Assembly: GCF_018977255.1 (NCBI RefSeq)
Contig: NW_024704742.1
Span: 64,854,001-64,918,000, forward strand
From: Callorhinchus milii
Taxonomy: Eukaryota
Length of the DNA stretch: 64,000 nt
Reading direction: 5' to 3'
The notes below the pieces were generated by a model. The model was given only the letters and a program-made list of their open reading frames with translations. It was not told the origin of the DNA and searched no databases. Below are positions 1 to 64,000 of the stretch, in pieces. Both the position numbers and the translations under genes were made by a program. The number at the start of each line of letters is the position of its first letter. The first letter of the stretch is position 1.

Positions 1-138
1 CATTTATGTACACAGTCAGATTATTGGTCAATTACAAAAAAACAAGCTCACAAATTTCATTCTTACCAAGTTAATAATTTGGGCAGTTACAAACCATCAC
101 GTTTTCATTTCAATATATATCACCTGAGAACATCTTAC

Positions 139-243
139 CATCTAACTTTGTGGGAGTGCTGGGGGGAGTGCGGGTGGGGGTGTGATCTGCAGGACGAGGC
201 TCTTCATTTGCTTTTACTTCCTCTGGTAGGTGATCTAAAAGCT
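139..243 (-). CDS. ADD1: alpha-adducin tail exon (ELLDHLPEEVKANEEPRPADHTPTRTPPSTPTKLD)
   Basis: 105 nt, phase 1/1; pyrimidine tract then cttaag acceptor; GATG|gtaag donor. PPSTPTKLD matches human PPSTPIKLE. A second in-phase acceptor (ttttag) would start the exon at 234. Confidence 0.85.
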
Positions 244-987
244 CTTAAGATTAGAAAAAGAGAGGGGGAAACAAAACAGTCTTTAAATTCAGCACAAGAC
301 GTTTAACCACTTGATGACAGCCACAGCATTTTTAACTATGCCTATAAAACAATGCAATTAGAATTTGTTATTTTTGACACTGCTATACACATGTTCCATC
401 CACAATTCTCAATACAATCTGGACATATGCAAAACAAAAAGTTGCCATGAAAATATTTGATCAATTCTTCAGCTATCTCAAATAGATTTTGGCTTAAGTT
501 TCTTCCCAAAAGCAATAAACACAGACCACAAAATGGTTTAAAACTATGCAAATTGGCAGGAAGCATGTAATCACTTAACTATATAATACCAGCTTTAATC
601 TTGGAAATACCATTACCTGAAAACATAGTTTATGACAACATGGACTCAAAGAATAATGTCACCATCACCTCTAATTCTACAACATGCAGAGAAAAATGAT
701 AAAAGAATCATTGCAAGGATCCAGAAAAAGCTTTATTTCTCATGGGATTGCAGCAAGGATATAGTTGTACAGCGGGAGGGAAGCCAAACCAAGAAAGAAA
801 CAATTCAACCGCAAATGAACCAACATACATTACAGCAACCAAAAATTAAGTAACAGCTGTTGGCAAGGATCAACGCATTGAAGGGACAAGAGGATTTGCA
901 AACCAAATGGAAGATCCCAATATTTTTTGATTAGAGAGAGGCGTGCTTCTTCATTCAAAGACAGGTGTTTAACCTGCTAGCCAATAC

Positions 988-1419
988 CTGAGGGGTCTGA
1001 TGAAGGAATACGATCTCCAGTAGGGCTAAGTGCCTTGACAACGGCACTGTGTAGTTGGTTGTGGAGAGACTCTTGAGTGTCCACCTGATTTAAGTTGAGG
1101 TGCCCGGAGACCTGGCCTACACTGTAGGGAGATTCCTGACCAGAAACCTGCTCATGATTTGAACGAGACTCGGCCTCTGTAGGATATCCTTCACTTGCGT
1201 GAGATTGTGTTTCAGTCACATTATCTTGGCTATGTATAGATTCATATATGGATGACTCATTCTGGCTTTGGACACTTTCAGCAGTCACTTGCTCCTGGGC
1301 ATGATGGCTTTGAGGTATAATTGCCACTTCATCTGGTTTGCCATCAGAGCATTCTTGGTGTGCTTGAGCGAACCCAATTTTTTCTGAGACCTCACCAATG
1401 TGGACTGCAGTTTCCTCAA
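988..1419 (-). CDS. ADD1: predicted lineage-specific 432-nt alpha-adducin exon (Ser/Glu/Gln/His-rich, 12-aa degenerate repeat)
   Basis: Lies within ORF 977..1441. Acceptor ttgtcttctctag|TT, donor TCAG|gtattg, phase 1/1, 144 codons; in frame with both flanking exons. No homology recognised. Confidence 0.6.
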
Positions 1420-2055
1420 CTAGAGAAGACAATAGGTTCAAGCAAATAAATGGAAGTGAAATTCACTGAAATTCACTTCCAAGATGGAAATGAACAACTC
1501 ATACAGATCAAATGCAGTTACAAGAATACAATATCAGATAAAAAGTTCAGATAGTATAGTAAAGTGTGGTAAAGGCCCCTACTAGATTGTTACTAAGACA
1601 AAATGTTAGTTCCATTATGAGGATATAATTACGGAGTAAATGCTACTGTAAGATTTATGCAAGATTTTTAAAATCTTCTTATGACACTTAAAAGAAACTG
1701 AAATTCTTCTCCTCTCCATCTTGTCTCATTAGAAACAATATACAAGTTTAGACAGTTAAACATCAGGAGCTGCAATGTGTTACAGAATAAACCACTGCTA
1801 AAGCAACCACTTATGATCGGCACTCAGCCAGGTTTACAATCTGTTCCTATGAAGGCGACATTCTAGAAAGCTTCAAATTAAGTTCAATGGGATCAGCATG
1901 TATGAAGACTGCATTGTTTCAATACAGATTAGGACTTGATGAAGACAATAGATGGCAAAAATAAGATGAAAGACAACACCCAACTCAATGGTAGAATTGC
2001 CAGCTACAAATGAAAACCATTTACAAGAAAATCTCAAGCAGATAAATAAAGAGAC

Positions 2056-2373
2056 AATAATAATAATAATCCTTGCATTTGATATAGCGCTTTTTTACGT
2101 CTTCTCAACGCCTCAAAGTGCTTCACAGAATATACTGTAAAGTGAATTGACTGTATATTTGTGGGCGAAACGCGATAGTCAATCGCGCACAGCAGTGTCC
2201 CACAAACAATCGTGGATTGAAAATGACCAATTTATTATTGTTTTGTTTTTTGGATGGATTATTAATAGGCGTGTAAAGTAAGGAAATTTGCCCAAGGTTT
2301 CACCCTGCCTGGAATTGAACCCAGGTGTCTCGCTTGCAAGGCGAGTGCTCTAACCACTGAGCTACAGGACTCC
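2056..2373 (-). mobile_element. full-length tRNA-derived SINE (tRNA-Ala-like head, Deu/L2-like tail, (TTA)n end)
   Basis: Minus-strand GGAGTCCTGTAGCTCAGTGGTTAGAGC head with A/B boxes, CCTTGGGCAA core-like segment and GCGCTATATCAAATGCAAGG(ATT)n tail; paralogous to 8054, 28372 and 54261. Confidence 0.9.
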
Positions 2374-3367
2374 ACAGTGTACCGTCAGCATCAGTAATGG
2401 AAAGGACAACAGCAAAATAATTTTAAAAAGTCACTCAATGAACAATTAAGAGATCCTTCCCTCAAAAGAAAGAATACTACACTTATCCATTTAGACCTAG
2501 CTATGAAATTAACCAATAATTCTGAAGTCACAAGGGCTGCACAGAAAAAACAGGATACCAAATACCAAAACATACTTCAGAAACCAAACAAACTGAAGGC
2601 ACCGAATTGTATCTCTATTTTACGTCACACATTTCTTATGCAAGACATTACATGAATTAGTGACATTAAACAATTCCCTTGATATGAAAATTCACTTGAT
2701 CAAAAATTGTTCCTACTTAAGCATTTAACAAATATATTTACTTTATTTGCACACAAAGTATTATGAACAGCAATTACATTCATCAAATTAGTTTAAGGCT
2801 GGTAAATATACTTGAGAAAAGTAACATTATGAATCTCAGCCATAGTATTGACAAACTGAATGTTTCAACTTAGTGAAAGACTAGAGTAAGATAGACAAAT
2901 CTCAAGAAGGGAAGGTAGTACCAGCAACGATATAGTGGGCGGAAGGGTTTCTTTCTGTGCTGTAAAAATTGAATGCTTCTAAAAATGGAACAAAATTAAA
3001 AATAGATTCTCATGGCTGGCATCTTTAATTTTACAGAAATTACTGTGCAGTAGTTGGAAAATCACTGATAGTGATGTAGCAGTGCCTAGTTTCAGGAGAA
3101 ATGCAATTCACACCATTGCAGAACAAGCGCGGCGAGTTTAAATCATACAGGTCTGTTCAAAGAACTCAGATGCGATTTACTTTTCATGCAACAAGAACAC
3201 AGGAACATAGAGGATTTGAAGACAGTTCATCCAAAGCTGTTATGTGAGCTGGCTTGAATACCAAAGTGTTAAACACATTGTCAAGCCTGGTCTGAAGAAG
3301 CAGATCTGAAGACACTGCATTCAAGACTGCAATTACCTAAAAAGCTTCACTAGTTATGGCCTATATG

Positions 3368-3371
<4 letters not shown>

Positions 3372-3398
<27 letters not shown>
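3372..3398. repeat. (TA)n microsatellite
   Basis: Direct reading of the sequence. Confidence 0.95.
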
Positions 3399-4302
3399 GT
3401 GCTCTGAAGTATTGGGTCTGAAGTATTTGCTTTGCTATTGTAAATCAAAATAGTTGTCATTTTAAGTCTGGCAAAATACCGTCTTGTTTTCAAAATACTC
3501 TGATATGAAGCAGCTCTGTCCAATATGATTTAGCTACAAAGATAATAGATTAGAGTCATGCTGTTTCTCTGGAGCAGACTACCATAAAATGGGAGTTCTA
3601 TATCCTGAAATTAGCATCTGCAAGGTAAAAAATAATGGTTGAATTACAGAGCTAAACAAACTGTATCCAGCAACGTGTTAGCAAAATTGTGAATATAACA
3701 AACTGGTTGGAATATTGATATTTAAAAAATAAAATCCATTCATTTTTTGCTACTTATTCCCAGTTTTAAAAGCAAGATTATATTTCAGATTATGTCCACT
3801 GTAGGAACTGATAGAACAAACTTAGAAAGCACAAATAAAATTGTCCTGGGATGAACCTTCTAAACTTCAAGAGCTCAACATAAATCTGAAGCATTTTTCA
3901 GCCTTCGGGAGTTTATTAGTGATCTGTGTCCTCAAAAACAATTCACTCCCAAATTAAACTTCCTGCATTTGGACACTTGGGAGTTGAAAGATCAAACAGT
4001 AGTGAAGTTTTCTTTGCATAAAATGGAATGGCCATTACCTGTTCCAGTATTAGTTTAAAAATAAACGGATTGCACTTTACGACTATTTTAATGGACACAC
4101 ATGTACAGTATACCTTCCAACAGATTAGAAATATTTGACAAATTCATTTATGTAGACTTCACAAGCTTTTTCTTTTATAGCCTGCAAAAAGAGTTCAAAG
4201 TTTGCATCATTAAACTCGAAACAAACTGAAATTAAATCGTTTTTTACCTGCACCTTAAAAGCTTTTTCTAAGAACAAAACTACCGATTAATTAGGAATAT
4301 AC

Positions 4303-4456
4303 CTTCAGGTCCCTTCTGTTTGCGTTCGACTTCTTTGCGGTACTCTTCAAGTTCACGGTCTGTCAGTTTATTAAAAGGATTGGGTGCAGTGCTCACAATA
4401 ACTCGCGGTTGGTACTCTTTCTCAATGATTGCCTTTGATGCAGTCACTAATTCTCC
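4303..4456 (-). CDS. ADD1: alpha-adducin exon (GELVTASKAIIEKEYQPRVIVSTAPNPFNKLTDRELEEYRKEVERKQKGPE)
   Basis: 154 nt; ttag|GGA ... GAAG|gtatat; translation closely matches human ADD1. Confidence 0.95.
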
Positions 4457-5580
4457 CTAAACAGTAAAAGAAACTACTATTAATGCAATCACAATGATGT
4501 ACAGCAAAACAAATGAACATACCTGGATTTGTTTTATATTTGGGAACACTATTTCAGGAGGAAGTACAAACATAATTTCATATTTTAGAAAGAAACCTAT
4601 TAGATTAACCATTTTGAGTTTTATGTTGACAAAAGATTTTACTTCCAAAATAGAACTCCCAAACCAATTTCTTCAAATCCTGTTCATAATTCACATCGAT
4701 GTGTTGAAACCTTCAAGCACTTTTTATAGGATGCAAATGGAGGGGGGGGCTGAAGAGAAAAAGAAAGGAGTTGGGGAGGAAAAATTTCCATACGATTCCA
4801 TAATGTAAAACGCATTGATGTAATTTTGCAACTGTGACCAAAAATAGTAAACTAGAGCCATCAAAAACTGTCATCTTTGTTCATATTTGTCTCTGCAGTT
4901 AGTCAGAATCAAAATTTAAGCTAACCCCAAATTAGTTTGCAACATTATGAAGGAATTGAAAAGGTTGATCCAGAAAACAATTCTTCACTATAACAAACAA
5001 TTCACATACTTTTCACATCAAAGGGAATTAGACAGACAATAAGGCGAATTAGAAAGAACAAAGGGTTAAGTTACAGGGCAAGGCCAGGGACATAAAATAC
5101 ATAAATGGATTCTGAGGCAACTAGGTAATTTTTTTGAAAAAAAGAGAAGGAATTGAGGGAAACAGTGAAAAGCCAGGTATGTGGGGTTGATCAAAGGAAG
5201 ACGGGATTAATGGACTAATGACTTTCCCCATTTCTAAACGTTTTCTTGTCTTATTGGGTTGTCTTCAATTTTTGGAATCTAAACATCCAAAGGTGAGGTA
5301 ACCTTTAAAAAAAAACCTTATAATTTAAAATAACACTTATAACGTTAAGAATGTATCAATTATTGGTAAAGTGAATAGAGGACTATTTGTCGTTGAGCAC
5401 TAACAGCTAAGCAGCTTCATTCCTTAGTTCATTTTCCCAGCCCCAAAATGTTGAGATTGTCAACAAACACTGATAACCAGTCTCCTAGGCAACGTAAATA
5501 TTTAGAATGACAATTTTTAAAAGTTTTTTTAAAAAATCGTGTATTAAATGTCACCGATCCAGAACTAGATCAAACCCCAA

Positions 5581-6104
5581 TATAGTAACACTCACAGAAG
5601 TCACATCAGTCAGCTCCACCACATTTAATATGAATTATGTGAAGTATGAGATGAGTGGCAGACAAACTTGCTTAAATTGTATAAAATCCAATGTAATCAA
5701 TCTACACTGCGCACGTGTACTTCAATGCAGCTGGCAAGCGCGCATGCATCGACAGGTCAGAACTTCATTTCCTGCAATTCAATGCAGCTGGTAAATGCCA
5801 ATGTGGCGACAGATCAGGACTTCATTTCCCGCCCTCGTTTCAAACAGAAAATTGTATCTGCATGCTTCAATGGAGTCGATAAGTGCGCATGCGTTAACAT
5901 GTCAGAACTTCATTTCCCACAATTCATTGTAGCCAGGAAGTGTGGTAGCAGAGCTATAAGCTAGGAATGATTTGATTTATAAAATATGACTAGTGCAAAG
6001 AAATCTAAGTGATTTTTGGCTGGAAACTGAATGGGACTCAGGTACATGTACAACTTAGGCAATTATATGATTATAGAGATAAGATTTATTTGAATTTTAC
6101 TATA
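5581..6104. mobile_element. MITE, Tc1/mariner (Tigger-like) type, copy 1
   Basis: TA-tagtaacactcaca ... tttgaattttacta-TA imperfect TIRs; internal 57-bp repeats; colinear with 30399-30931. Confidence 0.75.
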
Positions 6105-8053
6105 TTCTTGATAGAATTTTTTATGTTCTTGTTCTATCGATGTGGCCTCCATAACATGCAAGTGGTAACATGAAGGTTTTAAGTTCTCCAGATAGAACGT
6201 CTCACATCCAGATCTAAACAATTTTGCTGAATTCTGACATGAAATGTGAGCAGCTCAGCTGAATGGCTTCCCTGACCCAGACAACCTATATATGCGCCCT
6301 TTCATTGTTTTACATAGATTGAAGATGTTCTCACACAAATTTTAATCCTTGCATTTGATATAGTGCCTTTCAAATCAGGAGAATAACAACTTGCCTTTAT
6401 ATAGGCCCCTTCACATGGGATAGCATCTTGGAGCACTTGAAGAATGTCTCAAAGTAATTCACAGAATTTTCTGTGAAGTGTTTTGGTTGTGTATTTTGTG
6501 ATTAATTGGAGGGGAAGAATCTTAGCTTGGGCAGGAAGAACTGCTGCCAGAACTACTGAATGCCTTACTTGTATTAATGAGCTAAATAAACCCTGAAGTT
6601 ATGTTTCTGCATTATCTCAAGCAAGGCACTGGTTAAAACTTTTTGAAAAAGTGCAAGATGACAAACGTGTTCTTGCTCCAATGGACTTTGAGACAAATGC
6701 TCTAGCACCATATGATACTGAAGCCTCATCAGTACCTGGAAATACAAAGGTTTTAATCCACAAATTAAAGAGATTCCAGTTGCACTCTCTTTTCCCTGGT
6801 CACACGAGAAATGCAGCCACTTCAACAAAAGGCATTTCACAACACAAACCAAGATTCTCCTGTGGTACATTATAATAATCATTGGATTTAATTTAGAGCC
6901 CTATCATTTCGTTGAGATTTCCCAAAGCCCTTCAAAGGATATACTGTAAAGTGGACTTACTGCATGTATGGATGAATCAATTAGCTGCAACTATACCAAT
7001 ATTGGTTTGTTTTCAAATAGAACTGCAAACCAAATTCTAAATATTGACTATTGTGTGGAGATAAAAAAAAAGTCATTTTGTCCTCAAGGGACAAAGTCTG
7101 GTAGCAGGGTTTACAAAACCTAAAGCCACTTGACAGAGCATTTTAATTTACTGCACCATGTGAATATCTTGGTGGATCAAACCCATACAAAAGATAATAC
7201 ACATTGGAAAAAAAATACCAAAACATACCACCAAAAAAAATATTGGAAATAGTAGTCTCCAAAACGTTTGAGAACTTCCTTACCAAAACTGTGCCAATAA
7301 AAGAATGAATACCTAATCTGTGCAAGATTCTCATGATATAAGTAAATATGAAACATCTGGGAGAATCACTTATATCCTAATTTTATCCTGGCTGACAATG
7401 AGCCTAACCCAAAGGTAAACAAAGGATAAGCAAGCTTTAAAAAAAAGGCAGTCCAGGGACAAGTTGTTAGAAAGGTTCATTGCATTTTAAAATTTATAGG
7501 ATCATATTTACAGACAAATCTGTTAAAGTGATCACCTAACCTCGTTTGGTCACCATGCGTTCATCCCTAATATTACTTGCATATACTATTTATTTTGACT
7601 GTTGGAATGGAATAAAACAAGAACATGATGAATAAAAGGTTTTGAAGACCCAAGTTCATTAAAAATAAACCTTGAATGAGCACAAAATACAAGTAATTTA
7701 ACCATATTAACGCTATATTAACCCTGCATACAGCTGTGAAGATAAAACAGTTCTCACACACTCAAATAAATCCAAATATTTNAAAAAAATAAGAACCATT
7801 ATGTCAGAGATGCACTATGGAACACAAGTGATTGCACCAAATCCAGTTTAACATTTGAAGCGATAAAATAAGCAAATAATTTTCATACAAGTTCTCCAGA
7901 TAGTAAGATTATTTCTCCTAATAAAATTATGTAAAAGAAACACATACTTATGAATATCATTAAAAGGTACTCACTTAATAAAAAAAATTCTGTTGCCAGA
8001 TTAAATGGAACATTTGCTAAATTAGCAATATTAGTCAATGAAATGCAATCAAT

Positions 8054-8381
8054 TAATAATAATAATAATAATCCTTGCATTTGATATAGCGCTTTTCACG
8101 TCAGGAGGACGTCCCAAAGCGCTTCACAGAACACACTGTAAAGTGAATTGACTGTATATTTGTGGGCGAACGCGGCAGCCAATTGCGCACAGCAATGTCC
8201 CACAAACAGTCGTAGATTGAAAATGACCAATTTAATTATTGTTTTTGGTTTTTTGGAGGGATTATTATTAGGCTCTGTGTGGAGTAAGGAAACTTGCCCA
8301 AGGTTTCGCCCTCTGCCTGGAATTGAACTCAGGTCTCTCACTTGCAAAGCGAGTGCTCTAACCACTGAGCTACAGGACTCC
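8054..8381 (-). mobile_element. full-length young tRNA-derived SINE
   Basis: A box TAGCTCAGTGG, B box GAGTTCAATTCC; almost identical to 54261-54588. Confidence 0.92.
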
Positions 8382-9002
8382 AAATTGGCTATTGTCAATT
8401 GGCTAAACCTGTGTATTATGGGTCATCCTCCTGACGTGAAAGGTACCTTACAAGTGTAATTCTGTTGTATTATGCATTTTAAAACTCCTTGTTGTTACAA
8501 CAAAACATTTCTAGTAAATGACTAGATTAAATGCTCTGTCCTTTCCAGCATAACTCATGCAGAAAATCTATTCCTAACCAATGTCACAGGCAATCTTATT
8601 TTAATAAGCAAAATAATGGTACATTTATGCCAATGATTGAGAAAATTGCTGGAAATATACAAGTATGAAAGAGAAAACAGGTCAATAATTAACTTCGGAT
8701 TTGATGTAGCACCTTATTGTATCATTGAAACATTTCCATGCACTTCCTAGGATTTTACTGTTAAGTGCAGTGACCTTGTATAATTCGATCTCTGATGTTA
8801 CCTTCAATTTATTTGGCTGTTACACAAAATTACAAAATAGTAGGATCAAAACAGAATTGAAGAGAAACTACAATGAATATTTAGTTATCAGAGGCAAGAG
8901 TGATCAACTGAACCAGGCTGAGTCAGAAAATTATGGGTTAAAGCTCCAAGTTGGGAGCGCCAACATTTCATCTCCTCTAATGTTCTCTTCCACTCCCGCA
9001 CG

Positions 9003-9140
9003 GTCACCTGTGGTGCACTGCACGACTCAGACCTCAGCATACTTCTTTTTTCATCTACATGCTCCCCTTGGGATATCATCAACAAACATGGGGTCAACTT
9101 CCACATGTGTGCGGATCACACCCAGATCTATTTTTCCTCT
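9003..9140 (+). mobile_element. decayed L2 LINE reverse-transcriptase fragment
   Basis: Translates with slips to ...[28 protein letters not shown], the L2 RT YADDTQLY region. Confidence 0.7.
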
Positions 9141-9204
9141 TCTAAACAAGATCCAAATGATACAAAACTCTACCACCCATGTACTCATCCCGACCAGGTT
9201 CTGT

Positions 9205-9450
9205 TCTTCAGATGAGATGTTAAATTGAGGTCCTATCTGCCTGTTCAGGTAGAAATTGAGGTTCCCATGGCACTGTTCAAAAAAGACAGTTTCTCTCAGT
9301 CTCTTGGCCAACAATCTTTCAGATATTATTGGTTATTCACTTCATGGCTGTGCAAAAATTGACTGCTGTGTTTACCTCAAACACACAACACTACACTTTA
9401 CAGTAATTAAAGTGCTTGGGAGACATTTTAACTATATCAAATGCAAGGAT
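9205..9450 (+). mobile_element. old DeuSINE-type SINE fragment
   Basis: gatgagatgttaaattgaggtcctatctgcctgttcaggt...cccatggcact Deu-domain-like segment followed by a ctatatcaaatgcaagg tail. Confidence 0.75.
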
Positions 9451-11186
9451 TGTCTTTTACACTGCATTTCTTTTAATGTTCAACCTGTAAACCAAGGATA
9501 CTCGAAAAGTCCTGAATATAACTATCTTTGCCAAAATTTGTATTACAAATGTACACTTTTGTAAAAATGTCATTAGTTTTAATCAGTCTCATTAGACTAC
9601 AATAATCTAATTTGACATCCTGAAAATATATGGTTGGATGTTTAAGACAATTTCAAGATTTGAAACTTATAGCTATGCTTGTTAGAAAGCAACGCATTTC
9701 AAACTAAAATGATACAGAATGAAGGTACACACACTGACAGTACAGCTTGAAAACAGGCCACCCTGTCCTACTAGTTCATGCTGATTTTATACTCTACACG
9801 AGCCTCCACTCTTTCTATTCCCCTCTTAAATGCAGCATCAGACCTCAACATGCTCTGTGATGTGTTGAATTCATCACATGATCCTTCGTCTATCACCATT
9901 CTTTCTCAAGATTATGGAATGTGTTACCTCCCACATAAAGATTAAGCTATAAGTTAGTTGCAATAAGTCTAAAGTTATTCAAATTTGTAACATATCAAAC
10001 AGAATATTAATTTTTACACAACCTATGTAAAGCAGGAAGTAGTGCATCTCCCTGTGACTAAGAATCATCTAAAATCTCCTAGCAGGTTTTAGGTGAGTTT
10101 CTATATATAATGATTTAAAAGGCTTTTTAATTAGTTGCAATTTCACGACAAGTCTCTTCACTTAGGACTAGATAGATTTTCTGTGGTGGAGAAAGACACC
10201 CAATTACAATATCTCACAAGTAGGACAATTTTTCAATTGTTTTCCAATTGAAGAGATAAGGATATGTTGTCGTGCACTTCCCTAGATTTTCCATCTCTTT
10301 TAAAGAGCCATGTGTAAAATAGTTTTGGTGCTCTGAGCTGAAGGGCACAAAAATGAATATTACAGAGTATTATATATTGCATTACATATTATACCATCTG
10401 GCATTAAATTATTGAAAGACATAGCAGCAAGGTTATAAACTGTAAATAAGAATTGTTAAATTAAAGTCATCTTTGGTAAGTCCCTATTATTTGTATATTT
10501 TCCTTTACACAAATTCAGGCCTATATTCCTGCAGGACTCATCTTTGAGGCAATACAATCATTTTCAAAATCAGTTTATTTCTGGCAGAAAAATACTGCGA
10601 CCAATTGCATTTCAGAAGATATCTTGTGAAGATCACCACTGAGCAAGCATCAACACCACCAATGGGTAAACATTTGGCACAGAGTGCAAACTCAAGTCAC
10701 CCGAAATCTTTACACATGAAAAGAACAAAACTCAATTGCAAATACACAAATTATGATTTCGTATATTCAGATACAAATATTTTTTAAAAATATTTGGTCT
10801 GATTTTACACACATCTCTGCTAAATATTGGTTTGAAAGTTCATAATATAGAAACGTTAATGTCAAATTTCTGCAGTTTGAACAATAATTTGGAACAATAT
10901 GTATTTCTGGAAATATTTAATGCAACCCATGTTTCTGCAACTATGTGGTCTGCATAAATATCAGATTGTCCCACTTGCTGCATAAAAGTAAACAATTTGA
11001 TATCTGAATTGTAGTTTGATCTTAATTGCCCCACTATATTTTCCACAAGTTACAGTAAAACAAGGAGTTCCAAATGGACTGAAAATTAGATCAAGGTGAT
11101 GAACAAATGTACTAGGGTAAAGCAAAGTTATTTGGTTAGGAAGAGACAGCAGGTTCAGAGTTCAACAACAACAGGTCAGTAAGTAC

Positions 11187-11273
11187 CTTTCTAACAGTGT
11201 TAGCGGGAATTAGAGCCTGCTCTGAGAGATCGAGACCATCAATAATCTCCACACAGTCTGAGAGGGGTGCATC
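11187..11273 (-). CDS. ADD1: alpha-adducin alternative exon (DAPLSDCVEIIDGLDLSEQALIPANTVRK)
   Basis: 87 nt, phase 0/0; gttgcag|GAT ... AAG|gtactt. Resembles the DAPLSDCTETIEGL cassette of mammalian ADD1 isoforms (recalled). A further in-frame acceptor lies 42 nt upstream (start 11315). Confidence 0.85.
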
Positions 11274-12130
11274 CTGCAACAGTAAATTGGGTAAACAGAG
11301 CAAACCATATCCTCCCTGAAAGTCCAGATAAACCAAAATCCATCATGGAACCAATCCATTTACATGCAATCCATGTATTCCAGTAATAGAATGGTTAGGA
11401 AAGGATAGCATGCAGGATATACCCCAATGCTGAATGATATGCATAAGAGATGGATATATGCATAGGTTTCAACTAGTCAAACTTTCATGATCCCATATAA
11501 TGTTGTTGAAGTAGCTTCATTGAAATTTTTATAAAAATGTAGCTTACCATGTAGTGAACATTTGCTAGAAACAACATATTACCTTTTGGTGACCATCTTA
11601 ATCCAAAATTGTTTGTTTTGCATCTTGATAACACTTAATAAAAATGTCATTTACTTTTTCCATTTCAGGAAGACCACAAAAAATACTTCAGTATAAAGGA
11701 TAATATATTTAAAGAGACCAAAATATGGTTTTGAAGTTTTTGGTTGGTGATTTAAAAAGTAATACTTTCTTTTTCCTTAAACTCTCTTTTCCTCAACCAG
11801 TTATCTTTGGGAAGAAGTAGCCAGAACAAAAAAAAACCAGTTTACACAGAATATGGTCCATTAAACCAATTAAGTTTCTATCTCAAAAATCAAATTCCTC
11901 CTTTGAATGTTAACACACAGATGGCGTTGCTCCATTTGGAGGTAAGCTTGGTTCACTTTCACAAGTACAGTCAATGTGATTTCCCATTATAAGCAGGCAC
12001 CATCAATATATGCTAAATGTACCAGGACGTGAAGTATCATGTCTATTAAGTCTTAAAAGTAATATTTACAATCATAACAAGCTACATCAAGAACCAAGTA
12101 AAATTCCTCAATTCTTTTAATTAATAGTCC

Positions 12131-24479: not shown

Positions 24480-24810
24480 AAATAACAATACTTGCGTTTG
24501 GTTTGGCACCTTTCACATTGGAAGGAGATCTCAAAGCGCTTCACAGGATTTTACTGTATTTGTAGGGAAACACAGCATCCCAAGCCCACACAGCACAAAG
24601 AGCCATGAAACAAATAATCAATTTTATTTGATAGATTACTGGTCTGGACACCAGGAGAAATTTCTTTCACTTTTTGAACAGTGCCATGGGATGTTTAACA
24701 TCTACCTGAACGGGCAGTTGGGATCTCGCTTTAACGTCTCATCCGAAGGACAGCACCTCCAACAACGCAGCACAACCCAAGCACTGCAACAGAGTGTCAA
24801 TCTAGTCTAT
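24480..24810 (-). mobile_element. DeuSINE-type SINE
   Basis: Family tail plus a well-preserved Deu domain (gtgccatgggatgtttaacatctacctga...tttaacgtctcatccgaaggacagcacctcc). Confidence 0.8.
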
Positions 24811-25014
24811 GAGAGTTCAATGTCCCAACGTGGGCAAGTTTTCCCACTGCTTATCCAGCTAGAATCACCCTATCCATTCGGGTTTGAACTTGCAGGGTTA
24901 ACGGGAGCTAAGTGGGAAACGTCCCTGCCCTCAGTGTCCTTCAAGTTCTGTCGATGAGCCAGGTTTTACCAACTCATGGAAATGTCAACAATAAACGTTG
25001 GATCTCCAACTTAC

Positions 25015-25166
25015 AGTTATATGATTATAGATGAGTTGTGACCAGCCAAAGAGGTCTGCAAGTCTGTAGAAGGCTGCCAGCTTACAACGCAGTAGTTTCT
25101 CTCCTTTTTCGTATGCCACAGATTCAGACCCTCTAAGGTCATTCACAGGTGTAACCATTCCAAGAC
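25015..25166 (-). CDS. ADD1: alpha-adducin exon 4 ([16 protein letters not shown]...[10 protein letters not shown])
   Basis: 152 nt, phase 1/0; ttag|GT ... ACT|gtaagt. Confidence 0.97.
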
Positions 25167-25839
25167 CTAAAAGCAAAGGCAATGATACCCATAAGGTGAA
25201 CATATAATTAAATTTTTCCATTCCTGAATTAAAGAGAATCTGTGATGGACCCTTGTTTCTTTGTCTGGAAGATACACCACTGACACTCCAAGCAACATCA
25301 AGCTGTCCAGTTTGCCTCGGACGCCACTTAGGGCGGCCAAAATGGCCAGTGCCGACATGTCCGGCTTAAGGGGTTTCCACTGTATATGCATTTGATCTAG
25401 TGCCTCATCACGTCTCCCAAACCACTTCACAGGATATAACTGTGTGCATTCTTCTGGCAAATTCAGCAGCAAATTTGGGTGTAGCAATATCCCCAAACAG
25501 CCATGGAATGTCCAATTATTTAGTAATTGTTGCCCAGACAAACTCCCTTCTCTTTTTGAATACTACTTTCTTACGGGTGGAATAATTTCCACAGGAAGGA
25601 GTTCCAATTTTTCCTAGTATATTGTATTCTGCCAGACAGAAAAGAGTAACACCTCATGATCCCATTTTCTAATGGATTTATCTAAAACAGTTACCTAAAC
25701 TGATCTAGGTTTACTAATTTTTTATTCTTCTGACATCAAAAGATAGGAAGACCAACAAAGTAATTCCTTTTCTCCTTGCTAATCTTCGTCCTTCCTTACT
25801 TAAAGTATAGAACTTATTTTATGCTTTTAATGGGATACA

Positions 25840-26395
25840 AATTATTACATTTGTATAGCGGCTTTCGCATCAGGAGGACGTTCCAATACGCTGGACAGTC
25901 AAGGATCCGCACGCGAGCTGGTTGTTGGGATCAGGAGGGGTGGAGGGCGGGAAGGGTAGGGGTAGGAGGGTGACCAAAGGCACGGTCGAAGAGAAGGGTC
26001 CTGAGACCGGTCTTGAAGGAGGCAAGGGAGGGGGTGAGGCGGAGGGACTGTGGGATGGAGTTCCAAAGAGTCGGGGCAGAGAGGCCGCCAATGGTGGGGC
26101 GCACAAGGCAGGGGACATGAAGCAGGCCAGAGCCCGCTGAGTGGAGGGAGTGGACAGGTTGGTAGGAGGTTAGGAGGTCACAGGGAGGGAGGAGCAAGGC
26201 CACAAAGGGCTTTGAAGGTGAGGACCAGGAATTTAAACTGTGTCCTCTGAGTGATAGGAAGTCAGTGGAGCCAGGCAAGGATGGAGGTGATAGGGTCACA
26301 TAGTCTGATGCTGGAGAGGACCCAGGCTGCAGACTTCTGGATGATTTGCAGCCTGTGGAGGAAGGAGTTGGGGAGGCTGACAAGCAAGGAGTTTG
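25840..26395 (-). mobile_element. L2 LINE 3' fragment
   Basis: Family tail plus ORF2 C-terminal remnants (APTLWNSIPQSLR..SLASFKTGLRTLLF). Confidence 0.85.
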
Positions 26396-26401
26396 CTTAG
26401 T

Positions 26402-26839
26402 GGAGTTGAATCAGACCTATTTAAACATCTTGTTAAATAAACTACTGTGACACCTTAAGCTAGATTATTGAACAGATAGTTGAGAACATCACCCGAGAAT
26501 GTCCCTGATCTATGATAAGTGATCTTACCTTATTTGGAGATGTTAGTTTGGGGGGGGGTTAAAGTCCACAAGCAGCTCTAAATCTCTCTACCTTAAGCAA
26601 AATTTTCTTATTTATGTAGAATTTTTGGTAAGCAAAGGCAACTCATTTAATAAATGAAGAGTTCCTCTCCTCTCTTATGTCCACACATGCACAACCCCAA
26701 ATCAGATAGGCTCACTCATCATAAACCAGGGACATTCTTGGGCTATGTTCTCAACTATCCATTCAATAATCTAGTTTAGCCACAGAGGGTCACAGTAGTT
26801 TATTTTAATAAAATGTTTTAAGAGGTCTGACTCAACCCC
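26402..26839. repeat. long inverted repeat (fold-back, MITE-like), ~140-bp arms
   Basis: 26402-26537 aligns with the reverse complement of 26697-26839, e.g. aaataaactactgtgac/gtcacagtagtttattt and gatagttgagaacat/atgttctcaactatc. Confidence 0.9.
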
Positions 26840-27006
26840 TTTCCTTAGTAGTGCTGAATATTCATGAAAGGTTTGAATTTTTTTTACAATGTGATAAGAG
26901 TAAAATTTTCCTTAGAATATATAAAGTTATTATCAGTTTAATCAAGCAATTCCACATCTCTTCAGTTCAATGAAACATCAGCTCAAAATTATAAAATTAT
27001 ACTCAC

Positions 27007-27169
27007 TCATGTTTAATGCAGCCATTCCACCTTGTGGTGCAGCTGGGTACATACTAGGTACATTTGTTGTCATGAAATCAGCAATCTGTTGTAATGCAAG
27101 TAGACTGGTAGGAGTTTTTCCCTTCTTGAGTTGGTCTTGAATCATTGATTCCAGTTCTTCACAGAAAGC
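27007..27169 (-). CDS. ADD1: alpha-adducin exon 3 (AFCEELESMIQDQLKKGKTPTSLLALQQIADF...GGMAALNM)
   Basis: 163 nt, phase 0/1; tttag|GCT ... ATGA|gtgagt. Confidence 0.97.
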
Positions 27170-27254
27170 CTAAAGAATGAATATTCATTTTTAAAAAGGG
27201 TCATGAATGTGCACGTGCACAAGTGCTTTTATAACCACAACAGCTACTATAACA

Positions 27255-27765
27255 ATTTACATTTAAATTACACTTTTCATGTCAGAAGGACATCTCAAAG
27301 CACTACACACAACTGACTGAATCCAAACCCTTTGGGGAGGGTGGAAGAATGAGAAGTGTCCAAATAAAATTGATTATTATTATAAGAGTGGCTTATGAGC
27401 TGGGTCTTAAGGTGGGCTTTGAAGGTGGGGCAGGAGGGGGCAAGGAGAAAGAATTCTGGATTCCAGGGAGCGGGGCAAAATGGTTAAAGTTTAGCCTGCG
27501 ACATGAAGCAGGCTGGTGTTTGCGAATGACTGGGGCAAAAGATATGGTGGGCTGATACCATAGAGGCATTTGAAAGTGAAGATGAGAATTTTGAATTTAA
27601 TCCATTGAAAGATGGCGGGCCAGTATAACCAAGCAGAGACAGGGCTAGAGGCTTAAAAATTCTCATCCTGGGAGAAGATATGGGTTGCAAAACTCTGGAT
27701 GGTGTGCAAGCTTGTGTTGAGATGAACTATAGAGGCATTGCAATAGTTGAGCCTGGAGGTGATAT
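27255..27765 (-). mobile_element. decayed L2 LINE 3' fragment
   Basis: Family tail and similarity to 25840-26395; gcaatagttgagcctggaggtga (TSRLxY motif, reverse). Confidence 0.7.
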
Positions 27766-27868
27766 TAATACATTAACTAATTATTCATCATAGAACTTTC
27801 CTATGCGCATAATTTTTCATCATCAGCCGAGGTCACATTTCATACACTTGATACATTTTTGATTTTAC

Positions 27869-28060
27869 CGGACTCTGAAGAATCATGGATACTCTTTTCC
27901 TCTGCTCCATCATATTGAAATCCTGGCGCAAGTCAGGAGGCATATTCCTCTCTCTGAGGTATTCAGGATTGTTCTCATCAATTCGGTCAAAGTATTTCTC
28001 CTTGTGTGGAGCAGATGGGGGTGGTGAAGTAACCACCCCTACACCAGAGTCACCATTCAT
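27869..28060 (-). CDS. ADD1: alpha-adducin first coding exon ([15 protein letters not shown]...VSMILQSP); the exon starts at 28079 with 19 nt of UTR
   Basis: ATG at 28060, CCG|gtaaaa donor, tttcatag acceptor; N-terminus diagnostic for ADD1 rather than ADD2 or ADD3. Confidence 0.98.
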
Positions 28061-28371
28061 AGCAGGATCTTATATTCTCCTATGAAAGAAATCAAATTGA
28101 AATGTCAACTTAAATGGCTGTCATCACCAATAACTAGCAAACTACTATGGACTCATTCTACTTGCAGAAAATATTAAATTAGCAATTCAACTAATTTACT
28201 TGTTCCTCAATAGAAAATCTGGTCAATAGAAAAACTTTGAATCTTTATGCTGTCATTCCTACACAACTTTCTAGATTTCTAGGACTCCTTTTTAAACTGG
28301 TCAGCACTTGCTTACTGGCCTGTTAAGAGACTCCCTTTCAACAAAGGAAACAATAACACAATTAGATCAGA

Positions 28372-28684
28372 AATAATAATAATCCTTGCATTTTGATATA
28401 GCGCTTTTCATGTCGGGAGGACGTCCCAAAGCGCTTCACAGAACACACTATAAAGTGAATTGACTGTATATTTGTGGGCGAACGCGGCAGCCAATTGCGC
28501 ACAGCAATGTCCCACAAACAGTCGTAGATTGAAAATGACCAATTTATTATTGTTTTTGGTTTTGGAGGGATTATTATTACGCGTGTGGAGTAAGGAAACT
28601 TGCCCAAGGTTTCGCTCTGCCTGGAATTGAACCCAGGTGTCTCGCTTGCAAGGTGAGTGCTCTAACCACGGAGCTACAGGTCTC
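28372..28684 (-). mobile_element. full-length tRNA-derived SINE
   Basis: Same structure as 8054-8381. Confidence 0.92.
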
Positions 28685-28694
28685 TGCTAGGTCA

Positions 28695-28977
28695 ACAGCT
28701 ACAGAGTTCCAGAGGATGTGGGAAGAAAAGCTAAAGGACCGACAGCTAATGGTGGGGCAGGCGGAGCGGGACATGAAGCAGGCCAGTGCCCGCCGAGCAG
28801 AGGGAGCGGACAAGTTGGTATGGTGTAATTGACTCGCAGAGGTAGGGAAGAGCAAGACCGTAGAGGGTTTTAAGAGAGGACGAGGATTTTAAACTCAATC
28901 CTCTGAGGGATGGGGAGCCAGTGGAGCCGGGCGAGGATGGGGGAGATCAGTTCACGCAGCTTTGTACGGGAGAGGAC
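28695..28977 (-). mobile_element. L2 LINE fragment
   Basis: Similar to 26090-26330 (gacatgaagcaggccag, gggagccagtggagcc). Confidence 0.75.
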
Positions 28978-29199
28978 AAAAGCATTGTACACGTACAAGG
29001 TGTAAAAGATAACTAAATTTAAATGTACACTTTAGAAATTATATACATCAATGCATACTATGTGTTGCCATTTAATGAGAGAACTACTGGATGTTGTTCA
29101 TTCATCTTAGACAAAGGTTACATTTTTAAAAGGGATTCTCTGGTTGGTAAAGATCATGCCCGATGTGAAAAGGAACCTTACAAACCAAGATGATACCAC

Positions 29200-29430
29200 A
29201 TTCTGTTCTGAATTAGTTCATCTCAGCTCCGTCAACAGTCGATATATGATAGTGGGGAAGTGAAAAATCAACCAGGGTTCCAACTTCTGATTTTTATAAT
29301 AATAAATCTACAGTATCACCATGGCTCAAGTAGCACGTCAGTTTGGCTCAGTTGGTAGCACTCACACCTTTGAGTCAGAAAGTTGTGGTTTCAAGCCCCA
29401 CGACGAGACTTTCAGCTCATATAGTCTAGT
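29200..29430 (+). mobile_element. LF-SINE-like relic followed by a DeuSINE tRNA head
   Basis: gaattagttcatctcagct...aaaatcaaccagggttcc resembles LF-SINE (recalled); ggctcagttggtagcactc...gagtcagaaagttgtggtttcaagcccc is an A/B-box head. Confidence 0.5.
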
Positions 29431-30039
29431 CCAGCTTTCTCAAATGCAGCCACAGTAGCCCTGTCCCTGCCCCCCCACCACCCACCCACAACGTGAGGTT
29501 TGCAGCTGCTATTGCAAGGGTTGATCAAGGATTTCACCAGGTGGGTGGGAGGCGCAGTTTTATTTTCGATTTCCCACTGCCTGTTATAATGCTGGTGTTC
29601 CCATAATGGCATCATTACAGACAGCAAGATTTTTTTTAAAAACTCTCTTGATCCATCAGAGCTTCTATCTATCGCTATCGCCATTTCTCACTGCCAGGGG
29701 CAGATGCTCCAATGGATAAAGAGGCCATTTTGTTTTTTAAAAAAAATTAAATGCCGCTGTCTAGCAACAGCAAGCTCGGGGTTATTGGCGTCATTACAGA
29801 TAGCGGGAAAAGTCAGTTATTCAAATATACAATTAAGGACAACCTAAAGGGAGGTACTAAGACTTTATTTCTGCACTTCCATTAATCTTTAAACATGATC
29901 AAATGTAAAGAAACTCGCAAAACTCGCAAAAGCGTAAAAAATTTAAATAAATATATCCTTTCAATCAAAAGTGAGTTTGATTGAAAGCTTAAGATCGCAG
30001 CACAGCAATATCATTGTTGTCTATGTCTGGGGGAAGGGA

Positions 30040-30398
30040 AGCAAGAAACCAAAGGTGCATTCAAAAAGAAAGGATTTTAAGATGAATTTTAAAAGCAGAC
30101 AGAGAGGGGGTGGGGGGAAGATATAAGGTAGAAGGATTCAGGGCGAGCACCAGAATGCAGTGTGTAAAACTCACCAAACATTGGTGGGCCGGAGGGATTG
30201 GAAGGTCAGAGTGCGCAGAGCAGGAGTGGGCAGAAGAGGACTGCAGGAGATCACAGAAGTAGAAATGTGGCAAATGTTTGGGTGACACTTGAAAGTTGGA
30301 ATGAGGACCTTAATGTCAATCAAGCTGTCGAACAGGGAACCAGTGGAGTCTGGCAAGGATGGGGAGGGGAGAAATGCGGGCTGTAGGACTCTGGGTAA
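30040..30398 (-). mobile_element. L2 LINE fragment truncated by the MITE
   Basis: Similar to other L2 copies (ggaaccagtggagtctggcaaggatggg). Confidence 0.7.
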
Positions 30399-30931
30399 TA
30401 CAGTAAAACTCACACAAGTCATATCAGTCGGGACCATCACATTTAACATCACTTGCGCAAAGTCCAAGTTGGAGGCAAACTGTAAAAGTCACATAAAATC
30501 TAATTTAATAATCTACACAGCACAAGCGTAATTCAGTGTGGCTTGTAAGTGATCATGCAGTGACAGGTCAAAACTACATTTCCTGTAATTCAATGACCTG
30601 TCGCCCCATGTGCACAATGACAATACCGTCAATCGTAGGAAATTCAGTTCTTCTGCGCACATGCCAATGGATCAAGACTACGTTTCCCACGATTCAATGC
30701 AGCCAAGAGCGCATGCACTGACGGATCAGGATGTCATCTTCCACAATTCAATGCAGCGGCAAGTGTGGGAGAATGGAGGATAGGGGAATGGTGTTACGAG
30801 TTAGGGAGATAATTACTACGAGCAGTGCAAAGAAATCTAAATAATTTTGATAAGAAGCTGAATGGGACTTGGGTGAATGTATGACTTCGGCAACTGTACC
30901 AATTTATAGATATAATGTGAGTTTTAGTGTA
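30399..30931. mobile_element. MITE, Tc1/mariner (Tigger-like) type, copy 2
   Basis: TA-CAGTAAAACTCACA ... TGTGAGTTTTAGTG-TA; internal repeats as in copy 1. Confidence 0.8.
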
Positions 30932-33499
30932 CTGTATGGCTGTTTTTCAGTCTTTCTGCACCCACTCTCCAGAACTCCACCCTGGAATCCCTGCCTCGCC
31001 TCGCTCAAGACCGATCTCTGACCACACTGTCAATCACTTTTCCCTACCCACTCACCCCCTGCTCAGGTGCCCGGCCTTTACTGTTAAGACATCATGAATA
31101 TTCAAAGAGTAGCTCCCAATAAGCCAAATGTAGTACTCTAGAAGCTTTCAGCCTACCACTGGTAGCACAATATATTAAAATGTTTACTACTAACAGGTCT
31201 CATTTTATAACCGAAAAGTAACAGATAAAAGAATATGCCCTTCCCCTTAATTCCCTATGGACAGAAGAGTTCAGTACCTAAACTATAAATATTTCTAACA
31301 AGATGACATTTGCAGCTGCAGGAACCTTTATCTCAGCTAACTGCTATTTACAGAGATTAACAATTTCAAATTGTAAAATTATTATTTTTTTTAGTGAAGA
31401 AGTTACTCATGTTAACTGAGCCCCTACTATCCTCTGGGTGTGGAGGAGGGAGTAGGAAAGAGTAGACTCCTGCAATTATGACATTATTGCATCTAATTTT
31501 TGCTTTGGTTTGCCAGGTGTGCCTGAAGCACGCAGAAACCCATCACCAATGCTAGAGTAGTCAAACTAGACACATTGCATTTATATGGCACCTCCACATG
31601 GAAAGTTCCCTCTGAGCATAGTTGCTAAAATACCAGTTGTATTACAATAACTTGAAAAATAGCTCGAGATTTTGAATAGGAAAATGTTTTTGGACTATGT
31701 TACAGCTGCTGAACACAATACTCATTTCATCAAGCAGAATGTATGGAGAAACACCAGAATTAACTTTTACATTACATTTTAATGGGAAAGAAAAAGAAGT
31801 CAAAGGCACTTTTTTTTTTGCAAGAGAAATTTTATTCGGTTTTCTAAATGGCAAGACACATTTCTGAGCAGTAATTCCATACTTGCTTCTATTTCAAAAT
31901 ACTTAAATTTTGTGGTGAATTGCAAAAATATACAACAAAAAATCCTTGCAAAGTGACTTGAAAGGTACTATATCAAATGCAAGGATTATTATCGTGTGAA
32001 ATTTCATTTTAATTTTGATGAAGATGAGTAATTCTTGAAATAAAGATTTAGGAAAATAACTGAACACGAGTGTTGGTACATGAAAGGTAACTTATTTTAC
32101 TTACATTGCAAATTCAATAACACTTAAGTTATCTTCTACGTTGAAATAGTTTGAAAAGTATTTTGAAAGTCTAATGAATATTATGTAGGTATTAAGACTA
32201 ATTTGCACAATTTAAACGTTGATGGATACTGTGTTAAGTGCTACATTCTTGGAAGCTTCATAGCTAGAATCAAATTCAAAATTTTGAGTTTTGGTTTCAG
32301 ATCAAAAACTCTCAAGATTGTTGAAGCCTCTATAAGATGTTAAGAAACCAACTATACTGCAGACGTCATTGTGACTACAAAGTTGGCACTCTGTTGTGTA
32401 TACTTTGGCCAATTCTGAAAAGCTCACTATTTTTAGAAGGAAGTAATCAATATGCAATCAGATTCCTATTCTAGAATGGTTGTGCCACAAAAATACAGAC
32501 TTCAACCATCAGCGTTCTTCTTTAAACATTGATTTCTTGTTTTTTGATTGTCGTAAGAGATTTTAAATAAAATGAACCTCTTTTACAATGGAAGAGGAAT
32601 TGATAAAATACTATATTGAGAAGTGAAACAAATTTTGCTTTCTCCACAGAGAATAAACAAATTTGGCTGCTTTTTATCTTCTCTTTTAAAGGCTTTTAGA
32701 ACGACTCTTGCTCTCTCCCGGGATGGAACGATGAGAAAAAGAGGCAAACAATAAAGAACTGTATAATGTGTAATGATAAAAAATACAAGGTACCTCTTAA
32801 CCCCTTTTGATCTCATCTTTCCAGAATACCAAGCCTACCAGCTTCCCATCACAGCATCAAACTGTTATTTAAATGAGTGAAACATTAAACCAGATTTCTG
32901 TTTTGCCTTTTTTTCAGGTAGATATTAAACATTCAAAAATGCCACCACCACCCCCCCCCCCCCCGCCAGATTTCTGGTGTACTCCAGATCAATGGCTTTT
33001 GGTGCATCCATACAAATAGGTGCATCTACCTACAACAAGTCACTACACTTATAGCAAATACTTATGAAACACTGACATTTCCACTCAAGATACCATAAAA
33101 ACACTAGTTCTTGATCACTTTGGGGATTCTGGACAAACAATAACAACAACTTGCATTTATATTGGGAGTACTGCTCTATATTGGAGTGTTGGGGTTGAAC
33201 ACCGAATGAGGAAGGTTGATGAGGCAAACCTTGAGGGATTTATATACACAATAGAACAACAACAACATGCATTTATATTACACCCTTCACACAGGGTAGC
33301 GTCCCGGAGCGCTTCAATTGTAATACAATCACAATATGATAGAATTTATACTTATATAGAGCCTTTCATATTGTACACTGCTTGACAATTCTAGCAGAGC
33401 AGCAGAGCTAAGGAGATGAGGACCAAAAGCACAATTTTTTAATTTTTTTTGTCAGCCTGACATGCAGAAACCCTTTACCAAAACAACTTGCATTTTTAG

Positions 33500-33790
33500 C
33501 GTTTAAATCCCTCCATTCCTTGGCACCCCTCTATCTTTCTAACCTCCTTTCTCCCCACAGCAGTGCCATCGGCAGCCGTGCCTTCAGCCACTACCCGAAT
33601 CTTTGGAACTCCCTCAACCCCTTCACCTCGCCCACTCCTTCCCCATCTTCAGATCGCACCTGAAGACCTTCCTCTTCGACTGTGCTTACGATCATCTTTC
33701 CCCCCCGGCTTGGCCTCGGGCTCTGCCATTGTTGAGCACTCTGTGACGCCGCCCAGCATGGAGAGTGCTACATAAATGCAAGCTGTTGTT
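33500..33790 (+). mobile_element. L2 LINE 3' fragment
   Basis: tttaaatccctccattccttggcacccctc...ctttggaactccctc...ctacataaatgcaagctgttgtt. Confidence 0.75.
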
Positions 33791-34039
33791 ATATAGCGAC
33801 CCCCCACCCCACTCAAGGATGAAGGAACCAGGCCGTTTCGGAGGATGGTAGATAAGGAGGATTTTGAAGGCGAGGGAGGGTATGGTGTAAGGTTAAATGT
33901 TCAAAAAGGGGGAAGGAGCCTGCGTTGGTTTGAGCAGGGGCTGTGGTGAAACATGTAGCCAGGGAGTGGTTGGGGGTGGAAGGCTTCGGCCAGGAGGACA
34001 GGGTCACCGGGGGACAGCCAAGTTTCAGTGAGCCCCACC

Positions 34040-34330
34040 ACGCTTAAGAGTATCCAAACTAAATAAGAGTCCCATTCCACCTAAACATGGAAGTTCCAGA
34101 TATTTATTGGAATGGAGTGCGTAATTTCCCTGAACGGACGCATCCTGTTTACCTAATTCTGGAAAGTACTTGGTGCAGGTTAGCAAGAGCTGAGGCTTGG
34201 GACCTAAGAGGGTGCGTTGGGGCACTGCTGGAGTCTAACCAGCTAAAATCGCATAGCTTGCTGTGGATACTTCTGTCTGGCAAGCTTTCCTGCTACCGAG
34301 ACCACCACAGAGGGCTGGTTCGAATCTGAC
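34040..34330 (+). repeat. unclassified interspersed repeat (family X)
   Basis: Aligns with 59790-60080 (ggacgcatcctgtttacctaattc, ggtgcaggtt, actgctggagtc). Confidence 0.8.
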
Positions 34331-36836
34331 ATTCCGTTAACTTGGAGCCAGGCGCCACTTACCTCCCTCACCAAGGAGGAAAGCACAATCAAAGAGATAC
34401 GTTTTGAGGTGTGCCCTGGAAGAAGGGAGCAAATTGGAGGGATGTGGGAATGGAATTCCAGAGAGCCAGCATCAAGTGGCTGAAAGCGATGAAAGGGTGG
34501 ACAGAGCAAAGGACATAAGAGTAGGCCAATGTTGGCCGAGCGAAGCGAACGGCAAGGTTAGTAAGGGTGAAGGTGATTTAAATGTGAGGACAAGGATATT
34601 GAATGCAATCTACTAGAATATAGCGAGCCAGTGGAGCCAATACAGATGGGAGTGCTGGTCTCGGGGATTGATAAGAGTGTGAAGATTGGAGGGATAGAGG
34701 CAGGTAATTTCGGTTAGGAGCAACGTGACTATTTATACACCTTCACGATGAGATTAGAGGGGCAGGATAATGTCCATGAAAGGATAGATTTTGCATGGCT
34801 GTAGGAGTACATTTTTCTCACTCTGTGCCTTTATGTTTTTAATATAAGTAAAGACAGATGATTTATACCCCCGAGCACATCAAGTTTAAACTGCTCTCTG
34901 TATTGCAAGGATTTCTGTAGCTCACTAAAGCATTCCAGTAATTACCTCTAGTTTATGCCAATACACATCAAGAGAAACTGATTAATTGCTCAGGACAAAT
35001 GCCAAGAATATTTCAGCCATTATTATAGTTGGATAAATGTATAACCAAAGGAAATAAACGCTTGCAATTTTTAATAATTCATTTTTCAAATGCATAAATT
35101 GTACCATAATGTTCACTAGTACTGACAGATACAATTTTTAAGGATTTCTGCAGAACACGTACAAAGGCAACAGAATGAATATTCAGTTAAAATGCCTACA
35201 AATAATTTCATTCCAATTTTCAATACTTAGTAATTTATTTACTGATAAAACTCATTTGGACATAGACGGAAAATATTCAGCCTTCTCACTCCCACTTTTC
35301 ATCCTCCCTTCCCCCTGACCCAGCATACATATTGTATATGTGTACATGTATAATCAACAATCAATGGAGTTATACATAACAGATTTCTTGATGCACTTAT
35401 CAAGAGGTATACACAAAAGTGACTATAATGATGAATCAAACTGCATGCAACTTAGAAACTGCCAACTTTTCTAGTTTACAACTATGCCAATTTTCCCACT
35501 GCATCTTTTTTGCTTTTACAAGTAGCCAAATCTCTATATACTACAGTTGATCATGCACTTCCCATTCATTTGTTGAAGTTGCATGGGTTCTCCTTAAATA
35601 TATACACTATTAAAATAAGCTAGCACATTTAGTCTATTCCCTGGAAACAGCAGCAGGAAACTGCAAGTTTGAAATAAAAGACTTGAAAGAACTTTTTGTT
35701 TGCCCTTGAAAGTGACAAAGAAACTTCCTAGGCACAGTTCCAAGGAAGGAATTCAAATGGTCAAAAAATGGTCACATGCAAATAGCCTGTTCAGTCATCC
35801 AAAAGGAAATCACATAAAACAACTTTTCATTTTATCCTTAATTAATCTGTAACAGGTTATATTATTGCAGCTTTTATTTTATAGCTTTTACTATAAATCT
35901 GCAAATTTGTAGAAGAAAACGCATGATTTAACTTTACTGGGGTCTAATTGTCAGGGATTCTTTTGCCATTTTTACAAAGCTTGGAAAATTTTCAAATCAA
36001 ATTTGCAGCTGTACATTAGATGCAGGGTGGAAAAGTCCACTTGATATTAAACAATCTTAGTTTACTTGTGATTTTATATTCTGTACAATGTATACAATGT
36101 AGAGGGCTCAGCAGCATACAGCCGAACACTTTTTTCAAAATGCTTTTCAAAAATTTGAAAAAGTAGTCAATTTAGCACCAAACATGAATATACTGTCAGA
36201 CCAAGCTTAACGCTGCAATTAGCTTCTGCACTACTTACAGAAAAAAAAGTATTTTTAACCTTCAGCCTGTTAGAATACTGAAGATCTGGGGCAGGAGGCA
36301 TCAACAGAAATTTACAAATAATTTAATAGGCTAAGATATTATATTTACATTAAATATAATATCGTTCACATCAGGAGGACGTCTCAAAGTGCTTCACTGG
36401 ATATACTGCAAAGTGGAGTGCCAATTTTTCTTGAGTGAATGCTTCAACCCATCTGTCTGCAGATATGACTCACAAACAACCAGAATGCTCTATGCTTAAA
36501 CTATACTGCAATATGTCTTGTGCAAGTGATCAATTATTTCCTGATCTTAAACTATAGAAGAAATGTCATGCGCCAACTCTTATCCAAGTAATTTGTAGAT
36601 TACTATATAGGGAGGGGGAGGGAAAGGATTTCAGATTGGAATGCTGTTTGTGGAACAAAACACATGTACAACAATGGTTATAAATTATTTTCCAAATAAC
36701 TACTTGAACTTTATAAATAGTACCAAGGGAGAAAAAAAATGCAATGCAAACATAGCAATAAAATTAAGCAGGTAAGTAATTGTTGTAATGATCTCCGATT
36801 TTCTGTGACTCCCTCCTTTCAACAGAATTACATTTG

Positions 36837-36915
36837 TATAAATTTAAAAGATAAATTTATATAAATTTAAAAGATAAATTTATATAAATTTAAAAGATAA
36901 ATTTATATAAATTTA
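36837..36915. repeat. 23-bp AT-rich minisatellite, ~3.4 perfect units (tataaatttaaaagataaattta)
   Basis: Direct reading; the unit junctions form the palindrome taaatttatataaattta. Confidence 0.95.
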
Positions 36916-37431
36916 ATTTGGTGTTTGTTTCTACTAACTCATCTGCATCGTGTCCCCACCCTTTACCATTTCAGTTGCTTTGTCCTTGCTCTTTAAAACG
37001 GTCTCTAAATATAAATAATAATCCTTCCATTTGATATAGTCATCAAGACGTCTCGAAGCACTCCACATGATATAATGTAAAGTGGTGTGACTGTATTAGC
37101 ATTCAATCTAACAATGAAACAAACTAATTTTCCAGTTTTATATTAAGTGTTATAAATACATAAGCATCAGTCATAATGCATTTTTAGACTTATAATTCAC
37201 ATTGAACCTTGGGAGTCTTGGCAAAAAAAAAGTAATATATGAACTGAATGATTTTTTCGGTAGCCCAATTCATCTTTTAAATGTGAGAATCACTTTAGAT
37301 ATTAATAGGGCCCTATTATTGATATGGCCTGATAGGAACAGAAAATTTCTAAAAGATGAGTGATTTCTATTTTTAGAATTATAATAGAAAAAAATAGCAT
37401 AGGAATAGTCAGCCAGGTATCTGCAGTATCT

Positions 37432-37600
37432 GGAGTCCTGTAGCTTCGAGGTTCGAGAGGATCTGGATTTGGTTTCCCGGCGGGGCGAAATAGTAAGCAA
37501 GTTTCCTTACTCAACACGCCCTGGTTCACAGGCACTGAGTGGGGAAAAGTCCCTGTTCCAGCCTACCCCTTCATGTTCTGCCAATGAGTGAAGCTAACTG
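37432..37600 (+). mobile_element. decayed tRNA-SINE head and body
   Basis: ggagtcctgtagct...gcaagtttccttactc matches the head of the young SINE. Confidence 0.65.
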
Positions 37601-38524
37601 GTCTATCATCAACCGTGCCCTGACAACATAAGATATAAGCCAAAAAGGGCAACGTGGGTGGGTGGGGGAAGAGATCAATTACAGGCTAACAAAAATTAAG
37701 TTTCCAAATGTTTATTTTACATTTGTTTTTCAATGTGTAAAGTAATATCATAGCATGAAAGCTATCTCAATATTTTTGTACCTTTTTATTTATTTATTAG
37801 TGTCACAGCAAGTTAGATGCAAATGTATAAAATTAATCAGCCCAGAGTATTCATAGATCTTACCAGGAATTTAAAGTTTAAAAACCATTTATAATGGACC
37901 TTCTATGTTGTAAAATGTGTACGAGAGAGATTGTACCATCTAACCTATTGAGAAAGAGTAACACTGCTGGTTCCGCCACTGTTAAGCGCTCTAAGTATCT
38001 CCACGGTGCAAAGGGCACTATACAAATGCAAGTAGTAGGTGTTGCTGTTCCCCAACTTGTTTTTAAACTACATGTTCATAATCGAAAAGATGAACAAAAA
38101 CTGAGAGGTAAGTTCTTTGCATTTTTTTCCCTGAACATCGCGAGTACCATTGCTTCACAGTATTCAAGACAAATTCATCTCCATAATATTGAATCACTAG
38201 CCTGATATAACATTCAAAGCAAGCTGACTACAAAATAAATCCTGATTATCCAGTTGATTACCTTCATATTTAAAAACTTGCTTAAAAAATCTAGATCCAC
38301 ATATAGCAGAAGGAAACTTCTCAAACTTATCTCATCCACATCCTAACCAGAAAAAAAGTATTTCCTTTTCTCAGACTTCCTTTCCTAACACATTAAATTG
38401 TCTGTAAATGTAATGGAAATGAATTATTTTGACCACAAATGAACCAGGGCACAATCAACTGGAATGTCACCAAACTAGCAGAATCCATTTAATTTTAATT
38501 CTTGCTTTTGATATAGCTTCACCA

Positions 38525-38960
38525 AACTGTACCCACATCTCACCAGTTCTGGCCAGGCTCCACATCACCGAACGGATTGACTTCAAGATCCTCACACTCG
38601 TGTTCAAATCCCTTCACTCCCTGGCACCTCCCTACCTCTCCGACCTCCTCATTTCCCAATCCATCATCCGAGACTTCCACTCGACTGGCACCGGCCTCCT
38701 GCTCGCCCCTTGCACCCTCTGCCCTACCATCGTAGGTCGCACTTTCAGCCACTGTGCACAAACTCTGGAACACTCTCCCCCAATCCCTCCGCGTTGCCCC
38801 TTCTCTCCCCTCTTTCACGTTGTGCCTGAAAACTTCCTCTTCGACCATGCCTACGGTCACCTCACCCCTCCCCCCGACTCTGAGTCGGGCTCCTCCACTG
38901 TTAAGCATTCAGATACACTATCCTGTGTGGAGGGCGTTATAAGTGCAAGTTGCTGTTGTT
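38525..38960 (+). mobile_element. L2 LINE 3' fragment
   Basis: HISPVLARLH..RIDFKILTLVFKSLHSLAPPYLSDLL is typical L2 ORF2 C-terminus; (TTG)n tail. Confidence 0.9.
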
Positions 38961-40084
38961 GAAGGGACAGTTGGTGGTGGCAGCAAACTTTAGTCGATCT
39001 AGAGTACTGAGTAAAATTTCATTCAAATTCAACAGTATTATGCACATTTTACATCAAATTAATGTCTTGGAAAATTTAATTATGATAGCATGTACTAAGG
39101 TCAGAAGATATTGACAAAAGCACAATTGAACAGATATACTCAATAGGAGGATTTCCAATGCAGGAAAAAAGCAAACGAGCAAGCAAGGTGAACAGGGTTT
39201 GGAAGAAAGTTTTCGAGGATAGCGGTGAAATGCACAATTGATCAGCCACTAGTAATGGAGCAAACTGAGGAAAGAGTTTTTCCCGTTGTCCTAACCAACA
39301 ATCCCCCAAATAAAATTGGTCACTCATGTCATAGGACATTGCTGTGCTCTATAGTTAACATATTCTCTTATTCAGAACTCTATAGCTAACATATTATCTT
39401 ATTTGGAAAAAGTATTGAGTTAGGATTTAGCAGGTTTAGTTATTTAGCCTTTGTAACTCGATTAAAATTAGGACCATTGAATACTTACTACATATACAAA
39501 GTTTACTCCTTTAACCCACATTTAAAGGTTTACACATCAATAACCAAGAATGCAAGGAAAGAAACCAAAATGTGTATCTGAACTTTAATGAATCTGTGAG
39601 CTTCAATACAAAACTTTTTCTGCTCTGCCAAAAGACCGCAAAATAAATTTAGTATGCAAGTCTTCAAATTCCACTCTTGAAGTAAAATAATTAATGGTGT
39701 TTAGAAAACAGGACTGAATCATAAAATTTTATATGGAGCCCCAGTCACACCTCATTTAAAAGTGCTTAACCATACAAAGATAGCAACTAGTAATGATTCA
39801 CCAAATTAATACCCGAGATGAAGGGGTTTTGTTAACATTAATGAGAAGTTGGGCAGTGATTGTTCTGCCACTCCAAGTCTCATTGATGAGCCAAGTGTGA
39901 CTTGTCGGTCATCAACAGTGCCTCGGAGTACTGTGGATCTACCAGGATCAGGAACTGGATTACTGAGATTATCACAGAGGTCAACATTCTGATACCAATT
40001 ATGTCACTTTGAAACTAGCACGGGCCTGACCAGATCCCATTTTCTCTTTCCCCCCCCCTCCCATCAGAGGACAGTTACTAATTA

Positions 40085-40610
40085 GGTCTGGAGAAAAAGA
40101 AGGCAAGGGAGGGGTTGAGGTAGATTGCTGGGTGGAGTTCGAAAAGGTGGGGGTTAAGTGGCTGAAGACCTACCCAATGGTGGGGCGAGCGAGGTGGGGA
40201 ACATAGAGCAGCTCCTGAGAAGTGGATGCTGTCAGCGCCTGAGGAGTGTAGGTGCTGACGGGAGCCAATCAGGAGGGCCTTGGTCTTGTTGATATTCAAC
40301 TAAAGAAAATTAACTACATTCAGCAGTGGTCCTGGAGTTGAGGGTGGAGGCAGAGAGGTACAGTTTGGTATCATCCACATACTTGTTGAAGTTGACCCTA
40401 TATCTACGGATGATGCCACCAAGAGGGAGCGTATAGATGTTAAAGAGGAAGGAACCAAGGACAGAACGGTGAGGAATGCCACACGAGACGGTGCAGGGGC
40501 TAGAGGAGAAACCGTTTGTGGGAGATGAAGTGGAAGCAGTTTGAGAGGTACGATCTGAACCATTCAAGGTCAGAACCATGAAGATTGAGGTGAGAGGAAG
40601 CACCACATTC
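40085..40610 (-). mobile_element. L2 LINE reverse-transcriptase fragment (pseudogenised)
   Basis: CGIPHRSVLGSFLFNIYTLPLGGII...YVDDTKLY (RT GVPQGSVLGP/YADD motifs) followed by LNINKTKALLIG. Confidence 0.9.
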
Positions 40611-40779
40611 CTGTCAGAAAGGCTTGGAATAGATACACCAAATCTGTCCGAACAGGGTGGGTGACAGCCATGCCTTATCCTAAAATGAAGATTTGGTCTA
40701 GTATTCCCAAGGCTTCTAGTTTCATCCTAAAGGCTACAGGAACACATAAACACCCCCCAACCCCACTACCTCATCCTTA

Positions 40780-41305
40780 AGGCCGCTGAAACTCTTGTTC
40801 ATGCCTAATCACCTCCAGGCTCGACAAACACCCTGCTTGTTGGTCTTCCCAAGTCCTCCCTCCACAGGCTGCAGATAATCCAGAACTCTGCAGCCCGTGT
40901 CCTCTCCCGCACCAAACTCCATGACCCCATCTCCCCCGACTCCATTGGCTCCCTATCCTTCAGAGGATCCAGTTCAAGATCCTGGTCCTCACCTACAAAG
41001 CCCTCCATGGCCTCGCCCCATCCTACCTCTGCGTTCTCCTAAGCCTTCCAACCCGCTGACTCCCTCCGCTCAGACGGCTTTGGCCTCTCCACGTCCCGCG
41101 ACCCTCCTACCCCACCTTCAGCCACTCTGTCCCCAACCTCTGGAATTCCATCCCCCAATCACTCCGCCTCGCCCCTCTTAAAGTCCCGACTCAAAACCCT
41201 CCTCTTCGACTATGCCATCGGTCACCCCCCTTCCCCTCCCTTCCCTTCCCCCTCCCTGACCCCAGCTCGGGTCTGAAATGCTGGACACTATCCAGTGCCT
41301 TGGGA
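40780..41305 (+). mobile_element. L2 LINE 3' fragment
   Basis: atcacctccaggctcgac...ctccattggctccc...ttcaagatcctggtcctcacctacaaagccctccatggcctcgcccc. Confidence 0.88.
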
Positions 41306-42249
41306 CTGCTGTTGCATTTGCCTACAAATACAAAGTCACTACACTTTTCAGAAAAATCAGAAAGGTTGAGCCATTGATATAAGGCACTATATCAATGAAA
41401 CAATTAATAGTACTCTAGTTTATAGGCACAATTTTTCTTTCCATAAAAGTTTTAAATGTTACACCCCCCCTATTTCTCAGGATCCCAGAAGTAATAATAA
41501 CAGCACTTACATTTTGTATAGCACTTTTCACATTGAGAGGATGCCCCAAAGCACTTTACAGGATTTATTGTAAAGTGAAGTGACTGTGCTTTGGGCGAAC
41601 AGGGCATCCAATTTGCACACAATAACATCCCACAAACAGTCATGAAGGGAAGACTCAATCAAAGTAAATAATAAAAAGAATCTTTACATTTGATATAGCA
41701 TCTTTCATGCCGGAGAATGTTTCAAAGCACATCACAAGATATACTGCAAAGTAGTGACTGTATTTTGTAGGCAACCCAAAGGAACCCAGTAAATTGTCTC
41801 TTAAGTTATGAGTATACAGTACTTAAGTTCTTAGTCTAAACATAACTACAGATTAGTAGTATCAATTGCTTCTCTCCTATTGGGTATAATACCACAGCTA
41901 AATACTGTAACAATGTCAGTTTGCACTAGGCAAAAGCAGAGTTTTTCAAAGTAAATCCTAATAAGCCTATACTGTATGTCTTGCTGAGCCAGCTAAAAAA
42001 AGATTAATTCTAACTTTCAGACAACCGTCTCCTGAAAACAACTAAAGCATTTACTGAATCAACTGATCAGCTACCTAAATTACATAAGTTAACAAACACA
42101 AATATAATTCTGCATATTCCACGTTATAGCTAAACGTATAGCCAATGTGCTACTGCTAAAGTTAGAAAACAATTTAAAAAACAAAGTCACAAATTAGAGC
42201 AATATGAGATTTTAGATTAAAATAACCCCCAGGAATTAATATACACATA

Positions 42250-42720
42250 TCTTTAAAGGTGAGAGGGCAAGTTGATCAAGCTATAAAACACGATAACGGA
42301 AACTTTGGCTTTATACATACATAATATAAAAGCAAAGCGGTATGCTTAACCCATATGAATCATCAGCTAGGCTGCAATTAGAGTAATGTATCCTATTTTG
42401 GGCACCCCATAAATGGGAAGAATGTCAGAACCATAAATGGTTAATAGATTTGTTATGATGATAGGTTACATATGAGGAACTGTGGCTGACAGACCCGATG
42501 GGAGGTTTTTTTAAAAAAAATTGAATAGTTTGATGAAAGTAAAAAGATGGAAATGATTTCCACTAGTCTGTAGCTGTTAACCAGAGAAAATAGATTTAAA
42601 GGTAATTACCAAAATAACAGATGTTAGAACATGTAATACCCGATCTAGAACCGTGGTTGATGCAGAACGCATATTAGGTTTTATGACGGAATTAAATATT
42701 ACAAGGAGAAATATGAAGGG
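42250..42720 (+). mobile_element. highly decayed CR1 LINE 3' fragment
   Basis: aggctgcaattagagtaatgtatcctattttgggcacccc resembles CR1 RPHLEYCVQFWSP. Confidence 0.55.
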
Positions 42721-42849
42721 TGAGCATATCCATGGTTTTAATACAAGATATTGTAGTTAAGTACATGAAAAGAGAATTGGGAATAAAATATAGCTATCAG
42801 CAACATAGGTTTGGAAATGTAATTTCCATTAGTTAGAACCAATAGTGGA

Positions 42850-43160
42850 ACAACAACAAAATTACATTTGTAAAGCGCCTTACACGTCAGGAGGACGTCC
42901 CAAGGCACTGGACAGACAGAGTTACGGACCCGAGCTGGGGGTAGGGGTGGGGGAGGGAGGAGGGAAAGCAGGGAGATCAAAAGTACGGTCGAAGGGGAGG
43001 GTCTTGAGATGGGTCTTGAAGGTGGCGAGGGAGGGGGCGAGACCGAGGGACTGCGGGATGGCGTTCCAGAGGGTGGGGGCAGAGTGGTGGAAGGCCTGCC
43101 CGCCAATAGTGGGGCGGGCGAGGTGGGGGATGTGAAGCAGGCCGGAGCCCGCTGAGCGTA
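42850..43160 (-). mobile_element. L2 LINE 3' end
   Basis: (caa)n tail, aggacgtcccaaggcactggacag, LCPHPLERHP/APTLWN-type remnant. Confidence 0.85.
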
Positions 43161-44324
43161 GGGAACATCAATGTCTAATATTCCTGTACAAATTAAATGG
43201 GAGCGCAAATGACTGTTCTATACACAAAACAAAAATACAGAGTATTTGGCTCATCCAAAACATAGGCTGTACAATTCTAAATCCATCAGAAACGTCACAC
43301 ATTTTAAGTGATCAAAGAAATAGAAAAGTTTTAAGAATTAATCAACATTCAGAATCGTGGAGTTTATCTAGAATACACATTTCATCTCCTTCCTATGCCT
43401 ATTTATGTATGCATCATTTCATGTATGTGCCCCTTCGCGATTAGGAAGATGCTAGAATAATGCAGCTTGGTACAGTCTAACACAGTTGGGCAACAAACAA
43501 GCTTTTAAAAAAACCCAACAATGTTCCAGACCCAAAAAGGCCAAGGTTTTTAACCTCTTCCCCATCTCCCCCACAAATAAGAATGACAGAGTTCAGGGTC
43601 CCAATTCAAAACACCAAAATGGAGCAAACAAAAACCCTTTTTTTTTTACGAAAACGCCGTACAAAAATAAAACTAAAATGTATTTACTCGCGATCAGTGC
43701 TTCTGAATCCTTTTCGGGCCACAGAAACTATCTATCAAATAGATCTAAAAATATACTTAAACATCCAAGTGAACGAAAACAAATACACTGCAGATAAAAT
43801 AACTATTAGTAACCCAGCACTGCACAATTCGAAAGCAGAGAAACAGAGCAGAAAATTACGACAAATGCAGACGGATCATGAATGCATAATGAACGGGGCA
43901 CATCTCCAGCCATGCGACTGCTGAATATCCTTCATAAAAGTTCCCGAATCTATGCGCCATGAAATGCAGGGAATTACAACACACAGAGCAATCGTTTGCC
44001 TCCTCTGTCGCGATCGTGTTTATATCGCGCACACGGTGTTGTCGTGCATTTTGCAGCTGGCGAGCTCTCTGCAAGGCGTCTCATGCTTGTAGTCGGCTGC
44101 CTTGTTTTTTGTTAAAAGAAAACGACATTATTGGTGTCTATGGCTGTTCGTATCCAGGGAAATGGGGGGGGTTTGGTGGTGGGAAAGAAGAGAGCACAAC
44201 GCTGGATTGACCACAACCCAGTCACGTCCACCGCCACTTGTGGAGAAACAGACACATCTATACCGTATAAGACACACACACACACATCTACATAACACTC
44301 ACGTACAAAGAGGGATTATTATCA

Positions 44325-44620
44325 TTATTATTATTATTATTGTAACACGCATAGGGAGAGAGGGGGAGAGAGAGAGAGAGAGAGAAACGTAACGGATTCG
44401 CATACCCTATCTACACACAAGACCCGCATATACAAAGGAGGTATTATTATTATTATTATTATTATCATTATTATTATTATAATTATTACACGCTGAGAGC
44501 CCACTCTAAACCAGCGGGAGCAGCAATTCCTGCAGCTGCCATGGTAAACATCAGCCCGGGGACACCCCACCACCAGCACCACCACCAGCAGCAGCAGGAG
44601 GAGGAGGAGGAGGAGGAGAG
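44325..44620. repeat. microsatellite cluster: (ATT)n, (GA)n, (CAC/CAG/GAG)n
   Basis: Direct reading at 44325-44341, 44356-44384, 44442-44488 and 44566-44617. Confidence 0.9.
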
Positions 44621-44682
44621 GAGCGGCCGCTTGCGGACTCGACACCCGCTGTTTTTTTTTTTACCCCCTTTTCTTTTTTTAC

Positions 44683-44990
44683 CTTCGACAGTCAGAAATG
44701 CGCAATCCTCTGCCTTTGGCTCGACGGTTGGCGCGCGTGAGCGTTTCGTATTTATTTATTTGTTTTCTTCCTTCTTCTTTCTTCTTCCCCCTCTCTCTCT
44801 CTCTCTCTCTAAGACATTAAACGTGTCTCCCGTGCTGTTGCGGTGAGATTCCCTCCCTCCCCCACACACCCCGAGCCGAGCGTCTCCTCTCCTCTCCGGA
44901 CCACAGTCACACAGTGAGAGAGGTTGGGTCGCCTCACTGTGTCGCCCCGCCCTTCTCCACCACAAACAGGCCTGCGGCGAGGGACGGTTG
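44683..44990 (-). other. ADD1: probable non-coding exon 1 of ADD1 (5' end approximate)
   Basis: GAAG|gtaaaa donor at 44683/44682 just downstream of the CCAAT/GC boxes; the ATG exon has its own acceptor, so an upstream exon is required. Confidence 0.55.
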
Positions 44991-45514
44991 CGGCGGCCGC
45001 TCCCGCTAGCATCGCTCTTCCTGATTGGACCTGGAAGCTCACAAGCCTCGCACGTACAAAGATCCTCCCACCCCATTGGTCGAGGTCAGTCCTACCCCTC
45101 CCATCACCTCCCCCCCACCCCCACTCCCGCAACCCAACCGCCGACACCAACTGCCGGAGCGCGCGGCCGAGGTGGGCGGGTTTGGGCGGGTTTGGGCGGG
45201 TTTGCGTCGTGCCGAATTTTTAACATTTTTAATTTTTCTGAAATTTGAACCCGTAACGCGGTGGTCGCCCCGCCCCGCCCCCCCCTCCCCTTTTTGTGGT
45301 CCTATTCTTACACAGTTTCTAAAGCACTGACCTGAACCGGTTACTCTGGTGCTACCCAAAGAGGAGGCAACGCATGTAATGTTGGGCTACTTTTGGGCTA
45401 GTATTTGCTGGGCTTTGGGCTACAAATGTAATGTACTTTATTTAATTCCCTTCCACCCTGCTGCTGGCTTAAGGCGAGCACGAGTGGCCAAGTACTCAGA
45501 GGTTTTGCGCTTAT

Positions 45515-46195
45515 TACTCATAATAATCCTAGCTTATGATATCGTGCCTCGTCACATTGTTGAGCTGTCTCAAATCTCTTCCCCAGAATATACTGGAAAG
45601 TGAATTGACTGTACGTTTTCTGGGCGAAATGACACTAATTCTTGCGTCTAACACAGCAATAATAATCCTTGCATTTGGTATTAGCACCTTTCACGTCGGA
45701 CGATCGTCTCAAAGCGTTTCACAGGATTTTACTGTGAAGCACAGTGCCTGTGTTTTGTGGGCAGACTCCTGTATCGTCTCGAGGGCTCCACAGTGAATTG
45801 CTGTCAGCTGGAGTGACTGGATTTACAGTCAAAGGCAGCAGCCAGTTTGAGGATGACATGGTCCCCAAAAATGTTTTTTGCACCAGTTTTGTGGTTTGGA
45901 AGTCGCTATGTGCAGATTGGCTGCTGTGTTCGCCTACAAAATACACAGTCACTGCACTTCACAGTAAAATCTTGAGTCATTTGGCAATGTGATAAGACAC
46001 TATATTAAATGCAAGGATTATGATAAGTGTGCATAAAGTGAACAAACAATTATGTGTGGAGGATTGTTTGGACATTCCCTGCCCTCCACCTTCCCCAATC
46101 CCGACCCTCAGCTCGAGTCCAAATCCCTGACTGTCCAACACCTTGGGACGTCCTCCCAACATGAAAGGCGCTTTACAAATGTAATTTTGTATTAT
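45515..46195. mobile_element. cluster of SINE/L2 tails in both orientations
   Basis: Minus-strand tails at 45529 and 45668; plus-strand tails ending at ~46020 and ~46190. Confidence 0.75.
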
Positions 46196-46879
46196 ATAAA
46201 ATCTTGCCTCTCAAGGTCTTAACAAATTGCATTTATATAGTGCAAAACATTCAGTGCAGAAGGCTATTCAGCCCATTGTGTCTATCCTAATGCTACATCT
46301 ATTTTTCTAAATTGCACCTTTTAATATAAATCCCTCTACTTTTTTGCCTTTAATCCTTTACAATTGTTTTTAAAACTTATCCCAATTTTATTCCTTGCAG
46401 TTACTGACCAATTCTGCGATATAGTACATTGGCTCAGCACCTGGCTCAAGTAACAATTTAAGGCTGTCGTACCCATCCAATTTCCCACAAAATTCCTCTG
46501 ACGTAGTCATCTCTAAATCTAATAATCCTCATTCATTTATAGGGATTTGTCTAGTTACTTTTGAAAACCCATTTATTTCACTGTCTGTGCTGGTTATCTG
46601 TTTCACAGTATGCTTATTGCCAACCTTTTATTAAAAAAAAAGTTTCCTGTATTTCCTATTCTCTTTTGCTCTTATTTTAAGTTTTTACACATGGTGTCAG
46701 ACAATAATTGTGACAGGCTACTAGAATTTGCGAGAATATTAAAGCTGTCCCTGAGCAGGTAGCAGTAATTGTGTACAAGACCCCTACATTTTAAAGTATT
46801 GAAGCTATTACTAGAAATGATGAACACATACTTATGGTTTCTTTAAAAATGCATAGTACGCTTAGTTGTGAGAAGTTGT

Positions 46880-47070
46880 TTTTGGATTGGTGGCCCGACA
46901 CATGCAGAATCCTATCACCATGCTTAAAAGTACCCAAACCAGTATGGGAGTTCAACATAACATGTGCCTGGAATGGAATGTACGCTCTCTCTATGTCGGG
47001 ACACAGTCTGCTTTCATAAGGCCAGAGAATATTAGGTGCAGGTTGGCGAAATGTGAGGCTTTGCCACCCA
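46880..47070 (+). repeat. family X fragment
   Basis: cgacacatgcagaatcctatcacca...ggaatggaatg...attaggtgcaggttggcga aligns with 59770-59950. Confidence 0.7.
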
Positions 47071-48399
47071 AAAGTATATTGTTTTGTCCAAATGAATTAT
47101 ATTTACTAGTATTCATGTACCTTCTAGATATTAATGCACCCATAGTGCCTGTTGATAGATACTAGTTCACTCAAAACTGATGTTTTGACTAGTACTTTGG
47201 CATTATTTGCAGGCAATGGTGTAACTAACGCAATTCTACTCACAGAAGTGTAATTACCTGGCACAAATCAATGCACAGATGCAATTTAACAAAAACGTAC
47301 ATTCAATTACAATAATAGTATTCCACAGGGGAACAATGTAGAGAACTGCAGCCTTTTATTTGCCTAAATTTTTTTTTGTGTGACGCCATCAAAAGACTTC
47401 AAAGAAACAGATGTCTGCTTGCAACAAAAAAAGTCCCTACCAAAAACTGCAGTTTGGAGGATAATAAAATATTGAAGAATGCATTGCTCTCCCTGAATAG
47501 TATTTTGACAGAGCTTGTCTCAGATTCCCAAAATAATAATAATTATCCTTGCATTTGATACAGCGCCTTATCACATTTTTGAGAAGTCTCAAAGCACATC
47601 ACAGGATATACTGTAAAGTGAATTGACTGTGTATGTTGTGGGCGAAAAAATATTATTTCCATTTGTATGGTTACTCATAGGCACATATGTATGGTTACCT
47701 TTAGGCACATTAGTTCCTAAAAATACGTGTTTTGTTAATATGTGATGCTATGAATTAACTAAAAAACACGCACTTTGTTAATATTTTACCCAGTCTACTT
47801 GTGAGTGTCCATTGAAATTATGCTACTCTTACTCTTAAGAGGAAAGATGTACTTGATGACACACTTTCAAGTTTTTTCCTGGCTCGTAGGTGTTGTGAAG
47901 GCTTAGAGCAGATACCAGGGGGGAAATGTGGAAGAACTAAAGATTCTGTCATTCTTCAATAGTAATTGCACTTGATGGGCTTGCCACGATCCCTTAAGAT
48001 CTTTACTTCTGTGACATTTGAGTGAAGTGGTTCAGGTGATGTTGGGAAAGCTGTATTTAAATCAGAAGCACAGAGTGAGGAATATAAAGGATCTCATTAA
48101 GAACAATTAGGATTGATGTACTTCAGAATCTTTGGTTCTTTGGTAGCAGTTAAAAGGTTCCCGAAAACAGGCAATGCAAAGGTCACAGATCAGGAACTGT
48201 TAGCACTATGGAACTGATGATCGTGACTGAACGAAAACAAGTCAGAGTTAACAGGATACCATTTGGCAGATTTCCTTAGAAGGAAGGTTGTACAATGACA
48301 AAATGTTTTTCTTTCTTTGAGAGAATATAATTTAATGTGAGTTATTTGTTATTGATTTTTTTTGCAAGCATCAACTGTACGGCTATATAAATCATGTTT

Positions 48400-48586
48400 T
48401 TTTTAAGGATTATTACCGCCGGAAAGTGTTCTGCCAATCGACTAACAATTGGGTTTCTACTTATCGCTAGGTAAACAGAGGAGCGGGAGTAAGGAAACTT
48501 GCCTAAGGTTTCGCCCTGCCTGCGGACCAAACCCAGATCCTCCCGCTTGCGAGGTGAGCGCACTAACTACCACGTTAAGGGACTCC
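48400..48586 (-). mobile_element. older tRNA-SINE head/core
   Basis: ggtaaacagaggagcgggagtaaggaaacttgcctaaggtttcgccctgcc...gggactcc. Confidence 0.75.
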
Positions 48587-48754
48587 ACAAAGCAGCAATA
48601 TTTTGTAAGTCAGACTTCGCTAATGTTGCTGTTCAACTGCAAACAATCTGCCCCATTGGCCTATTCGGTTTCAAGATTGCATTTTTTTAAAAACATAATA
48701 AAGAGTGGAAGCGCACCCTTTCTGATCCACTTGGGTACAAGGGTCTTGAAAGAT

Positions 48755-49210
48755 AGAAACATAGATACATGAGTAGGCCATGTAGCCCCTCGAGTCTGTT
48801 CTGCCATTCTATAAGATTGTGGTTGATCTGTAAATCAAGTCCAATTACCCGCCCTTTCCCCATATCCCTTATCTAACAAATATCTGTCCACCTCAGCCTT
48901 GAAAATTTGAATGGATCCAGTATCCACAGCCTTTTAGGGGAGAGAGGGCCAGATTTCCACTACCCTTTGGGTGAAAAACTTCCTCCTGATTTCACTCCTA
49001 AATGGCCTAGCTCTAATTTTAAGACTACGCCCCCTTGTTCTGGATTCCCCTCCATAGGAAATAGTTTCTCTGTATCTACCGTACCGAATCCCTTTTATTA
49101 TTTTAAAAACCTCAATTAGATCACCCCTCATCCTTCTAAACTCAGGGAAATAGAGAATGCCCTCATAATTTAATCCTTTTAGCTTTGGTATCATTCTGGT
49201 GAATCTGCGT
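48755..49210 (-). mobile_element. CR1 LINE 3' end
   Basis: RRFTRMIP.LKGLNYE...RRMRGDLIEVFKIIKG...RTRGRSLKI...FFTQRVVEIW is typical CR1 ORF2 C-terminus; 3' UTR with (ttctatg)-like end. Confidence 0.92.
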
Positions 49211-49364
49211 GAAGATGCAAAGTAGTGAAGATGCAAAGTAGTGTGCAATATTGGACATCAGAGATCTTAAGCAGGTTCAGATGACTTGACCTTCACTATT
49301 GATTGTGGTTCATACCTTTTGGCAGTAAATGTAGGTAGGTGGCATGCAAAACCACATTAAAATA

Positions 49365-49680
49365 TAATAATCTTGCATTTGATGTAGTGCCTTATCACGT
49401 CATTGAGAAGCCTCAAAGAGCTTTACAGGATGTACTGTAAAGTAGATTGACTGTATTTCATGGGCGAAATGTAGTAGCTAATTGTGTACAGCAATATCCC
49501 ACAAATAGCCATGGCCAGGACACCGGGAGAAACTCCCTTCTCTTTTCAAATAGTGTCACGGGATCTTTAACATCCAACTGAACAGGCTGACAGGTCCTCG
49601 GTTTAACATTTAATTCTAAGGACGGCATCTTCGACAGATGCACTATATTGGAGTGTCAACTTGGACTATGTGATTCCAAG
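49365..49680 (-). mobile_element. DeuSINE-type SINE
   Basis: Family tail plus tggccaggacaccgggagaaactccc...cctcggtttaacat Deu domain. Confidence 0.8.
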
Positions 49681-50070
49681 ACCCGGTGTGGGGCCAAATT
49701 TGGGGGACTAGAAAATGTTGTTGATATAATTCATAAAAAGCAAATAGGTAATTAGTTAAAATTATAGGATGAAGCATCGAATGAATGCACCAGAATAGCT
49801 TCATATGAACACATTTTTTTAAGGTAAAAAATACTCTAGAATGTAGGAAGTGCATCAATTTCCTTTAAAATAATATCCTGTTTTAAAGGTGACGAATAAT
49901 AAGGGTCTCCAAAAAAAAAACATGGAGATTCATCGTTCAAACAAGGACATATGGAATAAGTTAACATGAAAGGTCATTGAAGCACAGAGTATAAATTACT
50001 TAAGAAATTTCTGCAGAAACAGGGAATAAAGAAATAATTAAGCAGCGAGTTTCACCCTATGTTCTTGCCA

Positions 50071-50370
50071 ATAATAATAATCCTTACGTTTGATATTTTG
50101 CCTTTCATGTTAAGAGGACATCTCAAAGTGCTTCATGGGATTTGCTGTAAAGTGTAGGGACTATACATTTTGTAGGCGTACAGTCCCACAGAGAAAATCG
50201 GTCATTGGCTTTGTGGTTCTTTTTAGGACTTTGCTGTGTGCAGCTTGGCTGCCATGTTTGCCTACAAATACACAACACAGTCACTACATCTTATAGTAGA
50301 TCATGTGAAATGCTTTGAGACACTTCAACCACGTAATAAGACTCTATATCAAATGCAAGAATTATTATTA
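50071..50370. mobile_element. head-to-head inverted pair of SINE 3' halves
   Basis: Minus-strand tail from 50071; plus-strand tail ending ctatatcaaatgcaagaattattatt at 50370. Confidence 0.8.
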
Positions 50371-53300
50371 TAAATATGATGAGAAGATTCTTTTATATTA
50401 AATTTAACAGTGGGGCCAATTTTTAAAAATTATATACACGATGAGTAGATATATACATGGGAGACTGGTCATTAATCATAATTTGTTTATGTTTATATCA
50501 AATTCTACTGAAAATGTGCCTTACATAGTTCACATCGAAATATGGAAAATGACAGTTTGGTTCTAGTCAGATACATCTATTAATTTTTTTACACAAAGAA
50601 ATCACTTAACCATTGAATCAAACATTCAAGTGGGTAGCCAAAGAAATGAAACAATAAATCTGTGCACATCTGCTAATTTGTTGCTGAATAAAGATAAAAG
50701 CATAGAGTAATTATGGAGATGCTTGAAGTCTTTTGACTTTTTATGCTTGGAAATGTTTGCTAACTGTTTAATAGGTACTCTAAATACAGCAGTTAAAAAG
50801 AGATTTTTGCTTTTTTTCATTATTTCCTGTCTGTGTGCGGCAAAAAACATGACATATACAAATGCCAAATGGATTGATTCCAATAGTTAAAGCAGTAATT
50901 TCCATTTATTAAATCAAAATGGTGTATCTTTTAGAGCCTCTGGAAAAATTGTTTTAGACTGTTTCTAAAAAACAGTAAAATTATCCCATATTGTCTTTCT
51001 ACTGTAATGTGATGTTTCACCCCCTTACATCAAGCATGTTTTACTCTGGAACACTCTTCCTCTATCTCTCTGCCTTGCCTCTTCCTTCCCCATCTTCGGG
51101 TCAAGACCTTCTTCCGAAGGTCCCCTCTCTCCCTCTCCCCCTGGCTCAGCGTCCTGCTCCGCAACTGTCAAGCGCTCTGGGACGCTATCCTGCATGAGGG
51201 ACGCTATATAAATGCAAGGCGTATTGGAATGAATAATTTAACCATTCATGTTATATCTAGATAAAATTGCATTCATTAAAAACACAAACACACATTTAAA
51301 TATATGTCTACAACTTAAAGAGTCAACACAATATTGATATTCTAAGAAAGGAGGATGCTTCCTTTCAATGCTGCAAACAGGGTAATTATTCACTTTTTTA
51401 AAGTTTCTAAAGTTGCAACACTCGATTTGTTGATTTGTGTATAACTGTATCTATTAGATATATTAAAATGTGGTCAAACTGGACCAAAAGGAATAAATGG
51501 TAAGGAAGCAGTAAAAGAAACAGGGATAATGTGGTCCCGTGATTTTCTGCTGAATTCTATTTTTTGAGTTTCAAAAATCTAAAATACTTTTGTATTTGGT
51601 GCTATAATATTGTACTTAATATTTGAAATGTCTAAGCAGTGCTGTGTATTTTATAAAGTACTTGAATGAAGAAGAGCAACATTGAACAGTGAGAAATGCC
51701 TTTGGGACCAAGGGTAGAATTCTGAACCCCCACATTGACAGTATTCTTTGCTGGAGAGCCAAAGAAAGCAGGCTCTGAGATATGAATAATAATAATAATA
51801 ATAATGATCCTTAGGTTTGATATAGCACCATATAACATATTTGAGACGTCTCAAAGCGCGTCACAGAATATACTATATATTTTGTCGGTGAAAGAATATG
51901 GCCAAATACTAATGATCGAGCAGCATAGCGCCCTAACTAATAGAGAATCCAAACAACATTCATGCACAGTATGCCTGGATTTTGTCTAGCCACCAAGCAC
52001 AGCAAAGGGCTTCCTCAATGGGAGTCATCAGAGACAGAATGATTCTTTAAACCTTTTGGATTTAACATCGATGAGAAATATTATTGAGAAATTAAACTTT
52101 GCTTTTTGACAAGCAACTCAGTTTTAGCATATCTAACTCAATGCACGCTGCAATTAGATGCAGAGCTCTCAAATAATAATGTGCCTCAACTTCAGAAGAA
52201 CACTCCAAACCAATATAGCAATTTCTCTATTTTCTGTAATCAGACACCATGTGGGCCTCCTCAATGTGATTGCCAGCTTTGTGCTGTGAACCACGACCAC
52301 TGAAATATACAGTGAATTCACTTTACAGTATATTCTGTGAAGCGCTTTAAGACATTTCGAAGACGTGATGAGGCTCTATATCAAATTCAAGGATAATTAT
52401 TATTAGTAGTATTATTATTAAACCTCTAAAAATAAAAATTGGGATGAACTGTGTGTACCAAAATAGCTCTTTATACCATCAAGACACAGTGATCTTATTG
52501 TCCGCTTATAATTTGGGCAAAATTCAATGTTGTAAACAGAAACATTTCAAAAGCTCACGAGAGGTTTGGAAGGATGAATGCCCTTAGGCCCATTTGATGT
52601 CATCCAAATAATACTAATCCAACTGATCGCATTCTGCTGCCTTGGTCTCTCTGAAAAGTAAGCTTATTTGAGGTTTACTTTCTCTATAACCCAATTCACT
52701 CACAAATCACAGTCATTACAATTAACAATAATTACTGTGAAACATTTTGAGACCCCATGTCATTGTGTAGGTGGGTTGCATGGAACTCTTGTTTGGTTTG
52801 GTGATGGGTTTCTGCATTTGTCAGACACGCGGCTGACCCAGAAAAATGCCTGTTGAATTTGTGTATTTTTTTGTTAAAAAAGAAATTGCATTCCAGTCCT
52901 TTACCGAATAACTCTTTCTCCACAGATATCTTTGTGGTTACATGATTGCATGTGTGAAATCTGACCATGAACTGCTGGAGTAAGCTTGCTAGAAAGCCAG
53001 AAGTCAGAGGGTAATCAAGCACAACTCACAGAATCTTCCAGTGGTGAATACGTAAACAGAGAGTTTGTGTCTTATGTCTCATTCTCGTTTCCCCTGGGTC
53101 ATAGAAATTCTGTTTGAAAGTGAGCTGAATGTACGCATTTTGAAGACGCTGCTCAAAAACAGCACTACTGAGCACGTACACACATCATTTAGTTCAGTTG
53201 AATCACAAATCACCATTGGTGACATAGTATGCTTCTATATACATAGCATATTGTGCATTCTTTTTATATTAGTAATCTGATAGACAATGTAGGAGTTGTC

Positions 53301-53850
53301 ACAGTAATACATAGGCTATGTAATCGCAGTATATCCAATCATATTTTATGAAATATCTTCTTTTCTGGGTCCAGAAATAATTTGTATTTTTACAAGACAT
53401 CAAAGATACATCAGCTTTTGAAGACAAATAGCCAGTTTTCAATCATTAGAACAACAAAACAGAAGTCTGTGTGAAAGTCTCAGGGAGGTTGATGAATATC
53501 TGAGTAAACTGCTGCATAAAACCAGTGTTAACGGAGAGCAGGAATGCACCACTACTGAGTAAGGATTGCATTAAAAGGACGTGAGGGGCGCTATATAAAT
53601 GCAAATTGTTGTTGTTTATTGACAATGTGGAATTGCTATGAGATGATGAGTCACTGGAGCAGAAAAGCCATGCTCAACTCACAGAGAGATGTTTTCATTT
53701 GAAACATGAACTTGCCTTGCACCAACTGTGGATTGTGCTGGACATATAAAGTTATAATGGTAGAAGTTATCACAGTCGAGAATACCTCCCATACCTTTAT
53801 CCCTGGTTGGATTGCCTGTTTGCTGGATGATGTGAAAAGCCACAGATTCT

Positions 53851-54205
53851 AATAATAATAATAATAAATCTTGCATTTGATGTACCACCTTATCACATCT
53901 TCGAGATGTCTCAAAGCGCTTCACAGAATATATTGAAAGCGCTTCACAGAATATATTCTGTGGGCAAAACATGGCAGCCAGTTGCGCACCGCAGTGTCCT
54001 ACAAACAGTTGTGGATTGAGTAACCAAATTTTTTTCAAGGTATTATTATCCCAAGAAAAACAATGCACCAATTGACTAACAACCAAATTTCCTACTTAAT
54101 GCTGGGTAAACAGAGGCGTGTGGAGCAAGTAAACTTTCATAATGTTTCACCCTGACCGGGAATCGAACCCAAATCCTCTCGCTTGCAAGGCGATTGCTCT
54201 AACCA
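53851..54205 (-). mobile_element. older full-length tRNA-SINE
   Basis: Tail, core and gggaatcgaaccc (B box) ... gctctaacca (A box, reverse). Confidence 0.85.
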
Positions 54206-54260
54206 ATACAACAAGAACAACAACAACAACTTGCGTTTATATAGCACTTCTCATGCAGGG

Positions 54261-54588
54261 TAATAATAATAATAATAATAATCCTTGCATTTGATATAGC
54301 GCTTTTCACGTCGGGAGGACGTCCCAAAGCGCTTCACAGAACACACTGTAAAGTGAATTGACTGTATATTTGTGGGCGAACGCGGCAGCCAATTGCGCAC
54401 AGCAATGTCCCACAAACAGTCGTAGATTGAAAATGACCAATTTATTATTGTTTTTGGTTTTGGAGGGATTATTATTAGGCTCTGTGTGGAGTAAGGAAAC
54501 TTGCCCAAGGTTTCGCCCTCTGCCTGGAATTGAACTCAGGTCTCTCACTTGCAAAGCGAGTGCTCTAACCACTGAGCTACAGGACTCC
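54261..54588 (-). mobile_element. full-length young tRNA-derived SINE
   Basis: Differs from 8054-8381 by one substitution and two short indels (by eye). Confidence 0.92.
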
Positions 54589-55699
54589 ACTTTCTCCACG
54601 TAGCATTCCAGAGAGCTTCACAGTGATGAAGCATGCTACAGGGCTCCACAGATCAGTGGCATATTGGAGGAGACAGAGTTACCCATCCTAGATCCTAGGT
54701 CCAAAAGGGAGAAGGAGGCTAAATTAATATCTATAGGTTGTATATGGGCTCAATCAATGGTGATTGGTGGTGACCATGAATATGAATCTTTGTAGCAAGT
54801 AGTAAGATTTGGGCTTGTACAAAACTAGCAAAGGATAGGGTTATCCTTTAAGCCCTCTGAGATGCTGTCAGGTGTGATGGGCGCTTATATAAATGCTATA
54901 TAAAAGTTGCTATGGTTGTTAGTGGTGGTAATGTGCTCCCCATTCCCTAGGGGATCAAATTCAAAATTCTTGTCTTCTCTTCCAAAAACCTCCAGGACCA
55001 CATAATACCCTCCCCCAGTCCTACTGCTCTAGCTGCTTCCTCCACTCAGAAAACACCAGCGTGCTTCAAATCTGCTGCCTGACCATCATTGGGCGAACCT
55101 TCAACCACTTTGTCCCAGATCTCCGAAACTCCATCCCGGATTTCCTCCACCTTGTCCCCTTCCTCTCTGTATCCAAATCCATCTTAAAATCTATTTGTAC
55201 GACGATTCTTTCAGACACCTTCCCCGTCCCAACATCAGCTTCAGTTGTGAAGATGTACATTGTTGTACTAGGAGATAGTAGGTATACTGAAAGAGATAAG
55301 AAGCCCACATTTTGGAGCTCCTGGGAAAGAATAAGGTGCAGGTTGTAGTCACTCTAATGGGTTAGATTTCAATGCCAGGAGGAGGAAGAACTTGGGAAGG
55401 ACAAGAGTACAAAGAAATAATAATCATATTAGTATCAAGAACATGACAAATGACAATGAAGGGTTGTAATGGAGAGAATTTTGGAGACCAGAACTGACAA
55501 AAGATTACCATTCAGCTGATGAATTTTTTCTTATAATATATACATACCATTGTTGGCAAATCTCACTTTTGATCTATGTCAACCAAAATAGTTAGTCAGT
55601 CCTTTAGTATGAAATTACTTCTTTTAACTTTTGCTGATAGAAGGCTTTCGCAGTATGTGATTTATATCATAGACAGCCTCAGCAAAAACATCTTTGTGC

Positions 55700-56490
55700 A
55701 TTTCTTTAGCGCTATTCACGTAGGATGCATTCATATGAGCATTTCGCAATGGTGGGTTTAGATGCTTAGCTAGGAGGAAGCGAAGGGGAGGGTGACCATA
55801 ATCATAATTGAAGAGGTAGGCTGTAAGGTGGGATTTGTAAATAAGGGGCGAGGCAGAGGGTTACAGGCAGGGGTTCCAGAGATTGGCGAAGTAATGTCCA
55901 AAGGCTCAGCACTGATGGTGGTGCAGAGGGGGTGAGAGATGTGCAGCAGGCCTGTTTTAGCTAAACGTACAAGGCAGGCAGAGGAGTTGAATATGAGGAG
56001 AACAGAGAGATAGGCAGCAAGGAGCTTGATGTTGAATCTGTTCAGAGACAAGGAGGCTGTGAAGCCTGGCAGAGATTGGAGTAATGGGTGTTCAGAGTTT
56101 GGTACGTGTGAGGACATAAGCAAGTTTTGGATGAGCTGGACCTTGTACCTGGTGGAATGACGGAGACCAAGAGGGATGCTTTTGAGACATCAAGGCGAGA
56201 GGTGACAAAATCATGAGGGATTCAATGACATTTACTGTGAGGTAGGGATGGAGGCGGGCAATGTGACAGAGGTGAAGGAAAAGTCTTGGTCAGGAATCAA
56301 ATATTGAGGAGGGAAGAACAGGTGGGATCAAACCAGACGTCAAGGTTGTGCACTGGTTTGTTGAGTTTGAGGGATTGTCTAGGGAGGTTGAGAAGTCAGA
56401 GGAGGCGGTGAGGAGACATTGACAGGAGTTGAGGAACATGGCTTCTGCCGTGTCCATGTTGAGCTGCAGAAACCTCTTGTGGATTATATT
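55700..56490 (-). mobile_element. decayed L2 LINE fragment
   Basis: G-rich plus strand similar to other L2 copies; ttgaggaacatggcttc (reverse of the LNxxKTE region). Confidence 0.65.
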
Positions 56491-57039
56491 ATTTTTTTCA
56501 GCAAAGATTCTTGTTGACGGAAGAACACACAGTTCTTGCCAAAGAGGTCAGAGTTCCAGCAGTTTCTGTCTTCATACTGTTGTACTATGTCACAAAGCAG
56601 CTGATAGAAAGATACTAACAAAACATTACATTCATGGGTGTGCCTGGAAAATATCGACTTCAGCGCAGCAGAGTAAACATTGAGATGGGATCTGATTTTA
56701 AGAGGACACTAGCATCACCACTGCATGGCCTACAGCTCAACTGTAGTGATTTCTGTAGTTTCTCCAGGGAATCACTGCACATTATGGAGAGTCGCACGAC
56801 TTTCTCTTTGATGAGACCTGAGAGTTATAAGAATAAATTATGAAGTTTTATGATGAAATTTAGAATCAATAGTTTGAGTGGGGGAGCTAGCACCAGCGCA
56901 GACTCAGTATACAAAATGACTTACTGCAAAACTAAGTCCAGATTCAATTTTTGCCCCCTGAGGTTATTTTTTGTTAAACAAAAATAATGTATCCAATTAG
57001 AATGATCCTCTGTGTCACAGGGTTAAGAAGCAAAAAACA

Positions 57040-57205
57040 ACAGAGTCTGGGCTCAAATCTCTGATTGCTATTCAGTGCCTCCTGCTGAAAAGTGCAAGTG
57101 TTCAGGTGTCAGATAGGACAGGTTTGAACACGGCTGCGTTGCTATCCCTCAGAGGTAGTCTTTCAATGTTTAATTCTCTTTGCTCACACATGAAGAATGC
57201 CCCTT
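57040..57205 (+). mobile_element. LF-SINE-like relic
   Basis: ctgattgctattcagtgcctcctgctgaaaagtg...aggacagg...gctcacacatgaagaatg resembles the LF-SINE body (recalled consensus). Confidence 0.6.
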
Positions 57206-57216
57206 TTGAATTTTTA

Positions 57217-57365
57217 TTTGGTCAACCGGGTGTCTGACACATCACCATACTTAAAAATGTCCAAACCAAACTGAGATTTCCATGTATCCCACCTACACAT
57301 AGAAATCCCAGAGATAGATTGTTGGAATGGAATGCGAACTCTCCCTGAAGGGACACATCCTGCTG
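57217..57365 (+). repeat. family X fragment
   Basis: ttggtcaaccgggtgtctgacac...catagaaatcccagagatagattgttggaatggaatg is close to 59765-59905; an inverted fragment lies at 52770-52822. Confidence 0.8.
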
Positions 57366-57489
57366 GATGCCTCCCAGTACCTTCAAACCATAATCACCAC
57401 TTCTGGAAGTGGAGGCAAGAAAGTTTATATCCCTTTTTATACAAGAAAGGTATAGGATAGCCCAGAGAGTCAATATTTTAATTCACACT

Positions 57490-57805
57490 CTTGGCTGACA
57501 CTTCAATACAATGCTAGAGGAGCATTGTTGGAGATGCCATCCTTTGGATGAGACCCTAAACTGACTTACCATCAGCATGGTCAGATGGATGATAAACTGT
57601 CTGAAACATGAAGGGAATTTCTCCCGGTGTCCTGGTCAATATTCCTCCAGCTAAAATTGGTGATTAACTTCATGGGTGTTTGTGGAACATTGCTGCGTTC
57701 TTCTGCAAAATACACAGGCACTACACTACAATAAATCCTTGAAGCACTTTGAAATGTCCTTTTGACATGAAAGGCAGTTTATCAAATGCTAGGATTATTA
57801 TAATT
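57490..57805 (+). mobile_element. DeuSINE-type SINE
   Basis: ggctgacacttcaatacaatgct...ggatgagacc...ctcccggtgtcctggtcaatatt followed by the family tail. Confidence 0.75.
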
Positions 57806-58984
57806 ATAGTTAATTGTTATTATCATCAAAAGATGATTGTCTGCAAGCACTATTTTATTTTGAACATCTGGACACTAATCCAATCCAGCTCAATGATGTT
57901 GTAACCCTGTTTACTTTTTGATTCCTATGACTTCCTTTCCTTGCTGACTCTGCTTTCTAAAGCCCCTCCCTTTTCCATTTTCCATTCTGAGCCTCTGTTA
58001 AATGGTCTCCTTGGGACCATGATCTCACTCCTCTGGAATTTCATCAGTATTTAGTATGACCTACTCCAACGTACACGTTTCCTCTTTAACTGTAGAGGAA
58101 CACCAGTAACCTCACAATGCTAACCTCCTTCTTCCCAACATTATACCAGATGTGCTAACGCTTGGAGAAACCCACTCAGAAATGCTTCCCTACACAGATT
58201 AGTGTAATAGAAAGATTTATTGCTCGTACATTTCCCAGTTGCTATGGGATACAGGCACTCTTGGTTTCGGATCTTTTGTGTTCTGCAGGGGAGGTGGGGG
58301 GGAGCTATCTGAAAAGAGACTGTGTTCTGCTGGTTTTATAAAGTTTGAATGGAATTATTGATTAGCGCTTTTACTTATCCTACTCATTAAGACAGTCATT
58401 TGACTCATTTATGGCTTTCAGTCTACAAATGAATGGCTGCTGCTCTGTTACAAAAAAATCTGTTGCTATGTCCTGATTAATTCTTTCTCTGTCAATGCTG
58501 TTCAGCTGGAGGAGAAGTTATTGCCTCTGGGCCTTTGTCAGTGCTATTCTGGCAAGGACAGTACATCTCTTCCCTCTGGAGCCTTACCTGGATCCTAGGT
58601 TTGTGAATACCCACTGATATATCCACGTATTAGTCCAGGTATTAATCTCTACCTTTGTACTCAGAGCGGTCAGCAGCTCCTGCTCAAGCTCCACATCTTC
58701 AACTATTGCTCAATAGGTAGGGGCAGGAGGTTGGTGCCAGTAGTGGTCACCAGTAAGCTCAAAGGAACTTCCTTGTGCCTGCTATGCACACAGTGAGGAC
58801 TCACCTATGCTACTCGGTTGTCAAATACCCAACTAGTGACTGTCTTCTGGGGTGAGCAGGGGGGTGGGGGGATAAGTGGTCCCTTTGCAAATGAGCTGAC
58901 AATGGAATGTTAGAATCAAGTCAACCCTCTGTGGCTGTCTTGGTAGTTTGGTTCCTGAGCCAGGTGGGTCCACAGTACTCCAGC

Positions 58985-59185
58985 GCACTGCTGATGGCAG
59001 ACCCGCCTGGCTATCAGCGGGACCTGGAGAAGCAGACCAGTCACTGAAGGCAGGGATTCTTCTCATTTTGCTCCTGTTAACTCTGCCAGCCAGTGTTCTC
59101 GACTGGACAAGCAGTGGGAACCTTGCCAGACAGTACTCTCAATGGCAAGCTATGTGCTTTTTGATGGTTAAGCTCCAGCAGTAGC
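58985..59185 (-). repeat. family X fragment, inverted
   Basis: Reverse complement aligns with 59982-60192. Confidence 0.8.
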
Positions 59186-59759
59186 TAAAAGCAGACTTTA
59201 GGATCCCAAGTCTTGGCTTTTGCCAACCTATACCAAATACTTGTACCATCCCTAATTGGGGTGAATAGGGTGAGTGCCTCCAGGAGAGTGTGACAGAGCC
59301 TGTAATTACTGTTCTGTTAGGAGAGGCAGGTCCTGTCTTCGAGCCTCCGATGCTCCAGTAAGAGAAAGTCCAGTTCTCCTGAACTTCCATCAGTGCTGTT
59401 CTGCTAGAAGGTGCTCAAGAACACCAGAAGTGACTGACTATTGAACTGTCTCTCATTCTTTTGCGGTGAAGCTTCTAGTTCACAGGATCAAAAAAAAAAT
59501 TGGTCAGTTTGTAGGAGACTGCTGTTCGCAATTGGCTACTGCCTTTCAGCCACAAAATACACAGTCAAAGCACTTTACAATATATTCTGTGAAGTGCTTT
59601 AAGACGTCTCGACAATGTGATAAGGCACTATATCAAATGTATGGATTATTATATTATTATTAAGCCCAACAATATTTGAGATACATTTGAGTGGACAGAT
59701 GGTTTTGCCAACGCTCTTGTTCAGGCCTCGGGCACTTCATAAAAGTCATCTCTAACATT

Positions 59760-60200
59760 TGTTTTGGTCAGCCGGGTGTCTGACACATGTGGAAACCCAT
59801 CACCAAAACAAACTGAGAATTCCATGCATCCCACCTGTACATAGAAATCCCAGAGATAAATTGTTGGAATGGAATGTGCATTCTCTCCCTGAAGGGACGC
59901 ATCCTGTTTACCTAATTCCAGAAAGTATTAGGTGCAGGTTGGCGAGAGCCAAGGCTTGCGCATCCCAGAGTGTGCATTGAATACTGCTGGAGTCCAACCA
60001 GCTAAAAATGCAAAGCTTGCCATTGAGAGGACTGTCTGGGAAGCTTTCCCGCTGCTTGTCCTGCTAGGACCACCCTACGCATTAGGACCTTGGTTTCAGA
60101 GTTAACAGGAGCTGAATGGGAAGAGTCCCTGCCGCCAGTGACTGGTCTGCACTTCCAGATTCTGCAGATGAGCCAGGCTGGCTGTTGTGCCAGTTTAGCT
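59760..60200 (+). repeat. family X, longest copy
   Basis: Covers all the other family X fragments in the window. Confidence 0.8.
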
Positions 60201-61215
60201 CCAAGGAGACCCTGCTTACCTCCCCCACTCCCCTCCTCATGATATTATCTCTACTACAACAACAACAAAATTACTAACATAGGCCCTGGACTATGTTACT
60301 GTACTACAATAGTATCAATGGTAACATCACACATCAACTGATGTTTTGGTCACGCTGCTTTTAGCTGGTTGTGGTGAGGGGCAAAGGGATGGGACAATGA
60401 TTTGCAGAAACATTTTTCTTTTATGTAACATGTTGCCAATGGTTTATAAAATAAATCTCTACGTCAGATGACCTCCTGGTGTCCTTCATAAAACATTAGC
60501 TCATTCAGCTTTGAATATATTGTGCTTTCCTGGCCACTTAATAAGTCTGTTATGTGTGTTATGTTATGCTTCGTGCAGTGTGGAAGAGTTTTATTCCCTG
60601 TGCTGCATACAAATCCTACAGTCAGGAGGTTTGAGTTACATTTTGTGAAGTGCTTCAAACTCATCGCTGCAAGATTGACTCCATGTGGGATCTGAGTTTG
60701 AACCCGGGTCAATGGCAATAACAATGGCGTGATTGTATGTGTTTTTAAGTGCTCTTGAGACATTCCTGCAGGATCCAACATCGAGGATCCTTCACAGTTG
60801 TCAGTCAAAAGAATTGCTTTGTTACAACATCAAGGCATTCTGCTTCTCATGGATATCTTTGAAAATTTGAATGATTTGTATATTTTAAAAAATTAAAAGC
60901 TATCCACTCTATTTTCATTTAGCAATACAATTTTCCTTTCTCTTGAAAATAGTCATTATGCTCAGCCTCCCCCTGTAGGAAATGGCCCTGCCTGGCTTAC
61001 AAACTGGTTCAAGTGGGTGATTTTTCCAGCAAGCATTAACAGTGACAATCAAAATCCTTACAGTAAAACAGTAATGTAGTCATATCTGCTCAAGTCTATT
61101 GCAGATTAATGTGATTAATGTACCTGTATCATTATTTGTTACGTTTGTTTGCTTCGAAGGTTCATGAAGATTTTACTTTTTTTAAAAAGCTAATGTTCTT
61201 TGTCATACCCATTAC

Positions 61216-61234
61216 ATTGCCATCTGGTGGCTGT
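61216..61234 (-). promoter_or_regulatory. candidate CTCF site
   Basis: Minus strand cagCCACCAGATGGCAat matches the CTCF core; located in non-repetitive-looking DNA. Confidence 0.5.
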
Positions 61235-63599
61235 GATTTCTCCAGCAGTGAAATGTGAACTTTATTGGAATCTATGTGATACAGACTGGTGGGAATATGC
61301 TTCTACATCAGTGTTTGTCTATTGTCATAAATAATGACTTTTATTTCATGTGACTGAAGACTTGGAACAAGCATAACTATATATTCTATACTCAAAGCTA
61401 GATTGCAATTTTAGTTCCCATTCCAATTCTACTTGTTTTACAAATTGAAATAACAACTTGCATTGATATAGTACATAGGATCACGTTTCAGTGCATTTCA
61501 CAGGATGCCAACCAAAGGAGGAAGGGGAGAAAGGAGGTGACATAGATGAAGAGACAGATTGTTGGGGATATGAAGACAGATAGTGAGAAAATGAGATGGA
61601 AGGGTAATGGAGGGGGTTTAAAAGCTGGGGGGATAGTTCCACAAGACTTGGCCACTGATGGTGGAGCAGGTGTGGGTAATTCCACTTTCCCAAGCAGAAG
61701 GGACAAACAGAACACCAAATTGCATTTATATAACCCCTTTCACATTGGGAGGTTGTCCCAAGACACTGAACAGTCAAAGGTTTGCACAGAGCTGGGGGTT
61801 GGAATCAAGATGGGGAGGGGGAATGCAAGATGGGTGGGGTTGTGAAGGTCTTGAGATGGCAATAGAAGAATAAATGAAAAGATTCCAAGATAGGGAGGTG
61901 CTAGGATGCGAAGGGATCTGTAGGTGAGGGAGCCAGTGAAGACAGGGAGCTAGTGGACCCCGGCAAGACTAGTGGATTGATGGGCATTCAGACTTTGTTG
62001 TGGGCGAGGAATGGGGTCAGCAGTTTTGAATGAGGTGGAGCTTGTATGGATCTGGGGGGACTGGTAAGGAGTGTGTCAGAGAAGTCAAAATAAACAAATA
62101 ATTTAGTACAGACCAAAAACTCAATATACTGATATATAGATTTTTATTTATTTAAGTTTAGAAAAATATATTTATTGCACTCTGTCCTGTAGATCCTGGT
62201 TCACACACCTTTATGGCTTGGATTTCACAGTGGTCTACATTGCTACTCAATGCAAGAGCTCACATTAAAAAAATACACAAGTCGATACGACTTTTGCTGG
62301 TTAGAGGTAATAGTCTCGACACAACTAGACGTATGCATATACATACGGTGGTGTTCATCTAAATTTAGATAAACAAAAAATAATAATTTGTTCACTCAAT
62401 CCATGACTTTTTGTGGGGCACTGCTGTGCGCAACTGGCTGTCTTGTTTCTTGGCTGTCAATTCACTTTACAGTATATTCTGTGAAGCACTTTGAGACGTC
62501 TCAAAGACGCGATGAGGCATTACATCAAATGCAAGGATCATTATTATTTGATAAAACGTACAAAATACTGCAAATCCTTTCTGCGGCTAAAACTAACTAA
62601 AATATTCCACTGACATTGTCTGACGCTTAATGCTCTTTAGATACAAAGCTAAAAGCTTTCTGCAATGTCTCAGTTTGTCAAGGTTTTCCCCACTGTTCAG
62701 CTGAGCCATGATGAAAGTTTACATATGCTCACAACAATCTACTACTACAACCTGAGCACCAGCAGAAAAATAGGTCCTGTATTGCTACCATTTAAAACCA
62801 CTGGAAATTTGGATGATAAAATCACTGCCCAGAGGAAAATCCAAGCCTTTAAGTTTTACAAAAAGTTGAGAACGATCTAACAATATTCTCTTCTTCACTT
62901 TATATATACATATATAAAATTACATATAGATCTCACAGATTTCTTGTGTTCAAAATATCCTATGTACATTTTCTAAACAATTTGCAATATACATAAAATG
63001 TAAAATATTTATTTACATATAATCATAGTTGACAATGTAGTCATTCAACTTTAAGTTAGTAGTAATGTAGTTAAAAGATTTAACGCTGTTAAAGTCCCAT
63101 GTTGTTGCATTGTATTCATAACCTGCTCAAAAAATAGTACTTAACCCATCATTCAACCTGTTCTAGGTTTGATGTAGGATGCTCTGAACTGACATTAAAA
63201 CCAGGAGCATTAACCACAGATATAATGCTACTCTTACCAACGTTGTATCATTGCCTGGAGGTCATGTTGAGGGTTTCTGATTAACAATGCAGAGTCATAC
63301 AAATATTAGTATATTAAATTAACTATCAAAACATTTTCTCAAAAAGTATAAATCTGTCAGTAAATTTATGGAATTGAACAACTTTAACGCTACTCAAAAT
63401 GAGGATACATTTGCATTATTAATACTACAAGATTTGAGCCTTTCCCTCCTCCCAATTGTTCAACCGTTTGAGGGCCTTGAATATTTGTTTACCAAATATG
63501 ATGATACTTTATTCTATTTAAAAACTATTCCATTGTTTAAATAATAACTCAAATTGTTTTAGCTCTCCACCACATTCTTTGAATACATTTTCTCCCTCT

Positions 63600-63810
63600 C
63601 TTTAGATTCTCTCACTTATTCAGAAGTACGGGAAGAGTTAGAGGGAAGAGGGTAGAAGAATCATTTTTATGACGAGGGGTTATTAAAACATGAAATGCTT
63701 TGCCAAATAATTTAAAAGGGAATTGGGATTATAGGGTATATACCTCATCTAGATAAGATAGCATAGCATAGGGTAGATGGCATGAATGGCCTCCTCCTGT
63801 GCTACAATTT
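63600..63810 (+). mobile_element. decayed CR1 3' end
   Basis: tttttatgacgaggggttattaaaacatgaaatgctttgcca (FFxQRVxxxWNxLP-like) and gaatggcctcctcctgtgct 3' UTR motif. Confidence 0.6.
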
Positions 63811-64000
63811 ATCTGGTTCCGTGAACTTCCAGGTCATGAATGTAGTGGTCAAGCTATTTCCAGTTGTTTGGTTCATGTGGGAATAGCTTGCCTGTCAACT
63901 TTCTGTATCTTCCTTGGAGAAAGAGGTTTGCTTTCACTTGGTGTCTCCCTCAGTCAGCATAGACACGACATGGAATTTGACACATCTGTGATTGTGGATG

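What the first reader, a model, noticed from the sequence alone, without database searches (positions are those of the whole stretch)
988..1419. Unrecognised 432-nt in-frame exon inserting a 12-aa periodic domain into the alpha-adducin tail
Seen: a stop-free 144-codon block with a good acceptor and a CAG|gtattg donor. It is phase 1/1, exactly as needed between the ...KGPE exon (4303) and the ELLD... exon (243). The peptide is periodic: QSHHAQEQVTA / ESVQSQNESSIY / ESIHSQDNVTET / QSHASEGYPTEA / ESRSNHEQVSGQ / ESPYSVGQVSGH / LNLNQVDTQ / ESLHNQ, i.e. an old 36-nt tandem repeat. Known (recalled): human ADD1 joins the two flanking exons directly. Inference: a lineage-specific cassette that lengthens the disordered tail in front of the spectrin/actin-binding MARCKS-related domain. 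If the weak donor is skipped, the frame ends GIG-stop at 977, giving an isoform without that domain.
Basis: partly seen in the sequence, partly recalled or inferred. Interest (0 to 1): 0.72.

Follow-up and report, generated by a model that had tools for sequence, protein, structure and literature searches.

The report
Ancient optional alpha-adducin tail exon
This is a real, optionally spliced exon of the elephant shark alpha-adducin gene that databases already annotate; sharks, rays, coelacanth, turtles, crocodilians and birds share it, and it adds a predicted floppy spacer ending in a short conserved helix that likely binds a still unknown partner.

Summary
The 432-nt exon (988-1419, minus strand) is real and in frame. 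Both predicted junctions and the skipping junction appear in public RNA-like assemblies and not in the DNA-like run.

It is not unrecognised: the peptide is 100% identical to part of RefSeq/UniProt alpha-adducin isoforms of Callorhinchus milii. It is not lineage-specific: same-position inserts of 125-150 residues are annotated in sharks, rays, coelacanth, turtles, crocodilians and birds, with skipping isoforms too.

The 12-residue periodicity is weak (p about 0.03) and significant only in cartilaginous fish. What is conserved across clades is the C-terminal part, a 13-residue amphipathic stretch (LHNQLHSAVVKAL), the only predicted helix in the exon.

Best reading: a regulated cassette that lengthens the disordered tail and likely adds a short binding helix. 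One run weakly hints at an intronic poly(A) site 275 nt past the donor. The one solved-structure ADD1 chain lacks the exon; loss in mammals is inferred, not shown. No paper on the exon or motif turned up in ten searches, and no earlier scan note covers it. Modest interest.

The parts
988..1419 (-). Cassette exon of alpha-adducin (ADD1), 432 nt, phase 1/1, adds 144 residues
   Evidence: junctions; annotated isoforms
1028..1066 (-). Conserved amphipathic stretch LHNQLHSAVVKAL (residues 118-130 of the exon peptide), the only predicted helix; likely a binding motif (inferred)
1094..1312 (-). Degenerate 12-residue (36-nt) periodic Ser/Glu/Gln/His-rich spacer, predicted disordered; limits approximate
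1420..1450 (-). Polypyrimidine tract and AG acceptor
   Evidence: joint at L004 6419>9303
982..987 (-). Donor GTATTG; the read-through residues S-G-I are also seen in bird-like and crocodilian-like genomic ORFs
971..981 (-). Read-through stop TAG (977-979) and the place where sharks and rays are inferred to use a second donor 15 nt downstream; here it reads TT in phase 1
713..737 (-). Candidate intronic poly(A) signal: AATAAA at 737-732; one RNA-like contig stops 19 nt downstream at the C of a CA, before a U-rich stretch (weak hint, one run)
4303..4456 (-). Upstream exon ending ...RKQKGPE, phase 1
138..243 (-). Downstream exon (ELLD...TPPSTPTKLD); its donor joins the last, MARCKS-bearing exon outside the window
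   Evidence: joint L004 631>5139

Best explanation
This is an alternatively spliced exon of alpha-adducin, shared by cartilaginous fish, coelacanth and several reptile and bird lineages, whose inclusion adds a predicted disordered spacer ending in a short conserved amphipathic helix that likely docks on a protein partner. Shown: the exon is in frame, is both spliced in and skipped, and has same-position counterparts across jawed vertebrates that share the C-terminal motif. Predicted: disorder plus one helix. Inferred: inclusion is regulated by tissue or state; the spacer moves the MARCKS-related spectrin/actin-binding end about 144 residues further from the oligomeric head and neck; and the helix folds on binding and gives the long isoform an extra anchor that the skipped isoform lacks. 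The partner is unknown. The 12-residue repeat is inferred to be a trace of how the spacer grew in cartilaginous fish, not a folded repeat domain.
For: Splicing. The upstream junction is seen in 6 of 7 RNA-like runs laid (joints in X5, X6, X7, X9; loose ends matching the upstream exon in X1, X8). The downstream junction is seen in 2 of 7 (X6, X1). X6 holds both on one contig. The skip junction is seen in 7 of 7. The DNA-like run X11 covers the stretch in one piece with no joint.

Annotation. Included and skipped isoforms exist for the chimaera, sharks, rays, a turtle and a tinamou.

Homology. A profile from cartilaginous fish scores 12 of 12 bony-vertebrate inserts at 20-32 bits, with 0 of 200 shuffles reaching that in each. 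The signal lies in the C-terminal part: 7 of 7 beat all shuffles there and none of 7 does so in the N-terminal part. The motif pattern is present in 148 of 162 insert-bearing proteins. Block 121-132 is the most conserved (0.86 within cartilaginous fish, 0.49 across clades), and substitutions are conservative (L/F, S/T, V/I, K/R).

Structure. AlphaFold2 gives one helix at 118-130, block pLDDT 83, in an otherwise coil model.

Background. The MARCKS-related tail is needed for spectrin-actin assembly (PMC5976920, passages).
Against: No partner, binding assay or proteomic evidence. The inclusion joints have only 22-30 letters on the short side, just under the tool's 31-letter bar, and the runs are RNA by guess. 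Tissues are not on record and contig depth does not measure expression, so regulation is not shown. The spacer is less conserved than the disordered part of the last exon (42-64% against 62-72% within cartilaginous fish). 11 annotated isoforms of bamboo and epaulette sharks include a shortened exon without the motif. The exon model has mean pLDDT 55 from 8 sequences. dN/dS was not computed.
Confidence: 0.6

Rival explanations
1. Pure spacer, like Big tau exon 4a: only length and disorder matter, and the conserved 3' part reflects splicing-enhancer constraint near a weak donor, not a protein motif.
For: Length is stable (125-150 residues) while the N-terminal 110 residues show no significant cross-clade similarity. 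The donor is non-consensus. Exon 4a of MAPT is described as size-conserved with low sequence conservation (PMC9755724, abstract).
Against: Motif changes are conservative at the amino-acid level and keep an amphipathic pattern. The 12 codons nearest the donor are poorly conserved across clades (0.13) while the motif upstream is at 0.49.
Confidence: 0.22
2. The exon's main role is as a composite terminal exon: the donor is ignored, translation stops at 977 and the RNA is cleaved near 713, giving an adducin that ends in the helix and lacks the MARCKS-related domain.
For: An X2 contig stops at window 713, 19 nt after the only AATAAA in the 744-nt downstream intron. Five Tinamus models end S-G-I-M-N-M-V right after the donor. 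MARCKS-less ADD1 isoforms are biologically active in mouse (bioRxiv 10.1101/2020.12.24.424022, passages).
Against: One run only. That contig also runs unspliced into the upstream intron and shows no upstream junction. X1 covers the same intron without a break. Contigs cannot show RNA ends. The Tinamus contig is short (181 kb), so its models may be truncated. 228 of 235 motif-bearing proteins continue into the next exon.
Confidence: 0.1
3. The inserts of cartilaginous fish and bony vertebrates arose independently by exonisation in the same intron.
For: N-terminal parts do not align significantly. Periodicity is significant only in cartilaginous fish.
Against: Same position, similar length, and a shared C-terminal motif of about 30 residues that beats all shuffles. 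The read-through residues S-G-I are shared.
Confidence: 0.04
4. Tolerated splicing noise with no function.
For: The skip joint has higher contig depth than the inclusion joint in all 4 runs (depth is a poor measure).
Against: An open frame and a conserved motif from chimaera to birds.
Confidence: 0.04

Closest known systems
Alpha-adducin (ADD1) isoforms X1, X2, X4 of Callorhinchus milii (XP_042198884.1, XP_007903447.2, XP_042198900.1; UniProt V9K8F0, V9KB00)
   Same: Identical peptide and identical junctions; the skip isoform is annotated too (X3, V9K938).
   Different: None in sequence. The records give no function, motif or evolutionary note.
ADD3 (gamma-adducin) cassette exon 14
   Same: Frame-preserving cassette in the tail between neck and MARCKS-related domain (PMC8373271, passages), predicted to add a small coiled motif (PMC5976920, passages). 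All three adducin genes of this genome have a phase-1 intron after the same R-K-Q-x-G helix.
   Different: 96 nt against 432 nt. The exon profile found nothing in the fetched tail regions of the two paralogues. QKI control of this exon was not tested.
ADD1 exon 15 (34-nt stop exon, MBNL2-regulated isoform switch)
   Same: Same gene; changes the tail; present downstream in this genome and can combine with the cassette (P0015).
   Different: A separate exon that truncates the protein; this exon lengthens it in frame.
Big tau exon 4a (MAPT)
   Same: Large optional insert in a cytoskeletal protein, size-conserved with low sequence conservation (PMC9755724, abstract).
   Different: Unrelated gene. 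The authors propose independent origins for 4a, whereas this exon shares one conserved motif across clades, which points to a single origin.

Membership tests
Alpha-adducin (ADD1) gene | Class II aldolase-like head, neck, and terminal MARCKS-related domain, closest to ADD1 | tested here: met
   PF00596 and source names; 1164 bits to Adducin 1 against 636 to beta-adducin of PDB 8iah; last exon with KFRTPSF
Frame-preserving cassette exon | AG/GT ends, length a multiple of 3, no stop | tested here: met
Frame-preserving cassette exon | Inclusion and skipping junctions in transcripts, absent from DNA | tested here: met
   upstream 6 of 7, downstream 2 of 7, skip 7 of 7 RNA-like runs, none in X11; short sides 22-30 letters for inclusion joints
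Frame-preserving cassette exon | Tissue- or stage-regulated inclusion | tested here: inconclusive
   X1 shows both inclusion junctions and X2 none, but tissues are not on record and contigs give no levels
Lineage-specific exon | Absent outside the lineage | tested here: not met
Tandem-repeat protein domain | Significant period with recognisable copies, kept in orthologues | tested here: inconclusive
   family-wise p<0.05 at lag 12 in 6 of 13 cartilaginous fish and 0 of 12 bony vertebrates; no TRF array; predicted coil
Helical binding motif in a disordered region (MoRF) | Island of conservation with amphipathic helix propensity inside disorder | tested here: met
   (hydrophobic moment ranks 8 of 131 13-mers)
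Helical binding motif in a disordered region (MoRF) | Binds a folded partner | not tested
   No partner known; no complex prediction was obtained
Homologue of ADD3 exon 14 | Sequence similarity to the paralogue's cassette | tested here: inconclusive
   No profile hit in the fetched paralogue regions; no ADD3 cassette found by my strict scan, so no direct comparison
Composite terminal exon with intronic polyadenylation | Spliced transcripts ending downstream of a poly(A) signal | tested here: inconclusive
   One contig end at 713 after AATAAA, upstream side unspliced

The most novel reading that the evidence does not exclude
The ancestor of jawed vertebrates had a third tail module in alpha-adducin: a His-x3-His amphipathic helix on a long spacer, switched three ways (skipped, included, or made the new C-terminus by intronic polyadenylation). 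It anchors the spectrin-actin junction to an undiscovered partner in particular tissues, and mammals have lost it.
Probability: 0.25. Interest if true: 0.55.

Novelty: new member of a known kind. Interest (0 to 1): 0.3.

Why it matters
Adducin caps actin filaments and recruits spectrin through its tail, and tail splicing changes its behaviour in neurons, heart and cancer cells. A conserved helix kept from chimaera to birds in an optional exon points to an interaction that mammal-centred work would have missed if the exon is indeed gone from mammals. Chicken cells would make it directly testable. It does not change how adducin or splicing is understood, and the exon is already in public gene models.

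Tried and rejected
Pfam on the exon peptide: two chance-level hits below cut-off. ESM Atlas by features: no usable hit. Profile against 1.84 billion representatives: 6 hits, all this exon (one named ADD1, five unnamed contig ORFs that resemble skate, crocodilian or bird versions by sequence); no other protein family at E<=0.001.

The exon's DNA is single-copy in the genome. No motif was found in the fetched tail regions of the two paralogous adducin genes. A loose amphipathic look-alike in their last exons was not supported by the profile and was dropped.

Full-length AlphaFold model failed (mean pLDDT 29.5) and was not used, beyond noting that 702-714 was again the only helix after residue 580. 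A complex prediction of the helix with the adducin head was not run, so binding to the head is untested.

Mammals, ray-finned fish, amphibians and squamates did not appear, but only 120 of 2484 and 120 of 360 hits are listed, so this is no evidence of absence. dN/dS could not be computed because no orthologous DNA was available.

In one search two of the 12 test sequences were mis-cut and included the head domain. The test was redone with correct cuts on 7 sequences. Splicing-factor motif counts were uninformative: one UGCAUG at +300 and one ACUAAY at -191. The header lists no holder on record as RNA; the runs are RNA by guess. I laid 7 of 10 RNA-like and 1 of 4 other runs. Earlier scan notes were unrelated.

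Full report
**Observation.** The block 988-1419 on the minus strand is 432 nt and stop-free, with an AG acceptor and a CAG|GTATTG donor. It keeps the frame between exon 4303-4456 and exon 138-243. Read-through ends G-I-G-stop at 977. It is the only candidate that a simple scan finds in the 4,059-nt intron, it is GC-richer than its flanks (47% against 33-35%), and it is single-copy. The last exon with the MARCKS-related domain lies outside the window at G000:C1:64849303-64849632.

**It is spliced.** I laid 7 of the 10 RNA-like runs and 1 of the 4 other runs listed. The upstream inclusion junction appears in 6 of 7 RNA-like runs (joints in X5, X6, X7, X9; loose ends matching the upstream exon in X1, X8). 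The downstream inclusion junction appears in 2 of 7 (X6, X1). One X6 contig holds the whole exon with both junctions. The skipping junction appears in 7 of 7. X11 covers the stretch in one piece without a joint. Caveats: the runs are RNA by guess, the inclusion joints have 22-30 letters on the short side (under the tool's 31-letter bar), and contig depth is not expression. X1 shows inclusion and X2 does not, which fits regulation but does not show it.

**It is annotated.** The peptide is 100% identical to part of alpha-adducin isoform X2 of Callorhinchus milii. Five of eight members of that cluster carry it, including RefSeq X1, X2, X4 and UniProt V9K8F0 and V9KB00. The skip form is annotated as X3 and V9K938.

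**It is ancient.** Shark versions are 51-64% identical and skate and ray versions 42-45%. A search with exon plus flanks returned isoforms with a 125-136-residue insert at the same place in coelacanth, turtles, crocodilians and birds. A cartilaginous-fish profile scores 12 of 12 of these at 20-32 bits, above all 200 shuffles each (two sequences mis-cut there). Split in two, the C-terminal part beats all shuffles in 7 of 7 and the N-terminal 110 residues in none of 7. Skipping isoforms are annotated in sharks, rays, a turtle and a tinamou, so the optional status looks ancient as well. The solved-structure chain Adducin 1 of 8iah (pig, recalled) goes from residue 588 to 597 across this point with no insert, and the two major mouse isoforms of 732 and 636 residues differ by exon 15 only (bioRxiv 10.1101/2020.12.24.424022, passages). 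That human ADD1 joins the flanks directly is recalled. No mammal, ray-finned fish, amphibian or squamate appeared, but only 120 of 2484 and 120 of 360 hits were listed. Loss in mammals is an inference.

**The repeat.** Lag 12 has 21 identities against 10.1 expected, family-wise p 0.034. It is significant in 6 of 13 cartilaginous fish, which are related and not independent, and in 0 of 12 bony vertebrates, although lag 12 is the best, non-significant lag in all four birds. At DNA level the best adjacent pair is 21/36 and TRF sees nothing. An old 36-nt duplication is plausible. A repeat domain is not: the region is predicted coil.

**The conserved element.** The near-invariant columns cluster at the C-terminal end: D, S, H, H, A, V, K, A, L, D in 23-25 of 25 species. 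The pattern [LFV][HR][ST]A[VI][VI][KR]AL occurs in 148 of 162 insert-bearing proteins. Of the 14 misses, 3 have one substitution and 11 are shortened-exon isoforms of bamboo and epaulette sharks. AlphaFold2 on the 8-sequence alignment predicts one helix, residues 118-130, block pLDDT 83 against a mean of 55. It is amphipathic (rank 8 of 131 windows) and carries two histidines four residues apart. Nothing outside this exon matched the profile among 1.84 billion representatives, nor in the fetched tail regions of the two paralogues.

**3' end of the exon.** Many shark and ray isoforms carry five more residues (such as G-I-G-Q-Q) that match the chimaera's first intronic codons G-I-G-stop-Q. Heterodontus has models with and without them. 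I infer a second donor 15 nt downstream in sharks and rays that is blocked in the chimaera. One X2 contig stops at window 713, 19 nt after the only AATAAA of the 744-nt downstream intron, at a CA followed by a U-rich stretch. It is one run, unspliced upstream, and X1 reads through, so this is a weak hint. Five Tinamus models stop just after the donor, on a short contig.

**How it most likely works.** Shown: an optional in-frame exon with a conserved C-terminal motif. Predicted: spacer plus helix. Inferred: regulated inclusion lengthens the tether between the oligomeric head and neck and the MARCKS-related end, which is needed for spectrin-actin assembly (PMC5976920, passages), and adds a helix that folds on a partner (0.6). 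Rivals are a pure spacer with RNA-level constraint (0.22), a mainly terminal exon (0.1), independent origins (0.04) and noise (0.04).

**Comparison and novelty.** Tail cassettes are known in adducins: ADD3 exon 14, 96 nt and QKI-controlled (PMC8373271, passages), and the ADD1 stop exon, with an MBNL2-linked isoform switch (PMC13044900, passages). Big tau exon 4a is the closest analogue for a size-conserved spacer (PMC9755724, abstract and outline). Ten searches gave no listing that describes this exon or motif, and the literal motif search found 0 papers. Other papers were seen as listings only, no supplements were read, and the library lacks most subscription journals. Verdict: a real, database-annotated but apparently undescribed member of a known kind. 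Interest 0.3.

Noticed in passing
window ~2057-2380 (-): tRNA-Ala-like head (ARAGORN 2301-2370) with an (AAT)n end in the upstream intron; thousands of RNA-like contigs pile on it. Likely a tRNA-derived SINE (inferred).
   Followed up: partly
L002 9190-9223 (-): 34-nt stop exon giving ...GAGCAKEYLLP, the counterpart of mouse Add1 exon 15; V9KB00 combines it with the cassette exon. No joint to it was among those shown.
   Followed up: partly
L007 ~9210-9240 (-) (G000:C7): The last exon of the ADD3-like paralogue changes frame just before the lysine-rich MARCKS-related stretch; probably an assembly indel in a short A run.
   Followed up: no
P0052-P0055, P0058-P0063, P0070; P0048, P0056, P0057, P0067: Bamboo and epaulette shark models end the exon early at ...HNQ, dropping the helix, while several ray models start it late at DNQD..., keeping the helix: internal splice sites at about the same point of the exon.
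   Followed up: no
window, upstream part of the gene (P0010, P0011): RefSeq isoforms X1 and X4 are 31 and 29 residues longer than X2 upstream of the cassette, matching two optional neck segments seen in shark isoforms.
   Followed up: no
L004 4000-6800: Run X11 differs from the assembly at 7 single letters and 1 insertion, all intronic, none in the 432-nt exon; too few to be significant.
   Followed up: no
L002 ~1800-2270 and ~5830-6300 (-): ORF fragments downstream of and inside the gene look like decayed LINE reverse-transcriptase tails (family assignment from recall).
   Followed up: no
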